A stretch of DNA of 62,715 nt from a virus (IMGVR_UViG_3300008108_000056:1-62715), one strand, 5' to 3'; numbered from the stretch's first letter, positions 1-62,715 are shown. The notes: a model not told the origin generated them from the sequence alone. Numbers and translations: made by a program.

Positions 1-1
1 T

Positions 2-97
2 ATCACCCCTTCGGTGTTCTATGTGTCGAACAACCAAGGTCTGAAGAATGCTTCTTCTAACTACGGTGGTGTAATTCAGACAACTTTCCGTTTCTGA
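2..97 (+). CDS. 3' end (partial) of cyanobacterial-type outer-membrane porin (SomA/OprB-like)
   Basis: Frame 2 reads ITPSVFYVSNNQGLKNASSNYGGVIQTTFRF*; ITP...TTFxF with a terminal Phe is the typical C-terminal beta-strand signature of cyanobacterial porins. Confidence 0.7.
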   Translation: MTPSVFYVSNNQGLKNASSNYGGVIQTTFRF

Positions 98-107
98 TAT
101 ATAATGT

Positions 108-124
108 GGGGGGTAACCCCCTTT
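108..124 (+). terminator. small GC hairpin, possible terminator or processing site
   Basis: GGGGG-GTAA-CCCCC followed by TTT, after the porin stop. Confidence 0.45.
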
Positions 125-126
125 AA

Positions 127-211
127 GGAAGTGTGGCCGAGTGGTTTAAGGCACCTGTCTTGAAAACAGGCAATGTGAAAGCATTCGTGGGTTCAAATCC
201 TACCACTTCCG
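127..211 (+). tRNA. tRNA-Ser(UGA)
   Basis: Acceptor GGAAGTG/CACTTCC, anticodon arm CCTGT-CT TGA AA-ACAGG, long variable arm, GGTTCAAATCC T-arm. Confidence 0.95.
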
Positions 212-257
212 TTGGAGTTACTCGTTAGGCAGACAGCCTAGAAGGAGGCTCCACCTT

Positions 258-331
258 CGGGGTGTAGCGCAGTTTGGTAGCGCAACTGCTTTGGGAGCAG
301 TGGGCCGCAGGTTCAAATCCTGCCACTCCGA
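258..331 (+). tRNA. tRNA-Pro(UGG)
   Basis: Acceptor CGGGGTG/CACTCCG, anticodon arm ACTGC-TT TGG GA-GCAGT, GGTTCAAATCC T-arm. Confidence 0.95.
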
Positions 332-352
332 TTTTCCATATTGGAGGAAATA

Positions 353-601
353 ATGGCATCACCAAATGTTACTGTAATTTACACTAAGAGAGGTTGCCCT
401 TTCTGCGAAAAGATTAAAGAAGTTTATAACCTAAAGGGATGGAACTATACTGAGTACGTTCTTGATGAGCATTTTAATCGAGAACAATTCTACAGTGAGT
501 TTGGGAATGGTGCTACTTTCCCCCAGGTTATTGTAGATAATAAGAAAACAGGTGGTTGTACAGATACTATTCAACACTTTCAAAATAACGGTCTAATTTG
601 A
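353..601 (+). CDS. grx: glutaredoxin (NrdC-like)
   Basis: CPFC active site, TFPQV and GG motifs; ATG 353 after GGAGG RBS. Confidence 0.9.
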   Translation: MASPNVTVIYTKRGCPFCEKIKEVYNLKGWNYTEYVLDEHFNREQFYSEFGNGATFPQVIVDNKKTGGCTDTIQHFQNNGLI

Positions 602-603
602 CA

Positions 604-610
604 ATAAATA
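604..610 (+). promoter_or_regulatory. T4-type late promoter
   Basis: ATAAATA in an intergenic position. Confidence 0.55.
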
Positions 611-669
611 ATATTGAGTTCAAATTAGGAGGTTGGGTTTCGTCATAGTTGTTGTTTAAGGAGGAACCC

Positions 670-909
670 ATGAGTAGTTTAGAGTTTATTTACGTGTCAT
701 TTTTTATGACACTTTTATCATTTGTCGGTGGTGCAGTATTGTCTTGGGTGATTAAAGATTACGTTGAAGCATTTATTGATAATGCTGCCTATTCTAAATC
801 CATCACTCATCCAGAAATGCTTGATGAAGATGGTCACGTATTAAGAGATGAGTTGATTTACTTGCATATTACGGACGATGATGATATGATGGATGAGGAA
901 GACGACTAA
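670..909 (+). CDS. small membrane protein, conserved cyanophage type, acidic C-terminus
   Basis: N-terminal TM helix, HPEMLDEDG motif, GGAGG RBS. Confidence 0.7.
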   Translation: MSSLEFIYVSFFMTLLSFVGGAVLSWVIKDYVEAFIDNAAYSKSITHPEMLDEDGHVLRDELIYLHITDDDDMMDEEDD

Positions 910-916
910 GATCATT

Positions 917-1801
917 ATGATTCTGATTGATATGAATCAGGTTATGATTTCTAACCTGATGATGAATATATCCATTAATGGACCACAAAAAATTGAAGAA
1001 GATCTAGTTCGACATATGGTTATTAATTCACTTAGAATGTATCGTTCTAAGTTTTATAAAGAATATGGAGAACTAGTTCTTTGTTATGATTCTAAAAACT
1101 ATTGGAGGAAAAAAGTATTTCCCTACTACAAAGGAACTCGTAAAAGAGATCGTGAGAAATCCAATCATGATTGGGGAAATATCTTTGATGTCCTAAACAA
1201 ACTTAAAGAAGAGTTTAAAGAAAATCTTCCATACCCTACTATTGATGTGGATGGTGCAGAAGCAGACGATATTATTGCAGTTCTATGTAAGCATCAAGGA
1301 ATTGTAAATATTCGATTGCAGAGAGACTTACAACCTGCTGTTAAGGTTCTCATTCTTTCTGGAGATAAAGACTTTATTCAACTTCAAAAGTATAAGTTTG
1401 TAAAGCAATACAATCCTATTCAAAAGAAATTTGTTGGTGGTGGAGATCCTAAAGCATACATTCTAGAACACACTATTAAGGGTGATCGTTCGGATGGCAT
1501 CCCAAACTTTCTTTCAGATGATGACACTTTTGTAGAAAATAAAAGGCAGAAACCACTAAGTAAAAAGAATATTGATATGTGGTTGGATATGTCTCCAGAA
1601 CAATTCTGCAGAGATGAAAAGACTTTGAATCAGTACAATAGGAATAAACAATTGATTGATTTTAATTACATCCCTGAAGAAGTAGAAAAAAGTATTATAG
1701 ATAATTATGTATCTATAGTGCCAAACAAAAGAGGTAAACTATATCCTTATTTTGCTTCCCATCGGTTACTTGAAATGCTTGATAAAATAGGAGAATTTTA
1801 A
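917..1801 (+). CDS. rnh: T4-like RNase H / 5'-3' exonuclease
   Basis: ILIDMNQ, YWR...YK.TR, EADDIIA, SGDKDFIQL, GDRSDGIPN motifs. Confidence 0.92.
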   Translation: MILIDMNQVMISNLMMNISINGPQKIEEDLVRHMVINSLRMYRSKFYKEYGELVLCYDSKNYWRKKVFPYYKGTRKRDREKSNHDWGNIFDVLNKLKEEFKENLPYPTIDVDGAEADDIIAVLCKHQGIVNIRLQRDLQPAVKVLILSGDKDFIQLQKYKFVKQYNPIQKKFVGGGDPKAYILEHTIKGDRSDGIPNFLSDDDTFVENKRQKPLSKKNIDMWLDMSPEQFCRDEKTLNQYNRNKQLIDFNYIPEEVEKSIIDNYVSIVPNKRGKLYPYFASHRLLEMLDKIGEF

Positions 1802-1802
1802 A

Positions 1803-2240
1803 ATGAGATTGTTAATTTCTGAAATCTTGCAGAAGGTATCTAACGCAAAAACAAAAGCAGAGAAAATTAAAATCCTTCAAGATAATAATACCCAAACACT
1901 TCGTTCGATTTTAATCTGGAATTTTGATGAGACGGTAGAATCTCTTCTCCCAGAAGGTGAAGTTCCATACACTCCAAATGAAGCACCTGTAGGAACGGAA
2001 CATACACTCTTAGAACAGGAGTCTAGGAGATTCTATTATTTCGTTGCTAATGGTAGAACAACGATCTCTCAAATGAAAAGGGAGCAAATGTTTATTCAAA
2101 TGCTTGAAGGACTTCATAAGTCTGAGGCAGAAGTCCTTGTCCTAGTCAAAGATAAAAAACTAGGCAAGAGATATAAGATTACTAGAGCATGTGTTGAAGA
2201 AGCATTCCCTCAAATTGAATGGGGGAATAGATCAGCATGA
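1803..2240 (+). CDS. conserved T4-like phage protein (DUF6433-like)
   Basis: LISEILQKV...PEGEVPY...KREQMFIQMLEGLH pattern; usual position after rnh. Confidence 0.7.
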   Translation: MRLLISEILQKVSNAKTKAEKIKILQDNNTQTLRSILIWNFDETVESLLPEGEVPYTPNEAPVGTEHTLLEQESRRFYYFVANGRTTISQMKREQMFIQMLEGLHKSEAEVLVLVKDKKLGKRYKITRACVEEAFPQIEWGNRSA

Positions 2241-2497
2241 AGTATAGATGTAAAGTATTTAAAGAGGATTGCTCCCCATTAGATGCCGAAGATACATCTT
2301 TACCTTTAAATTCTTATCTGGTTAAATATGAGGATGATGGTATTGTAAAATACGACATTGTTATCTCACACAAACGAGTAGATATTTTTGATTATTATTA
2401 CGATAATTTTCCTGCAATACACTCAATTGAATGGACTAAAGGTAAAGTTAATCCAAAACTTTGGCAAGATCCAAGACAATCGAATAAAAAGAAATGA
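2237..2497 (+). CDS. hypothetical protein
   Basis: ATGA overlaps with both neighbours. Confidence 0.65.
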   Translation: MKYRCKVFKEDCSPLDAEDTSLPLNSYLVKYEDDGIVKYDIVISHKRVDIFDYYYDNFPAIHSIEWTKGKVNPKLWQDPRQSNKKK

Positions 2498-2934
2498 ACT
2501 TCAATTTCAACTTTGGTAAAAAGAAACCAGGTATTAAAGAGTACGCAATCATCGGAGTAGTTCTCTCTGCGGTGATTGGTACTCTTTCTCAATGTACAGG
2601 AGTATCGGAAGATGGACTATGGGACTTATTGGATGAAATTCAAAGAAAGTATTTCCCACAAACTATGCTTAATGAGTTTATACTTAAAGATCCTGCGAAA
2701 CTAGAACGTAGGATTACACGAGACGTTGACCATGCTATCGATGATTACATTAGAAAATCTGGTTTAAAAGAATCTGGAGTTGATAAACCTAGGTTTATTG
2801 ATAGTGCTATTGACCCAACAGTATGTTATACTAAAGAGTGTCAATCTCTAGGAGGAGAGATGAGACTCTGTGCCCCTTGGATTCCTGATTGTAAGAAAGA
2901 TGACGAAAAAAATGACAGTATATCTGGATCCTAG
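2494..2934 (+). CDS. hypothetical membrane-anchored protein with Cys-rich C-terminus
   Basis: N-terminal TM segment; VCYTKEC...MRLCAPWIPDC. Confidence 0.65.
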   Translation: MNFNFNFGKKKPGIKEYAIIGVVLSAVIGTLSQCTGVSEDGLWDLLDEIQRKYFPQTMLNEFILKDPAKLERRITRDVDHAIDDYIRKSGLKESGVDKPRFIDSAIDPTVCYTKECQSLGGEMRLCAPWIPDCKKDDEKNDSISGS

Positions 2935-3187
2935 AGGTCCAGCACAAGAAGAAGCAGAAGAACTTCAAAAGCAACTTGAAGAGCAGGAGAAGAAAGAAAA
3001 TATAGAAAAGGGAGTTGCAATCGTCAATGGATTGATTGCTTATCTATTAATTCTTCCCGTACTATTCATGTTTGCTTTTAACGTGTCCTTGACAAAGATG
3101 TTCAGTCTTGATAGGATAGGTTACGTTGAATCCCTCGGGATTGTAATTGTTGCAAGAGTATTGAGAGGTAAGAGATCTAATGGCTAA
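2912..3187 (+). CDS. hypothetical membrane protein
   Basis: Two hydrophobic segments; overlaps the thyX start. Confidence 0.6.
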   Translation: MTVYLDPRGPAQEEAEELQKQLEEQEKKENIEKGVAIVNGLIAYLLILPVLFMFAFNVSLTKMFSLDRIGYVESLGIVIVARVLRGKRSNG

Positions 3188-3875
3188 AGTTTGTTTAGTT
3201 TCGGTGACACCAGATGCAGAAAAGACAATGGCATATATTGCTAGAGTTAGCAACCCTGCGAATCAAGACAACGAAAACTATGCCAAGTTGCTTGCTTATT
3301 GTATTAAGCATAATCATTGGTCTGTTTTTGAACAGTCTACTATGACTCTTGAGATCGAAACGAATCGTGGTATCGCAGCTCAGATTTTGCGTCATAGGTC
3401 CTTCACATATCAAGAATTTTCACAACGATATGCTGATGCTTCTCTTCTAACTGAAGAGATTCCTGTTCCTGAACTTCGTAAGCAGGACACGAAGAATCGT
3501 CAGAACTCTACTGATGATCTTGATCCTGAACTCAAGAGAAGTTTTGAACGTCGCACTAAGCACTTGTTTGCAGATATTATGGATCTGTATGATGATATGC
3601 TTGCCGCAGGAGTGGCAAAGGAATCAGCACGTTTCGTGCTCCCCTTGGCAGTACCAACCAGAATCTATATGACTGGCTCGTGCCGTTCATGGATTCATTA
3701 TATTAATCTTCGTTCTGCTAATGGAACTCAGAAAGAACACATGGACATTGCTGAAGCAGCAAAGAAAGTATTTATCTGTCAGTTCCCTACAGTTGCAGAA
3801 GCACTTGGATGGTGTAATGGTGAGTGTGATTGTAGAGATTGGGAAAATGTTCAACCTTGCATTAGGATAGATTGA
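3180..3875 (+). CDS. thyX: FAD-dependent thymidylate synthase ThyX
   Basis: HWSVFEQ, QILRHRSFTYQEFSQRY (RHRX7S) and AKESARFVLP motifs. Confidence 0.97.
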   Translation: MAKVCLVSVTPDAEKTMAYIARVSNPANQDNENYAKLLAYCIKHNHWSVFEQSTMTLEIETNRGIAAQILRHRSFTYQEFSQRYADASLLTEEIPVPELRKQDTKNRQNSTDDLDPELKRSFERRTKHLFADIMDLYDDMLAAGVAKESARFVLPLAVPTRIYMTGSCRSWIHYINLRSANGTQKEHMDIAEAAKKVFICQFPTVAEALGWCNGECDCRDWENVQPCIRID

Positions 3876-3876
3876 T

Positions 3877-4068
3877 ATGTACTACGAATATCTCCATCAA
3901 GAAGGTATGCAAACATGTTGGGTCTATTGTATTATTTTAGACCCAGCACGAAAGCAAGATAAACTTCGTATTAGATATAAACTTGGTACGGAAGAACATG
4001 ATGCTTGGGTGCCAGCAAATAGTGTCAGACTTGTCACTGGGAGTAATGAAATGGAGACATCACAATGA
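3877..4068 (+). CDS. hypothetical protein
   Basis: ORF tightly packed in the operon. Confidence 0.5.
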   Translation: MYYEYLHQEGMQTCWVYCIILDPARKQDKLRIRYKLGTEEHDAWVPANSVRLVTGSNEMETSQ

Positions 4069-4211
4069 ATAATCAAGAAGTAATTCAAATTGCAAAAGAT
4101 TGTGGACTTGTTTATAATAACAACCACGATATTTTGGAGTTCTATCAGAAGATTCGCAAAGAATTAAAAAAAGAGTTCAAAGAAACAACAGAAGTTGTTG
4201 AAACTAAATAA
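4065..4211 (+). CDS. hypothetical protein (48 aa, below track cutoff)
   Basis: ATGA overlap, GGAG RBS, MNNQEVIQIAKDCG... Confidence 0.55.
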   Translation: MNNQEVIQIAKDCGLVYNNNHDILEFYQKIRKELKKEFKETTEVVETK

Positions 4212-4228
4212 GGTAAGGGAGTGTTACA

Positions 4229-4459
4229 ATGCCTACATATCCAGTAAAGAATCTGAAAACAGGTGAAACAAAAGAATTGTACATGTCAATGGCAGAGTAC
4301 GAATCTTGGAAACTTGAAAATCCAGACTGGGATAAAGATTGGACTCAAGGAATTGGTGGTGTCACTTATGGACAACCAAAACAATCCGATGGATTTAAAG
4401 AAGTTATGAGTAAAGTGCAAAAGGCACACCCCCGAGCAAACCTTAGTAGATTCATCTAG
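4229..4459 (+). CDS. conserved small protein upstream of phoH
   Basis: MPTYPVKNLKTGE... pattern typical of T4-like phages; CTAAATA late-promoter-like sequence at 4204-4210. Confidence 0.75.
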   Translation: MPTYPVKNLKTGETKELYMSMAEYESWKLENPDWDKDWTQGIGGVTYGQPKQSDGFKEVMSKVQKAHPRANLSRFI

Positions 4460-4462
4460 ACT

Positions 4463-5227
4463 ATGCCAGTAAAAACTCGCAGGAACAAAACCAACGGAAA
4501 TGGTAACGGCAACGGAATGAGTGCAAAGCAGATGAGAAGGAAGAAACCTATTAACAATGAGCACTTAATTGACATCAAACCTCTAACTGATGGTCAGAAG
4601 AAAGTGTTTGAGTGTTGGGATGAAGGTAAAAACCTTATTCTTCATGGTGCTGCTGGAACAGGGAAAACTTTCGTAAGTCTTTTCCTTGCACTCAGAGATG
4701 TATTAAATCCTAATACACCATACGATAAAATTTATATTGTGCGTTCTTTAGTTCCCACTAGAGAGATTGGTTTTCTCCCTGGAGATCATGAAGATAAATC
4801 AGCACTCTATCAAATTCCATACAAACATATGGTAAAATATATGTTTGAGATGCCAGATGATAATTCTTTTGAGTTATTATATGACAATCTAAGAGGTCAA
4901 GAAACGATTTCATTCTGGAGCACTTCTTATATTCGTGGGGTTACTCTTGACAATTGTATTGTTATTGTTGATGAATTTAGTAACTTGAATTTCCATGAAC
5001 TTGATTCTATGATCACTCGTGTGGGTCAAGATTGTAAGATTGTTTTCTCTGGTGACATTTCTCAGTCTGATTTAATTAAACAGAATGAGAAGAATGGAGT
5101 TCTTGACTTCATGAAAATTCTAGAAACAATGGAAGAGTTCTGCTGTGTAGAATTTGGCATTGAAGATATTGTACGTTCTGGATTAGTTCGTTCATACTTA
5201 ATTAGTAAAATTAATCTTGGTTTTTAA
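4463..5227 (+). CDS. phoH: PhoH-like ATPase
   Basis: GAAGTGKT Walker A, REIGFLPG, RGVTLD, IVDE, GDISQSDL, DIVRSGLV. Confidence 0.96.
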   Translation: MPVKTRRNKTNGNGNGNGMSAKQMRRKKPINNEHLIDIKPLTDGQKKVFECWDEGKNLILHGAAGTGKTFVSLFLALRDVLNPNTPYDKIYIVRSLVPTREIGFLPGDHEDKSALYQIPYKHMVKYMFEMPDDNSFELLYDNLRGQETISFWSTSYIRGVTLDNCIVIVDEFSNLNFHELDSMITRVGQDCKIVFSGDISQSDLIKQNEKNGVLDFMKILETMEEFCCVEFGIEDIVRSGLVRSYLISKINLGF

Positions 5228-5229
5228 TT

Positions 5230-5904
5230 ATGTTTAACTTTGTCGGGACTCCAGTTCCTTTATTAGAATTGGAGTCCGTGGAAGAAAATGGAAAACGATT
5301 CTATCCAGTTCCAAGTGGACAAAAGTATCCATCTGTAACTACAGTAACTTCTATTCGGTCTAAAAAAAGTATCCTTGCATGGAGACAAAACGTTGGTGAG
5401 GAAGTTGCAAATAAAATTTCACACCGTGCCTCTAGACGAGGCACGTCTCTTCATGCTATGATAGAAGCATACCTTAAGGGAACCCCTGTTAAAGATGAAG
5501 ATGAGGAAGTCCTATCGTCGTTTCTTTTCAAAATTTGCAAAGGGTCTCTTAATCGTATTAATAATATACATGCTTTGGAAGCCCCTCTTTACTCTGATTA
5601 TTTACGTCTTGCTGGTAGGGTTGATTGTATTGCTGAGTTTGATGGCATCCTTAGTGTAATTGATTTTAAATCCTCATCTAAACTAAAAAAAGAATCGTGG
5701 ATTGAAAATTATTTCGTACAAGAAACAGCATATGCTGCAATGTACTTTGAAAGAACAGGAATTAAAGTCGAACAAATCGTTACTATAATTTCAACAGAAG
5801 AAGGTGAGTGTCAAGTCATCATTAAAAATGATCTATCAAAATACTTTAACCTTTTAAAAGAGTATATTCAAGAGTACGAGGAAGAAAACAGTAATGGAAT
5901 TTGA
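5230..5904 (+). CDS. PD-(D/E)XK exonuclease
   Basis: YPSVTTV, RGTSLH, AGRVDC, IDFKSS and YFVQ..AYA motifs. Confidence 0.88.
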   Translation: MFNFVGTPVPLLELESVEENGKRFYPVPSGQKYPSVTTVTSIRSKKSILAWRQNVGEEVANKISHRASRRGTSLHAMIEAYLKGTPVKDEDEEVLSSFLFKICKGSLNRINNIHALEAPLYSDYLRLAGRVDCIAEFDGILSVIDFKSSSKLKKESWIENYFVQETAYAAMYFERTGIKVEQIVTIISTEEGECQVIIKNDLSKYFNLLKEYIQEYEEENSNGI

Positions 5905-6139
5905 TGACAGGTTTATGACACAAGCAAAGTTTAATGATGAAGTAGAGAAGATTGTTCTCGGTAGTAATGGCATGACAAATTATATTGATGCAGTCATTTC
6001 TGTATGCGATCAATATGAGATTGAAATAGATACGGTTTCAAAATTAATTTCAAAACCACTTAAAGATAAACTTAAATACGATGCTCAAAAGTTAAACTTT
6101 ATCAAAAGAACTACTATGGGAGTTTTGCCGATCGTATGA
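5894..6139 (+). CDS. gp33: late promoter transcription coactivator gp33
   Basis: YIDAVISVC...KLISKPLKDKLKYDA..LNF; synteny before gp59 and gp32. Confidence 0.85.
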   Translation: MEFDDRFMTQAKFNDEVEKIVLGSNGMTNYIDAVISVCDQYEIEIDTVSKLISKPLKDKLKYDAQKLNFIKRTTMGVLPIV

Positions 6140-6750
6140 CTGGATTTGATGTTTACAAATTATACTTGTCTGTGAAGTTACATTTCACTTCTGACAAGTA
6201 TAATTTTTTTCAGTATAATGGTAAGAGTCGAGCATCACAGACATCTTATGATACTAGAAAAGACAAATACTTTTTTGAAAAGTTAGCAAATAAATACAAT
6301 TACGATACATTAGTTGAATACTTTGTATCTCAATTCGTCACAGAGCAAGATATGTGGCTAGGTGATATAGTTAAACCAAAAGGAGAAAAAAATTATTACA
6401 ACTGGAGAAAGAAAAAACATGCACTAAAAGACACTTTTGAATTTGAACTAGTGCAATTATTAAAATCAATTCCAACTCCATATCAAGAAAATATCGATAA
6501 GTTATTTCAATGTAATACAGGAACTCATCCTTTAATTGTAAAGGCATATTTAAAGAAATCTGTAAGTCTTGAGTCTTTAGTAATTTTGGAAAAAGTTTTT
6601 TCTTTTGTTTCACATATTGATAAACACATATCAGATCCATTGTGGAAATCTATAATGAAGAAGATCGAAAATTATTCTCCCTTTCTAGATGTAGATGTAT
6701 CGGACTACAGAAAAGTTATTAAGGACAAGATTACATGTCAGAGTTTTTAA
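6136..6750 (+). CDS. gp59: helicase loader gp59
   Basis: YKLYLSVKLHFT..KYNFFQYNGK, RKDKYFFEKL, HPLIVK; synteny. Confidence 0.88.
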   Translation: MTGFDVYKLYLSVKLHFTSDKYNFFQYNGKSRASQTSYDTRKDKYFFEKLANKYNYDTLVEYFVSQFVTEQDMWLGDIVKPKGEKNYYNWRKKKHALKDTFEFELVQLLKSIPTPYQENIDKLFQCNTGTHPLIVKAYLKKSVSLESLVILEKVFSFVSHIDKHISDPLWKSIMKKIENYSPFLDVDVSDYRKVIKDKITCQSF

Positions 6751-7055
6751 GGTCAGAAATCGTACAAAAAGAAATGTACGATATGCAAATTTTATATAAA
6801 AGATTATCAACTATTGTTGAACATCTTAAGACCTTAGATAAAGAAGAAAAGATTGAGTTTATTGAACAAACTAAAATTTTAATTGAGAAACAAAAAGTAT
6901 TCTATACTAGAATGACTCTTGCAGCAAAGACTGACGAAGAATTAAAAGAAATTGTCAATAATATGAATCGTTTATCTAAACTGTTCTGTGGGGAACCCAT
7001 GATGGATGTGCTGAACAACATGACTGATAAGTTAAACTCATACATCCCCACTTGA
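6735..7055 (+). CDS. DUF1825-like protein
   Basis: FLRSEIVQKE...LIEKQKVFYTRMTL pattern; position between gp59 and gp32. Confidence 0.65.
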   Translation: MSEFLRSEIVQKEMYDMQILYKRLSTIVEHLKTLDKEEKIEFIEQTKILIEKQKVFYTRMTLAAKTDEELKEIVNNMNRLSKLFCGEPMMDVLNNMTDKLNSYIPT

Positions 7056-7080
7056 CACTGCCTAAATAGTGTGTTACTCT
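7052..7080 (+). promoter_or_regulatory. sigma70-type promoter with embedded late-promoter-like CTAAATA
   Basis: TTGACA-17 bp-TACTCT, with CTAAATA at 7062-7068 in the spacer. Confidence 0.7.
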
Positions 7081-7134
7081 TAATGAGTGGCAATCAAACG
7101 AATCCACACAATACAACAAATACGGAGAATACGA

Positions 7135-8067
7135 ATGTCTTTTTCACAACTCAAGCGCAATTCTGGGTCTGCTTTTGATAAACTGACCAAAGAATTGGAG
7201 AAGATTTCTAATCCTGAATCTTCTAGTGGTGCTGATGAGAGGTTTTGGAAACCCGAAATGGATAAGTCGGGTAATGGTTATGCAGTAATTCGGTTCCTTC
7301 CAGAACCTGAAGGTGAAGAACTTCCTTGGGCAAAGGTATGGAGTCATGCCTTCCAAGGACCTGGTGGTTGGTATATTGAGAATAGTCTTACCACTCTTGG
7401 TAAGAAGGATCCAGTTGGTGAACTCAATCGTCAACTGTGGAACAGTGGTAGTGATGCAGATAAAGAAATTGCACGTAAGCAGAAACGTAAACTGTCTTAC
7501 TATGCAAACATCTATATTGTAGAAGATCCCCTGCACCCTGAAAATGAGGGTCGTGTGTTCCTCTACAAGTTTGGTAAGAAGATCTTTGACAAACTGATGG
7601 AAGCAATGCAACCTCAGTTCAAGGATGAGAAACCTGTCAATCCTTTTGATCTTTGGAAGGGTGCTGACTTCAAACTGAAGATCCGTAAGGTTGAAGGTTA
7701 CTGGAACTATGATAAGTCTGAGTTTGCTTCTCCTAGCACTCTCGGTAATTTTGATGATGAACAACTGGAAGCAGTTTGGAAGAAGTGCTATTCTCTTTCT
7801 GAGTTTGAAGACCCTAAGAACTTTAAGACTTTTGAAGAACTGGAAGCACGTCTTGATATGGTTCTGAATTCATCGAAACCTCCTACTCGTAAGGTTGTCG
7901 ATGTTGAAACTCAAGAGGATGAAAACTGGGCACCCACTAAAAAGTCTGATTGGGATGAAGAGATTACCTCGTTTAAATCTACTAAGGTTGCTACTGTTGC
8001 ATCCGTGGATGATGAAGACGATGAAGATAAACTGAGTTGGTTTGCACGTCTTGCGGAGGAAGATTGA
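7135..8067 (+). CDS. gp32: single-stranded DNA-binding protein gp32
   Basis: DERFWKPEMDKSGNGYAVIRFLP, HAFQGPGGWYIENSLTT, FGKKIFDK, acidic tail. Confidence 0.96.
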   Translation: MSFSQLKRNSGSAFDKLTKELEKISNPESSSGADERFWKPEMDKSGNGYAVIRFLPEPEGEELPWAKVWSHAFQGPGGWYIENSLTTLGKKDPVGELNRQLWNSGSDADKEIARKQKRKLSYYANIYIVEDPLHPENEGRVFLYKFGKKIFDKLMEAMQPQFKDEKPVNPFDLWKGADFKLKIRKVEGYWNYDKSEFASPSTLGNFDDEQLEAVWKKCYSLSEFEDPKNFKTFEELEARLDMVLNSSKPPTRKVVDVETQEDENWAPTKKSDWDEEITSFKSTKVATVASVDDEDDEDKLSWFARLAEED

Positions 8068-8231
8068 TGTTTATCGCAACTAGGGAACACGGTGACAGTA
8101 CCCTGTACTATCAAGATGATGGTCAATGGACACTAGATAGAAGTAGAGCACTTGAGTTTAAAACTTCAGATGATGCTCATATGACTTCTAATTTTCATCA
8201 AATGTATGATGTGATTCTAGAGGAAGTATGA
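8067..8231 (+). CDS. hypothetical protein
   Basis: TGATG coupling to the gp32 stop. Confidence 0.5.
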   Translation: MFIATREHGDSTLYYQDDGQWTLDRSRALEFKTSDDAHMTSNFHQMYDVILEEV

Positions 8232-8494
8232 AATTCTTATTTGGTTTTCTTGGTGCCCTAACTATTAGTACACCTGCATTTGCCTATAATGTTGAGTACA
8301 TACCTGGCACTATTCCTGGATGCGATAGAATTAATGGAGTCTATGTCTGTCAAGATGGATATGGGAACCGATGGATTCCCTTGCCAAAGACGAGAAGGTA
8401 TCGGTACTATCGAGAACCTGCATTTGATTGCGGTGCATCGGCTCTTACAATTCTAGGTGTTCCTATTATCGGGACAGTGAATGTATGTCAGTGA
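8228..8494 (+). CDS. hypothetical secreted protein
   Basis: Signal-peptide-like N-terminus (PAFA); Cys pairs. Confidence 0.55.
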   Translation: MKFLFGFLGALTISTPAFAYNVEYIPGTIPGCDRINGVYVCQDGYGNRWIPLPKTRRYRYYREPAFDCGASALTILGVPIIGTVNVCQ

Positions 8495-8602
8495 CACCTA
8501 AGGAAGAGTGGAGTTACATCTGGATGTGTTTTAAGGAGACCCTCAAAATAATTTTGAGTAGACCCCAAAACCAAAATCGACCTTAAATTCCCAGATAGGG
8601 CA

Positions 8603-8641
8603 GAAAAATTCCCCAGGTAAAAATCGTACCTGGGGTTTTTT
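8603..8641. terminator. bidirectional intrinsic terminator
   Basis: CCCCAGGTA/TACCTGGGG stem with a T-run after and an A-run before, between convergent genes. Confidence 0.8.
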
Positions 8642-8651
8642 GTAAGTAATT

Positions 8652-9338
8652 TTACCTATTTCTTCCACCAATGTAGTATTCGGAAATACTTGATTTTGTT
8701 AGTGGTGCTCCATCATCTGTTTCGACATCATCATCATATTCTACTAACTTATCAAACTCTGAGATAAACTGACCTAGATAAGTTTTCTTTAATAAGTATA
8801 ATTCTTTTTTCTTTTCGTTCTCTGCAATTAAATGTTCATATAAAGTGACTGGATGACGAATCGATAACCCACTCATTACTATTTGAGTTTCTGGATTTTT
8901 ATAAGTGAAGTTGTCATTTACAATTAAACCCTCTTCTAAGACAGTAATACCATTGGAGAGTTGAATTTTATTCGTCTCGTAGTGGTGTATTTCATTTCTG
9001 ACATCAATATCTGGATAATGTCTTTGAATATAGTCCCACATTTCATTGTTTGTTAATGGCCATTGATCATATACATTTGTAATGTTATTGCATAGTAAAA
9101 TAATCCAATCATATGCTGGGTCACCATAATACTGATATGAAATAGTTTCTGGTCTATCTCCTTCTTCAATAAGGATTGGAGTAAAGAGTAGGAATTCTTT
9201 TTGTAGGTTATTTGCAAGAGTTACATTTCTGAATATATTTTTTACTTTTACATATGGGTGCTTATTACCTTCGGATGGACCCATACGGACCCATACATCT
9301 GGTAAATGACTAAAGTAAAATTTATCATTATTTGCCAT
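8652..9338 (-). CDS. gp53: baseplate wedge subunit gp53
   Basis: YFSHLP, VKNIFR, EGDRPETISYQYYGDPAYDWIILLCNNI, HHYET, ENEKK. Confidence 0.9.
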   Translation of the reverse strand: MANNDKFYFSHLPDVWVRMGPSEGNKHPYVKVKNIFRNVTLANNLQKEFLLFTPILIEEGDRPETISYQYYGDPAYDWIILLCNNITNVYDQWPLTNNEMWDYIQRHYPDIDVRNEIHHYETNKIQLSNGITVLEEGLIVNDNFTYKNPETQIVMSGLSIRHPVTLYEHLIAENEKKKELYLLKKTYLGQFISEFDKLVEYDDDVETDDGAPLTKSSISEYYIGGRNR

Positions 9339-10433
9339 TTATCTTCCTCCTAGTTGTGCTTTCTTAGCACCACCAAAACTTGCCTTGGTTAACATTGCAG
9401 TTTCTCTAAATTGTAGGTCTAGTTGGTAAGAAAGAACACCTCTGTCCTGCTTACTATCTCCATCTGTACCTTTTAGTGGTTGATAACTTCCATCAGGAGT
9501 ATAGTTGATACTCATATTTTCTAACACACAGTATGTTGGGAATGAAACTAGTGTAGAAATTTGTCTAGTTGATTTTTCTGATGGATTATCACTTGGTTGA
9601 ACTCTAATTAATTCTAATTTGAAGAAATCTGGAATTAATAACCAACGTTCAGAACTAATATTTGGATCTTTATAATTAAATTTTGCAGATGCTGGTGTTG
9701 CACCAGCAGAAGACTGATTCTGTGTTCCTTGTGCATTCTGTGCTGCAGCAGTCGTCTCATTAAACTCATCAGCACCTGCACCTGCAATACCTGGATGCAT
9801 TGCAAATTTCAATGAATGTAAAATATTTCGGATCATAGCAATGTCACTTTCTGTATTGACTGTCAGTTTGAAAGAGAATGAATGTGATCTAAAATCTGTA
9901 CCTTGATAGGTCAATTCTTTATATGGGTTTAGGATTGCACCTTTGGTCAATTGAGATATAGTATTTGCATTTACTTGACCTCCAACCCCAGCAATATTTG
10001 CAACTGCACTAACTGCAGATGCCATTGCTGCTAGACCTGCTTCGGGTTTTAGTCCATTTGCTGCATCTTTTAGTTGTGCTGCCATGGATGCTGTATCACC
10101 TCTTTGATTTAACATTCCAATTGCTGCAGCACCGAGCATTCCAATAGAATCTACGTTGTATCCTTGTTGGAATGTTTCTGACAGTTGATGTGGCATGTAT
10201 AAGAAGATTATATCACCAATAGCATCTTTTACTTTTTCTCCTGCAATAAAACTTCCACCAACACCTCCACCACTATTTCTCCCTACATAGTTAGAGTAAG
10301 ATGCTGATTCTGATTTAATAACTGTTATTTTTAGATAGTCGTGAGATTCATTGAAGATAGCAGTTTTTTCTATCTTGTTTTCAGCATTTTTAAACGATAT
10401 ATCATTTATGTCTGGATAATAGAATACATTCAT
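9339..10433 (-). CDS. gp48: baseplate tail-tube cap gp48
   Basis: LNPYKELTYQG.DFRSHSFSFKL, CVLENMSINYTPDG, LQFRET. Confidence 0.85.
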   Translation of the reverse strand: MNVFYYPDINDISFKNAENKIEKTAIFNESHDYLKITVIKSESASYSNYVGRNSGGGVGGSFIAGEKVKDAIGDIIFLYMPHQLSETFQQGYNVDSIGMLGAAAIGMLNQRGDTASMAAQLKDAANGLKPEAGLAAMASAVSAVANIAGVGGQVNANTISQLTKGAILNPYKELTYQGTDFRSHSFSFKLTVNTESDIAMIRNILHSLKFAMHPGIAGAGADEFNETTAAAQNAQGTQNQSSAGATPASAKFNYKDPNISSERWLLIPDFFKLELIRVQPSDNPSEKSTRQISTLVSFPTYCVLENMSINYTPDGSYQPLKGTDGDSKQDRGVLSYQLDLQFRETAMLTKASFGGAKKAQLGGR

Positions 10434-10437
10434 TGTT

Positions 10438-10869
10438 ATGTCTTATACAGGAAAATATTTGCCATCATATCCCAAAAAATATAAAGGTGACATCACTAAC
10501 ATTATTTATAGGAGTTTATGGGAACGTAAATTCATGGTTTATTGTGATTTGAACGAACATGTACTTGAATGGGCATCTGAAGAAATCATAATCCCATATC
10601 GTTCTCCTGTTGATGGAAAAGTGCATCGTTATTATCCTGACTTTTACGTTAAGGTTAAAAATAATTCTGGCATAAAAGTTTATATTGTTGAGATCAAACC
10701 CAAAAAACAGACTTTAGAACCAAAACCACCTAAGAGAAAAACAAAACAGTATATTAATGAAGTCTTTCAATACACTAGAAATCAAGCAAAGTGGAAAGCA
10801 GCTCGTGAATGGTGTGCAGATAGAAATTATGAATTTAAAGTTTTAACAGAAGTAGAACTAAAGATATGA
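10438..10869 (+). CDS. gp4: head completion protein gp4 (TnsA-like nuclease fold)
   Basis: YRSLWERKFM, WASEEIIIPYRSPVDG..HRYYPDF, EIKP, NQAKWKAA. Confidence 0.9.
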   Translation: MSYTGKYLPSYPKKYKGDITNIIYRSLWERKFMVYCDLNEHVLEWASEEIIIPYRSPVDGKVHRYYPDFYVKVKNNSGIKVYIVEIKPKKQTLEPKPPKRKTKQYINEVFQYTRNQAKWKAAREWCADRNYEFKVLTEVELKI

Positions 10870-11336
10870 CACTCTACGAACAAATCAAAAAAGAAATGAA
10901 AGGGTTCGGTAAGTCGAATGATTGGTACAGAGATTGGTTATTTTCAAAAGTTAGTGGTCATTACACCACTGAACCAAAACCAGGGCAAATGTTATTCTTC
11001 TCTTATCAAGCATTTACTGCAGATCGATTAAAATGGTATGACAAGTATCCACTAGTCATGGTAAGTGAAACAACTGAACAGCATTTCATAGGTGGAAACT
11101 TACATTATGTTTCTCCTATTTTAAGAAGATCTATAGGAAAACATTTTCAAAATGGTGGTATGGAATATCCTATTAAGATGCATCATAAATACTTACGGAT
11201 TTATGTAAATTCTCCACTATTTGTTATTGATGAATCTGAGTGGGCAGACATTGGATTAATACCAGTTGAGCATTTTGTTAAAGTTGAAAATGGGAGAACG
11301 GTAAAGGTGTCATCCTCTCAAGTTTGGAACGATTAA
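10866..11336 (+). CDS. gp2: DNA end protector gp2-like
   Basis: PGQMLFFSYQA...YDKYPLV...GGNLHY motif; synteny. Confidence 0.7.
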   Translation: MTLYEQIKKEMKGFGKSNDWYRDWLFSKVSGHYTTEPKPGQMLFFSYQAFTADRLKWYDKYPLVMVSETTEQHFIGGNLHYVSPILRRSIGKHFQNGGMEYPIKMHHKYLRIYVNSPLFVIDESEWADIGLIPVEHFVKVENGRTVKVSSSQVWND

Positions 11337-12089
11337 ATGGCATATAACAAATTTGATGAATTTGTATCTTATGTTGCTGGAGATAGAAAATGGAATCCAG
11401 CAACAAGTAACTTATATGGAATTGATTTAAACATTCCAAATAGTACTATATTGGATAAAGTCGGTACTAATGCAAAAGACTTAAATCGATCCATAAATTT
11501 ATTGGCAATGGAAGTTACTATTCCAAGTAGACAGCTGACAACGATTGAATCTAGGTCTTTTGGTACTATGATGCGTTATGTCAGTGGAACAAGTTTTTCA
11601 GAGATCACCATTAGTTTCTTAATGACAAAAGATTTATGGGTAAGAGTCTTTTTTGAGAGATGGATGAATTATACAACAGATGATGCCTCTTCATTTGTTA
11701 TGATTCCTTCAGGATATAAGGGTACTATTAGAGTTTCTAAATGGGAAACTGGATCTAATGTAGTATTGAGAAAGAAGGATGATCAAGGACGAGTGATTGG
11801 TTCTACTCGTCTTAAGACAAATACTGGAAACTGGATTATTGAAGGTGCATTTCCATTTAATATCAGCACCATGACTTTAAATAACGAAGAAACCAATCTA
11901 TTAAAGTGTGATGTTTCTTTTTATTATGATCGTTATAGAATGGATAATACAGGTGGGGGTGGAGTAGATGGTCTTTCTGGTGGAGATAAATTCCTTGATG
12001 ATAATAATTCATTGAGCACATATTTAAGTAGTATTAATAGTGTTCTTTCAAATACTGCTGTTGGAACTGGTACTGTCAGTTATGAGTGA
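11337..12089 (+). CDS. gp54: baseplate tail-tube initiator gp54 (tube-protein fold)
   Basis: VTIPSRQLTT, FFERWMN, AFPFNIS, VSFYYDRY. Confidence 0.7.
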   Translation: MAYNKFDEFVSYVAGDRKWNPATSNLYGIDLNIPNSTILDKVGTNAKDLNRSINLLAMEVTIPSRQLTTIESRSFGTMMRYVSGTSFSEITISFLMTKDLWVRVFFERWMNYTTDDASSFVMIPSGYKGTIRVSKWETGSNVVLRKKDDQGRVIGSTRLKTNTGNWIIEGAFPFNISTMTLNNEETNLLKCDVSFYYDRYRMDNTGGGGVDGLSGGDKFLDDNNSLSTYLSSINSVLSNTAVGTGTVSYE

Positions 12090-12095
12090 TAAATA
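12089..12095 (+). promoter_or_regulatory. T4-type late promoter
   Basis: ATAAATA about 30 nt before gp26. Confidence 0.65.
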
Positions 12096-12123
12096 ATTTT
12101 AATGAAATGTATTTGGAGTAATT

Positions 12124-12840
12124 ATGCCTTTACCTAAATTATCTGTTCCTGAATATGAATTGGAACTACCTTCAACAGGAGAAAAAGTTAAGTATAGACC
12201 ATTCCTAGTTCGTGAAGAGAAAATTTTATTCATGGCAATGGAATCTCAGGATGAAAAGGAAATGGTTTCTTCTGTGAAGAATATTATCAAAAACTGTACT
12301 AATCTTAAGAGAAAAGTTGAAGAACTAGCAACATTTGAAATTGAATACCTCTTTCTTAAGATTCGTGCAAAGTCTGTGGGTGAGACTTCAACATTCATGA
12401 TTACATGCCCTGATGATGGTGAAACTCAAGTGGAAGTGAAGGTAGATCTTGATGATGTTGAATTGGAAATGAATGATAATCACAGCAGAAAAATTCTGCT
12501 AGATGATAATGTAGGTGTCTTGATGAGGTATCCTTCTCTGGATACATTTGTTAAACTAAACTTAACCAATGAAGAAGAACCTTCAATGGATAATATGTTT
12601 GAACTTGCTGCATCTTCTATCGATCAAATTTTTGATGGTGAAGAAGTTTGGGAATGCAAGTCAACACCTAAAAAAGAAATCATGGAATTTCTTGAGAGTA
12701 TGAATAGTGAGCAATTCCAGAAGATTCAATCTTTCTTTGAGACTATGCCAAAACTTAAAAAAGTTTTGGCAGTTAAGAATCCCAAAACAGGAGTTGAGAG
12801 TGAGGTTGTACTTGAGGGTCTAGCAGCTTTTTTCGCATAG
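12124..12840 (+). CDS. gp26: baseplate hub assembly protein gp26
   Basis: MPLPKL..PEYELELPSTGEKVKYRPFLVREEK, IRAKSVGE, FFETMPKL, LEGL.AFF. Confidence 0.92.
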   Translation: MPLPKLSVPEYELELPSTGEKVKYRPFLVREEKILFMAMESQDEKEMVSSVKNIIKNCTNLKRKVEELATFEIEYLFLKIRAKSVGETSTFMITCPDDGETQVEVKVDLDDVELEMNDNHSRKILLDDNVGVLMRYPSLDTFVKLNLTNEEEPSMDNMFELAASSIDQIFDGEEVWECKSTPKKEIMEFLESMNSEQFQKIQSFFETMPKLKKVLAVKNPKTGVESEVVLEGLAAFFA

Positions 12841-12845
12841 CCCTG

Positions 12846-13037
12846 TTGCATGATAGTTTGGGTAATTATTACAAGACTAATTTTGCCCTCATGCAACATC
12901 ATAAGTACAGTCTTACAGAACTAGAAGATATGATACCTTGGGAAAGAGACATCTATGTAAGGATGTTGATGAAGTGGTTGAAAGAAGAAGAACAAAGGCA
13001 ACGTTCTCAACAAGCACAAGGTAGAATTTCACTCTAA
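12846..13037 (+). CDS. gp51: baseplate hub assembly catalyst gp51-like (possibly the -1 frameshift extension of gp26)
   Basis: YYKTNFALMQHHKYSLTELEDMIPWERDIYV; no ATG or RBS at its 5' end. Confidence 0.8.
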   Translation: MHDSLGNYYKTNFALMQHHKYSLTELEDMIPWERDIYVRMLMKWLKEEEQRQRSQQAQGRISL

Positions 13038-16000
13038 TGGCAGAAGTAAAAGTAAGACCATATTTAACTATTCGTCCCACTCCCATCAAAACTGGGGGTG
13101 GGATGTCTGCGTATTACTTTGCTACTGTAAAAGGTATCAATAGAATGGGTGGAGTGGTTGAATCTATAGGTAAACACTTAGAAACAACCAATAAGTTATT
13201 CACATTCAGAAATGAATTTCTTATTCAAAGTCAAGCACAGCGTATCAAACTAGAGCAGAAAGGTATCAAGCTTGATGAACTAGAAGAGAAGAAAGCAGAA
13301 GATAAAAATAGAAAATGGTGGAGAAAATTCTTAGATAAGAAATCAGAAGAGGAATCGGAGAAGCAAACAAAGAAACCAGGAAGTGCTATAGATGCAACTT
13401 CAAAGGTAGTTAAAAAAGCAATATCTCCATTAAAGAAATTCTTTCAGCAATTTGCATCATTATTTGAAGCATTTATTAGATTAACCGTTGTCCCTGCTGT
13501 ATTGGGATGGATTGCTGGTGCGGATAATGATAAGTTAGCACGATTTATAGGTAACATATTAAAGGTATTCAATTTTGTACGAAAACTAGTTGGATTTGGT
13601 ATTGGTACATTATTGGATGGTTTAACAAATTTATTTGGTGGATTTGATAAACTTAAAAGTGGAAACCTATTAGGTGGTCTACAAGGACTACTGGGTGTTG
13701 GACAGTTATTAGCAGGTGTTGCTCTGGTTAAAGGGGCACAGTATATTATGATGCCATGGAAACTAATTGGAGATGTTTCCTGGGTTATGAAATTATTCAC
13801 TGATATGGGTAAAGCCGTAGGTGAAACAGAAGGTGCTGCAAAAAATAAAGACATTGTTGGATATGTAGATAAGAACGGTAATACAATTTCTAAAGAAGAT
13901 TTTGAAAGAGCAAAGAAATCTGCAGCACGAAATGATGCAAAACGTTCTAAAAAACAAGGAAAGGGATGGTCATATAGTGGTGGTCAAGATGCAATAGGTG
14001 ATAGATATAGAGCACAATATGGAAGAAGAAAGAAGAATTTCTTACAGAGAGGTGCTCAGAGAACTCGTATCGGATTCAATCGTGCCACTCGTGGAGTTCG
14101 TGGACAGTTCAAAGCAGCAGGAAACTGGATGCAAGCAAACCCAGCAAAGGGGAATGCTATCTTTTCTGTTGTTGGTGGACTGGTACGTGCTGGTGGTGGT
14201 TTAATGGGTGGTGAGAATGCTGGCCAGGCAGTTGGAGCAGGTCTAGGACAGGCAACAGGGGGTATTGCTGGTTTTGCCCTGGGCAATATGTTACTTCCTG
14301 GTGTAGGAGGTATCATTGGATCTATGCTTGGTTCATTCCTAGGTGAATGGGTTGGTACTAAACTCGGTCCAATCATTGATCCAATCATGAAACCGATTGG
14401 TAATGCATTTAAACTAGGATTTGATATTATTGGAATGGGAATTAGTCCCATCATCAATACATTTGGTGAATTTTTTGGTGCATTAATTGATGGAATAGGA
14501 GCAATATTTCAGTTATGTGGATGGTTAGCAAAGGCAGGAGCAGAGGTTCTTAATTTTGCATGGCAGAACTCCATCTATAAAAAAGCAATTGATGGAATGA
14601 TTTGGGTATGGCAAAATAAAGACAATATAGGTCAAGCAGTTAAAGAAGCATTACTGCAAGGTGCTAAAGGCACACTAGATGCTGTTACCTTTAATGTATT
14701 TGATTTTGATAAGCAGAATAAGAGATTTGCTGGTGGTAAAGTACCTCTGATGGCAGCAGGGGGAATGTTGAAAACTGATAGTCCTGAAGTCATGGGACTA
14801 AAGGTTGCTGGATCTGCACTGATCTCTACTGTTGAAGCAACTCTTAAGAACTTTGGTCTGGTTGGTGAATTCACCAGGATGGCAATGGCATCCGATCTAA
14901 GCAGATTGAAGGGTGCTTTTGGTGCTGGTCCTGCAATTGGATTTGGTGGAGGTAAAATTGCTTCACAAGTTAGAAAACCAACAGATCTAGGTCGGGCACC
15001 AGGAGAAACAGGTGGAGATGGTGCTTTAGTTTCTATTGTTGGTACAAAGGAAGTAAGATTCTTAACAGCACAACCTGATAAATTTACTCCAATGAATGAT
15101 GGGAGTATCAGGGGTTTACTTGCTGATCTCTATAATGGATTAGTTAGTTTGAAAGTCATTGGTGGTGATGTTGTCCCTGGTCCTAATGGAACAACTCCTG
15201 GGCAAGCAGATGCGGCATTGACTGCGGCAGACTTAAAGGCAATTCAAGCATCATCTGCCGATAAGAGAGCAGCCGCACACTTATCAACTTTGGAAGCATC
15301 TGCACCTCAACATGTTGCTGACGTTTATCAAGTTATTCTGAATAGAGCAGCAAAGCAATCAGGTGGTATTCCAGCAGTTATTACTGCAAGGGAACAGTTT
15401 TCACCTTATTCTGCTGCGATTTATGGGTCTAGTGCAGATGGTGCTGCAGCAAAGAAATATGGTGGTTTAGGAGTAACCAAAAAAGAATTATTTGACTTGG
15501 CAGGAAAACCAGATGGTATACAACAATTAACAAAACGTTTTGGTGCAGGAAATCCATCAATTGCTGCTAAAGTATTAGCAGATTTTGAGGCTAATGGTCC
15601 AATGTCTCAAAATGCTAAGAAATTTGTAGGTGGTGCTCAATATTTTATGGGTTATAAGGTTACTTCTGCAGATAGAAGGAGACCTGATGGTGGAAACTTC
15701 TTTAGAGATAAGTATGCAGTTGGTGGAATAGTACCATTTATGGATGGTGGTGGGGAAGTTGATCCTAGAACTGGAGAACCAACTAGTGATAGAATGAGGA
15801 GAAGGAAAAAATATGCTGAGCAATTTAAAAAGTTTGCTGCGGGTGGAGAATTAACTAAGTTAGATTTTACTAAAGGTGCTAAAGCTGCAACTGCTGCAAG
15901 AGGAAGATGTACTGAAGGTGTTATTTTAACTGCAGAAAAAAATAAAGCAAACATTGGTGCCCCTGATGTATACACTAGTAGAGACCCAAATAATCCAAGA

Positions 16001-16768
16001 GGATTGATGTCTCAAGCAGTTGGTAGATTCGGATGGGGATCTATACCTGGTCTTGGAAGAGCAAGACCAATTAAATCTCCATATGGAAATGTTACTGTAA
16101 ATTCTATGTCATGGAGTGAATGGCAAAAGGCAGTTAAAGGTGGAAAAATACCTAGTGGTGCCTTAGTGTTTAGTACAGAAAGGGGATGGGATTGGTCTGG
16201 AGGATCTAGTGGAAACGACTCTGCAATTGCACAATATGGTGGTAAAAAACTATGGAGTGGCCACTGGCAGTATGAATATAATGGTGTGGGTGGTGTATAT
16301 GGATCAGCAACTAAAGAAGTTGTTGCATTAACACATCCAGGTGGAAATATGGCTGGATGGGACGGTTCTTCTCCTGCGGGAGCAGATGGAACTTCCCCAA
16401 CTACTACAACAGTTACTGCTAAGACTTCATTACTTGGTGGTGGAGGAGGGCAGCAGGAAGATGTTGGTACGATGCTTGAAAAAGCATTCAAAGCATTTAG
16501 AGAAGGTTTCAGTGAACCATCTGTTGCAGTAACTCCCGTAGAATCTGGAACTCCATCAAAAGTTCAACCTCAACCATCACCAGATAGAACTAAAGTACAA
16601 AAAACAGTTCAGCAGGGATCAGAAGAATATACATCAAGAGAAGCAACAAAACCTAAAGGTGGAGTTGCTGTAGCAACTATTCCTATTCCTGTTGCTAGCC
16701 AATCCGCACAACCTCAACAAAGAATTGTTGTGAATAGTGCTGGTCCAACTGCGATGGTGTCACCATAA
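13037..16768 (+). CDS. large virion protein, tape-measure-like, with SleB-like cell-wall hydrolase domain
   Basis: Coiled-coil N-terminus, Gly/Ala-rich amphipathic repeats, repeated AxGG motifs, LEA...VYQVILNR...VIT.REQFSPY. Confidence 0.7.
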   Translation: MAEVKVRPYLTIRPTPIKTGGGMSAYYFATVKGINRMGGVVESIGKHLETTNKLFTFRNEFLIQSQAQRIKLEQKGIKLDELEEKKAEDKNRKWWRKFLDKKSEEESEKQTKKPGSAIDATSKVVKKAISPLKKFFQQFASLFEAFIRLTVVPAVLGWIAGADNDKLARFIGNILKVFNFVRKLVGFGIGTLLDGLTNLFGGFDKLKSGNLLGGLQGLLGVGQLLAGVALVKGAQYIMMPWKLIGDVSWVMKLFTDMGKAVGETEGAAKNKDIVGYVDKNGNTISKEDFERAKKSAARNDAKRSKKQGKGWSYSGGQDAIGDRYRAQYGRRKKNFLQRGAQRTRIGFNRATRGVRGQFKAAGNWMQANPAKGNAIFSVVGGLVRAGGGLMGGENAGQAVGAGLGQATGGIAGFALGNMLLPGVGGIIGSMLGSFLGEWVGTKLGPIIDPIMKPIGNAFKLGFDIIGMGISPIINTFGEFFGALIDGIGAIFQLCGWLAKAGAEVLNFAWQNSIYKKAIDGMIWVWQNKDNIGQAVKEALLQGAKGTLDAVTFNVFDFDKQNKRFAGGKVPLMAAGGMLKTDSPEVMGLKVAGSALISTVEATLKNFGLVGEFTRMAMASDLSRLKGAFGAGPAIGFGGGKIASQVRKPTDLGRAPGETGGDGALVSIVGTKEVRFLTAQPDKFTPMNDGSIRGLLADLYNGLVSLKVIGGDVVPGPNGTTPGQADAALTAADLKAIQASSADKRAAAHLSTLEASAPQHVADVYQVILNRAAKQSGGIPAVITAREQFSPYSAAIYGSSADGAAAKKYGGLGVTKKELFDLAGKPDGIQQLTKRFGAGNPSIAAKVLADFEANGPMSQNAKKFVGGAQYFMGYKVTSADRRRPDGGNFFRDKYAVGGIVPFMDGGGEVDPRTGEPTSDRMRRRKKYAEQFKKFAAGGELTKLDFTKGAKAATAARGRCTEGVILTAEKNKANIGAPDVYTSRDPNNPRGLMSQAVGRFGWGSIPGLGRARPIKSPYGNVTVNSMSWSEWQKAVKGGKIPSGALVFSTERGWDWSGGSSGNDSAIAQYGGKKLWSGHWQYEYNGVGGVYGSATKEVVALTHPGGNMAGWDGSSPAGADGTSPTTTTVTAKTSLLGGGGGQQEDVGTMLEKAFKAFREGFSEPSVAVTPVESGTPSKVQPQPSPDRTKVQKTVQQGSEEYTSREATKPKGGVAVATIPIPVASQSAQPQQRIVVNSAGPTAMVSP

Positions 16769-16771
16769 ATA
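16765..16771 (+). promoter_or_regulatory. T4-type late promoter
   Basis: ATAAATA overlapping the upstream stop codon. Confidence 0.6.
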
Positions 16772-16791
16772 ACAAGGGGAGTATATAAGAA

Positions 16792-19700
16792 ATGGCAGAA
16801 CCAATTCAAAGACCACCTAAACCAAAACTTTATAAGTTCGTTACTGTACCAAGAGTAGCAGCAACTGGTGGTGCAACAATAAGAGTTGGGGGTTCAACTA
16901 TCGCTGGAGGTGCTGGTAATTCTGGTGCATCTGTAATCAAGGCAATGAATAGTCTTGGTGCTACGATTAACAGTATTGCAATTATTACCGAATCTATTGC
17001 CAAACAAACATCAAGAACCATTGCTACTGAGATTAGGCAGCAAAGTGAGTTAGTAAGAAGGCAAGAAAAATTAAGAAAAGAGAAGATAAAAAGAGACAGA
17101 GAAAAAGAAGATACTAAAAGAAAAAAAGCACAAAGAGATAAAGATGCGGATGCAGAAAAGAAGTCAGAAGGATTAGGTAAATTCTTTAAGACTTTTACTA
17201 AAATGACAACTGCCGCAGCAGGTAGTTTCTTTGCAGGGATTGCTCAATTATTTGAAGCAATCTTCAGGGGTTTAGTAGTTTATTCTGTATTAGATTGGTT
17301 ATCAAAACCTGGAAATATTGGCAAGTTACAGGTTCTAATCAAAGGTTTTATTGGAATATTCAGAGTATTCAAACGTCTGATTGATTTTGGTGTCTCCAGT
17401 ATGCTGGAGGGATTAGTTAAGATAATAGACAATCCAATATCCTTTAAAGGATTATTCGGATTAGTTCAGTTTATGGTGGGATCTGCTGTCTTATTCAAGG
17501 CACTATCCTGGATTAAAAACCCTGCTAAACTAGCAGAAGATTTATTTAGTGTAATGAAATTCCTTGCAAAAGGAATTATAAACTTGAAGAAAGGTGTTGG
17601 TATATACGGTAAGATTAAAAAGTTTGCTGGCACCAGAGCAGGGAAGTTTGCTATTGCTGGTGGTGTTGGTGTTGGTGCTGGAGTGGGTTCTGCTCTGCTT
17701 GGAGGAACCGTTGAGGAAGCAGTTGGAACTGGCATTGGAGCAGGTGCAGGAGCAATTGCTGGAGAGGCACTAGGGACTAAACTCGGGGGTGGTGTTGGAG
17801 GTGAGGTAGGTAGAGCAGCAGGCACTTTAGTTGGTGGTCTACTTGGTGGACAGGTAGGAAAAGCACTCAAACCAGTTACTGATGCTATTGGTAGATTTTT
17901 CAAATTAGTTGGTGATATTTTAAAACCAGCAATTGACTTTGTTGCCAACATTGGAAAAGAGTTTTTCAGTGCTGTTGGTGATTTAATTCAAGCAGTTGTT
18001 AGTTTTATTGAACCACACAAAGAAACTTTAGGTGCAATTGCAAAAGTATCTCTTGTTGTTGCATTTGGACCACTGATTGCGTTAATGAAAGCAATCACTT
18101 GGGTCATTCGTTTATTTGTTCCCAAAGGAAAAGATACTGAAAATGGTTCTGCGGCTGCACCTAAGAGATCTTTTGGTGGGAAGGTTGTAGTTCCACAAAT
18201 GGCAGTTGGTGGACCTTTAGTTGGACCTACAACAGATTTTGTTGATCCCATTACATCTAGATTGAAGCAGGCATTACAAGATGCAATGCTACTACCATTC
18301 AGAGCAGTTGGTACAGGTTTAGTCAGTGCATTTGGATTGATTGGTAGTATTTTTGGTGCATTTCTACCTGGTCCAATGCAAGCATTCTTAGGTGGAGTAT
18401 TGGCACCTATTGCAAGTGTATTTGGTGTACCCAACTCAGTATTCAGGAGAATTACTGGTATTGCAATGAAGGGGGTTAGTGGTGTTGCTGGTGCAGTTGC
18501 TGAAGGTGCTGGTGGTTTATTAGAAAAGTTAATGGGTGGTGACAATGAAACTAGTGTTACAGGAATTCTTAAAAAGATTCTTGGAGCAATGGTTAAATTG
18601 CATGAGCAGAACAATGGAACACCACCAGGAAAAGCAATTGGTGGTGTAGTTCCTCAGGCAGCACGTGGAGGATGGATTTCTGGTCCTATGTCTGGTTATC
18701 CAGTTTCATTAGATGGTGGACGATCAACAGCATTTATTGGGCATGGGACAGAGTGGGTAGGATTTAAGAATCGTGCAGCAGGTGGTGGAGCAGGATCTGC
18801 ATTTGTTGTTCCATTCCATACACCAGCAACAGTTAGAACACCAAGTCTAACAAGTATGAGAATGAATCAGGCACGTGCTGGTGGTTATGCCATGCCAAGG
18901 TCTGTTGGTGGAATAGTTCCAAAGAAAGTAAATCTTCCACTATTTGCTGAGGGTGGAAAGTTTGATCCTTATGAATATGATAAAGGTATGAAATCTTCAT
19001 ACCACATCACTAATCCTGGAAATAGTGGTAAAACATTTGTTGTTGGATATACAGTAAATGATGCGGAAGTTACTATCAAACAAGTTAATAAACTAGTAGA
19101 AAAGGGTAATTTGGTTTCACCAGATAAATTAACTGGAGTTAAACCAGGATCTGATGAATGGAAAACGGTAATGGGATCTGCCGAGACTGTGAAGTATTTC
19201 AAAAATCATGCAGTTCCTGCAATAAAAGCAAGCAAACTAAAAATTAAAGTAGATCCAAAAGCAGACATATATTATGGTTACAAGCAGGCATATAATACAA
19301 CGTATGATAAATGGAAGTCTCAAGGTGCAGATGAACAAACTGCAAGAAATTATGCAAATGCAGCAGCTCGTGAATTTGCCATTGCTAAGAATGGTGCTTC
19401 TAGATTACCTGGAACAAAGGGTGGTTTAGATGCAAAATTAGCAGATGTTCAAGTTGCTGGTAGTACAGCAGCAGAAACAACTTCACCTGCAGCAAGCACT
19501 ACAGCAACAGAAACAGATATTGGTTCACAACTTGCAAAAGCATTTAGTGACTATAGATCTGCTTTTGGTATGAATGAAACCTCAGGTGATAGTATAGATA
19601 AACAGTCAGGTAAAACCAAGGACGCACAGGAGGAAGCAACTAAAGCACGATTACAGGAAGAGTCATCTAAGATTTCTGCTGCTGCTTCACAATTGGCAAC

Positions 19701-19860
19701 GAGTAGTTCTAAGACGCAAAAACCACCAACTGCACCACCAACGGTAGTAAATCCATCTGGAAATGGTGCAAAACCAACTGCAGATATCAATCCTTTCTTA
19801 AGATCTAAGTTTGGACTAATTGCACAAACTGCATTCGACCCATCATTAACTCTATTCTAA
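16792..19860 (+). CDS. large virion protein, tape-measure-like paralog
   Basis: Same architecture as the preceding gene; ARGGWISGPMSGYP...HGTEWV motif of tape-measure-type C-terminal regions. Confidence 0.7.
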   Translation: MAEPIQRPPKPKLYKFVTVPRVAATGGATIRVGGSTIAGGAGNSGASVIKAMNSLGATINSIAIITESIAKQTSRTIATEIRQQSELVRRQEKLRKEKIKRDREKEDTKRKKAQRDKDADAEKKSEGLGKFFKTFTKMTTAAAGSFFAGIAQLFEAIFRGLVVYSVLDWLSKPGNIGKLQVLIKGFIGIFRVFKRLIDFGVSSMLEGLVKIIDNPISFKGLFGLVQFMVGSAVLFKALSWIKNPAKLAEDLFSVMKFLAKGIINLKKGVGIYGKIKKFAGTRAGKFAIAGGVGVGAGVGSALLGGTVEEAVGTGIGAGAGAIAGEALGTKLGGGVGGEVGRAAGTLVGGLLGGQVGKALKPVTDAIGRFFKLVGDILKPAIDFVANIGKEFFSAVGDLIQAVVSFIEPHKETLGAIAKVSLVVAFGPLIALMKAITWVIRLFVPKGKDTENGSAAAPKRSFGGKVVVPQMAVGGPLVGPTTDFVDPITSRLKQALQDAMLLPFRAVGTGLVSAFGLIGSIFGAFLPGPMQAFLGGVLAPIASVFGVPNSVFRRITGIAMKGVSGVAGAVAEGAGGLLEKLMGGDNETSVTGILKKILGAMVKLHEQNNGTPPGKAIGGVVPQAARGGWISGPMSGYPVSLDGGRSTAFIGHGTEWVGFKNRAAGGGAGSAFVVPFHTPATVRTPSLTSMRMNQARAGGYAMPRSVGGIVPKKVNLPLFAEGGKFDPYEYDKGMKSSYHITNPGNSGKTFVVGYTVNDAEVTIKQVNKLVEKGNLVSPDKLTGVKPGSDEWKTVMGSAETVKYFKNHAVPAIKASKLKIKVDPKADIYYGYKQAYNTTYDKWKSQGADEQTARNYANAAAREFAIAKNGASRLPGTKGGLDAKLADVQVAGSTAAETTSPAASTTATETDIGSQLAKAFSDYRSAFGMNETSGDSIDKQSGKTKDAQEEATKARLQEESSKISAAASQLATSSSKTQKPPTAPPTVVNPSGNGAKPTADINPFLRSKFGLIAQTAFDPSLTLF

Positions 19861-19861
19861 A

Positions 19862-21307
19862 ATGTTACAGTCACAAGGTTATAGTTTATCTGACATCGAT
19901 TGTACTCTAAGTGATGAGAAAACCATCATCAATATTAAGGGTATAGTTTCGGAATTTAGTATTTTTGAAAGTGTAGATTCTCCTGCAGTTAGGGCAGAAT
20001 TTCTAATCACTGACGTAAATGATTTTGTAAGTGCTTTAAGAGGATACGAACAAATCACCCTAAAGTTAAAGACAGACTCTGCTGACGAAACATATGAGTT
20101 GAAACATAGGATTTATAAAATTGGATCTAACATCAAAACGGAAAGAACTCAACAGTACATTATTCATACTGTAAGTGAAGCAGCAATTATAAATGAAAAG
20201 GTAAAAGTATTCAAAACATTTAAAGGACCAGTTAAGAATACAGTACAGAAAGTTTTAAAAGAAAATTTAGGTATAAGTAAAAAGATTGTAGTAGAAGATA
20301 CCCTAGGAACTTTTCCATTCATTTCTCCAAGTTGGAGACCATATGATCTTATTTCTTATTTAACAGATAAGACTATCCGTGGAGCATCAAAGTCATCCAA
20401 TATCAATCAACAACAGAGTGCATTTTTATTCTTTGAGAATAGAGATGCTGTGTATTTTTATAGCATTGATGGACTTATTGAAAAGGCAGCACGTGGAGTA
20501 TCTAAATATGCATCTAAAAGTGGTACTACATCTCCTGTAAAGGTCTTTACATATAAGCAGAAGAATGTAGGTATTACAGAAAATGGGTACTATAGTATTG
20601 AGAATATTACATATCCAGACAAGTATGACATTATAACACAACTGAGATCGGGTACTCTAGGAACATCTTTACTTGGTGTTGATCCGCAATCAATTAACGA
20701 ATCATATTTACCAAAATCATCAAAAACTTCAGACACAGATACTGCAAATCCAAAAGGTCCAGGTGGAGGTAATTATCAAGTTGTGGACATGACTGCTGCT
20801 ACATCTTGGCAATCTAGATTTTCACATCTACCAAATTCAGAGAATCCTTTTACAAAAATTGGAGGTAGTTATGGACATGGTGAAAGAAAGAGATTGAAGT
20901 TTTTCAATTCATATGGTTGGGACTCTTCATCTGGTGGAGATATTACAGGAACTTTACAAGCATCTAACACTGCACCAAAGGGATCTCCACTAGCAACAGG
21001 AACTACCAACAAAGGTGGTAGTGGAAATGTAACTCAGCAAATTGCAGTTGCTGCACTCTACTCATTAATGCGTTATCAAGCACTGAATTATATCAAACTA
21101 AATATAGTTGTACCTGGTAACACAGGTGTGGCTGCTGGTGATGTAATTGAAGTGGTGATCCCTAGTTCTAGAGAAACCGCAAAGAATCTACCAAAAGAAT
21201 CTACTTATAGTGGAACATATATGGTTTTAGGAGTAGTGCATATTTGGAGACCAGAAGGAGTATCTACTCATTTACAAATCGGAAGAGATAGTATTTCTAA
21301 GAAGTAA
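19862..21307 (+). CDS. baseplate hub protein (gp27-like)
   Basis: FSIFESVDSP, PSWRPYD, FLFFEN, IVVPGN...AGDVIEV.IP, YSGTYMV..V.H. Confidence 0.7.
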   Translation: MLQSQGYSLSDIDCTLSDEKTIINIKGIVSEFSIFESVDSPAVRAEFLITDVNDFVSALRGYEQITLKLKTDSADETYELKHRIYKIGSNIKTERTQQYIIHTVSEAAIINEKVKVFKTFKGPVKNTVQKVLKENLGISKKIVVEDTLGTFPFISPSWRPYDLISYLTDKTIRGASKSSNINQQQSAFLFFENRDAVYFYSIDGLIEKAARGVSKYASKSGTTSPVKVFTYKQKNVGITENGYYSIENITYPDKYDIITQLRSGTLGTSLLGVDPQSINESYLPKSSKTSDTDTANPKGPGGGNYQVVDMTAATSWQSRFSHLPNSENPFTKIGGSYGHGERKRLKFFNSYGWDSSSGGDITGTLQASNTAPKGSPLATGTTNKGGSGNVTQQIAVAALYSLMRYQALNYIKLNIVVPGNTGVAAGDVIEVVIPSSRETAKNLPKESTYSGTYMVLGVVHIWRPEGVSTHLQIGRDSISKK

Positions 21308-21312
21308 ACAAA

Positions 21313-21525
21313 ATGGAAAACATTCAACAACATATTCAAAGAGATAGGCAGATCTTAGATGATCCTCAGACATCTCCACAAGCACGTAGGCATACTGAAC
21401 AGGAACTTCAGTCACTTGAAAGATATGCAGAGAGGCATCCAAACTCTGATCATAACCCAACTGCATTAGAACTTTATTGTGATGAGAATCCTGATGCTGC
21501 AGAATGCAGAAAATATGACGTGTAG
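21313..21525 (+). CDS. cp12: CP12 Calvin-cycle inhibitor (phage type, lacking the N-terminal Cys pair)
   Basis: C-terminal LELYCDENPDAAECRKYD signature. Confidence 0.92.
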   Translation: MENIQQHIQRDRQILDDPQTSPQARRHTEQELQSLERYAERHPNSDHNPTALELYCDENPDAAECRKYDV

Positions 21526-21554
21526 TTGACAGGCATATATAATACCAGTATAAT
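21526..21554 (+). promoter_or_regulatory. consensus sigma70 promoter
   Basis: TTGACA-17 bp-TATAAT. Confidence 0.85.
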
Positions 21555-21584
21555 GAACCATGTGAGAGGTTCAGAGATTACCTC

Positions 21585-21613
21585 TTGACAATTTAAAGAG
21601 TACTTGCTACAAT
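21585..21613 (+). promoter_or_regulatory. sigma70 promoter for tRNA-Val/rlpA
   Basis: TTGACA-17 bp-TACAAT with extended TG. Confidence 0.8.
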
Positions 21614-21623
21614 ATCAAGTATT

Positions 21624-21695
21624 GGGAGATTAACTCAGCGGTAGAGTGGCTGCCTTACAAGCAGTAAGTCGTTGGTTCGAGTCCGACATTTCCCA
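21624..21695 (+). tRNA. tRNA-Val(UAC)
   Basis: Acceptor GGGAGAT/ATTTCCC, anticodon arm GCTGC-CT TAC AA-GCAGT, GGTTCGAGTCC T-arm. Confidence 0.93.
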
Positions 21696-21698
21696 CTT

Positions 21699-21806
21699 GA
21701 TAGTAGCAATTTTTATTATGAGAAAGTGTCTACTATCGTTGTGCCCAGGAGATTCCCCTCTGAGAAGAGGGATGTGCGGTTTCTCTATTGGGATGTAGAG
21801 TTCAAT
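21699..21806 (+). ncRNA. candidate structured RNA leader upstream of rlpA
   Basis: GATAGTAG/CTACTATC stem, then a CCCA/TGGG-closed domain with a CCCCTCT-GAGA-AGAGGGG GNRA hairpin. Confidence 0.5.
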
Positions 21807-21814
21807 CAAATTTA

Positions 21815-22174
21815 ATGCTAAAACTTTTTTCAATTCTTGCCATTGCCACTGTAGGATTGGCACCCCTTCAAGCAAAGGCTGCGAGTGGTTGTACCCTCGC
21901 ATCACATTATGGAGTCGGTGATGGTTATCATGGCCAAACCACCGCAAATGGTGAAAGGTATAACGCATATGGTAAATCTGTGGCACACAGATGGTTTCCT
22001 TTTGGAACTAGATTGCGAGTGACCAATCAACAAAATGGTAAATCGGTAATAGTGCGAGTGAATGATCGTGGACCTTATGTGGGTGATAGAGATCTTGATC
22101 TGTCGTATGGTGCATTCTCCACAATAGCCCATCCAGGGCAAGGTGTAGCTAGAGTCTGTTACAGTAGGGTCTAA
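21815..22174 (+). CDS. rlpA: RlpA-like (DPBB) lytic transglycosylase, secreted
   Basis: Signal peptide; ASHYG, TANGERYN, AHR..PFGT.LRVTN, VRVNDRGPY, DLDLS. Confidence 0.92.
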   Translation: MLKLFSILAIATVGLAPLQAKAASGCTLASHYGVGDGYHGQTTANGERYNAYGKSVAHRWFPFGTRLRVTNQQNGKSVIVRVNDRGPYVGDRDLDLSYGAFSTIAHPGQGVARVCYSRV

Positions 22175-22180
22175 TATTTT

Positions 22181-22203
22181 GGGAGGGTGACCTCCCTTTT
22201 TTT
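22181..22203 (+). terminator. intrinsic terminator
   Basis: GGGAGG-GTGA-CCTCCC followed by T7. Confidence 0.85.
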
Positions 22204-22204
22204 G

Positions 22205-22212
22205 TATAAATA
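22205..22212 (+). promoter_or_regulatory. T4 late promoter
   Basis: Perfect TATAAATA 30 nt before gp5. Confidence 0.8.
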
Positions 22213-22241
22213 TTCTTGAAAAGAACGAGTGTAATATTGTA

Positions 22242-24713
22242 ATGGCAATTATTAATACACCAGGGAAACTTGACTTTGCTGGAAGAGATGGATTTACATG
22301 GTGGATCGGTGAAGTAGAGAAAATTGACCTAGAAAAGCACAGATGTAAAGTCAGAGTCCTTGGGTGGTATACTGGAAATCGTGCTAGAAAAACTGCAGAT
22401 GCAAAAGAAGGAGAATCTGGAGATAAGTTTGAGCAGTCATACTTACAAGATGTTCCTACAGAAGATCTGCCATGGGCATATGTTCTCCTACCTAATGACC
22501 AGGAAGGAATTAAAGATGCTGGAACTGCAGTAAGACTTCAGGTAGGTGCTGTTGTTTTAGGTTTCTTTGCAGATGGTGATGAAGCACAGGTTCCTATTGT
22601 CATGGGTAACCTTAAAGGATATAAACTAAATCCTAATACTGCAATTGCAGATCCTAAAGAACAAATTGAACACCAGGCACAAACACAGGGTCAATCAATT
22701 AGTAATCCTGGGAATACCTCTGATGTTACTGGTAATGATCAAACAATTGCTGATCAGTCATCTGCAGCACCTGGAGCAGGAGCAGGTGCTCAAGAAGCAC
22801 GTGGAGTGCCATCTGTATTAACACCAGCACTAGCAGGTTCTCCTGGTGGAGCAATTACAAATCCACCTGCTATTCCTAATGAACCAATTCCTACAGCAGA
22901 TGGAATTATGGGTCCTGCTGGAAAGGGTCTAGAACAAGATCTAAAGAGGATGCTAATTGAAATTGGACAGTCCTTTTCCTCTGTAGTAAAAAATGAGAAG
23001 GGAGAATTTGTCTCTGTTGTTACTGGTAAACTCGTAAAGTTAAATCACCTTCTCGATAATGTTAGGGCATTTATCAGTAGAGCAATTACTGGTATTATGT
23101 CTTGGCTGAAAGAAGTTCTAGCAAAAGTTATTCAAACTATTATTGATAGGATTGTAAGTATTATTTCCAATTTTATCCCACTTGGTGTTACTATTGCAAT
23201 TCTTGAACTGATCAAGTTTATTCTTGAGTTATTCTGTAACTTTGAAGCAGCATATATTTTGGGTTATATACGAGCCGCATTAGGGGATCTGAATGGATTC
23301 TTGACTAGTATAACAAATAATATATTAGATAAAGTTCTTGCCCCAGCATTTGCTTTTGCTGCAAAAGTAGAGCAGACTGTAAACACAATTATCTCTAGAA
23401 TTCAGCAAGGATTGAACCAAGCAATTGCGATTGGTCAAACGATCATTGCAGTTATCAATACTGTTAAGGGTGTGGCAAAAGTTACAGGTAAGTTTAGTGA
23501 GATTTTCAGAGTTGACTTTACAAAACTAGATTGGAAATCAATTATCAATATTATTAAACTACTTCTCGGTCTATTCATTAAAAAAGATTGTGGAAGAACT
23601 TCAAAGGAGGCAGTTCCAAAACAGTGGTTACCTCTACTTGGAACCACAGAGTGTGAAAATATTGCAGATGCTCTGAAGAGTGACTTTAATTTGCCGTTGA
23701 AATATGCAGATAAATCTAGAAATAAGAAAATTGATGTTGGTAAAACACTAAGTAATTTCTCAGCAAATTATTGGAATGGGATGGATCCTAATTTAATGAA
23801 GATCTCTTCTCACTTAAATGGTGCTTGGGAGTTACATGACTCCACAAAGGGAAAAGTTAAGAAGGTTGTTTCTGGTCCTGGAGCAGTCACTACGTTTGAG
23901 GATGAGAAGGGTAATGTTCATAAGAATGTACCAAGAAATGACACTCGTATTATTGGTAAGGACTCATGTGAACTTGTTAAGGGTCATAAAGTTCTCACTA
24001 TTGAGGGTGACTTAACTCTAAAAGTTATGGGTAACTTCAACTTAGAAGTTGGTGGAACGGTTAACAAGCATGTTTCTGCTGGTATGGATGTTGCCAAAGG
24101 TGATACAAAACAACCAAAACTCGTATCTACTGAAGCATCAGATAAGAACGTTTCTCAGCAAGGTGACATTACTTTACAAGCACCTAATATCAAATTTACT
24201 GCCATTTCAAATATTAATCTTAAGGCATCCAGCATTAAGAATGAGTGTGTCTCTATGACTAACTCCGTTGATGGTGAATGTCTAGATGAGTTTGGTATGC
24301 ATACAACGTTTGTTAATTCACTACAAACAACTATTATTGCATTATTGAATCCTCTAGCACCTATTACGGGTAGAGTAACTTATATGCAAGGTGCAGACAT
24401 GACTATCATTCAGGAAAAACTAATTGGTATTCCTGGTGTGCCTCCTGTTAAGTTTGATGTTACGATTGGTATCAAACAACCAACAGGATTCATTCGTCTT
24501 GCAACTGGTGCTACAAACGCATCGAGCTTAGATCTAATGCAAGGTGCAACTGCCGCAGCAGGAAGATTTGTTCAAGGTGGATCTGGTCTTATTTGTGATG
24601 CAAACAATTCTGGGGGTGGTGCTTCCATCTACCACAATGCTGTTGGTATTTTTGCTGCAGGATGCCTGGTCGGTCCTGCCCAGTTTTACGGTTTGCCAAT
24701 TTTCCTGAACTGA
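22242..24713 (+). CDS. gp5: baseplate central spike gp5-like (no T4 lysozyme domain recognised)
   Basis: FAGRDGFTWWIGEVE...RCKVRVLG...DLPWA...GFFADGDEAQVPIVMG OB-fold; C-terminal beta-helix repeats (VKG...IEGD...VMGN...VGG). Confidence 0.85.
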   Translation: MAIINTPGKLDFAGRDGFTWWIGEVEKIDLEKHRCKVRVLGWYTGNRARKTADAKEGESGDKFEQSYLQDVPTEDLPWAYVLLPNDQEGIKDAGTAVRLQVGAVVLGFFADGDEAQVPIVMGNLKGYKLNPNTAIADPKEQIEHQAQTQGQSISNPGNTSDVTGNDQTIADQSSAAPGAGAGAQEARGVPSVLTPALAGSPGGAITNPPAIPNEPIPTADGIMGPAGKGLEQDLKRMLIEIGQSFSSVVKNEKGEFVSVVTGKLVKLNHLLDNVRAFISRAITGIMSWLKEVLAKVIQTIIDRIVSIISNFIPLGVTIAILELIKFILELFCNFEAAYILGYIRAALGDLNGFLTSITNNILDKVLAPAFAFAAKVEQTVNTIISRIQQGLNQAIAIGQTIIAVINTVKGVAKVTGKFSEIFRVDFTKLDWKSIINIIKLLLGLFIKKDCGRTSKEAVPKQWLPLLGTTECENIADALKSDFNLPLKYADKSRNKKIDVGKTLSNFSANYWNGMDPNLMKISSHLNGAWELHDSTKGKVKKVVSGPGAVTTFEDEKGNVHKNVPRNDTRIIGKDSCELVKGHKVLTIEGDLTLKVMGNFNLEVGGTVNKHVSAGMDVAKGDTKQPKLVSTEASDKNVSQQGDITLQAPNIKFTAISNINLKASSIKNECVSMTNSVDGECLDEFGMHTTFVNSLQTTIIALLNPLAPITGRVTYMQGADMTIIQEKLIGIPGVPPVKFDVTIGIKQPTGFIRLATGATNASSLDLMQGATAAAGRFVQGGSGLICDANNSGGGASIYHNAVGIFAAGCLVGPAQFYGLPIFLN

Positions 24714-24717
24714 CCCC

Positions 24718-24747
24718 TTGACAGGGGGGTGCTCCCCCTGCTAGACT
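24718..24747 (+). promoter_or_regulatory. sigma70-type promoter with palindromic spacer
   Basis: TTGACA-18 bp-TAGACT; CAGGGGG...CCCCCTG inverted repeat in the spacer. Confidence 0.6.
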
Positions 24748-24770
24748 GTACACGTACCCAAGAGGACCAC

Positions 24771-24968
24771 ATGGAAGTTAATTCAAATTCCACCCTCCAT
24801 CACGTTGTAATTAATTTCCGTGAAAGAAAGATTGAACTGCACGGAGATGATGGAGAAATTAAAGTAGAGAATTGTTCATGGGATGAAAAAGGTTGCGAAC
24901 ACTTTGAAAACATGGTAAAATTCTGTCAAGACACACTTCCCCCTGAGATGAGGATTTACGAACTATGA
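24771..24968 (+). CDS. hypothetical protein
   Basis: ATG after GAGG RBS. Confidence 0.6.
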   Translation: MEVNSNSTLHHVVINFRERKIELHGDDGEIKVENCSWDEKGCEHFENMVKFCQDTLPPEMRIYEL

Positions 24969-25225
24969 TGATGACTGCTATTACTCCCGAAGAACTAGCA
25001 ACTAATCTTGAATTTATTTTGGATCTTGTTCAAAGAGGACATACATTCAAAGTAATTCAAGAAGGTCATAAGTCTGTACTGTTAACAAGTATTAATAATC
25101 CTGTTATTCCTGAGGTGGATCCAATTCCTTTAAATGCACCCCCTCCAGGAATGGACTTAGTTCCAGAGACTGAGATACGCAACTACGTTCACGAATCACT
25201 TGCAGAAATGCAACAAAAATTGTAG
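24965..25225 (+). CDS. Phd/YefM antitoxin-like small protein
   Basis: ITPEELATNLEFILDLVQRGHTFKVI resembles the Phd N-terminal DNA-binding fold. Confidence 0.45.
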   Translation: MMMTAITPEELATNLEFILDLVQRGHTFKVIQEGHKSVLLTSINNPVIPEVDPIPLNAPPPGMDLVPETEIRNYVHESLAEMQQKL

Positions 25226-25232
25226 AATGTAG

Positions 25233-25307
25233 GGGACTGTTGCTTATCGGTTAAAGCCCACACCTTATAAGTGTGTGAACCGAGTTCAACTCTCGGCAGT
25301 CCTACCA
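25233..25307 (+). tRNA. tRNA-Ile(UAU)
   Basis: Acceptor GGGACTG/CAGTCCT, anticodon arm CACAC-CT TAT AA-GTGTG, T-arm CCGAG-TTCAACT-CTCGG, encoded CCA. Confidence 0.88.
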
Positions 25308-25312
25308 AATAT

Positions 25313-25395
25313 GGGACGGTGGTGGAAGTGGTAGACACACCAGACTTAAAATCTGTCGGGCATTGCCCATGGGGGTTCAAGTCCCCCTCGTCCTA
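25313..25395 (+). tRNA. tRNA-Leu(UAA)
   Basis: Anticodon loop CT TAA AA, long variable arm GGGC-ATT-GCCC, GGTTCAAGTCC T-arm. Confidence 0.92.
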
Positions 25396-25418
25396 TTACA
25401 CATATATAATGTGTAAAT

Positions 25419-25492
25419 GCCTCCGTAGCTCAGCTGGATAGAGCAACGGTTTTGTAAACCGTAGGTCGTCGGTTCAAGTCCGACCGTGGGCT
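25419..25492 (+). tRNA. tRNA-Thr(UGU)
   Basis: Anticodon arm ACGGT-TT TGT AA-ACCGT, GGTTCAAGTCC T-arm; one acceptor-stem mismatch. Confidence 0.92.
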
Positions 25493-25512
25493 TTTTACTG
25501 TTCTACAACTTG

Positions 25513-25520
25513 TATAAATA
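25513..25520 (+). promoter_or_regulatory. T4 late promoter
   Basis: TATAAATA upstream of the structural operon. Confidence 0.8.
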
Positions 25521-25548
25521 AAACTGTATGAACAGAAGGTAATAGTAC

Positions 25549-26880
25549 GTGGCAGTTAAAAGAATTTCACAACTTGCTACTATCTCTGATGGAGGATTGA
25601 CAGGAGAAGCAATTCTTCCTGTGGTTGTCTCTGACCCACTTTTACCAAATAGAAAAGCAAAAGTTAGTCAATTATTCCGTGGAATTTCTGGAGGAACTAA
25701 AAGTGCTCCAGGTCTAGCTTTTGACCTTGATCGTGACACTGGTTTATATCAACTTCAATATAATGAACTAGGTCTATCATTTGGTTTATCGTCTCTCTAT
25801 CATAGAAGTATTTCAAATAGTGATGGATCTAGAACAATTACAGTTGCTGCTGGAAACACAGAAGCAACAAATGTAAATATTCAGTACCAACCACAAGGTG
25901 CTGGATTTTTTACTGTAAATGGTGTTACTAGACTCACAGATGCTAACTTCTTTCTAGTTGATGATACTGATCAGAACAAGAGAGCACAATTCCAGGTTTC
26001 TAATATTTCAACTGGTGGTGGTATTAAAACTTTTATTCTTCCTTCAGTTGGATCTCAGACTGGAACTACTTTAGTTGGTACTGATACATCACAAACTTTA
26101 ACCAATAAATCAATGGTTATTGTTGATAGTAACTTACAAATTATTGGTTCTGGTGCTGCAACAAAAATTGCTAGATTTGAAGTTGATAGTTGGGATGCAG
26201 TTGGCACGAAAACTTATAAACTTCCAGACTTGGGAATTAGTGTAATTGAATCTGTTCTTGTTGATGATAGAAGTGTACAGTATATTTCAAATAAGTTTTT
26301 GGTTAATCCATTAATCAGTGATACACCTTCTATCGATCCATTAAATCCAACACCATACGTAAGTTTAGATCCTTCTGAATTAACTGCAAACAGAGTTGCA
26401 GTTTTCCCTGATCAGAATATTACATTTGTTGGTGAAGATTCTAACCAAGTTTTAACTAACAAAATTTATAGAGGAGCAGTTTTTGCTGATAGCACTACTT
26501 TAAGTAAAAGAGTATCGTTTGATCTTTCAAATTATTTACCTTTACAAAATGCTATTGCTGGTTTTCCTTCATCAAACCTAAATACTCAAACAACAGAAGT
26601 TAATTATTTTGTTTGGGAAAGAGCTACTCAAAATTTATATAATAAAACAGCAGTTGGATTGACAATTGCTAATCCTTCATCACCTGCATCTAGACAGGTT
26701 GTTATTGATACGAGTAATTTAACTGCAATTAGAACTATTCAATTCCCAGATGCGGACGCAACATTACTCTCTACCAATAACGCAGGATCTCTACAGGGAA
26801 TTTCATTCGGTGGAGCTCTAGGTGCGGACTCATTTGGAGGTAGATTAAGATTACAAACTTATTTTCAGGCAGGATGGTAA
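25549..26880 (+). CDS. virion structural / tail-associated protein
   Basis: KRISQL N-terminus, APGLAFD.D.DTGLY, repeated (Q)TLTNK fibre-like units. Confidence 0.75.
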   Translation: MAVKRISQLATISDGGLTGEAILPVVVSDPLLPNRKAKVSQLFRGISGGTKSAPGLAFDLDRDTGLYQLQYNELGLSFGLSSLYHRSISNSDGSRTITVAAGNTEATNVNIQYQPQGAGFFTVNGVTRLTDANFFLVDDTDQNKRAQFQVSNISTGGGIKTFILPSVGSQTGTTLVGTDTSQTLTNKSMVIVDSNLQIIGSGAATKIARFEVDSWDAVGTKTYKLPDLGISVIESVLVDDRSVQYISNKFLVNPLISDTPSIDPLNPTPYVSLDPSELTANRVAVFPDQNITFVGEDSNQVLTNKIYRGAVFADSTTLSKRVSFDLSNYLPLQNAIAGFPSSNLNTQTTEVNYFVWERATQNLYNKTAVGLTIANPSSPASRQVVIDTSNLTAIRTIQFPDADATLLSTNNAGSLQGISFGGALGADSFGGRLRLQTYFQAGW

Positions 26881-26887
26881 TTAAAAA

Positions 26888-29266
26888 ATGGCAGCAGGAA
26901 GACTAGCATCATCAAAACCAGCAGCAACTACCAATACAACGTTGTATTCATGTCCTATTGGTTATGCAGCATCAGTAGTACTGAATGTATGCAACCAAAG
27001 TTCATCAGCAACATCTTATCGAGTTGCATTGAGGAACTATACACAAATTATTACAACCACTGGAAGTTCTCATACTTTTAATAGAGGTAATCCAATTTCT
27101 ACGTATAGATTAACTCTTTCTCCTGGGATTCCAATTTCAGGTTTTAATCCTGGTGACACTTACACTGATACTAACAGTAAGTGGTCTTTAAAAATGTTAG
27201 ATGTTGTAAAAGATACGTCTATTATTACTGTTAATACCAGAATCTTTAGAGTTGGAACTATTACATATAATAATATATCTCCAGCACTAACTACCTTCTC
27301 TGTTGGTAATACGATTACTGATTCTACAAGTGGATTGACAGCAAAAGTTGTTGGTGTAGATTCTCTCAATTCTCAAGTACATATCCAATTAGAACCTTTA
27401 TCTACCGTTGCTACTTCATTAAAATTGGCTTCTGCTCCAGTATATATTACTGCTGGTGCTAATCAATTTTTAGCAATTCCTAGTGGAACTTCTTTTGAAA
27501 TTGTAAGAATCAGTGCTTGGACTCCTGCAACCTACACTGCTACTATTGTAAGAGCACAACAAGGAACAACAGCAGCAAAGATTCCTGTTGCTGCAAATTC
27601 AATTTCTTTAAGTCTTACTGCAACAACAAAAACTATTAATGAAGGTGCTTCTTTCAGTTCAACTGATACTACATTAACTTTGAATAACGTAACAGGATTG
27701 TTTACTGGTGATTATTTAAAAATTGGAAATGAATTTCTACTTGTTCAAGTAGTTGATTCTGGAACTTCTACTGTTAACGTTCTTAGAGGACAATTATCAT
27801 CTACTGCAGCAACTCATGCAGATGGTGCAACAGTTACAAGAGTTGCTAACAATGGTAATGTGTTTGTTAATTATTTTGGTACTACACCAACACCAGCACC
27901 AGCAACAAAAAATTACACTTTAACTGCAAATATGACAAATGATTTTGTATTTGCTGGAGATGCTACAGGTAACGATCCAACAATTACGGTTAATATTGGA
28001 GACACTTTAACTTTTGTAAATAATGTTGCAGGAGCTCCTCTCCACATCATGAATACTACAGGTGCTTACAATGTAGCAAACGTTGTAACAACAGGAATTA
28101 CTAATGATGGTGCTGATGGTGGGGAAACATTAACCTGGGATACTACAGGACTTGCAGCAGGAACTTATTTTTATTTGAATGAATTCCAGTCAACTATGCA
28201 AGGTCAGATTATCTTAGTTACTCCATCTTCAGATCCAACCATTTCAAACGGAACTTCCACAGCAAGAGTATCTACTTCAGCCAGTGCTTATATGTCATAT
28301 GATGAATTTGTTCATGACTTCAATGGTGATAGTAATTTTGAATGGACTCCCAATGGATTCTCTCTGAATCTTGGTAGAATTTATAGATTTGATCAGTCAG
28401 ACTCTACAAATACTTCACAACCATTTAGATTTTCGGATCAGCAAAGTTTAACACCTTTATATACAACTGGTGTTACTACTTCTGGAACACCAGGTTCTGC
28501 TGGAGCATTTACTCAGATTGACTTAACTGCATCTTCACCTACAGTATTGTATTCATTATCTACTGCACCAGATGATGAATCTTATGGTTCAAGTTTTACT
28601 ATTAATAACGATCCAGCATATACACAAATTTTTGTTTATGATGTTACTGCAACACCAACTGTTTCAGATACATTTACTAGTGGCATTACAACATCAACCA
28701 CTCAGACAATTAGTGCTGTACAACCAGGTCCATATGGATATGTTCAAGAGTTTAGTGGAACAACCTTAAAAATTTCTTTGGGTAATAAATCTACAGCATT
28801 TGCATCGTATACAACTTCAATAACTGGAACTTCTGGACAATTTACAATTACTGTTGGATCAAATGCAAATCTTGCTGTAGGTATGGCAGTAACTGGTACA
28901 GGAGTTGCAACTGGAGCAAAGATTACAAATATTGTAGGAACTACAGTAACTCTAGATATTGCAAATACTGGGGCTGTTTCTGGAACTGGAACATTTAACT
29001 TTACATTTTTAGATACTCCATTAACCATTGCTGGTATAAAAACAACAGCAACAGTTTCTTCAGTATCAGAAATTGATGTTGCAGATTACATTCTTTATGA
29101 CAAATCAATTTCTGGAAATACTACAGATAAAAATACGGGAATTGTTGTTGGTCCAGGGTCTAGCATCATGGTATATTCGACTGCAAACTCACTTAGTTAT
29201 GTTGTTAATGGTTTTGAAGATGTAACTAGTGACTGGACAACAGTTCAGTATAGATACAGAACGTAA
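26888..29266 (+). CDS. tail-associated structural protein with degenerate cupredoxin-like domains
   Basis: Thr/Ser-rich beta protein; RGQ..T.AA.H repeats; DPTITVNIGDTLTF...AGTYFY...MQGQI. Confidence 0.7.
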   Translation: MAAGRLASSKPAATTNTTLYSCPIGYAASVVLNVCNQSSSATSYRVALRNYTQIITTTGSSHTFNRGNPISTYRLTLSPGIPISGFNPGDTYTDTNSKWSLKMLDVVKDTSIITVNTRIFRVGTITYNNISPALTTFSVGNTITDSTSGLTAKVVGVDSLNSQVHIQLEPLSTVATSLKLASAPVYITAGANQFLAIPSGTSFEIVRISAWTPATYTATIVRAQQGTTAAKIPVAANSISLSLTATTKTINEGASFSSTDTTLTLNNVTGLFTGDYLKIGNEFLLVQVVDSGTSTVNVLRGQLSSTAATHADGATVTRVANNGNVFVNYFGTTPTPAPATKNYTLTANMTNDFVFAGDATGNDPTITVNIGDTLTFVNNVAGAPLHIMNTTGAYNVANVVTTGITNDGADGGETLTWDTTGLAAGTYFYLNEFQSTMQGQIILVTPSSDPTISNGTSTARVSTSASAYMSYDEFVHDFNGDSNFEWTPNGFSLNLGRIYRFDQSDSTNTSQPFRFSDQQSLTPLYTTGVTTSGTPGSAGAFTQIDLTASSPTVLYSLSTAPDDESYGSSFTINNDPAYTQIFVYDVTATPTVSDTFTSGITTSTTQTISAVQPGPYGYVQEFSGTTLKISLGNKSTAFASYTTSITGTSGQFTITVGSNANLAVGMAVTGTGVATGAKITNIVGTTVTLDIANTGAVSGTGTFNFTFLDTPLTIAGIKTTATVSSVSEIDVADYILYDKSISGNTTDKNTGIVVGPGSSIMVYSTANSLSYVVNGFEDVTSDWTTVQYRYRT

Positions 29267-29308
29267 TTTTATATAAAATTGTTCTTTAAATCCTTAGGGT
29301 AAAATAAT

Positions 29309-32300
29309 ATGGCATTAACAAGACTTAAGAACATTATCACATCTAGAACTGGTCGTATCATCTATGTTAACCCAGATGATTTCGATGCTTCTGATGATTT
29401 TGACAACAGGGGCAACTCATCTCTGAGACCATTTAGAACACTTCAACGTGCTTTCCTTGAAGTAGCACGATTCTCATATCGTGTTGGTCTATCGAATGAC
29501 GAATTTGACGCATTTACAATTTACTTATTTCCATCAGAATATATTATTGACAATAGACCAGGAACTTCAACATACAATGATATTGTTCCTTTTGATGCCA
29601 ATACTAATTTTGATATTAATAGTCCTGTTAATGTTCTTTATAGATTTAACTCCACAGATGGTGGAGTTATTGTTCCTAGAGGTTGTTCAATCGTAGGTAC
29701 AGACCTTAGAAGAACTAAGATTGTTCCCAAGTATATTCCTTATCCAACAACGAGTTCTGCATTAGGTATTACCTCACTTAACGAACCAGCAACTGCAGCA
29801 ATCTTCCGTGTAACTGGTGGTTGTTATTTCTGGCAGATGTCATTCTTTGATGGTGATAGTAACGGTGTATATTATAAGTCAAATGATGCATCGCAAATTT
29901 CACCTAACTTCTCTCACCATAAGTTAACTTGTTTTGAATTTGCAAATAAAGCAGATCTAGATCTGTACTACCAAAAAATCTCAAAAGGTTATGCATCTAT
30001 TCCAGATACTTCTGGTATTGTTGCACAAGACCAATTGCAGGCACGTGTTGAAGAAAACAGAATCGTTGGTCCTATCTCTGACGAATATAGAGTTTCTCAG
30101 ATCATTCGTAATGGACAGACAGTAACTGCATTTACCGTTGATGAACTTGGTAATCCAGTCAACCATGGATTCTCTGTTGGTGTTGCTGTTAATATTTCTG
30201 GTGTTACTGGACCCACAGAGGGTGATGCTCTACTGTATAATGGATCTTTCCTCTTAACTTCTGCATCAGGTAACCAGTTTACTTATCAGGTATCAGCAGA
30301 ACCATCGGGTAATGCTATTGGATCTAATATCTTAGTTAAGGTTGAAATTGATACTGTTGACTCTGCATCACCATATATCTTCAACTGTTCCTTGCGTTCA
30401 GTTTGGGGTGTCAATGGTATGCACGCAGATGGTGCAAGAGCAACAGGTTTCAAATCAATGGTTGTTGCACAGTTCACTGGAATTTCTCTACAGAAAGACG
30501 ACCGTGCATTTGTGAGATATAATCCTTCAACTGGATCTTATGATGATGCTGGGTCTGGTGCTCACATTGACGGTACTGCACGATATAAGAAGGGGTGGAG
30601 ACACTGCCACATTAAAGCATCAAACGACGCATTTATTCAGGTCGTTTCGGTGTTTGCTGTGGGATTCGGTGATCACTTCTTTGCTGATAGTGGTGGAGAC
30701 ATGTCTATCACCAACTCTAACTCAAACTTTGGTTCATTGTCTCTACGTTGTAAGGGATTCAAGGCAGCAGCTTTTACTAAAGACAAGGCAGGACAAATCA
30801 CTCATATTATTCCACCTAAGTCACTTGCTGATGTTCCTGAAATTTCAATTAACTGGACAACAATTGATATTCAAAAGACTAAGCAGGTTGGTAACACTGG
30901 AAGATTGTATCTCTACGGATATACATCACAATCTTCTCCTCCTCCAACTAAAGTTCAGGGATATAATATTGGTGCAAGGCAAGATGGTTCAGTTCCCGAT
31001 AGACTGTATGTTCAGTTAGTTGTATCTGGACAAAGTGCAGCATCAACCCAATCTGCACGTATTACACCATTTGGACCATCTGTAACAGGAACAGCAGCAA
31101 ATAGTTCAGGAAATCCTATTAAATGGGATGCGGCAAATTCACAGTGGTATCTACAAGTAGAAGGTGCAACAAATACAATTTACACAACTCTTGTTGGTAA
31201 TGTTAAGTATAACACTGTGGCATTTACCCCAACAACATTCCTAAAGAGAGTTCCCGATGCTCGTGTTCTTAAGGATAGAATTTATCGTTTCCGTTATGTT
31301 TTAGATAAAGATGCTTTCCCAATTCCACGTGCCCCCATCACTGGTTTTGTAATGCAACCACGTTCATCTGAAGTTAACTCACCTTCATACAATAGAGTTT
31401 ATTATGTTTATGAAGTTGAAACTTTCCAAACATTTGAACGTGGTGTTAAAGATGGTATCTATTATCTAACTGTACTTGAAGCATCTGTTTCACCATCAAC
31501 ATCAAACTTCAATGATTATAAGTTCTCACAGAACGTAACTGAAGTGTACCCTGCATTTGATAGAGATAATCCAAACGCAGATCCAAATGAGGCAGTATCA
31601 GTTGCAGATAATATCATTATTGGTAAAGTATATTCCACAGATGGAGCAACTCCAACACCTAATTTAGATTCTAAGAGAAGTATTACTAAGGAAGCAACAT
31701 TACATTGGGTTGCTGAAGTTGAAAATAACTTAGGTTATAACTCCACAAATAAATCTATTTCTGGAACAGTTATTACTGCTAGACTTGGTGATGCAGAAAC
31801 TAGAAAGATTCCAGTTAAAATTAATGCAGACGGTTCAAACTCACCAGTTTTAGTCGAACTCCGTCGTCACTCGATTCTACGTTCTGGTAACCACACATTT
31901 GAATATCTTGGTTTCGGTCCTGGTAACTACTCAACTGCATTCCCCTCAACTCAGGTTGAAGTTCTAACTCAAGAACAAGTTAAACTTTCTCAGTCTCTTA
32001 GGGAAGCAGCAGGTGTTGCATTCTATTCTGGATTGAACTCTAATGGTGACCTATTCATCGGTAACCAGGTTGTTAACCCAGTTACAGGTCAGATTACAAA
32101 TGATGATATTGCACAGTTGAATGTTATCGGTGAAGAGAATACTACAATTCAAACTTTCTCTGAATTGATTCTTACTGATAAACTGACTGTTCTTGGTGGT
32201 GCATCTAACCAGTTAGAATCTCTGTTTGTTGGTCCTGTTACCTTTACTGGTAAAGTGACATCCAGCAGCAATATGCAAGCACTGAAACTTACATATGCCA

Positions 32301-32872
32301 ACGATGATGGTACTGTTCTAAAACAAACCTTCATGGCAAAAGATAATGGAAGTGGATTGCCTGTTATTGTTGGATCTCCTGCATTCAACGAAGGGGATAT
32401 TATTTACAATATTGACTGGACTCCAGGCAAATCTATGGGATGGATTTATGGATCTGGAACCTGGTATCAGTGGGGACTAACGGACACTAAAGGATTTACA
32501 TCCACAAGATCAGGTAATAATGTTTTCTGGGGAATTGATGCTACACCATCGTCTTCTCATAAACTAAATGTTGGTGGAAATACAAACGTTGGTGGTAACC
32601 TAACCGTTACTGGAACTTATGGATTATCTGGTAGATACAAACTTGCTACTGGACAAGCAAATAATAACAATGGTGTTACGTATGCTGGTAATGGATCAAC
32701 TTCTAGTTTTGCAATTAGTCCTGGTCACACTTCATTTTCTGTTATTGTTGCACTTAATGGTGTTCTTCAAGTTCCAGTTGCAGACTATAATGTTACCAGT
32801 AACTCTGTAGTATTTGTTGGCACACCACCAGCAACGGGTGATACCATTCATATTCGTGAATTGCCAATCTAA
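29309..32872 (+). CDS. large conserved cyanophage virion / tail-fibre-like protein
   Basis: IIYVNPDDFDASD...GNS..RPFRTLQRAFLE N-terminus, SMVVAQFTG, SITNSNSNFG, SILRSGNHTFEYLGFGPGNYST; C-terminal V.LNGVLQ.P..DY repeat. Confidence 0.8.
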   Translation: MALTRLKNIITSRTGRIIYVNPDDFDASDDFDNRGNSSLRPFRTLQRAFLEVARFSYRVGLSNDEFDAFTIYLFPSEYIIDNRPGTSTYNDIVPFDANTNFDINSPVNVLYRFNSTDGGVIVPRGCSIVGTDLRRTKIVPKYIPYPTTSSALGITSLNEPATAAIFRVTGGCYFWQMSFFDGDSNGVYYKSNDASQISPNFSHHKLTCFEFANKADLDLYYQKISKGYASIPDTSGIVAQDQLQARVEENRIVGPISDEYRVSQIIRNGQTVTAFTVDELGNPVNHGFSVGVAVNISGVTGPTEGDALLYNGSFLLTSASGNQFTYQVSAEPSGNAIGSNILVKVEIDTVDSASPYIFNCSLRSVWGVNGMHADGARATGFKSMVVAQFTGISLQKDDRAFVRYNPSTGSYDDAGSGAHIDGTARYKKGWRHCHIKASNDAFIQVVSVFAVGFGDHFFADSGGDMSITNSNSNFGSLSLRCKGFKAAAFTKDKAGQITHIIPPKSLADVPEISINWTTIDIQKTKQVGNTGRLYLYGYTSQSSPPPTKVQGYNIGARQDGSVPDRLYVQLVVSGQSAASTQSARITPFGPSVTGTAANSSGNPIKWDAANSQWYLQVEGATNTIYTTLVGNVKYNTVAFTPTTFLKRVPDARVLKDRIYRFRYVLDKDAFPIPRAPITGFVMQPRSSEVNSPSYNRVYYVYEVETFQTFERGVKDGIYYLTVLEASVSPSTSNFNDYKFSQNVTEVYPAFDRDNPNADPNEAVSVADNIIIGKVYSTDGATPTPNLDSKRSITKEATLHWVAEVENNLGYNSTNKSISGTVITARLGDAETRKIPVKINADGSNSPVLVELRRHSILRSGNHTFEYLGFGPGNYSTAFPSTQVEVLTQEQVKLSQSLREAAGVAFYSGLNSNGDLFIGNQVVNPVTGQITNDDIAQLNVIGEENTTIQTFSELILTDKLTVLGGASNQLESLFVGPVTFTGKVTSSSNMQALKLTYANDDGTVLKQTFMAKDNGSGLPVIVGSPAFNEGDIIYNIDWTPGKSMGWIYGSGTWYQWGLTDTKGFTSTRSGNNVFWGIDATPSSSHKLNVGGNTNVGGNLTVTGTYGLSGRYKLATGQANNNNGVTYAGNGSTSSFAISPGHTSFSVIVALNGVLQVPVADYNVTSNSVVFVGTPPATGDTIHIRELPI

Positions 32873-32875
32873 TTC

Positions 32876-32882
32876 ATAAATA
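32876..32882 (+). promoter_or_regulatory. T4-type late promoter
   Basis: ATAAATA, intergenic. Confidence 0.6.
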
Positions 32883-32905
32883 GTAAAGAAAAGTAGGAAT
32901 CAGCT

Positions 32906-33781
32906 ATGCCAACAAAGATTATAGGAAACCAAATTGATTCCTCAACTGTTGCATTGATGAACTCTTTGACGTTGAGCAACAATTTTAGGTTACCATCATT
33001 AGCTACAGCAAGTAGACCAGCATCACCTAATGCTGGACAGATGATATTTGACACAGACCTAGATAATGTTGTAGTATGGAGACTCAAAACTGGTCCAAAC
33101 AAAAATACTGCAGCATGGGCAGTTGTTGGTGCTGGTGGTCCGTCTATCGGAACACTTTCAATTATAAGATCTAACGGTCCTTCTATTAATGAAAATCTCA
33201 CAATTGGACCAACTGCTAATGGTGGTGCAGAATTTACTAATGGATTTTCTGGTGGACCTATTTCTATTGGAAATGGATTCACAGTAACCATTGAGACAAA
33301 TGCAAACTATACCATTATTGGTAATGATGACTTCTCTGGTACTGGTCCATTCTTTGAAACAATGGAGAATCTTGCCGTATACCAGAATCTTAGAATATCT
33401 GGTAGTGGGTTACTTGAATTTGGTGAAACCAGAGAATATGTAACAATGTTAAGTAACCCATCTGGAACTGTTGCCTATAATTTTATAGATGGTGGTGTTT
33501 GGTATGGAGAAAATCCATTAACAGGAAATTGGACAGTAAATTTAGTTAATGTTCCTACAGATGAAATGTTTGCGATGGGAATTACAATTGTAACTAGACA
33601 AGCAACTTCAAGTGGTTTGCCAACAGGTTTTCAGATTAATGGAGCTGGACAAACTATAAGGTGGGCAGGTGGATCTACTCCTTCTGCTAGTACTGCGGGA
33701 AGAGTTGATGTTACTACTTTTAGTTTTGTTAGAATTGCAGGTTCTTGGATTGTAACTGGTTCAAATAGTTCTTTTGGATAA
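32906..33781 (+). CDS. short tail-fibre-associated protein
   Basis: RPASPNAGQMIFDTD, GP.I.NG.TVTI, IRWAGGSTP...DV..FSF fibre-tip motifs. Confidence 0.7.
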   Translation: MPTKIIGNQIDSSTVALMNSLTLSNNFRLPSLATASRPASPNAGQMIFDTDLDNVVVWRLKTGPNKNTAAWAVVGAGGPSIGTLSIIRSNGPSINENLTIGPTANGGAEFTNGFSGGPISIGNGFTVTIETNANYTIIGNDDFSGTGPFFETMENLAVYQNLRISGSGLLEFGETREYVTMLSNPSGTVAYNFIDGGVWYGENPLTGNWTVNLVNVPTDEMFAMGITIVTRQATSSGLPTGFQINGAGQTIRWAGGSTPSASTAGRVDVTTFSFVRIAGSWIVTGSNSSFG

Positions 33782-33782
33782 T

Positions 33783-34574
33783 ATGGCATTAAATAAGATT
33801 GGAAGTAAACAATTTTCTAGTGGATTTAAACCATCAGCAATTGGTGGTGGATCTGGATTTACTTCGGCTGCAGCAATTAAAGCAGCAACTGGAACTAATG
33901 TTGACGGTGTATATCAGATAAATCTACCTAATGTTGGTTTAAGAAATGTATTCTGTATTATGAACTCTGCTATTGATGGTGGAGGTTGGATGATGATGAT
34001 GAAAGCAACTAGAGGAACAACTTTTGAGTGGGGAGCTAGTTATTGGACAACTAATAATACTCTCAATCCAAATGAAACAAATAGAAATGATGGTGACGCA
34101 AAATTTGATGTTATGAATACATTTCCAGCAAGAGATATGCTTGCTCTTTGGCCAGACATTGGCCAAGGTGGTTGTATTAGTGTTAGTGGATACCCATGGA
34201 TATGGCTGCAAAATAACTTTAATGGTGGTACTAGGATAATTCCTATTGATTTTTGGAATAGTGTAGATAGATATTTTATTCAAAATGCTAACAATCATTG
34301 TGGAATAGGTGCTTTTTCTGGTCAGGCAGATGTTGCTTTTTATGGATATAACTATAGGAATAACCCAGGATGGGCACGAACTCGTTGGGGGTATGGGTGG
34401 AATGAAAATGGAGGTGGGCAATTTCCAAATGGAGATATGAATAGTGATGATGTTTCTGGTGGTATAGGAATGACTGGTAGTTTTGGTAGCTTTTCTGCAG
34501 GAGATCGAGTTAATTGTTGTAATAATAGAGGTGGTATAAATAGGTCTGCAAGGGTTGAAATTTATGTCAGATAG
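33783..34574 (+). CDS. fibrinogen-related (FReD / intelectin-like) domain protein
   Basis: SAAAIK...DGVYQI......VFCIM....GGGWMMMMK, the N-terminal motif of fibrinogen C-terminal domains. Confidence 0.75.
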   Translation: MALNKIGSKQFSSGFKPSAIGGGSGFTSAAAIKAATGTNVDGVYQINLPNVGLRNVFCIMNSAIDGGGWMMMMKATRGTTFEWGASYWTTNNTLNPNETNRNDGDAKFDVMNTFPARDMLALWPDIGQGGCISVSGYPWIWLQNNFNGGTRIIPIDFWNSVDRYFIQNANNHCGIGAFSGQADVAFYGYNYRNNPGWARTRWGYGWNENGGGQFPNGDMNSDDVSGGIGMTGSFGSFSAGDRVNCCNNRGGINRSARVEIYVR

Positions 34575-34809
34575 TATTCTTACTGGGCATCAAGTTGCTC
34601 TTAGATATATTAATTTTCTTTCTTTAAAGATGCAAAGTAATGATTCAGATGTTGCAGAACTGGCAAAATATATTCATGAATGTACTGATAATGTAGATGA
34701 ATTGAGAAAAAGATACAAGCAATTATTTTCAAAGTATAAAATAGATTCTGAAGATAAAAAACAAATTGTCTACATTACCGAAAAAATTTTAGAGTTTATA
34801 AATAAATAA
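34564..34809 (+). CDS. hypothetical protein
   Basis: ORF after TATAAATA at 34535-34542. Confidence 0.55.
   Translation: MSDSILTGHQVALRYINFLSLKMQSNDSDVAELAKYIHECTDNVDELRKRYKQLFSKYKIDSEDKKQIVYITEKILEFINK
34797..34804 (+). promoter_or_regulatory. T4 late promoter
   Basis: TATAAATA 34 nt before the Gly-rich fibre gene. Confidence 0.7.
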
Positions 34810-34837
34810 AGGAAAACAATTACAGGATTAATTACTA

Positions 34838-35644
34838 ATGAGTACACTACGAGTAACTAACATCCGAGATTTGGCAGGTACTGGTGGATTCTTCCTGAAT
34901 TCTGGTACTATTTCGGCTCAAGGTACATTAACTGTATCTAACCTTGTTATTAATGGAACAATTTCGGGTTCAAACAAGCAATATCTACCATCACAGAGTG
35001 GTCAAAGTGGTAGATTCTTAACAACAGATGGAGTTAACCCATCATGGGGAACTCTATCACTTGATGCTGGTCCAGTTTCGATGCAAGTTTTCACTTCATC
35101 TGGAACTTGGAATAGACCTGCAAATATTAAGTATATTCGTGTTCAGGTACTTGCTGGTGGTGGAGGTGGGTCTGGTCATGGTGAATCTGGTGGTGCTGGT
35201 GGATATTCAGAAGTTTATGTTAATGTACAATCTGTACCTTCAGTTGGTGTAACTGTTGGTGGTGGAGGTGGTGGAACTTGGTACGCAAACGCAGGTGGTA
35301 CTGGACAAGCATCATCATTTGGAGGATTTGCTTCAGCAAGTCCAGGGCATGGAGCAAATACCCAAAACCAACATTGTGGAGGTAGAGCAGGTGTCGGATC
35401 TGGTGGATCTTTGAATATTCATGGTGGTGGTGGTCAAGGTCATGAACACTATGGTGGTGGTGGAGATGGTGGAGCATCCTATTTCGGTGGTTCTGGACCT
35501 TCTGGGCACCCTAATGGTGGTAACTATGCACATAACCACCAAGCACACTCAGCACCTGGAACTGGAGGATCCTCTGGATGGACTAGTGGCCACAGAGGTG
35601 CCGATGGTAGACCTGGTATGGTAGTAATTACGGAGTACAGATAA
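34838..35644 (+). CDS. glycine-rich tail fibre / adhesin
   Basis: MSTLRV, PSQSGQSGRFLTTDG...SW, FTSSGTW..P...RVQVLAGGGGG, multiple poly-Gly segments, G..GMVVITEY end. Confidence 0.8.
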   Translation: MSTLRVTNIRDLAGTGGFFLNSGTISAQGTLTVSNLVINGTISGSNKQYLPSQSGQSGRFLTTDGVNPSWGTLSLDAGPVSMQVFTSSGTWNRPANIKYIRVQVLAGGGGGSGHGESGGAGGYSEVYVNVQSVPSVGVTVGGGGGGTWYANAGGTGQASSFGGFASASPGHGANTQNQHCGGRAGVGSGGSLNIHGGGGQGHEHYGGGGDGGASYFGGSGPSGHPNGGNYAHNHQAHSAPGTGGSSGWTSGHRGADGRPGMVVITEYR

Positions 35645-35645
35645 A

Positions 35646-36134
35646 ATGAAAAAAGTCTTAGTAACTTACGATGGTATTATTTCACAAATAGAAGAACCTG
35701 GAAGAGAATTTGAAATTTATGAGGGTCCAGATGCTGTAATAGCTTGGGTTGATGCTCCAGATAATGTTGGTCCATTATGGTCTTTGGAATATAGTCCAAA
35801 AGAAGATAAAATGATTTGGGTTGAGAGGGAGGAAGCCCCTGCAGATCCTGTCTTAAAAAGAGTAATTGCATATGGTGCTATTGGGGATCAACTTGATATG
35901 CTATTCAAAGATATTACTGCTGGTAATATTGAAGATGGTGCATGGGTTAATCATATTAAAAATGTAAAGGAAACTACACCAAAACCATTTGATGATCGTA
36001 GAAATTTTGAAGAGATTCAAAAGAATCTAGAAGATCAAGAACCATCAGCATTATTGCCAGTTAAATATTCATCAAGAGATCTTCCAGCATGGGTAAGATA
36101 TCCTGGTTGGAAAGGTTATCAGGGGGCATCTTGA
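35646..36134 (+). CDS. tail-fibre-associated protein
   Basis: R..AYG.IGDQLDMLFKDI...W..HIK.VKE..PKP motif common next to fibre genes. Confidence 0.6.
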   Translation: MKKVLVTYDGIISQIEEPGREFEIYEGPDAVIAWVDAPDNVGPLWSLEYSPKEDKMIWVEREEAPADPVLKRVIAYGAIGDQLDMLFKDITAGNIEDGAWVNHIKNVKETTPKPFDDRRNFEEIQKNLEDQEPSALLPVKYSSRDLPAWVRYPGWKGYQGAS

Positions 36135-36159
36135 CATTCTAAATAGTTTTTGATATACT
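36131..36159 (+). promoter_or_regulatory. sigma70 promoter with embedded late-like CTAAATA, driving the halogenase/oxygenase operon
   Basis: TTGACA-17 bp-TATACT; CTAAATA at 36139-36145. Confidence 0.75.
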
Positions 36160-36186
36160 TGTTAATAAATTGGAGTGATAATAGGA

Positions 36187-37800
36187 ATGCAAATTGAATC
36201 AGTATGTATTGTTGGGGGTGGATCATCTGGTTGGATGACTGCCGCAGCACTAAGCAAATTGTGCCCAAAATTGCAGATCGCATTGATTGAATCACCAACA
36301 GTAAAAACAATTGGTGTTGGTGAATCTACCTTAGGTCACATTAATAGATTTTTAGATCTTCTTGATTTAAAAGATGAAGATTGGATGGCAGAATGTAATG
36401 CCACCTATAAAAATTCTATTCGTTTTACTAACTTTAGAAAAAATGATGGTACTCATTTTGAGTATCCTTTTGCATCTGGATTTGACTATACTGATAAGTA
36501 TGCAGGTCTTCTTACATGGGCAGATCTATCTGTTTTATATCCAGATGAATTTACTCCAGAAACTTTTGCAGAATTTTATGCAACTGGGAATACATTCCTA
36601 GCAAAATACAATAAAGAATGTAGAAATGAAGACGGAGTATTTAGAAATTTTGATTTCAAATATGATACTGCATACCATATGGATGCAGAGAAGTTTGGAC
36701 AATATTTAAAGAATAAGATTGCTATTCCAAATGGAGTTCAGTATCTAGTTGGTAATGTTTGTAAGTATCAGATTGATGATACTACGAAGAATATCACCAC
36801 AATTGTGACAGAAGATGATCTTGCGATCTCTGCAGATCTTTTTATTGATTGTACTGGATTTAAATCTCTTCTTTTAGAGGGATTTATGGGATCTAGATTT
36901 CAATCCTTCTCGAATATGCTTGCAAATAATAAAGCAATGGCATGTAGACTTCCTTATGTTGATCGGGAAGAGGAGATGGAAAATGTCACCAACTGTACTG
37001 CAATTGAGAATGGTTGGGTTTGGAATATTCCTCTTTGGAATCGTATTGGTACTGGATACGTTTATTCTAGTAGATTTGTTGAAAAAGATGTTGCAGAACA
37101 GGAATTTCGTACACATCTCTCAAGAGATCCAAGATTTGTCAAACGTGTCGAAGAAGCAGAAATATTTCATATTGATATCAAACATGGTAAGAGAGCTCGT
37201 GCTTGGGTGAATAATGTTGTTGGTGTTGGTTTATCCTATGCATTTGTAGAACCACTAGAATCAACTGGTTTACTTACAACTCATGAGAATATTATTAAAT
37301 TAATTGAGACCTTGAATAGAAGAGATGGGTATGTCTCTAGAATGGATATTGATGGATTTAATTTTGCATGTGATTATGAAATGAATGGGTGGCAACAATT
37401 TATTGCTGTTCATTATGGTATGTCCATGAGAACAGACACTCCATATTGGAGATGGTGTACTCAAGTAAATGAATACATTCCTGATATTTTTGATGGACTT
37501 CTCAGGGAACCAAGAGGAATTCAGAATTTCTATTTCCAGACTAACGTTTCACGTGCTTGGAATGAAGATCTTCAAGGTGTAAATTATATTGCAGCAGGAA
37601 TGGGATTGAAACCACATTCAACTAAAGAAGTTGTAATGAATAGTATACGTAGAAGTGGTTTTAATGATGATGTTATTGCCGATTCAAAGAGAAAATATGA
37701 ACAGTATAGGGATTATGTAATTGATTATGTTAAGAAACTACCATCGCATTATCAATATCTTCGTGATAACATCTATAATGGGGTTGATCAATATATCTGA
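36187..37800 (+). CDS. flavin-dependent halogenase (tryptophan halogenase PrnA family)
   Basis: VGGGSSG FAD motif, IGVGEST, catalytic Lys in ATYKNSI, FIDCTG, GWVWNIP (WxWxIP), FVEPLESTG. Confidence 0.93.
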   Translation: MQIESVCIVGGGSSGWMTAAALSKLCPKLQIALIESPTVKTIGVGESTLGHINRFLDLLDLKDEDWMAECNATYKNSIRFTNFRKNDGTHFEYPFASGFDYTDKYAGLLTWADLSVLYPDEFTPETFAEFYATGNTFLAKYNKECRNEDGVFRNFDFKYDTAYHMDAEKFGQYLKNKIAIPNGVQYLVGNVCKYQIDDTTKNITTIVTEDDLAISADLFIDCTGFKSLLLEGFMGSRFQSFSNMLANNKAMACRLPYVDREEEMENVTNCTAIENGWVWNIPLWNRIGTGYVYSSRFVEKDVAEQEFRTHLSRDPRFVKRVEEAEIFHIDIKHGKRARAWVNNVVGVGLSYAFVEPLESTGLLTTHENIIKLIETLNRRDGYVSRMDIDGFNFACDYEMNGWQQFIAVHYGMSMRTDTPYWRWCTQVNEYIPDIFDGLLREPRGIQNFYFQTNVSRAWNEDLQGVNYIAAGMGLKPHSTKEVVMNSIRRSGFNDDVIADSKRKYEQYRDYVIDYVKKLPSHYQYLRDNIYNGVDQYI

Positions 37801-37808
37801 GGTTTGTT

Positions 37809-38585
37809 ATGATTTTTGGTAAAAAAAGTTGGATCAGGTTCTATTCATTGGAACCTGCAGTTGTTGATCTGTTCCCAATAGTTCCAGCAGGTACTCTTCA
37901 CAGAACATGGAGACAACCAGAAATTAAAAAGAAAAAATGTCCATTTTCTGGTTTATCTTCCTCTTCTAATTGTCCAGCAATTACAACATTTTCTAGTCTT
38001 GGATATGTAGTTGTTGCTCCTGCAGATTTTATTATTAAGACTGATGGAGATGGAGTTAGTTTCAATTGGCAAACCAATTGTATTTTCACAAAAGGTATGA
38101 ATGGATACATTGCTAGTCATGATGAAGCACAAACAGTTCCTATCTTGGATGATCCAGATAATACATTAAAGACAATTATTAAAATTGAAACACCTTGGAG
38201 AGTAAAAGCATCTGATGATGTAGTTCTTCTACAAACACCAGTTCATTATATGAATGAAAATAGGTTTAGTGTTGCAACAGGTATTTTGGATCCTAAATTT
38301 GCTCATGTTGTGAATGTTCAAATGTTTTGGAAAGTTTTAAATGGTGAGACAGTAATCAAGGCAGGTACACCATTAGCACAATATATACCTATGAGTAGAA
38401 AGTATCTCTCACCTAAGAATTTTGATCTTATTGTTGACAAAGCTGGAAAAATAGAATATGATCTTGAGGAATCGTTTCAGTATGCTAATACTGCAAATAT
38501 TTTGAAATATGATTCCATTCAAAATCGAATTAATAGGGTAACAAGAGTTTTAAATTCGTATCGAAACAAAAACAATAAATTATAG
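37809..38585 (+). CDS. conserved phage protein (dUTPase-like / DUF6065-like fold)
   Basis: CP.....GY, K..TPW, GILD, IKAGTPLAQYIP pattern. Confidence 0.55.
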   Translation: MIFGKKSWIRFYSLEPAVVDLFPIVPAGTLHRTWRQPEIKKKKCPFSGLSSSSNCPAITTFSSLGYVVVAPADFIIKTDGDGVSFNWQTNCIFTKGMNGYIASHDEAQTVPILDDPDNTLKTIIKIETPWRVKASDDVVLLQTPVHYMNENRFSVATGILDPKFAHVVNVQMFWKVLNGETVIKAGTPLAQYIPMSRKYLSPKNFDLIVDKAGKIEYDLEESFQYANTANILKYDSIQNRINRVTRVLNSYRNKNNKL

Positions 38586-38596
38586 GAGTATCGAAA

Positions 38597-38806
38597 ATGA
38601 CAATTGATGAACTTATTGAAAATTTTCAAGCGCAACATGCCGAAAAAATGGAAGAATTTACTAAAGTGGAAAGTGAATTACAAGATCCAGTATTAAACCC
38701 ATATGGTGTTACCAAAATTGATTTTGGTAAGAGAGAGGATCTCAGAGTTGATATTATTAAATTAGAAGGTGCTATTGAAGCTTTACAACTATTCAAAACT
38801 CTATGA
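38597..38806 (+). CDS. hypothetical coiled-coil protein
   Basis: AGGAG RBS; KLEGAIEAL. Confidence 0.65.
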   Translation: MTIDELIENFQAQHAEKMEEFTKVESELQDPVLNPYGVTKIDFGKREDLRVDIIKLEGAIEALQLFKTL

Positions 38807-38809
38807 TAA

Positions 38810-39382
38810 ATGAAACCAATACATTTATGGAAACCTCTTGTATGGAAATTTGAATATGAATTTCCACAAGAAAAGTTAATTTCAAAATTAACTGATCTAA
38901 AAGAAAAAATTGTTTCACCATCGGCATTAGAAGTTGGTGATTCTTTTTCAACTGTAAGTGTCAATCCAAAACATAGACCACATCTTTGGGAAGAACTACA
39001 AGATTTTAATAATTTTTTGAAGTTTAAAATTGCATTTTTGTGGGATGAGTATGAGTTTAATATGAAAACACATTCTCATATTCAAGAATCATGGTTTAAT
39101 AGTCATAAAAATACAGGTATGACATTAGAGCATTATCACAATAATATAAATCTTGTAGTCACTTCCTATATCAAATTACCTGAAAATTCTGGTTATATTG
39201 AATTTAGAGATCCATTAGAATATCATTGGTCAAATACTCCTATTGTTCCTGAGCAAAAATTATGGACTGAGGTGAAATGTAAAACAAATGATGTCTTAAT
39301 GTTTCCTGGTTGGTTAAGACATAGGGTACAGGAAAATAAATCTAATGACGAGAGAATAGTACTAACTTACAATATAGTTTAA
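38810..39382 (+). CDS. 2OG-Fe(II) oxygenase (TIGR02466-like)
   Basis: SWFN...HYH, YIKLPENSG.IEFRDP, FPGWLRHRV, ERIV. Confidence 0.85.
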   Translation: MKPIHLWKPLVWKFEYEFPQEKLISKLTDLKEKIVSPSALEVGDSFSTVSVNPKHRPHLWEELQDFNNFLKFKIAFLWDEYEFNMKTHSHIQESWFNSHKNTGMTLEHYHNNINLVVTSYIKLPENSGYIEFRDPLEYHWSNTPIVPEQKLWTEVKCKTNDVLMFPGWLRHRVQENKSNDERIVLTYNIV

Positions 39383-39386
39383 CACG

Positions 39387-39965
39387 ATGGAATTACATTA
39401 TTGGTTTCCAACTCCAATTTGGTCTTGTAAATTGGATTATGATTGGAATAAACTTGTAGATTATGCATATGATCTCAGAAGTAAAGATTCTGGTAGAGAA
39501 GTATCGAATGTCAATGCTTGGCAATCTAATGATTTATATTATGATGACCATTCTCCCATTGCAGATCTCATTAATATTTTAAATATAAAAACGGAAGAAT
39601 GCCTCTATGAGTTTAAATTGCAGACAAATGGTATTAAATTAGGTAATTATTGGATAAATATCAATCCTCCAGGAGGATTCAATACCTCACATATACATAC
39701 TGGAACTTTTTTATCTGGTGTTTACTATGCTAAAGCAGATAAAAAAACAGGAAATATTAAATTTGAAAATGACTCACTAAAATCTTATATTTATGGAGAA
39801 TATAAAAGAATAGGTGATAGTCCAATTACACATACTGATTGTAAATACATTCCAGAACCAGGAATGTTAATTATATTTCCATCATGGATTCCCCATTCAG
39901 TTGAAGTAAATAATTCAACAGAAGAAAGAATTTCTTTATCGTTTAACTCTAGGATCATAACATGA
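39387..39965 (+). CDS. 2OG-Fe(II) oxygenase (TIGR02466-like)
   Basis: WFPTPIW, WININ..GGFN.SHIH, LSGVYY, FPSWIPHSV, ERISLSFN. Confidence 0.9.
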   Translation: MELHYWFPTPIWSCKLDYDWNKLVDYAYDLRSKDSGREVSNVNAWQSNDLYYDDHSPIADLINILNIKTEECLYEFKLQTNGIKLGNYWININPPGGFNTSHIHTGTFLSGVYYAKADKKTGNIKFENDSLKSYIYGEYKRIGDSPITHTDCKYIPEPGMLIIFPSWIPHSVEVNNSTEERISLSFNSRIIT

Positions 39966-40606
39966 CACATATTTTACCTACTATCGTTGTTGATAATTTT
40001 TTTGAGACACCATCTTTAGTGAGAGATTATGCTTTAAGCTTAGAATTCTTTAAAGGTGATCGTGGAAATTGGCCAGGAATCAGAACAGAATTTATTGATA
40101 GAATAAACTCAGAATTATTTCAAGTTATTGCAAAAAATTTGATTGCAAATTTAAAGGGATATACTGGATTTTCTGAATTGCAAGCAACGTTTCAACTTGT
40201 TAGTGAAATTCATGAGTGTGGATGGATTCATAATGATGATACTAGATTTAACATGGGTGCGGTTATTTTTCTGAATCCTGAACCACCAGTAGATACGGGA
40301 TTTTCAATTTATGAATCATTGGTTAATCCTGGTAGTTTTTATTGGGAACAACATCAAAAGATGAAGGAAGAATATTTTTCTAAGTTTCAAAAGCAGGTAG
40401 AAACTGAAGATGTGGAAGAAATTAAAAAATATACAGAATATAGGGATAAACATAATTCAACATACAAAGAAACTATTAAATTTCAAAATAAATTTAATAG
40501 AGCACTTATTTTTTCAAGTACAAAAGATCATGCAGCACAAAATTTCTTTGGTACTACTAAGGAGGATTCTAGATTAACACTTGTTTGCTTTGGTAAGGCA
40601 ATATGA
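39962..40606 (+). CDS. 2OG-Fe(II) oxygenase (DUF6445-like)
   Basis: VVDNFFETP, WPGIRT, WIHND, NKFNRALIF...HAA, SRLT. Confidence 0.8.
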   Translation: MTHILPTIVVDNFFETPSLVRDYALSLEFFKGDRGNWPGIRTEFIDRINSELFQVIAKNLIANLKGYTGFSELQATFQLVSEIHECGWIHNDDTRFNMGAVIFLNPEPPVDTGFSIYESLVNPGSFYWEQHQKMKEEYFSKFQKQVETEDVEEIKKYTEYRDKHNSTYKETIKFQNKFNRALIFSSTKDHAAQNFFGTTKEDSRLTLVCFGKAI

Positions 40607-41211
40607 AAAAAGTTGAACATGTGAAAAATGCTATATCATCTGAATTGTGTTACTTTCTTTCATTGCAATATGAAATGATGAGAGACAATTTGGTAAATTA
40701 TGCCCATGCTTTTCAAGATCCAATGTGCTTGGGTAATTTTTCTTGGTATTCACCTCTGCAATTTGAAGCACTGATGGAATATCTTATTCCTACTATTGAG
40801 AAGCATACTGAATTAAATTTACATCCAACCTATTCTTATGCTAGAATATACACTAATGGTGCATCTATGGGGAAGCATACTGATAGGAGGAGTTCTGAAA
40901 TTGCTGTAACCTGTTGTTTAAAACGTGATGTTGACTGGCCAATATGGTTTGAAGTTGATGGTGAAGAATATCCCATTAATATGAATGTTGGTGATATTTG
41001 CATTTATCGGGGAATGGAAGTTCCTCACTGGAGAAATACCTACACTGGAAATACTCAAGTTCAAGCATTTCTAATGTATGTTGATGCTGATGGTCCGTAT
41101 AATTATTTTAAGTATGATACTAGACCACGATTAGCAGCTCCATATGAATCTACTCATCAAATTATCAAAGATGAAATGGCAGGAATTATTAAAAATCCAG
41201 AAGAATATTAA
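40603..41211 (+). CDS. 2OG-Fe(II) oxygenase (prolyl-hydroxylase-like)
   Basis: PTYSYARIY, KHTDR.S.EI, WPIWF, GD..IYRG...PHWR. Confidence 0.85.
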   Translation: MKKVEHVKNAISSELCYFLSLQYEMMRDNLVNYAHAFQDPMCLGNFSWYSPLQFEALMEYLIPTIEKHTELNLHPTYSYARIYTNGASMGKHTDRRSSEIAVTCCLKRDVDWPIWFEVDGEEYPINMNVGDICIYRGMEVPHWRNTYTGNTQVQAFLMYVDADGPYNYFKYDTRPRLAAPYESTHQIIKDEMAGIIKNPEEY

Positions 41212-41213
41212 TT

Positions 41214-41918
41214 ATGACTCTTATTAATAAACTATTACAGCAGCAGGATTATCTAATCAATGATAAACCATTTGTTATTAAAAATGCTTTAGAGGATTCT
41301 TCTAAGTATTTGTCATGGAAGGATGTAGAATACTGTATAAATTTTCCGTCAAAGTATACTTTTGATTGTATTAATTCCAATACACAAAATAAAATCGAGT
41401 ATAGTAGATATAAACCATTTTGGATGCATCATTATGTTCCTGATAAAAGAGAATTGTTTGATATACTTTTAAATGGTCATACCGTATCTATTTGTAATTA
41501 TGGAGAACATAATGAACTTACAAATAGTCTCTGTAAAAGTTTAGAGGATGTTTTTGCAGTCACTACTAGCATACATGCTTATTGTGGATATAGTGAATCG
41601 AAATCTTTCAGAGTGCATTGTGATTACCCAGCAAATTTTATCATTCAATGTGAAGGATCTACGAACTGGAAAGTTTACAATAATAAACTATCACATCTAC
41701 TAGTTCTCAAACCAACAAATAGAATGATATGTAATGATGAATTAGAAATTGCAATAGATGTTGACATGGAACCAGGAGACCTACTTTACATTCCATCTAG
41801 ACATTATCATTGTGCAACACCACTCACAAAAAGACTATCAATGAGTATTCCATGTGTGCCACTAATCAATGAGGTGCAAAAATTAGATCGTCAAATCTAT
41901 AGTTTGTTGGAGGTATAG
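41214..41918 (+). CDS. JmjC/cupin (ROXA-like) oxygenase
   Basis: SFRVHCD...FIIQCEG...WKV, MEPGDLLYIPSRHYH. Confidence 0.85.
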   Translation: MTLINKLLQQQDYLINDKPFVIKNALEDSSKYLSWKDVEYCINFPSKYTFDCINSNTQNKIEYSRYKPFWMHHYVPDKRELFDILLNGHTVSICNYGEHNELTNSLCKSLEDVFAVTTSIHAYCGYSESKSFRVHCDYPANFIIQCEGSTNWKVYNNKLSHLLVLKPTNRMICNDELEIAIDVDMEPGDLLYIPSRHYHCATPLTKRLSMSIPCVPLINEVQKLDRQIYSLLEV

Positions 41919-41922
41919 ATTT

Positions 41923-42513
41923 ATGGAAGATATTATTGTAATTGATGATATTGTCCCTCCTATACACTCTGATTACATTCTAGGTAAGATATCAACAGAT
42001 AAATTTCCATGGTTCTTCATGCCAACCATTGTTGACTTGACAACAGAATCATCAGATTACAATATCTCAGGATTTAATCACTTTCTTCTAGAGAATGGTA
42101 ATAAAGTATCTGACTATTTTGAATGTTTTTATCCAATTATATTAAGTGCTCTAGAGAAATCAAAAATTAAGAGTAAAGCATTGATTAGAATGAGATTGAA
42201 TTTACATACTAATCACAGAGAATCTACATTAGACTATCATCTTCCACATATTGATTCTTTTTTCCCTCATTATAATATGATCTATTACTTAAATGATAGT
42301 GATGGAGATACTTATATTTTTAATGAAACTAACGATCAATTTTCTGTAGAATATGATAGGGATGTAGTTTCTAAAAATTCATTTACAATTAAGCAAACAA
42401 TTTCACCAAAGAAAGGTAGAATAGTAATATTTCCAGGTCAATATTATCATGCATCTTCATATCCAAAGAAATCAATTTTTAGATCTGTTCTGAACGTCAA
42501 TCTTTCTATGTAA
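41923..42513 (+). CDS. 2OG-Fe(II) oxygenase
   Basis: FPWFF, PHID, YYLNDSDGDT, PKKGR...F....YHAS. Confidence 0.87.
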   Translation: MEDIIVIDDIVPPIHSDYILGKISTDKFPWFFMPTIVDLTTESSDYNISGFNHFLLENGNKVSDYFECFYPIILSALEKSKIKSKALIRMRLNLHTNHRESTLDYHLPHIDSFFPHYNMIYYLNDSDGDTYIFNETNDQFSVEYDRDVVSKNSFTIKQTISPKKGRIVIFPGQYYHASSYPKKSIFRSVLNVNLSM

Positions 42514-42515
42514 TT

Positions 42516-43319
42516 ATGATAAATTCAATACATGATTTTAGAATTTTCAACCCTAATTATCTTGATTTTGCAAAAGAAATTAGGGTTAAACATATTGATG
42601 ATTGGAAATATGAATATTTTAAATTGACCGATAACATTGGATATTGGTTAGCAGAATCACCATTTTATGATGATGGATTTGAGAAGTTTAAATCTTTTGT
42701 TAGTCAATGTCCAATATGTCATTTAAACAATGAAGAGATGTGTGATGATTCTAATCCATTTTCTACCATACATCTTCCTCACTGGTCATATTCTGCTATA
42801 ATTAATTTAATAAAGCAATTTTATGATAGGGAAATATACGGAAATAACTATATTCATAATCCAACCCAATCCGAATGGGGAAATATATTTGACTCTAGCA
42901 TAAGTAAACCTTTAAAATGGTCTGCATTTCCCCATCTAGATTATGCCTATGGGATTGTCGGTAATATGTGGTTCACGAATCATAATCTAGAAGATACTGG
43001 AACAGCATTATATGAGTACAGTGGAAAAATTTATAACATTCATTATGACTTCATGGTTGATAAATCACATCCATTATATGAAGATTGGCAAAAAATTTAT
43101 AATAATGAAAGATCCCCAAATTGGTTAACGATATCACAGAATGAATTAGAAAAATGGGGATTTAAAAGAGTTGGTATTGTACCAACAAAATATAATGGAA
43201 TGTCATTATATAAAAGTAATGTCCCACATAATCCATATATTACAGAAAGATGCAAATTTAGATGGTCTCATACATTTGCTTTTTCACATGAAAAGTTCAT
43301 AGTCAACACTAGTCTTTGA
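42516..43319 (+). CDS. probable 2OG-Fe(II) oxygenase
   Basis: PHLD, GNMWF, TGTALY, KYN...LY....PH.P. Confidence 0.7.
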   Translation: MINSIHDFRIFNPNYLDFAKEIRVKHIDDWKYEYFKLTDNIGYWLAESPFYDDGFEKFKSFVSQCPICHLNNEEMCDDSNPFSTIHLPHWSYSAIINLIKQFYDREIYGNNYIHNPTQSEWGNIFDSSISKPLKWSAFPHLDYAYGIVGNMWFTNHNLEDTGTALYEYSGKIYNIHYDFMVDKSHPLYEDWQKIYNNERSPNWLTISQNELEKWGFKRVGIVPTKYNGMSLYKSNVPHNPYITERCKFRWSHTFAFSHEKFIVNTSL

Positions 43320-43846
43320 GAGAATACTTTTGGACATCCACTAGCATGATAATGCTTTCCATCAAAACAAATTAGTTTTCCCTTTTCTGGAGTAATTCTT
43401 TGTTTAATAGTATATTTGGAACTCTTTTCAGTCTCATTGAAAATATAAGTATCACCATCACAATCATTCAAATAGTATAATGCCACCATATGATCATATT
43501 CAAAATCAATATGGGGATTATTATACATGTATGGTTGACTAGGCAAGTTGTACACTGTATTCAGTAGAAAACCTAACCTCATTCGGTATAATTCTTTCAA
43601 TTTGAGATTTTCACGACTCAAATACTCTAATAGAATTGGATAAAATACATTTGTATATTGATTTGTTCTACCATTATTGTAAAGTACATTACCAAAACCA
43701 TGAGTAGATCTTCTACCTTCATAGGTTTTTTCATAGGTTACTTCTTCTAGATAATGCCAATCAAAATCGATATTGGTTACAATATCAAGAAGAAAATTTT
43801 GTTGTGACTTTGGGATTATGTTATAAATTGTTGTTATATCACTCAT
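43268..43846 (-). CDS. 2OG-Fe(II) oxygenase (paralog of 41923-42513)
   Basis: PHID, YYLNDCDGDTYIFNET, PEKGK...FDG..YHAS; likely start MSDITT at 43846. Confidence 0.85.
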   Translation of the reverse strand: MSDITTIYNIIPKSQQNFLLDIVTNIDFDWHYLEEVTYEKTYEGRRSTHGFGNVLYNNGRTNQYTNVFYPILLEYLSRENLKLKELYRMRLGFLLNTVYNLPSQPYMYNNPHIDFEYDHMVALYYLNDCDGDTYIFNETEKSSKYTIKQRITPEKGKLICFDGKHYHASGCPKVFSQRLVLTMNFSCEKANV

Positions 43847-43881
43847 AATACAATGACTTGAACTATTTTTATGTAGGGGGG

Positions 43882-43910
43882 TTGACAACCACCTGAACCT
43901 GTGCCATAGT
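43882..43910 (+). promoter_or_regulatory. sigma70-type early promoter
   Basis: GGGGG-TTGACA-17 bp-CATAGT with extended TG. Confidence 0.7.
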
Positions 43911-43933
43911 ATCTGGGTAACGACAGACTTTCG

Positions 43934-44152
43934 ATGACACACCATGATCTACTGATTGACACCTTGATGACGTATCTGTATGCTGCGTACAATAAAGGTC
44001 GAAATGATGAACTCTGGGATCACTATCATGATGGTGAAGTGATAGCACAAGAAATTCTAGAAACTGTTGAAGAGTTTCAACAAATGAGAGCAAATGTCGG
44101 TAAGAAAGTAACCTATCTGAAACCTAGACCACAATGGAGGGCATCTGACTAA
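43934..44152 (+). CDS. hypothetical protein
   Basis: First ORF after the promoter; coupled to the next ORF. Confidence 0.6.
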   Translation: MTHHDLLIDTLMTYLYAAYNKGRNDELWDHYHDGEVIAQEILETVEEFQQMRANVGKKVTYLKPRPQWRASD

Positions 44153-44346
44153 TGGCACTATCACAACAAGTACAAGAGTCTCTGAATGAGGCACAATCAG
44201 CACTGCGTAATGCACTTGCATTTGCTGCACGAAACGAACGTCCTGTAGTTTGTAATGCAATCTCAGAATCTATTTGTCGCATTGAACAGATTCAATCTTT
44301 CGATGGATTGATGGACAAACTAGAAAGCATGAACTATGACAAATAA
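44152..44346 (+). CDS. conserved hypothetical cyanophage protein
   Basis: MALSQQV..SL.EA...LRNALAFAARNERP; GGAGG RBS. Confidence 0.7.
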   Translation: MALSQQVQESLNEAQSALRNALAFAARNERPVVCNAISESICRIEQIQSFDGLMDKLESMNYDK

Positions 44347-44509
44347 GACAACACCTGAAAATGTAGCAGAAGCAAACTGGGGTTTGTTCCGTGCTACAAT
44401 GAATCTTCCTGCTGCAGCAGATCACTGCGGCATGACTCAAAAAGAAATGAAAATGACCTTTCGTGAATTCCTAAAGTATCATGAACCAGACTATTCCGAA
44501 TCTAACTGA
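44336..44509 (+). CDS. small HTH-like hypothetical protein (57 aa)
   Basis: TTPENVAEAN...MNLPAAADHCGMTQKEMKMTFREFLK; below track cutoff. Confidence 0.55.
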   Translation: MTNKTTPENVAEANWGLFRATMNLPAAADHCGMTQKEMKMTFREFLKYHEPDYSESN

Positions 44510-44656
44510 TCGTCAGTGGCAGACTGTTTATAATGCAGTTCGACGGTATCAATTTGAGAAGTGCATTCTCGATTCTAAAGATTATTGGGAATGTTCGGAA
44601 ATCCTTGACGAACTGTTTGATCTGGTCTATACTCAGACCAGAGAACAAACAACCTA

Positions 44657-44842
44657 ATGAAACACCTAAGAGTTATGAGAGTCTGTGATTTGTTACAGGA
44701 TGCGAGAGATCGTATGCTTGAACTTGACGAATCTGAAGATGCTGCTACACTAGAATTGCTTTATCAGAAGTATACTAAACTCTATCATGAATATCTTCGT
44801 GACCTCTACGAATCCACACCAGTCAGCAAGAGTTCTTCCTGA
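44657..44842 (+). CDS. hypothetical protein
   Basis: Packed ORF; overlaps the next gene. Confidence 0.45.
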   Translation: MKHLRVMRVCDLLQDARDRMLELDESEDAATLELLYQKYTKLYHEYLRDLYESTPVSKSSS

Positions 44843-45314
44843 CAAACATGTGGTCAAGATGCCACTAGAATGTTGTCAGATGCTCTCTATCATATATTCT
44901 AAGTGGTATTATGATTGGGGTACACTTCCCAAGAAAGATGGGTGTGATTATGAGACCAAGGGTGGAGCATTTCGCAACCATCCTTGTACTCAATGGGCAG
45001 CAAAGAACATCTACAATACTGCGTGGTTGATTGTACATGGTCTTGCACTTTGTACCGAATACAAGTATCGGTATGGTAAGATTCATGCATGTAACAAATC
45101 TCTGTTTGAGGCAAAGAAATTGTTTCATGAGAAGACAGGTAAGGCAATTACATGTTATTGTATGGCAGATAATTTTGCCCGTGCTATGCCCGATGAATAC
45201 AAACTAGATACTAGTATAGATACACCAACAGCATATATGATGTATGTTGCATCTAAACCTTGGGTAAAGGATAATTACCTTCGCAAACCTGATAGGAAAC
45301 CAGAATGGGTATAA
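44787..45314 (+). CDS. pyrimidine-dimer DNA glycosylase / endonuclease V family protein
   Basis: MNIF......A..L.DKHVVKM.LE..QMLS, NHPCTQW, EY..RYGK.H, AMPDEYK. Confidence 0.8.
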   Translation: MNIFVTSTNPHQSARVLPDKHVVKMPLECCQMLSIIYSKWYYDWGTLPKKDGCDYETKGGAFRNHPCTQWAAKNIYNTAWLIVHGLALCTEYKYRYGKIHACNKSLFEAKKLFHEKTGKAITCYCMADNFARAMPDEYKLDTSIDTPTAYMMYVASKPWVKDNYLRKPDRKPEWV

Positions 45315-45319
45315 GAAAC

Positions 45320-45562
45320 ATGTGGAGATTGTGGGCAAAAGCAATCGGGGAGAAAGCACACAAGAAGGATGATGTTGCAGATCAAGTGGCAATTCTTCGT
45401 ACTATTATTTTTGCTACTTATTTAATTACCAACTGCTTTATTGTTGCTGGTGTGATTCGACACTGGAACAAAGAAACTCAGGTACTTGTAGAAATCTACG
45501 AAGCACAACCTACAGTGCCATTGATCCAAACCAGTGTAAATCGTACAGGACAATTTGAATGA
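45320..45562 (+). CDS. small membrane protein
   Basis: MWRLWAKAIGEK...NCFIVAGVIRHW. Confidence 0.65.
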   Translation: MWRLWAKAIGEKAHKKDDVADQVAILRTIIFATYLITNCFIVAGVIRHWNKETQVLVEIYEAQPTVPLIQTSVNRTGQFE

Positions 45563-45768
45563 AAGAATTAATTGATGAGGTTTTTTATGTTGAACAAACT
45601 CCGTACAAACTATGGCATTCTTTTGACAAAGATGGCAAACCACTTATCACTTCCCTCACAGAAGAATTATGCATTTCTGCCACCAGGTTTTATCTTAAAG
45701 GAATACAAGAAGGATGGGGTCAAGATGTTGGCACTAAGTATGAGGGAACTGTAGGTGGAAAACTCTGA
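45559..45768 (+). CDS. hypothetical protein
   Basis: ATGA coupling; ends YEGTVGGKL. Confidence 0.65.
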   Translation: MKELIDEVFYVEQTPYKLWHSFDKDGKPLITSLTEELCISATRFYLKGIQEGWGQDVGTKYEGTVGGKL

Positions 45769-45918
45769 ATATCCTTACCACGAATTAGATCCAACAACTC
45801 CATGGTACGAGTGGTTAATGTACTGTGAGATTTGTCATCAACTTGGTGTAAAGGATCAACCTAAATTAGGTCGATATATGGCATATCGTAGGTATCTGAA
45901 GTATATGGGGATTCTCTG

Positions 45919-46197
45919 ATGTATTATGAGAATGAGAGACTCAATCAAATATATAGAGATACGTGGCCTAATTTGGGGTGGGCAAAGATGGATACAATCC
46001 GAGCAGGTAACACAGTAAGATTTTTAGGTTGCACACAAGAACAAATTCAATGGGGAAACAACGATGATCCAAATCCTAGTCTTTTCGTCAATGGTCTTTA
46101 TTATGTGGAGCATGTTGAAGTTCGTTCAAACCACACTAAAATAGAACTGCGTGGTGTAAAGGGTAAGTTTAATTCGGTATGTTTTGAGAAGATTTAA
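45919..46197 (+). CDS. hypothetical protein
   Basis: EQIQWGNNDDP...HTK..L....GKFNSVCF. Confidence 0.6.
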   Translation: MYYENERLNQIYRDTWPNLGWAKMDTIRAGNTVRFLGCTQEQIQWGNNDDPNPSLFVNGLYYVEHVEVRSNHTKIELRGVKGKFNSVCFEKI

Positions 46198-46199
46198 TC

Positions 46200-46412
46200 A
46201 TGAACTTGGCTCAATCGTTATGGTGGGTGATGCAAATGTCTTTCTTACTTGGACATTGTGCAGAAGGAAACTACATCTGTGTGAAAGATAATCCCTCTAC
46301 TGTTCAATACTATAAGAAGGGTGAGGCATGTTACATTAATGGAGAGTTTTACGAATCATGTCCAGGTATAGTACAAGAATCGAAGGAACGCAAAAGGAAA
46401 CCGTGGGATTGA
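46200..46412 (+). CDS. hypothetical protein
   Basis: Packed ORF, Cys-rich. Confidence 0.5.
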   Translation: MNLAQSLWWVMQMSFLLGHCAEGNYICVKDNPSTVQYYKKGEACYINGEFYESCPGIVQESKERKRKPWD

Positions 46413-46738
46413 ACTGGTATGATTACTGGATCGGTCATTGTTGGATGACTGGTTGGCAATCTATTGTGGGTGCATTTCGTATCTGGTGTGATCTCATGAC
46501 AGATAACTACAAGGACTATTCACTCATTCATACTGATAATGATGCAGAAGAATGTAGGGAATGGTTCTGGGTTTCTCTGGGTGAAGACAATACATATCCG
46601 AAAGAGTTTCTAGAATATCTTATGCAACTTGCTGCTGATGTTGAAAGTGGTAAGGAGAAAGTTATTCCTCTAGATGAGAATTTCTTTGAACGAATGAAAG
46701 AGTTGACAGATGGAGTAGAATTAGACGATGACACATGA
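46358..46738 (+). CDS. hypothetical protein (start uncertain)
   Basis: Trp-rich ORF in a packed operon. Confidence 0.55.
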   Translation: MSRYSTRIEGTQKETVGLNWYDYWIGHCWMTGWQSIVGAFRIWCDLMTDNYKDYSLIHTDNDAEECREWFWVSLGEDNTYPKEFLEYLMQLAADVESGKEKVIPLDENFFERMKELTDGVELDDDT

Positions 46739-47135
46739 AGAAATGATGGAAGAGGCAGCACGACGAGAAAAAGCACTAGAAGCATTAGACAAACTCTATG
46801 ATGAGAATGGTGAAGGTATGAAACAACTTGCCGAAACTGAAAGACCATTCTATCGTTTCTTTGCTGTAGAATACTTTGGCACTGGTGAGGGTATGTCTTT
46901 CTGGTTGAAAGCATGTCGTAACTATGAACCTTATGATGGTAAAGATTATGAACTGGAAAGTTTCAAAGAGTTTGTTGGTGACTCATTCTTCTTTGGTGGT
47001 ATTGAAGAACCAACAGAGGAACAGTTTCGTACACAATATGTTAATCTAATCCCAGATTATGTAAGCAAAATGCTTGACAAACGAGATCAACCAGGATTTA
47101 TTTGGGAAACTCACTATCACTTCAATTATTCATGA
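46728..47135 (+). CDS. hypothetical protein
   Basis: Packed ORF. Confidence 0.6.
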   Translation: MTHEEMMEEAARREKALEALDKLYDENGEGMKQLAETERPFYRFFAVEYFGTGEGMSFWLKACRNYEPYDGKDYELESFKEFVGDSFFFGGIEEPTEEQFRTQYVNLIPDYVSKMLDKRDQPGFIWETHYHFNYS

Positions 47136-47341
47136 GATTTCAAGAACCAACAAAGTGGGAACTCTTCCTTGACGGATTCCATGATTTCCTGTATGCTTTG
47201 GACTGTTATGACTATGAAGACTATCGTGAGTTCTGGGAAGCACTTTCTTCTGGATGGTATGATGAATACATCTATCCTTACGATGATGTTTTCTACGGTC
47301 ACATTCCTTCACCCGAACGTAAATTGAGGTTAGCACAATGA
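47132..47341 (+). CDS. hypothetical protein
   Basis: ATGA coupling. Confidence 0.55.
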   Translation: MRFQEPTKWELFLDGFHDFLYALDCYDYEDYREFWEALSSGWYDEYIYPYDDVFYGHIPSPERKLRLAQ

Positions 47342-47520
47342 GTCGTTTTGCAAAGAACCCAGACGAAATCGTGCTGGAAGATATTAGAATGTTCCACTAT
47401 GAAACGATGGAGGAAGGTCGGCATGTTTGGATTGGTATCTATACCAATGATGGCAAGATCTACCACATGAATATCGGTGGAGATAATCTCAAAGTATATT
47501 ATAGTAATGAAACAGCATGA
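47338..47520 (+). CDS. hypothetical protein
   Basis: ATGA coupling. Confidence 0.6.
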   Translation: MSRFAKNPDEIVLEDIRMFHYETMEEGRHVWIGIYTNDGKIYHMNIGGDNLKVYYSNETA

Positions 47521-47723
47521 CTGAAAGAGCACAAAAAATGATGCAGGATGTTTGGAATGAAAGAAACACCTGGGCAGATACTGAGCAGAAACTTGTTGCT
47601 GCTATTATTCGTAAAACTATTGATAATTGCCGAACTCTGGTGGCATCCAAGGCAAACAACTTGACAGTGATCGACAGGAGTGATATGCTGGCACTGTCGA
47701 AAGAGGTTGAGAACCTTCCATGA
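47517..47723 (+). CDS. hypothetical protein
   Basis: ATGA coupling. Confidence 0.6.
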   Translation: MTERAQKMMQDVWNERNTWADTEQKLVAAIIRKTIDNCRTLVASKANNLTVIDRSDMLALSKEVENLP

Positions 47724-47989
47724 AACTATTTGATTCTGAAACCTATGAGGACTATGGAAAGGAATGGTTTTTCCAAATCCTCAGATTTAAAAAGTTTACT
47801 CTGCTGGATTTAACTTTCCAGTGGGATGAGTATCCTGCCACCGAAATCTTTCCGATGCTGATTATGAGTATTGGACCCCATCATTTGTTTGGATTTACAT
47901 TCAGGTGGAGAGCATTTGAGATGAATTGTGATATAATTGATACTGCACCACGCAAATTTGAATGGTATCGTAGAAATGGACAAGAGTGA
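47720..47989 (+). CDS. hypothetical protein
   Basis: ATGA coupling. Confidence 0.6.
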   Translation: MKLFDSETYEDYGKEWFFQILRFKKFTLLDLTFQWDEYPATEIFPMLIMSIGPHHLFGFTFRWRAFEMNCDIIDTAPRKFEWYRRNGQE

Positions 47990-48112
47990 TAAAGATGCCT
48001 TATATCTGACATTATTTTTACTAATGCTTGTGGTACTTGACTTGTGCGTGATCGGTGGGATATTATGGCATGGTAAAGCAAACTTTCCTGAGTTGATCAA
48101 ACACCTACAATC

Positions 48113-48334
48113 ATGAGAAAGGTTACAGTCAAACCTAAATCCAGCAAGGCAAAGAATCGTCTTGCTAATGTAATGGAAGGTAATCCTGTTTGTGTTGTAG
48201 AACAGGATACTGGTGGAGAATTGTTCTTAGTATCTGAGAATGGTAAGTATGCTATGTGGGTAGCAACTAGGACTGGAACTAATCGTTTCGGTGATAAAGC
48301 AGATTCACACTGGGAGGTGATTGATCATGGTTGA
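48113..48334 (+). CDS. hypothetical protein
   Basis: MRKVTVKPKSSKAKNRLAN.M. Confidence 0.65.
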   Translation: MRKVTVKPKSSKAKNRLANVMEGNPVCVVEQDTGGELFLVSENGKYAMWVATRTGTNRFGDKADSHWEVIDHG

Positions 48335-48512
48335 AAAAGTAAAGTTTGTAACTGTCACACGCACTATTGATGACCGCAAAGGTATTCATTACCTTGATGC
48401 GATTGATGAGAATGGAATGCACTGGACAGCAGAGATGGATAATAAACAAGAGAAATGGTTAGTGTATTCTAAAGTTTGGACCAAAGATCCTCAACAACCT
48501 TATGACATCTGA
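48327..48512 (+). CDS. hypothetical protein
   Basis: GGAGG RBS; IHYLDAIDENG.HW. Confidence 0.6.
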   Translation: MVEKVKFVTVTRTIDDRKGIHYLDAIDENGMHWTAEMDNKQEKWLVYSKVWTKDPQQPYDI

Positions 48513-48684
48513 CACCTTTCGTAAATGGACGATCTGGACTTCTATTTCATTATTTGAGTTTTGTGTGTGGTCTTGGAGAAATCATATGTGGAACCACCTT
48601 GACGAATACCCAAATGAAGATAGAATGAGAGAACTGTTCTGGCATTACATCAACTACGGAAACACTACAACTTATTATGACTAA
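48502..48684 (+). CDS. hypothetical protein
   Basis: Packed ORF. Confidence 0.5.
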   Translation: MTSDTFRKWTIWTSISLFEFCVWSWRNHMWNHLDEYPNEDRMRELFWHYINYGNTTTYYD

Positions 48685-48886
48685 AGAAGAACCCAGGAAC
48701 TTCAGTCAATCATCTGTGGATCATTATCAAGTTGCTTACAAATACAACAATGCTGATCCAAATGAGTATCGCACACAAAAGCATGATACAATGAGGATGG
48801 CATTAGCAGCAGCAAACTTCCTTGACGCACGAGGGCAATATACTATAATCTCAGTAACACCTATCTACAAGACCAATGAAACCTAA
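48677..48886 (+). CDS. hypothetical protein
   Basis: Packed ORF. Confidence 0.55.
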   Translation: MTKEEPRNFSQSSVDHYQVAYKYNNADPNEYRTQKHDTMRMALAAANFLDARGQYTIISVTPIYKTNET

Positions 48887-49051
48887 AATCCGTGTAATCT
48901 TAGAGATGGCAATCGAAGAAGGTGTGCGTCGTGGGTATCATCGTGCCCACAAGCATGTAGAGAATCCTTCTGAAGGTGCTATTATCGAGCATATTGAAGA
49001 GGCAGTGATGTCTCAAATCTACGAATACTTTACTTTCGACGACGAGGATCT

Positions 49052-49336
49052 ATGAGTTTTAGCAAGACCATTTCAACTATTGCTGCCCTTGCAAGTATCT
49101 TCGGTGCTGCTGCTGCTGGATGGAAACTTGCCGAATCAAACTCACAACAACCCCCAACAGCATTAGACGAAAAGATTAATCAACTTGACCAGAAACTTGA
49201 AGAGTTAGCTAAACCTGAACCAGCACCAGTTGTATTGCCTACACCTGCTCCTGTATTGACACCAGCACCTCAACCTGCTACACTTCCTCCTGTAGCACCA
49301 CCCCCACCCCCAGTACCAACGGAGACACAACCATGA
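49052..49336 (+). CDS. membrane-anchored proline-rich protein
   Basis: N-terminal hydrophobic helix, coiled coil, PAPV-type repeats. Confidence 0.65.
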   Translation: MSFSKTISTIAALASIFGAAAAGWKLAESNSQQPPTALDEKINQLDQKLEELAKPEPAPVVLPTPAPVLTPAPQPATLPPVAPPPPPVPTETQP

Positions 49337-49590
49337 GGTTTCGTAAAGTAGAGTTTCGTTGGAGTAAATACAACAACAAGTATGAACTTGTCAGGTGGTA
49401 TGAACATGGCATCGACAAAGAAAATTGTTATACCATTGCTTTCTTTGATGAAAATAAAGAAGGATATGATATGAGGACCATTGGTGATAGGTTCTTTGAG
49501 GATAAAGATGCTTGGATTGTAGGAAAACATGCACTTTCATTTCTGAATGATATGTCTAGTGAACTACGTAATGAAAAGGAGTTAGGATGA
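49333..49590 (+). CDS. hypothetical protein
   Basis: ATGA coupling, GGAG RBS. Confidence 0.6.
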   Translation: MRFRKVEFRWSKYNNKYELVRWYEHGIDKENCYTIAFFDENKEGYDMRTIGDRFFEDKDAWIVGKHALSFLNDMSSELRNEKELG

Positions 49591-49817
49591 CTGAAGAACA
49601 AATTGATATGCTCCGTCATCTCATCAAACAAGAGATTGATGCTGCCCAGATTGATGGTATGGAACATGGTGCATGGGGATGGGCAGACAAACAACTAGAA
49701 GAAGGATGGAAAACATTTATAGATAGTTTTAAGTTTCGTATCAGCACAACTATTGGTTCAGATTTACTGGACGCATTTCATGACCGTGCAATTAATTCTA
49801 AAAACAAAGATGACTGA
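49587..49817 (+). CDS. hypothetical protein
   Basis: ATGA coupling, AGGAG RBS. Confidence 0.6.
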   Translation: MTEEQIDMLRHLIKQEIDAAQIDGMEHGAWGWADKQLEEGWKTFIDSFKFRISTTIGSDLLDAFHDRAINSKNKDD

Positions 49818-50085
49818 GATTCACTTATTTGTGCAGGAAGGATGTAGACCCTGCATGTATGCTGAAACACAACTGAAGAAAGTAGAAGGATGGGAGAATG
49901 TGGTGAAGATCACTAATGCCAAAGTTAATGGTGTTTGGTCTGACTTTGCCCGAGATTGTGGTGTTGAAGCTACACCAACTCTCATTGCGTTGGTTGATGG
50001 TGTCATCGTTGCAAAGATGGCAGGATCTAAAGAAATGACAACTGACTTTTGGAGGGCTACGGTAGAGAAACATGGGAATGTTTGA
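49810..50085 (+). CDS. thioredoxin-fold protein
   Basis: LF...GCRPC and GVEATPTL motifs. Confidence 0.8.
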   Translation: MTEIHLFVQEGCRPCMYAETQLKKVEGWENVVKITNAKVNGVWSDFARDCGVEATPTLIALVDGVIVAKMAGSKEMTTDFWRATVEKHGNV

Positions 50086-50464
50086 CACTTTCAGATCATC
50101 CTACGATCTAGGACAATTTACAAATGTGTTGTGCCAAACTAAGGACATTGAAGATGGTATTGGTGGCACAATGACTGACTACTGGTTAGACCCCAGTGGT
50201 CTTTTATGGTATCCAGAGTATAGTGGTACTCATGACTTTGTGATCATCGAGAAGGATGATCCACGATACGATCCTGATAGAAAGTTCCTGAACTTTGAGT
50301 GGATTCCTACTGGTCAGCATGGCAAGTATCAACCATGTTATCTAACAAAATACATTGAAGTCTATCCTGCTGAATGGAAAGGAAAATGGGAAGATTGGCC
50401 CAGGTTGCGGATTCACTTCCGATATGGTAGGATACAGGACTACACCGATGTCACAGGACACTGA
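50072..50464 (+). CDS. hypothetical protein
   Basis: MGMFD...QTKD motif. Confidence 0.65.
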   Translation: MGMFDTFRSSYDLGQFTNVLCQTKDIEDGIGGTMTDYWLDPSGLLWYPEYSGTHDFVIIEKDDPRYDPDRKFLNFEWIPTGQHGKYQPCYLTKYIEVYPAEWKGKWEDWPRLRIHFRYGRIQDYTDVTGH

Positions 50465-50802
50465 TGCCACGAACTAAAAAGGTTGAAGAAACTAAACCAG
50501 TAGCAAAGAAACCTGCTGCTAAGAAGAAACCAGCAACTAAACCTGTTGCTAAGAAAACCACAACCAAACCTAAGGCAACACCTAAACCTAAAGTAAAGAA
50601 AGTAGAGAATACTCAGGTCATTAAACCCACAAGTGATCTGAGTAAGTTTCCATATGAAACTTTCCCATATCGTCTAGAACACTCTGAAGGTAAAGGTAAG
50701 AAAGTGTGCTGGTTCTCACATGAATCGCATGTTCATAAATACATCGAACGTCATAAACTTGCCAAGAAAGATTATGTTGCAGAGTGTTTCGACATTCTAT
50801 AG
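50464..50802 (+). CDS. Lys/Pro/Ala-rich (histone H1-like tail) protein
   Basis: KPVAKKPAAKKKPATKPVAKK repeats plus a small globular domain (FPYRLEH...CWF). Confidence 0.65.
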   Translation: MPRTKKVEETKPVAKKPAAKKKPATKPVAKKTTTKPKATPKPKVKKVENTQVIKPTSDLSKFPYETFPYRLEHSEGKGKKVCWFSHESHVHKYIERHKLAKKDYVAECFDIL

Positions 50803-50870
50803 TAATAGTTAAGAAATCTTCATTTGTTAGGGTTTCTGGATAATATAGTATGGTACATCGGGAGATCCAC

Positions 50871-51038
50871 ATGACCGAAGCAGAATGGAAACAACTCAAA
50901 GAAATGAGAGAATGTATTAAAACATCTGGTATGCAGGCATTTGATTCTGCATATATGGATTCTTATGCACAGTTGTTATCCAAGTCTCTTTCTGGCAAAG
51001 GTGATTTTGTAAATCGTACAACTCCAACTAACTACTAA
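50871..51038 (+). CDS. hypothetical protein
   Basis: GGAG RBS. Confidence 0.5.
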   Translation: MTEAEWKQLKEMRECIKTSGMQAFDSAYMDSYAQLLSKSLSGKGDFVNRTTPTNY

Positions 51039-51039
51039 C

Positions 51040-51225
51040 ATGAAGTATTACGAACTCGCAATCAAATCATTGCATCAAAGACTTCTAGATTTAGAAAATA
51101 AAGTTAAATATCTTGAAGAAGAAAATGTAGGACTAACTAATGAATTGTATGAGTTGCAGAATCGTATAGATATACTTCAAGAACCAAAGTGGGAGCATTT
51201 AAATCAATTTAGTTTAGGAGAATAA
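51040..51225 (+). CDS. hypothetical coiled-coil protein
   Basis: Heptad pattern. Confidence 0.6.
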   Translation: MKYYELAIKSLHQRLLDLENKVKYLEEENVGLTNELYELQNRIDILQEPKWEHLNQFSLGE

Positions 51226-51410
51226 TGGAAGAAGATACATTACAGGTAACTGAAAATGAAGATGGAACTTTGTCAATCTCTTGGGATGAAAATGATCCTA
51301 AGTATTCATTTTTGAATGGGTTGACAGAGGCAGAGGTTACTGCTATTATTGAACAGTCTATCAAAAGGATGATTGAAGATGACGAGTCCCTATTGGACAG
51401 TGATGAATGA
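51225..51410 (+). CDS. hypothetical acidic protein
   Basis: AGGAG RBS; NEDGT..ISWDENDP. Confidence 0.65.
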   Translation: MEEDTLQVTENEDGTLSISWDENDPKYSFLNGLTEAEVTAIIEQSIKRMIEDDESLLDSDE

Positions 51411-51888
51411 TCTTGATTCTACGATCACGAACTTTATTCAGGTTCGTGATCTAGTTCGTGATAACATTGATGATCCTAAAGCTCTGGACCTAGCAGTACA
51501 GTTGCTTGATCATTATATTGACAAGCAAGATAAAGCATTTCAGAAAGCATGGAAAGAAGTTGTATTGCCTCAATCTGAAACAATTCAAGATAAGAAGTAT
51601 GTTGCACAATATACTGAAGAAGAATTAGATGCGATGTGTGATGCAGCAGAGCAAGAATCTAAGGAACAAATCTATAAGAACTATCGTGCTGCTATTGATG
51701 AGTGGAACAAACTTAATGATAAGTATAAAGAATTAGAACGATGCCATGAAGAACTTCAAGATCTATTTTATAAGGTAGATGGAGAACTTGATGAATATAA
51801 GGTGAAGTATGAACAGTGCCAGAGTAATTATCACCTCACTGTTAAACTTCTCAAAGAACTTAACAACGATCGAGAGAAACTTCAATGA
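51379..51888 (+). CDS. hypothetical coiled-coil protein
   Basis: Long helical ORF. Confidence 0.65.
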   Translation: MTSPYWTVMNDLDSTITNFIQVRDLVRDNIDDPKALDLAVQLLDHYIDKQDKAFQKAWKEVVLPQSETIQDKKYVAQYTEEELDAMCDAAEQESKEQIYKNYRAAIDEWNKLNDKYKELERCHEELQDLFYKVDGELDEYKVKYEQCQSNYHLTVKLLKELNNDREKLQ

Positions 51889-52079
51889 AATTATTTCTGA
51901 TGCAGAAATTTCTAAATGTACCAGTTTTATCTGGTATCTTTGATTCCTATGATGACATTGAAGATTTCAAGAAAAACTATTGGGGTGATCCCAATAAAGA
52001 CTGGCATGTGATTGAAGTTTCTGATGAAGATTTCAATGAAAAGTTTACTAAAGCACTTGTCGGAGAATTAAACTTTTGA
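51885..52079 (+). CDS. hypothetical protein
   Basis: ATGA coupling. Confidence 0.55.
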   Translation: MKLFLMQKFLNVPVLSGIFDSYDDIEDFKKNYWGDPNKDWHVIEVSDEDFNEKFTKALVGELNF

Positions 52080-52087
52080 CAAGGGGG

Positions 52088-52116
52088 TTGACAAGAGACC
52101 CAAAATGCTATATACT
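52088..52116 (+). promoter_or_regulatory. sigma70-type early promoter
   Basis: GGGGG-TTGACA-17 bp-TATACT. Confidence 0.8.
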
Positions 52117-52147
52117 AATGTTGTTGTTCACTTAAAACAAACTTTCA

Positions 52148-52336
52148 ATGGGAAAAACTTATCGTCGTTCTAGTGATGATTATGGATATGATTACGGTCG
52201 TCCTAAATCACTGAGGGAAAAACGTCGTGCTGGTAACAATGTCCGCAAAAAATGGGACAATGTGAGTGACTATGAAGGATATACCCAAAGTTCACGCAAA
52301 CAGCAACTTCCTGCCGAAGAAAGAGGAGAATGGTAA
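52148..52336 (+). CDS. small basic protein
   Basis: MGKTYRR...SLREKR, first ORF after the promoter. Confidence 0.6.
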   Translation: MGKTYRRSSDDYGYDYGRPKSLREKRRAGNNVRKKWDNVSDYEGYTQSSRKQQLPAEERGEW

Positions 52337-52578
52337 TGAGACTTAAATCTCATGAATCCCCTAGAAATAGGGGAAGAAACAATAAATCACCGAAACGATC
52401 TGCACGAACTCGGCAACTTAAAAAAGCACGAAATATGTTTCTGCAGACTATTGATAAGAAAAACAAATCAGAAGGGGGGTTGACAAACCCCCCTTTTTCT
52501 TTTATATTGTCTGGGTACTCAACGGAGAATAATGACTACGCAACGAACTCTCAGGAAATGGTTTCAAGATCCCATTAA
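52336..52578 (+). CDS. Arg/Lys-rich hypothetical protein
   Basis: GAGGAG RBS; basic N-terminal half; frame runs through the hairpin/promoter at 52472. Confidence 0.45.
   Translation: MRLKSHESPRNRGRNNKSPKRSARTRQLKKARNMFLQTIDKKNKSEGGLTNPPFSFILSGYSTENNDYATNSQEMVSRSH
52472..52508 (+). promoter_or_regulatory. terminator-like hairpin overlapping a sigma70 promoter
   Basis: AAGGGGGGTT-GACA-AACCCCCCTT plus T-run; TTGACA (52480) -17 bp- TATATT (52503). Confidence 0.75.
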
Positions 52579-52759
52579 AAATGCAGACAAGATTATTGAG
52601 AATCGTCTTGAATGGGGTGCAGACCGTTGTGAATATCTTGTAAAACAAGGTAATGAACTTGATGCCGTTGCATTGTATGAAGAATACAGTGAATGGGTAA
52701 ATACTCCTGACCACGAAGATTACGGTTATCTTCTTCTTGAACAAATCTCTGCTGTTTGA
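52532..52759 (+). CDS. hypothetical protein
   Basis: GGAG RBS after the promoter. Confidence 0.6.
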   Translation: MTTQRTLRKWFQDPIKNADKIIENRLEWGADRCEYLVKQGNELDAVALYEEYSEWVNTPDHEDYGYLLLEQISAV

Positions 52760-52934
52760 TACCATGACTGAAGGATTTATTACTCTTACCACTCGACTCT
52801 CTGATACTGAGTTTGAGTTTCTTCTTGATAGTCTTCGTAATCAAAATGATGCTGATGACTATGAGTTTGCTGAGCAAATTATCGACAAACTCTATCAAAA
52901 TGCTCGATAAAATATAATTGTAACAGTTTTGTCA

Positions 52935-52981
52935 CAGGGGTTGACTTTCGACCCCTGATCCCCTATCCTATAAAAGTAATC
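52935..52981 (+). promoter_or_regulatory. early promoter cassette (stem-loop around the -35)
   Basis: CAGGGG-TTGACT...CCCCTG hairpin; TTGACT-17 bp-TATCCT; AAAGTAATC tail. Confidence 0.65.
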
Positions 52982-53159
52982 AACGGAGACCAATGTTTTC
53001 AACTCTTGATTCCATCTACCAGTGTGAAGAACTCAATCGTGATTGGATTGATGATGCAATCGACGATGAGATTGATGATAATGGTGACTGGGACGTTACT
53101 GCTGACCATGAATATGGTGAAGTAGAGTATTGATTGAACACTATCCTTACGAGGAGATT

Positions 53160-53762
53160 ATGATGACCAAGACCGAACAATTTATTCAGGCACTGCAATC
53201 TGTGCCCAAAGAAGTATATGCTCTGTTTGTCAAACGGGCACAAGTTCTTTCCTATCAATATCCTAGTGCATTTGGTATGGATTGCTTTGCCCGTGGTGAA
53301 GGAATTGAATATGGATTTCTTGAATCTGTGCAGGATCACATTGATCTGAAACCTAACACTAAAGGACAAGCAAATGATCCTGATTATGTGTTCAATGGTA
53401 ACATCTTCCCTGATGCTAAAACACAATGTGGTGGTCTAAAACCACAGAAGAAAGGCAATAAGTTGTTTTACTCTAATCAGTGGGACATTCAGAAGAAAGC
53501 ACAAGGTGCATCTGAGTTTAAATCAAAGGCAGATTGTTATGTGTTGATTGATCCTCACTATGGTCGCATTGCTGTGATTGATGCTGCTGTATTTTACACC
53601 AAGAAGTTTAAGCAAGGGTCTGCACGTATTTCATTCTCAGTCAAACCTGAAGATGTGACCATGATCTATGATGGTTCTGCAGATGTTGTTGAGGTTGATG
53701 TAAAGAATGATCCTAACGCAATCTTTCAGCAAATCTGGGATAGGACCTTCTTATATGTTTGA
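53160..53762 (+). CDS. putative PD-(D/E)XK, restriction-endonuclease-like nuclease
   Basis: G..IE......, NDPDY.......DAKT spacing resembles a type II REase catalytic core. Confidence 0.45.
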   Translation: MMTKTEQFIQALQSVPKEVYALFVKRAQVLSYQYPSAFGMDCFARGEGIEYGFLESVQDHIDLKPNTKGQANDPDYVFNGNIFPDAKTQCGGLKPQKKGNKLFYSNQWDIQKKAQGASEFKSKADCYVLIDPHYGRIAVIDAAVFYTKKFKQGSARISFSVKPEDVTMIYDGSADVVEVDVKNDPNAIFQQIWDRTFLYV

Positions 53763-53827
53763 TAAGCAGCACTGATCAATGACCCCTTGACATCCCCCTG
53801 ATTCCGTGCCATACTTACAAAGTAATC
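53740..53827 (+). promoter_or_regulatory. early promoter cassette with tandem LysR-like boxes
   Basis: ATAGG-N5-CTTAT (53740), ATAAG-N5-CTGAT (53762), TTGACA (53787) -17 bp- CATACT, TTACAAAGTAATC. Confidence 0.7.
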
Positions 53828-53838
53828 GACAAACACCG

Positions 53839-54075
53839 ATGCCTGACATCACTTACGAGATGAACTTTGCAGATCCTAAGTATTGTGAATGGATCTTCTC
53901 TGATGGTCAATATATTGGAGAGATCCATGGTACTGTACTTGAAGGATACGAACTTCGCAAAGTAAATGAGATCCAACTTGCCGCAGGTGCAAGTGCAGTA
54001 GATCTCGAAACTATCGCATACTTTCAATGTGTATGTGATGCTAAAGATTTTGTTAATCAAGCAGGTACTCTTTGA
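53839..54075 (+). CDS. hypothetical protein
   Basis: First ORF after the promoter. Confidence 0.6.
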   Translation: MPDITYEMNFADPKYCEWIFSDGQYIGEIHGTVLEGYELRKVNEIQLAAGASAVDLETIAYFQCVCDAKDFVNQAGTL

Positions 54076-54231
54076 TGACTCCCGACACTTACACTTTCAC
54101 TGGTGATGCTACTACCTTCCTTGGTTTGGTTGGTGTGGTTTCGTCTTTCATTATTATTGTTGTTGCCTATCGTAGGTATTACAATAGTCCTTACAACATT
54201 CGTTATGTAAAACCTCAAGAGAAAAATACTA

Positions 54232-54501
54232 ATGACTGAAGTTACTCTTATTCGTAAGCAATCTGTTGTTGATGAATTGTGGAAACGAGCAGACAAACTT
54301 GTTGAAACTTACGATGGTGAGATGTTTGGGTCTGCCATCCTCACTAATATGAATCTTCGCATTCTTGAGGATGAATTGATGACACATGAGGAGTTTCATA
54401 GTTCAATTTATGATGAAGATCTAGAAGCAATTCATGATTATATCTGGTTGCACACTAAAGATCATCCATTGTCCCCATATCGTCACTATAACCAGGAATG
54501 A
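54232..54501 (+). CDS. hypothetical protein
   Basis: Packed ORF. Confidence 0.55.
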   Translation: MTEVTLIRKQSVVDELWKRADKLVETYDGEMFGSAILTNMNLRILEDELMTHEEFHSSIYDEDLEAIHDYIWLHTKDHPLSPYRHYNQE

Positions 54502-54655
54502 ATTACATGAAAGAATATATCACTGATGCTGAATATGCTCAGCAAAAGAAACAAGAATATAAACAAAAGAAACTGCGACAACAACTAAAGAATAACACCA
54601 AATCTACTCGTGGATTTGGTTATGATTACAAACCACTTCAATTTGATTATCCCGA

Positions 54656-54850
54656 ATGATGAAACCAACTAAGCATGTATCTCTGGGTGCATTTGTGGGT
54701 ATAATTGCATTTGCTATTGCTTTCCTTGGATTGCAAGCATGGGTGCTTGGTGTTGTTCTAGGATGGTTCGGTATTACACTTGCCTTCTGGAAATGCCTGG
54801 TGATTGTATTGCTTATTGGTACACTTTTCGGTTCTTCTCGTTCTAACTGA
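54656..54850 (+). CDS. small two-TM membrane protein
   Basis: Almost entirely hydrophobic. Confidence 0.6.
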   Translation: MMKPTKHVSLGAFVGIIAFAIAFLGLQAWVLGVVLGWFGITLAFWKCLVIVLLIGTLFGSSRSN

Positions 54851-54852
54851 TT

Positions 54853-55260
54853 ATGAACAAACAAAACGGATTTATTGACCCTGCTGTTGCTGCTATTGCT
54901 GTCGGTGTGGTTGTGATTGGTGGTCTCATCTTTATTGGTGGTCCACAGTATAATGTGTGGCAACAATCTCTTGCTGGTAAAGCAGAACTGCAAAAGGCAG
55001 AATATACTCGTCAGGTTGCTGTGTTGGAAGCACAAGCAAAGAAAGATTCAGCACAACAACTTGCTGATGCTGAGATCATCCGTGCTCAAGGTGTTGCCAA
55101 AGCAAACCAAATCATCGGTGATTCACTGAAAGATAATCGTGAATATCTTCAGTATCTTTATATCACTGGTCTGGAAGAAGGTAGCAACAAAGGTAACGTG
55201 ACGATCTATGTTCCGACCGAAGGTGGTATGCCTGTGCCCACACTTCAGATGAATAAGTGA
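54853..55260 (+). CDS. membrane protein with SPFH/prohibitin-like coiled coil
   Basis: TM helix, PQYNVWQQ...G.A.L..AE, AEIIRAQGVAKANQII, YLQYL, IYVPTE. Confidence 0.7.
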   Translation: MNKQNGFIDPAVAAIAVGVVVIGGLIFIGGPQYNVWQQSLAGKAELQKAEYTRQVAVLEAQAKKDSAQQLADAEIIRAQGVAKANQIIGDSLKDNREYLQYLYITGLEEGSNKGNVTIYVPTEGGMPVPTLQMNK

Positions 55261-55284
55261 ACTTTATCACACACAGTTAAACTA

Positions 55285-55338
55285 ATAAAATAGACTGATG
55301 GGCAGGGGGTTGACTCCTGCCCTTTTCTGTGCCATACT
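55285..55338 (+). promoter_or_regulatory. early promoter cassette (LysR-like box, terminator-like hairpin, promoter)
   Basis: ATAAA-N5-CTGAT, GGGCAGGGG/CTCCTGCCC stem plus TTTT, TTGACT (55310) -17 bp- CATACT (55333). Confidence 0.7.
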
Positions 55339-55344
55339 AAAAGC

Positions 55345-56262
55345 ATGAAAAACACCCATCTAGAGCATCCTGAAGATTCTGTGCTGCTGGGCAAGCAATC
55401 TGTTCAGCAAGTTATCAATTTCCTTCGTGATCGCAATTCTACTGTCAGTGTGAAGTGGGACGGTGCTCCTGCTATTGTATTTGGCACGAATCCTGAGAAT
55501 GGTAAGTTCTTTGTTGGAACTAAGAGTGTATTCAACAAGGTAAAAGTTAAGATCAATTATACTCATGCTGACATCGAGAAGAATCACAGCAACAATCCGA
55601 AAGTTGCTGGTGTACTTCATACCTGTCTTGAAGCATTGCCGAGGGTGGAAGGGATTTATCAGGGTGATTTTATTGGTTATGGTGGTGAAACTACTCTTAA
55701 AGCAAATACTATTACCTATATTTTTGATCCTGAACACCGATATATTCCTCATTGCTCTATCGTGTTTGCTTGTCACACATCTTATACTGGAAGTTCGATC
55801 AAAGAACTGACTGCATCTTTCAGTGTGCCTGAGTATCTGAAGAATAACTTTATGTCAACCTATTTTGTAAATACCAATGCACACATTACCTCCCGTCGTC
55901 GTAGAGTTGATTACATTCTTGGTCTTGCAAGTGTGGTTAGCAATTTTGTTAAATACCCTACGGACAAGAAAGAGATCGAAAGACTGAAGATTGCCATTAA
56001 CAAGTGTATCAAAGAGAATCGTCCTGTTGATTGTATCTCTGGCAATATGTTGCTGCTGTTCAATCTCATCACTCAAGCAAAGGAATTGATCATGGAAGGT
56101 CTTGCATCTTGCGAGATTGTTGATACGATCATTGATCTTGGTGTTGACTATGAAGTGGTCAATCATGAGGGTTTCGTTGCTAGTAACAAGTTCGGCACGT
56201 TTAAGTTAGTCAAACGTCAGCAATTCTCGTTCTATAACTTTACTTTACAGAAGACGTGGTGA
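55345..56262 (+). CDS. DUF6267-like protein (KxDG ligase/nucleotidyltransferase-like motif)
   Basis: KNTHLEHPED, SVKWDGAPAIVFG, FFVGTKSVFNK, YQGD, HEGFV, KLVKR..FS..NF. Confidence 0.7.
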   Translation: MKNTHLEHPEDSVLLGKQSVQQVINFLRDRNSTVSVKWDGAPAIVFGTNPENGKFFVGTKSVFNKVKVKINYTHADIEKNHSNNPKVAGVLHTCLEALPRVEGIYQGDFIGYGGETTLKANTITYIFDPEHRYIPHCSIVFACHTSYTGSSIKELTASFSVPEYLKNNFMSTYFVNTNAHITSRRRRVDYILGLASVVSNFVKYPTDKKEIERLKIAINKCIKENRPVDCISGNMLLLFNLITQAKELIMEGLASCEIVDTIIDLGVDYEVVNHEGFVASNKFGTFKLVKRQQFSFYNFTLQKTW

Positions 56263-56265
56263 TCC

Positions 56266-56331
56266 ATAAGCAACACTGATCGTTTAGGGGTTGACTCTGT
56301 GCCCGTTTTGCCCTATCATTACAAAGTAATC
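56266..56331 (+). promoter_or_regulatory. early promoter cassette with LysR-like box
   Basis: ATAAG-N5-CTGAT, 10 bp, TTGACT-17 bp-TATCAT, ATTACAAAGTAATC. Confidence 0.72.
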
Positions 56332-56343
56332 GACAGAACACAC

Positions 56344-56556
56344 ATGTGGGACGAAATCATGGACATGCCTGGTGAAATCTTCGATTTTAGTGAAGAAGAT
56401 CGTAAGGAAATGATGCAAGACTGGGCAGAGATTCAGGAAGAAAATGAAGAACCTGGATGGGATCTGAATGGTTTCGATGATATTGATGATCGTGATATGA
56501 TGCCTCTTGATATGCAAGACGACATCGAGAAAGATGACCCTCTGCTGGATGATTGA
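56344..56556 (+). CDS. highly acidic small protein
   Basis: MWDEIMDMPGEIFD...; very D/E rich. Confidence 0.6.
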   Translation: MWDEIMDMPGEIFDFSEEDRKEMMQDWAEIQEENEEPGWDLNGFDDIDDRDMMPLDMQDDIEKDDPLLDD

Positions 56557-56638
56557 TGAACATTGTTGACCTTTCTCTTCTTGCCACTTTTATACTTCTA
56601 GTGGGTGGCATTGTATTCTTCTTCAAGGCAATCTACCG

Positions 56639-56833
56639 ATGACTGACGGTTACACTTTCAATCGAGTTGAGTTCACTGCAAACGAAGAGACTTGCATCCT
56701 TAAGTTTCTCAATCAAGCACGAGAATGTGGGTATCCTAGTGCTAACGAAGAATGGTATCCTGTTATTGATTCTATCTTTCAAAAGTTCTTCAATTCTAAC
56801 ATCAAAGAAGCACAAGAGTTTCAGACACGATGA
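56639..56833 (+). CDS. hypothetical protein
   Basis: Packed ORF. Confidence 0.55.
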   Translation: MTDGYTFNRVEFTANEETCILKFLNQARECGYPSANEEWYPVIDSIFQKFFNSNIKEAQEFQTR

Positions 56834-56972
56834 AGTATATTGTTGAGTTATACGTTGGTGGCAAAGTCTTCAAGGAAGAAGTATATGCTACCAACCCCAA
56901 AGATGCGAGGGAGACTGCACTTGCTCGCAATCCCAAAGCAAAAGTTATCGGTGTAAATGTAAGTTTTAACTA

Positions 56973-57179
56973 ATGGAAAACAAGGCACGAATCCTGTCTA
57001 GTTTAGTTCTGTGTGTTGCATACATCATCACTTTGTATGTTGACACAACCCTAGGATCTAGGTTATACTTGTGTGGCAATGCTCTGGCACTCCCATACAT
57101 GATTAAGAACAAATGTTGGGATATTGTTGCATTGCTTGCGTTCTTCATTGTTGTAGGTCTTCCTAGAGCAATCTCATGA
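56973..57179 (+). CDS. small membrane protein
   Basis: Three hydrophobic segments. Confidence 0.6.
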   Translation: MENKARILSSLVLCVAYIITLYVDTTLGSRLYLCGNALALPYMIKNKCWDIVALLAFFIVVGLPRAIS

Positions 57180-57451
57180 AGTTGTTATTTCACAAACCAC
57201 CAGAGGGTTATCACTATGAACGCACAGATTTCAAGAAAGATATATCTGCAATCTGGATTGTCAATGATAGGCATTTTGACTATTGTGGGTGCTCTGGTGT
57301 TAAGTCTATCTGGGGATTCTACAACTCAAAGACAAAACAATTCCACTCACCAGTTAATAGTAAGACAGTGGGTAATGTAGTCGATCTGAATAGAACTACT
57401 GCCTACAGTGCGATGATAAAGTTAAAAGATAAGTTGACCGAATCAGTCTGA
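57176..57451 (+). CDS. hypothetical protein
   Basis: HKPPEGY.Y, IWGFYN.K, TTAYSAM. Confidence 0.65.
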   Translation: MKLLFHKPPEGYHYERTDFKKDISAIWIVNDRHFDYCGCSGVKSIWGFYNSKTKQFHSPVNSKTVGNVVDLNRTTAYSAMIKLKDKLTESV

Positions 57452-57504
57452 TAAGCACTGCTAATGGATCAGGGGTTGACTTTCGACTCCTGATCCTTTA
57501 TTGT
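57429..57504 (+). promoter_or_regulatory. early promoter cassette with tandem LysR-like boxes
   Basis: ATAAG-N5-CGAAT (57429), ATAAG-N5-CTAAT (57451), TTGACT (57476) in a hairpin, -17 bp- TATTGT. Confidence 0.7.
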
Positions 57505-57527
57505 ATTCACATACCAATCAAATCACT

Positions 57528-58760
57528 ATGAAACTGCGACTTCACCAATCCCGTGTGCTCGATGCAATGAACCAGCACAAGATCGGTCAGATCGTTATTC
57601 CTACTGGTGGTGGTAAGACTCTTTGCATGATCATGAATCTGCTGCAACGTTTTGTGCAGAATCCTGGTCAGGTTGCTGTTGTTGTTGCTCCTCGTATTCT
57701 GCTTGCTGAGCAACTCTCCGCAGAGTTTCTGGAGTTTATCACCAGTGCAAATGTGATGCACGTTCACAGTGGTGAAACTCATCACTATTCTTCTACCAAG
57801 TCTGACAAGATTGCGGAGTGGGTTGTTAATCATGCGGACACCAATCGTATCATCTTCACCACCTATCATTCTCTCGGTCGTGTTGTTGATGCTGGTGTAG
57901 ATATTGACGTTGCCTATTTCGATGAGGCACACAATTCTACGCAGAAGAAGCACTTTATTGCCACTGCTGCTGTATCTCTGTCCGCAGATAGCAAGTATTT
58001 CTTTACTGCTACTCCCAAACATCACACCAATCCTGGTGCTAATGGCATGAACAACTTTGAGATCTACGGAAAGATCATTGAGACTGTTCGTGCTCAAGAA
58101 CTGATCGAGACTGGTTGCATCATTCCTCCGCAAGTTGATACCTACAAAGTAGATATTACCCGTGACAAACGCACTGCTGCTGAGGCAGACCGCAACATGA
58201 TTGTGGACATTCTCGATAACATCGAGCATGACAATCCTAAGGTGCTCGTTGCTGCTCCTAGCACAAAAGTGATGTGGAATATGCTCACTAACTCTGACAT
58301 CCTGAAAGAGTTGGAAGATCGTGGATATGGCATCCTTCACATTACATCTAAGCATGGTGCCTATGTTAATCGTACAAAGGTGAATCGTGAGAAGTTCTTT
58401 GACACTCTGACCGAGTGGGGCAAAGACAAATCTAAGAAGTTTGTGCTGCTTCACTATAGCATCCTGTCCGAAGGTATCAACGTTCCTGGTCTCTCTCACT
58501 GCATTATGTTGCGTCAGATGCCTATCATCGAGATGGCACAAACTGTGGGTCGTGTGATTCGTATGGACAAAGATGATGCTGCTGATATTGCATCTGGCAA
58601 GATTCCTGCTGGTGCATGTCATCTGTATCGCAAGCAGTTTGGTAGTGTGATCGTGCCTGTGTTCACCAACTACGGTAGTGCTATTGCCAAACGTTTGCAG
58701 GGTGTTGTTGATACCATCTTCGTGCAAGGTATGCCTGCCATCTCTACCATGACTCGGTGA
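57528..58760 (+). CDS. SF2 DEAD/DEAH-box helicase (ResIII-like)
   Basis: LRLHQ, PTGGGKT, APRILLAEQL, TTYHS, FDEAHN, TAT, LSEGINVP, QTVGRVIR. Confidence 0.93.
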   Translation: MKLRLHQSRVLDAMNQHKIGQIVIPTGGGKTLCMIMNLLQRFVQNPGQVAVVVAPRILLAEQLSAEFLEFITSANVMHVHSGETHHYSSTKSDKIAEWVVNHADTNRIIFTTYHSLGRVVDAGVDIDVAYFDEAHNSTQKKHFIATAAVSLSADSKYFFTATPKHHTNPGANGMNNFEIYGKIIETVRAQELIETGCIIPPQVDTYKVDITRDKRTAAEADRNMIVDILDNIEHDNPKVLVAAPSTKVMWNMLTNSDILKELEDRGYGILHITSKHGAYVNRTKVNREKFFDTLTEWGKDKSKKFVLLHYSILSEGINVPGLSHCIMLRQMPIIEMAQTVGRVIRMDKDDAADIASGKIPAGACHLYRKQFGSVIVPVFTNYGSAIAKRLQGVVDTIFVQGMPAISTMTR

Positions 58761-58790
58761 GTTCTTTACACTTTCACTTTTTTCGTGATC

Positions 58791-58821
58791 GGGGCTATCA
58801 GGGATGACCTGATGCCCCTTT
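58791..58821 (+). terminator. hairpin after the helicase
   Basis: GGGGC(T)ATCAGG/CCTGATGCCCC stem followed by TTT. Confidence 0.5.
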
Positions 58822-59345
58822 GCCGTAGAATTGCAGATTATTTGGGTTTTGACCCCAGTGGTGGCAAGGGTTCTCAGGTGAGACTCCCCCTAGACTGATG
58901 GCAGCAGCAGACCCTAGCATCATTCCCCACTGTGCCAGTCACTCAAACTGTCCACCAATCCCCCCAAAGGGCACCGATGCCCCCTATGATTACAAAGTAA
59001 TCGGAAATCACTCAAATGCAACGACTCGATGTTATCTGTCCTTCCGCACCTTGGGAGAACACTACTACCGATGAAGATCGTGCATGGGATCTCTGTCTTT
59101 CTCTCTCTGAGGAATACGGTTATGCACAAGTTCGTCAGAATGGTATCATCATCGGTGATTACACTAACGGTCGCTGAATCATGAAAAACTATCGTGTTCG
59201 TGTTGAAACCTACGATCAATGTGTTACCATTTGGTATGAGAAAAGCAAGGCAAAGTCCGCAGACAAATTGATTCTCAACCGTGTCTACAATCAACTCTGT
59301 GGGTTGAACATTAAGGAAATCTCTGTTACTCCATCTGTCTGAATC

Positions 59346-59543
59346 ATGCAATTCCAAGTTATTGACATCGAGTTTGATTTTGATGAAGATGATGACTTTC
59401 CCGAGCATGAGTTTAGTAATATCTTCTACGAAACTATCGGTATGATTTGGGAGGCAGATGATGAAGATGAACTAGTCGAAGAGATCACTGCTGCTACTGG
59501 TTGGTGTATCAAATCCATTGATTATCGTCACGTTCTGAAATGA
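59346..59543 (+). CDS. acidic hypothetical protein
   Basis: FQV.DIEFDF...WEADDEDELVEEIT.ATGWCIKSIDYR. Confidence 0.65.
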   Translation: MQFQVIDIEFDFDEDDDFPEHEFSNIFYETIGMIWEADDEDELVEEITAATGWCIKSIDYRHVLK

Positions 59544-59734
59544 GTTTCGACTTTCTTCTCGCAGCAATCCTATCAGCACGGGCAGCAAATACTGTTCCCA
59601 ATGCTGAATATGTGGATCGGTATTGTGCCGAGTTAGTTGGTATTCCCTACGCATCTGACAACTTTACAGATAGTGAATGGGCACAATTTAAGACATGTAG
59701 AGAAGTTATGAATGAACGTAGGACCTATCAGTAA
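59540..59734 (+). CDS. hypothetical protein
   Basis: CAELVGIPYASDNF. Confidence 0.55.
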   Translation: MSFDFLLAAILSARAANTVPNAEYVDRYCAELVGIPYASDNFTDSEWAQFKTCREVMNERRTYQ

Positions 59735-59792
59735 CACTAATCATTCAGGGGTTGACTCTGTGCCCCATCCGTCCTACCATTACAAAGTAATC
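59727..59792 (+). promoter_or_regulatory. early promoter cassette with LysR-like box
   Basis: ATCAG-N5-CTAAT, 10 bp, TTGACT-17 bp-TACCAT, ATTACAAAGTAATC. Confidence 0.7.
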
Positions 59793-59981
59793 AGGAAACG
59801 ACATGGATCGCAATCGCACCCGAATTGCGTATTAAATACTGCTTCGAGTTTCTCACTGGTTATGTTGCTGATGGTGATGATCTGATGGCAGGTCGTTGTT
59901 ACGATGGCATCGCAAAGTACAGTGACAAACTTGACTGGTCCGAAGCACACTTCTGATTCCATTCTTTACACTCACAAACAA

Positions 59982-60266
59982 ATGTCTAACTACGTTTGCA
60001 TCACTTTCGGTCCTCGCAATGATGATCCTGCACAATTCTGGAATGAGAGAACTTTCTGGGATCGTCAATCACAAGCAGAAAAGTGGGGTTTGCAATCTCT
60101 CTCGATCGCAGGAACTTTCGGTTACGTTGTGATCGAAGATGGAGAGGATTCGTGGAAGATTGTGGATGAACTAGGAGCACCTGCTAATGCTGTAAGTGTG
60201 AGTGCTGAGTATAAAGGTGGAGTGACCTATTCTGTTCAACCTGCCCCTGTACTTCTCGGAGTCTGA
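59982..60266 (+). CDS. hypothetical protein
   Basis: ATG after an A/C-rich leader. Confidence 0.6.
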   Translation: MSNYVCITFGPRNDDPAQFWNERTFWDRQSQAEKWGLQSLSIAGTFGYVVIEDGEDSWKIVDELGAPANAVSVSAEYKGGVTYSVQPAPVLLGV

Positions 60267-60729
60267 TGAACTACAGAATGAAGATTGTGTTCTCTCCAAT
60301 TATCTCCTGGCATCGACATATTACAGGATATTGGGAGAAGAAACTACCACATCTTCCTGGAGCAAACTCTAAACAATTCTGGAACATTATCAACGGAAAC
60401 TGATGAACAAGCAAATGCAAATGATCGAGATTCTGCAAGACGAATGCCGCAAAGATGTGGATCTCCTCGATACTATCATTGAGGAATATGTGTTGGGATT
60501 GAATGCTTCTGAGGAGGCAAATCTAGAAGATTTCATTGTCAACAATTTCGGAGATCTGTGATGCCTATTCGTTATTGGATTGCTGGTGCATGTGCGTTCT
60601 CCGTTATCATCGGTTGGAACGTATTCTTGATTGCTCGTGATAATCAACTGTTCCGTGCTCAACAACAACGTGCTGCGGAAGTCTGTAAGATGGTTGCAGA
60701 GTTTCAGTACGATTGCAAGGGAAAGACTC

Positions 60730-60806
60730 ATTAATTCTGCTTATCAGACCCATAAGCAAAGATGATCACCCAACCCCTTGACCTGACCCCTGATCCGTGC
60801 CATACT
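60730..60806 (+). promoter_or_regulatory. early promoter cassette with tandem LysR-like boxes
   Basis: ATTAA-N5-CTTAT (60730), ATAAG-N5-ATGAT (60752), TTGACC (60778) -17 bp- CATACT. Confidence 0.7.
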
Positions 60807-60852
60807 ATGTTCATCGGGGGTTGAGAGAGATCCCCACCACAAACATCCTCAA

Positions 60853-61107
60853 ATGACTGTTACTTTCCAAACCAACATTGCAGACAAAACCTACAACGGT
60901 TGGACTAACTACGAAACCTGGAATGTTGCACTGTGGATCGGAAATGATGAAGGTCTGTATGATCTTGCTCGCAACTTCACTGATTACGATGATCTCGTCA
61001 CCGTGCTTTATGAAGAGTTTGGACAGAAGCAAACTCCTGACGGTGTGAAGTGGAACGATCGTAAGATCAACCGCATCGAACTCAACGAAATGCTCCAAGA
61101 TCTCTGA
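60853..61107 (+). CDS. conserved hypothetical phage protein
   Basis: YNGWTNYETWNVALWIGNDEGLY motif. Confidence 0.75.
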   Translation: MTVTFQTNIADKTYNGWTNYETWNVALWIGNDEGLYDLARNFTDYDDLVTVLYEEFGQKQTPDGVKWNDRKINRIELNEMLQDL

Positions 61108-61135
61108 TTTAACTAACACACAAAACACTCAAATC

Positions 61136-61351
61136 ATGAAACTGTTCATCATCAACAACGTCCTCTCTGATTATACTGACGGCATGGCAGTGATTGCTGC
61201 TGAGTCTAAAGAACAGTGCCGTGAGTTGTTTATCAAAGAGTTCAGTGAGTATCATGCTGATGAGTTCGATAAGTATGCAACCTTTACTGTTATCGAATCG
61301 GTTGGACTTGACGAGGCAGGTATAGTTCAATATGTGTACGGTGGTGGTTAG
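61136..61351 (+). CDS. hypothetical protein
   Basis: VLSDYTDGM.VIAA; ends YGGG. Confidence 0.6.
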   Translation: MKLFIINNVLSDYTDGMAVIAAESKEQCRELFIKEFSEYHADEFDKYATFTVIESVGLDEAGIVQYVYGGG

Positions 61352-61746
61352 TTTTGTCTCGTAAATCCCTCACTTTCAAAGCACCTAATTCCATGAATCT
61401 GATCACTGTTCTGATCATCGTCCTCTGTGTAATCTCTCCCCAGATGCGTTATACTGTAGGCAGTGCATTTATCTTCATCGGTAACACTCTCCAAGGTGAA
61501 ATCAAATGAGTCGGGAACAACGTCAAACGAACGCAATCCGCAATCAAACAATCCAAATCCGACCTGTCCTGTTTAACAACAAACCCACAAACAAGAATCA
61601 CAAATGAGTTACAAAGATCTGCTAATCGAGTCCGAGCAATATGTTATCAATGCACGAGAATCTAACTTCACCGATGAACAAATCATGACTGATCTTATCA
61701 TCGAGTTTGATATTCAAGAAGAAGACGCAATCTACTTCCTCGCACA

Positions 61747-62013
61747 ATGACCAACGATCTCTACACTGAAATCCTTAAATCTGAACGCACTCCAATGACA
61801 CTGACCGAAGCACAATTTGATCAACTGAAAGAGACCTATGCCTACATGATTGTGGACGATATGGATATGAAAACTCTGATCCAACTTGCCACTGACACTA
61901 TCATCGACAATCTCAAATCGTATGATCAAGATGAACTCAGGGATGAAATCGTAGAACTGTATGATGAAGAAGTCCTAGACAATCTCCTGCAAGAAGTTAT
62001 CACTGAAGGTTGA
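61747..62013 (+). CDS. acidic hypothetical protein
   Basis: YAYMIVDDMDMKTL. Confidence 0.6.
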   Translation: MTNDLYTEILKSERTPMTLTEAQFDQLKETYAYMIVDDMDMKTLIQLATDTIIDNLKSYDQDELRDEIVELYDEEVLDNLLQEVITEG

Positions 62014-62268
62014 CAAAATGAAAGACTTCACCTATACTGATCCCTGTACGATTGCTCTACAGTATGAACAACAATATAGGGACAATCTAGACTGGGATGA
62101 TCTACTCTCCCCTGATGAATACCTAGACCATCTTGATCGCAAACTGTATGAACAATCGAATCGTTACTAACATCGACAACGAACAACTCAGTGAAATCAT
62201 CATGGAAGAAATCATGCAGTTGGATGATACGGAGATCGAAAAGTATGTAGAGTCGATGATTGCGGAAC

Positions 62269-62312
62269 TTTTCCACAGTTATTGTTAATTTTGTGGAAAA
62301 ACCTGTGGAAAA
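62269..62312. promoter_or_regulatory. cluster of three DnaA boxes
   Basis: TTTTCCACA at 62269 (+); TGTGGAAAA at 62292 and 62304 (-). Confidence 0.6.
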
Positions 62313-62387
62313 AGAAATACCTTAATTAATATAGGGTGAGTGTTTGTTATCTCTTGTAAATGTGCTGAGTTGATGTAAGTTAAGCCG

Positions 62388-62416
62388 ACAATACCACGAA
62401 ACCCCACAAATGTCAA
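62388..62416 (-). promoter_or_regulatory. leftward sigma70 promoter
   Basis: Reverse strand TTGACA-17 bp-TATTGT. Confidence 0.6.
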
Positions 62417-62427
62417 GATCCCAGACC

Positions 62428-62503
62428 ATCAGAATACCTGATCACCCCCATAAGCAACACTTATCCGAAAACACTTGACTTCCCCTGCCAGATGCCCTAT
62501 ATT
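62428..62503 (+). promoter_or_regulatory. early promoter cassette with two perfect LysR-like palindromes
   Basis: ATCAG-N5-CTGAT (62428), ATAAG-N5-CTTAT (62450), TTGACT (62475) -17 bp- TATATT. Confidence 0.75.
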
Positions 62504-62569
62504 GAGTGCATCGGAGGGAAGGGAAACAACCCAACCCCCACAACTCTCAAACCTTCTCAAGTCTCTCCC

Positions 62570-62715
62570 ATGCGTAAGATCGAACGACTGATGAATGCTG
62601 CTATCACTGCAGGCAAAGATTGGAAACTCGATAACACTGAGGTCGTTTCATGTTCTCATGTTTCTGATGTCTATCTGCACGGCAATCTGATTGCTCGCAT
62701 TGGTGAAACTTGGAT
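62570..62715 (+). CDS. hypothetical early protein (partial, runs off the window)
   Basis: MRKIERLMNAAI...NTEV...VYLHGNLIA. Confidence 0.65.
   Translation, partial: MRKIERLMNAAITAGKDWKLDNTEVVSCSHVSDVYLHGNLIARIGETW

Follow-up and report, generated by a model that had tools for sequence, protein, structure and literature searches.

What reads the 15 bp inverted repeats that recur at a fixed distance from the -35 element of promoter after promoter in a freshwater T4-like cyanophage? The window (the whole 62,715 nt stretch of DNA analyzed) is a T4-like cyanomyovirus contig near Synechococcus phage S-CREM1, and the geometry first described for its boxes holds: the dyad AT.AG-N5-CT.AT ends 10 bp before TTGAC at 53762, 55285, 56266, 57451, 59727 and 62450 and 11 bp before it at 60752; distal copies occur at 53740, 57429 and 60730 (7/8 arm positions each) and at 62428 (8/8), in each case precisely 22 bp upstream of the proximal box; and the dyads at 62428 and 62450 are, as claimed, perfect palindromes, the arms of both being fully complementary. 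The degenerate pattern used by the initial annotation matches 11 times on the plus strand of the window and 10 times on the minus strand, with 7 of the 11 plus-strand matches 10-11 bp before TTGAC. The stricter string ATNAG-N5-CTNAT-N10-TTGAC occurs 6 times in the window, compared with a mean of 0.00 (maximum 0) in 100 dinucleotide-preserving shuffles.

Scored by arms, a proximal box (at least 7/8 positions) is present at 9 of the 15 TTGAC promoters examined and a distal box at 4, where the background frequency of an arm score of at least 7 is 0.0007 per position. The nine boxed promoters of the window are of sigma-70 type and all have a gap of 10 or 11 bp to the -35 element; their dyad centers fall ~53 and ~75 bp upstream of the predicted transcription starts (n = 9). 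One of the nine, at 52480, had been overlooked (7/8 box at 52454, gap 11). Among five promoters said to lack the box, those at 21526, 36131, 43882 and 52088 do lack it (scores 3-5/8), but the gp32 promoter at 7052 has a full one; because it is boxed, the regulon extends beyond 53.7-62.5 kb, and the block cannot be delimited as 53740..62503 in the way originally proposed. The -35 and -10 boxes of the phage promoters are near consensus, such that they may fire without an activator. Coordinates are collected in Table 1.

Table 1. Boxes, promoters and neighboring genes in the window (arm scores out of 8; hexamers as -35, spacer length, -10)
Feature	Position	Strand	Remarks
Proximal box ATAAG-N5-CTCAT ATAAGTTAAACTCAT	7027..7041	+	8/8 arms; 10 bp before gp32 promoter -35
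gp32 promoter, sigma-70-type TTGACA-17-TACTCT	7052..7080	+	gp32 by Pfam match
Proximal box, weaker	52454..52468	+	7/8; 11 bp before -35
Terminator-type hairpin holding -35 TTGACA, then T run, -10 TATATT	52470..52508	+	-20.5 kcal/mol, z -3.85
Distal box	53740..53754	+	7/8; 22 bp upstream of proximal box; within ORF 53130-53762
Proximal box ATAAGCAGCACTGAT	53762..53776	+	pattern match
Promoter TTGACA-17-CATACT	53787..53815	+	next gene from ATG 53840
Proximal box ATAAAATAGACTGAT	55285..55299	+	7/8
Hairpin, -35 TTGACT in loop, then T run, -10 CATACT	55300..55338	+	-19.1 kcal/mol, z -3.79
DUF6267 gene	55345-56262		downstream of hairpin-promoter 55300..55338
Proximal box ATAAGCAACACTGAT	56266..56280	+	pattern match
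Promoter TTGACT-17-TATCAT	56291..56319	+	
Distal box	57429..57443	+	7/8; within ORF 57176-57451
Proximal box ATAAGCACTGCTAAT	57451..57465	+	near 7-1-7 palindrome
Hairpin, 14-bp stem, holding -35 TTGACT, then -10 TATTGT	57466..57504	+	-23.2 kcal/mol, z -6.23
Helicase gene	ATG 57529 to 58760 (ORF listed from 57501)		downstream of hairpin-promoter 57466..57504
Unboxed second-type promoter: GTCCAC box, C-rich spacer, TATGAT, no TTGAC	58950..58990	+	upstream of gene at 59016
Proximal box ATCAGTAACACTAAT	59727..59741	+	pattern match
Promoter TTGACT-17-TACCAT	59752..59780	+	
Distal box ATTAATTCTGCTTAT	60730..60744	+	7/8; overlaps end of ORF 60558-60734
Proximal box ATAAGCAAAGATGAT	60752..60766	+	7/8; 11 bp before -35
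Promoter TTGACC-17-CATACT	60778..60806	+	then DUF7249 gene 60853-61107
Distal box ATCAGAATACCTGAT	62428..62442	+	8/8, arms perfectly complementary
Proximal box ATAAGCAACACTTAT	62450..62464	+	8/8, arms perfectly complementary
Promoter TTGACT-17-TATATT	62475..62503	+	then Kyano_Gp96-family gene, ATG 62570, beyond window end

Information content is higher in the arms than in the spacers, both in proximal boxes (1.81 versus 0.86 bits) and in distal boxes (0.69 versus 0.24 bits), although the proximal spacer GCAACAC is still not free within the window. Composite promoter-terminator cassettes of T4-like phages (PeSLs) were reportedly described by Arbiol et al. in 2010. As characterized in excerpts of Comeau et al. 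2014 (PMC4122927), they resemble the present loci in joining sigma-70-type promoters to a stem-loop just upstream or overlapping, in flanking small ORFs of variable regions and in evident exchange of cassettes among close relatives; judged by its predicted fold, the segment 52470..52508 is a composite terminator-promoter. PeSLs are described with an AT-rich upstream region rather than with dyad operators set in helical register with the -35 element, and the word 'cyanophage' is absent from PMC4122927; here, moreover, a strong hairpin occurs in only 3 of 6 folded promoter regions, and one further boxed promoter is predicted to be without one.

A scan of viral contigs for a box followed by TTGAC returned at least 137 stretches; among the matches listed there are 113 unique sites, 80 of them with a -10-like hexamer. 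These 80 listed sites also reveal an unsought distal dyad precisely at -22 (A 50, T 62, A 57; right arm C 47, T 48, A 44, T 46), with its spacer free. Dropping the -35 requirement, we found tandem dyads 22 bp apart at 119 viral loci, of which 45 are followed by TTGAC, at 10 bp (n = 22) or 11 bp (n = 23). Phages S-H38, S-CREM1 and DSL-LC03 carry 6, 4 and 1 boxes, respectively, and Syn9, S-SZBM1, S-SKS1 and Syn1 carry no dyad with TTGAC. The boxes track phage lineage, not host: S-SZBM1 (0 boxes) and S-CREM1 (4 boxes) infect the same strain, CB0101.

The same dyads are found in host genomes. Of 101 Cyanobiaceae genomes, 33 contain a tandem pattern with no more than one mismatch, versus 3 for a reversed control, and the extended dyad ATNAGC-N3-GCTNAT is present at 25 sites in 5 genomes (2-10 each), versus none for the control. 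Of these 25 sites, 6 precede psbA, 3 precede csoS1-cbbL and 2 fall in the interval separating purM from an rlpA-like gene, the last location accounting for 25 of the 33 tandem loci. At csoS1-cbbL (carboxysome/RuBisCO) all 33 Cyanobiaceae loci share one arrangement, in which ATAAG-N5-CTTAT is followed after 7 bp by a second site, after another 21 bp by TTGAC and after a final 18 bp by CATTGT. Arm positions there are almost invariant (A32 T33 A25 A33 G33 / C33 T33 T32 A33 T33, n = 33), and the dyad starts 58 bp before TTGAC in 31 of the 33. The promoters of csoS1-cbbL and of some psbA copies retain a dyad identical to that of the phage, and the tandem period of 22 bp is common to phage and host promoters. 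With the first base of TTGAC as reference, dyad centers stand at -51/-29 at host cso and -40/-18 in the phage, and the shift is therefore 11 bp, or one helical turn; at psbA, host genome G098 is in the phage register, with G050, G061 and G003 ~10 bp further upstream. Polarity is reversed, the strong dyad being proximal in the phage and distal in the cso and psbA promoters of the hosts. By our count the host strong dyad is near -87. Outside this family, rbcL is preceded by ATCAG-N5-CTAAT (8/8) in Synechocystis salina and by ATTAG-N5-TTAAT (7/8) in a Paraprochloron genome; Limnothrix, one of the three other cyanobacteria checked, has no dyad of at least 7/8 upstream of rbcL.

The phage centers at -53/-75 depart from the classical LysR layout, in which the strong site is found near -65 and the weak one at the -35. 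The initial annotation had proposed a host LysR factor of the RbcR/CmpR/NdhR class and noted that the window lacks a LysR gene. The absence is borne out by a search for a LysR-type HTH, negative in the window as in S-CREM1 and S-H38. The proposal itself narrows to RbcR as best candidate, given the dyads at host csoS1-cbbL. The RbcR motif quoted by the initial annotation, ATTA(G/A)-N5-(C/T)TAAT, agrees with that given in a review (PMC13249358, quoting Bolay et al. 2022), which places activation at positions from ~90 nt before the transcription start and repression near -10, and names rbcLXS and ccmK genes as induced; control of csoS1-3/cbbLS by RbcR in Prochlorococcus MED4 has been deduced in a preprint (bioRxiv 10.64898/2026.04.15.718746). 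With the operator so described the boxes share the 15 bp dyad, its 5-5-5 geometry, its T-N11-A ends and 8 of 10 arm positions, and the host strong site near -87 compares with activation from ~90 nt. They differ in lying on phage DNA, in having A or any base rather than T at the middle arm position (ATAAG versus ATTAG in the Synechocystis consensus), and in comprising, as predicted sites, two good dyads 22 bp apart (centers -53/-75) with the strong one adjoining the -35 element. CmpR and NdhR lack support: their motif geometry differs in the same review, and only one LysR gene is present in 2 of the 5 host genomes examined.

Genes matching PF00126 (LysR HTH) number one each in G098 and G093, two each in G080 and G061 and three in G050, and the strong match in each of the five is one conserved protein, the RbcR orthologue, with identity above 80% across the span from Cyanobium to Prochlorococcus and labeled 'RuBisCO operon transcriptional regulator' in some Prochlorococcus records. 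No strong dyad precedes the host rbcR gene (best 5-6/8), and autoregulation through this site is therefore not visible. We infer that RbcR is the protein at the Cyanobiaceae cso dyad. On the phage side, computational evidence supports the RbcR reading well; that the tandem dyads (ATAAG-N5-CTTAT, middle arm position free) are operators of this host LysR-type regulator is a candidacy to which we give an even chance.

Host regulators are known to have boxes in cyanophage promoters, namely NtcA sites and the PhoB boxes before phage pstS. The present case would likewise place phage promoters under a host regulator of nutrient status, but with a candidate of the LysR class, a whole promoter block rather than single auxiliary metabolic genes, and tandem sites in phase with the -35 element. 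An early-gene regulatory element of the T4-like cyanophage Syn9 is said to have been reported by Doron et al. (ISME J) in 2016. It too is reportedly an upstream element, specific to small-gene promoters in the same kind of genome region, but Syn9 has no match to dyad plus TTGAC, its intergenic regions instead bearing a GTCCAC box, mostly without TTGAC. The window has one Syn9-like GTCCAC promoter, at 58950, and this second-type promoter (58950..58990) resembles Syn9 intergenic regions. A literature search whose coverage did not extend to Doron 2016 found no paper joining cyanophage promoters to RbcR.

The best of the alternatives, which we nonetheless consider unlikely from sequence comparison, is that RbcR binds but the boxes are mainly decoys: ~13 dyads per phage genome, multiplied by replication, would draw RbcR from host cso-cbbL and psbA, and host carboxysome/RuBisCO expression would fall, with phage promoters firing regardless. 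Cyanophages lower host CO2 fixation, the near-consensus hexamers may need no activator, phage boxes are often better palindromes than host second sites, and 9 proximal plus 4 distal boxes in 62.7 kb compare with 2-10 exact dyads per host genome (n = 5). A decoy, however, needs no set distance to the -35 element, and the gap is 10-11 bp at 9 promoters of the window and 45 of 119 tandem sites; the helical phase equals that of host promoters, and none of the window's boxes lies outside a promoter.

Next, and also improbable, is a host factor other than the LysR protein RbcR, such as another dimeric regulator of photosynthesis genes, that would bind the phage boxes as well as the cso, psbA and purM sites. 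It would fit the bare rbcR upstream region, site positions unlike classical LysR, the frequent purM/rlpA-like site, itself no obvious carbon-fixation target, and an assignment of the Cyanobiaceae cso dyad to RbcR that is our own deduction. Against it, the 15 bp T-N11-A dyad of 5-5-5 geometry and the strong site near -87 match the motif, and the target operon is the one under RbcR control in Synechocystis, as the review has them (PMC13249358); regulators are few overall in this family, with a single LysR gene in the two host genomes noted above.

Slightly behind, and again doubtful, comes a phage-encoded protein, made early or delivered with the DNA, that would recognize the dyads as an activator or as an early-to-middle shut-off repressor, their likeness to the host cso dyad being mimicry (occupying host RbcR sites) or coincidence. 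The distribution of boxes by phage lineage on CB0101 and the different box (GTCCAC) at comparable Syn9 promoters favor it, as does the position of the best palindromes before a conserved Kyano_Gp96 gene of no known function, in a region where most small ORFs have no known family. But there is no DNA-binding Pfam family among 31 small ORFs and no LysR HTH in the window, S-CREM1 or S-H38; Gp96, a family-wide Pfam, occurs also in box-free phages; promoters presumed first to fire cannot need a protein not yet made; and a host factor would more simply account for arms that match, base for base, a host site without variation from Prochlorococcus to Cyanobium, and for the shared 22 bp period and helical phase. 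Very improbable, finally, is that the boxes bind no protein and are passengers of mobile PeSL-like cassettes spread by recombination between small genes: three promoters hold the -35 element inside a strong terminator hairpin, as PeSLs do (PMC4122927), an orthologous gene has swapped promoters, the one at 53787 in the window being of the dyad type and its S-CREM1 counterpart (L001:12961) of the GTCCAC type, and the window's proximal spacers retain some conservation, yet only dyad arms, -35 and -10 are conserved while linkers and flanks are free, distal copies sit in coding sequence, and host genomes hold this dyad fixed at sites where no such cassettes are involved.

Returning to RbcR as the binding protein, this freshwater T4-like cyanophage has probably tied a block of small-gene promoters to the carbon-fixation regulator of its host. 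An RbcR tetramer would place one DNA-binding dimer on each dyad, on the same helix face as RNA polymerase, and would modulate initiation at the phage promoters, activation being the likelier direction. Each round of phage genome replication adds further boxes, and these would sequester RbcR as well. The block of small, presumably early, phage genes together with gp32 would then follow, and if the reading is true respond to, the carbon and light status of the host.

Boxed promoters of the window carry the same dyad, the same 22 bp tandem period and the same helical phase to TTGAC as the RuBisCO/carboxysome promoters and some psbA promoters of cyanobacterial hosts. The window is a single contig of a T4-like cyanomyovirus, encoding RNase H, ThyX, PhoH, gp59, gp32, baseplate proteins, gp5, a tryptophan halogenase, several 2OG-Fe(II) oxygenases, a helicase and 6 tRNA genes. 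Among named records, Synechococcus phage S-CREM1 (Kyanoviridae, infecting Synechococcus sp. CB0101) is nearest, being 84% identical to region 53000-62715 over 59% coverage. At least half of the sampled words of this region are present in 16 public runs, labeled freshwater, river or lake metagenome except for one 'fungus metagenome' and two plain 'metagenome'.

The degenerate dyad of the initial annotation has 11 matches on the + strand of the window, 7 of which end shortly before TTGAC (gap of 10 bp in 6, 11 bp in 1), with a -10-like hexamer 17 bp after TTGAC. The pattern ATNAG-N5-CTNAT-N10-TTGAC occurs 6 times, versus none in 100 dinucleotide-preserving shuffles. When 15 TTGAC promoters of the window are scored at the 8 arm positions of the box, 9 have a proximal box (the copy next to the -35) matching at 7-8 of them, and a distal box accompanies 4 of these 9; scores this high have a background frequency of 0.0007. 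All nine show an AT.AG-N5-CT.AT dyad of ~15 bp with T-N11-A ends, as in LysR-type operators. Every box coordinate of the initial annotation was recovered on rescanning, and its set is enlarged by two promoters, one that it overlooked (52480) and that of gp32 (7052), which it had listed as boxless. Its supposition that spacers are less conserved than arms also holds, with information content of 1.81 bits in proximal arms versus 0.86 in the spacer, and 0.69 versus 0.24 in distal boxes. Tandem near-consensus sigma-70-type promoters (TTGACA-17-TATAAT, TTGACA-17-TACAAT) at 21526-21696, immediately before tRNA-Val, have no dyad box. The gene that follows the two perfect palindromes (window 62570-62715; S-CREM1 21061-21378) is a member of Pfam family PF23790 (Kyanoviridae Gp96, of unknown function), the S-CREM1 orthologue scoring E 1.7e-39.

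Promoters and boxes by record; proximal and distal boxes match at 7 or 8 of 8 arm positions, and each distal box lies exactly 22 bp upstream of the proximal box
Feature	Record	Position	Distal box
Promoter with proximal box	window	7052	
Promoter with proximal box	window	52480	
Promoter with proximal box	window	53787	53740
Promoter with proximal box	window	55310	
Promoter with proximal box	window	56291	
Promoter with proximal box	window	57476	57429
Promoter with proximal box	window	59752	
Promoter with proximal box	window	60778	60730
Promoter with proximal box	window	62475	62428
GTCCAC-type promoter (one copy in window)	window	58950-58990	
GTCCAC-type promoter	Syn9	43131	
GTCCAC-type promoter	Syn9	44792	
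GTCCAC-type promoter	Syn9	46308	
GTCCAC-type promoter	Syn9	47222	
GTCCAC-type promoter	Syn9	49096	
GTCCAC-type promoter	S-CREM1	12961	
GTCCAC-type promoter	S-CREM1	17860	

The arrangement recurs in other phages. A proximal box followed by TTGAC was found in at least 137 stretches of viral contigs; the 139 matches listed, 136 of them with enough flank, reduce to 113 unique sites, 80 of which also show a correctly spaced -10-like hexamer. Without having been part of the query, a distal dyad stands out in those 80 sites precisely at -22 (A 50, T 62, A 57 ... C 47, T 48, A 44, T 46, among the matches listed) with its spacer free, and an A stands five bases 5' of TTGAC in 74 of the 80, again among the matches listed. 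Searching viral contigs for two dyads 22 bp apart, with no other requirement, gave at least 119 loci; among the 119 listed, TTGAC follows in 45 (after 10 bp in 22, after 11 bp in 23) and the remaining 74 are mostly unrelated repeats of other phages. Counted over whole records, dyad plus TTGAC occurs 4 times in S-CREM1 (reversed control, 1), 6 times in S-H38 and once in DSL-LC03, and 0 times in each of Syn9, S-SZBM1, S-SKS1 and Syn1. Among the matches listed, genes whose start resembles that of the Gp96 gene (MR.IE...) are often next downstream of boxed promoters in viral contigs. GATC is repeatedly present where the proximal box ends on its 3' side (CTGATC; window 53772-53777 and 56276-56281, for example), and a C follows the box in 69 of the 80 viral sites among the matches listed. 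Many viral promoters have GATC between the -35 and -10 as well, and so does the second site of the host operon (GTGATCG); a Dam-type methylation site may thus overlap the operator.

Host genomes were found via the PsbA protein of S-CREM1. Allowing at most one mismatch, 33 of 101 sampled Cyanobiaceae genomes contain the tandem pattern, compared with 3 of 101 for the reversed control. This search and a preceding one together yielded 33 loci, of which four lie upstream of psbA and 25 adjoin purM (24 of the latter together with a divergent rlpA-like gene), making the intergenic region between purM and the rlpA-like (DPBB_1) gene the commonest host location of the tandem dyad (L230-L245, L250-L257); other blocks are also conserved in this region, among them a third dyad-like site ~70 bp off. 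rRNA operons were considered as neighbors of host sites lying ~5 kb from contig ends and were rejected, Rfam being empty in 20 loci and the neighbors being purM and the rlpA-like gene. For an extended dyad, ATNAGC-N3-GCTNAT, five genomes contain 25 sites, versus 0 for an imperfect control of different base composition: 6 before psbA, 3 before csoS1-cbbL, 2 in the purM region and the others in ORFs or other intergenic regions.

The RuBisCO/carboxysome operon was examined in 33 loci, 30 from a 61-genome family sample (mostly small, Prochlorococcus-size genomes) and 3 found earlier. Upstream of csoS1, all 33 have TGATAAG-N5-CTTAT, 7 bp, a second site (A..A...AC.GT[G/A]AT), 21 bp, TTGAC(G/T), 18 bp and CATTGT; the arm positions are invariant or nearly so, and the dyad begins 58 bp before TTGAC in 31 of 33. 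In other cyanobacteria, two of three regions upstream of rbcL contain a dyad matching at 7/8 or better (Synechocystis salina, ATCAG-N5-CTAAT, 8/8; a Paraprochloron genome, 7/8), and in a Limnothrix genome no dyad of at least 7/8 was found there.

Measured from the first base of TTGAC, dyad centers lie at -51 and -29 in the host cso operon and at -40 and -18 in the phage (one base further in the 11 bp class), so that the phage pair is shifted by exactly one helical turn toward the -35 and keeps to one face of the helix with the host pair. At psbA promoters of the hosts, 42-43 bp separate the end of the second dyad from the -10 in three genomes (G050, G061, G003), versus 32 bp in a fourth, G098, whose register is that of the phage. 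The 22 bp period common to the window (4 of 9 promoters), viral contigs and hosts amounts to about two helical turns, which would suit a tetramer. Classical LysR operators have a strong site near -65 and a weak site overlapping the -35, a layout that is not matched here: centers are at approximately -53 (strong) and -75 in the phage and -87 (strong) and -65 in host cso, and none overlaps the -35. The fixed helical phase argues for contact with RNA polymerase and so favors control of initiation over a pure decoy role; the effect is more likely activation, and the numerous phage copies would also compete with host sites.

We infer from motif and geometry that RbcR, the host LysR-type regulator of the RuBisCO operon, is the protein that would occupy these sites and modulate the phage promoters. 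The review PMC13249358 describes RbcR as activating rbcLXS and ccmK genes through ATTA(G/A)-N5-(C/T)TAAT, with activation from motifs ~90 nt upstream of the start site and repression from motifs near the -10; this is the motif cited in the initial annotation. The phage box is a partial match to that experimentally derived consensus, with equal geometry, 8 of 10 arm positions in agreement and a variable middle position in each arm. Of the class of host factors first proposed (RbcR, CmpR or NdhR), RbcR keeps its place by geometry, whereas the NdhR (ATAG-N8-CTAT) and CmpR (TTA-N7/8-TAA) motifs given in the same review are unlike it. For Prochlorococcus MED4, RbcR control of csoS1-3/cbbLS is inferred in a 2026 preprint (10.64898/2026.04.15.718746). 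LysR HTH genes are few in five host genomes (G098 1, G093 1, G080 2, G061 2, G050 3), and the strong hit is the same conserved protein in all five and the sole LysR protein in two. It is >80% identical from Cyanobium to Prochlorococcus and is named 'RuBisCO operon transcriptional regulator' in some Prochlorococcus records; NCBIfam places it in the LysR family, below every specific cut-off.

Several observations count against RbcR, and three rival explanations have to be weighed. The boxes track phage lineage rather than host, as a factor made by the phage might lead one to expect; no LysR HTH is encoded in the window (as the initial annotation had stated), S-CREM1 or S-H38, and a Pfam search of 31 small window ORFs returned no DNA-binding family, only DUF7249 and DUF7326. 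Further discrepancies are that the middle arm position (A/C/T left and T/G/A right in the phage, A/T in host cso) differs from the Synechocystis consensus and that the strong dyad is distal in hosts and proximal in phage. The region upstream of host rbcR itself scores 5-6/8 at best, giving no sign of autoregulation through a strong dyad, which would suit another host factor. CIRCE, Fur/Zur-type and phage-repressor operators were considered and dropped for differing spacing or half-sites. At the psbA promoter of S-CREM1 there is no in-register dyad. The weakest rival, passive cassette sequence, can appeal to the mobility of such promoters among phages and has to contend with spacers that vary more than arms.

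Cassette-like features are seen at some promoters and not at others. In the PeSL cassettes of T4-like phages a sigma-70-type promoter and stem-loop stand just upstream of a small ORF; among window promoters a strong terminator-type hairpin holding the -35, then a T run, is present in three (52470, 55300, 57466; z -3.8 to -6.2) and weak or absent in three (53787, 56291, 59752). The accessible text of PMC4122927 deals with cassettes of other T4-like phages, with operator dyads and cyanophages absent from that text. As for the ORF exchange of PeSL, the window and S-CREM1, which covers 59% of the region, differ in promoter type at one orthologue: before the gene starting at 53840 the window has a dyad-type promoter and S-CREM1 a GTCCAC-type promoter, so that the two types substitute for each other at one gene. 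The second type, which mostly lacks TTGAC, combines a GTCCAC box with a C-rich spacer and a -10 and is common in Syn9 intergenic regions; the dyad does not match this putative Syn9-type early element, and the whole Syn9 record has no dyad with TTGAC. Right after the -10 of four promoters there is a conserved leader, TACAAAGTAATCG(A/G) (window 53816-53831, 56320-56335, 58991-59006, 59781-59796), seen also before small genes of the dyad-free marine cyanomyoviruses Syn1, S-RIM44, metaG-MbCM1, S-CAM7 and S-SZBM1; it could be a start-site or translation-initiation signal.

Contigs from four runs (two recorded as RNA, one guessed to be RNA, one DNA) align to the boxed region, mostly 90-95% alike and hence derived from relatives of the window phage; they do not show starts, ends or strand, and the two recorded RNA runs contain small shares of the region. 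An RNA-library contig of a related phage (run X17) joins window 53778 to 62492: it matches one cassette at the box end and another in the spacer, and has a -35 of its own in between; this single contig fits, weakly, cassettes that have only functional elements in common. The boxed genes are probably early, judging from three features: they are small ORFs in a variable block, together with gp32, their promoters are of sigma-70 type, and these promoters exchange with the Syn9-type element.

Cyanophage promoters with boxes for host regulators (NtcA, PhoB) are already known. An RbcR-type operator pair marking a block of promoters appears to be new, as far as our searches reach: we found no report of such boxes in the literature on cyanophages with RbcR or LysR early promoters, and a mention in the Syn9 transcriptome work (Doron et al. 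2016) is possible. A fuller scenario, which we offer tentatively and consider rather unlikely as a whole, is that a phage lineage (this contig, S-CREM1, S-H38 and many uncultured relatives) wired its first-gene and gp32 promoters to RbcR by copying the host carboxysome/psbA operator pair one helical turn closer to the -35; infection onset would then read carbon and light status, and replicating genomes would strip RbcR from host promoters, helping to shut down CO2 fixation.

As a by-product, the analysis yields a candidate RbcR operator, invariant across the sampled Prochlorococcus, Synechococcus and Cyanobium genomes, and a small candidate regulon, made up of cso-cbbL, certain psbA copies and the intergenic region of purM and the rlpA-like gene, in organisms for which regulator-DNA maps are scarce. 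Why infection by cyanophages is dependent on light and photosynthesis, and by what means phages lower host carbon fixation, are open questions of marine and freshwater microbial ecology; a DNA element common to phage promoters and to the RuBisCO/carboxysome and psbA promoters of their hosts provides a concrete, experimentally testable hypothesis, with S-CREM1 and Synechococcus CB0101 both in culture.
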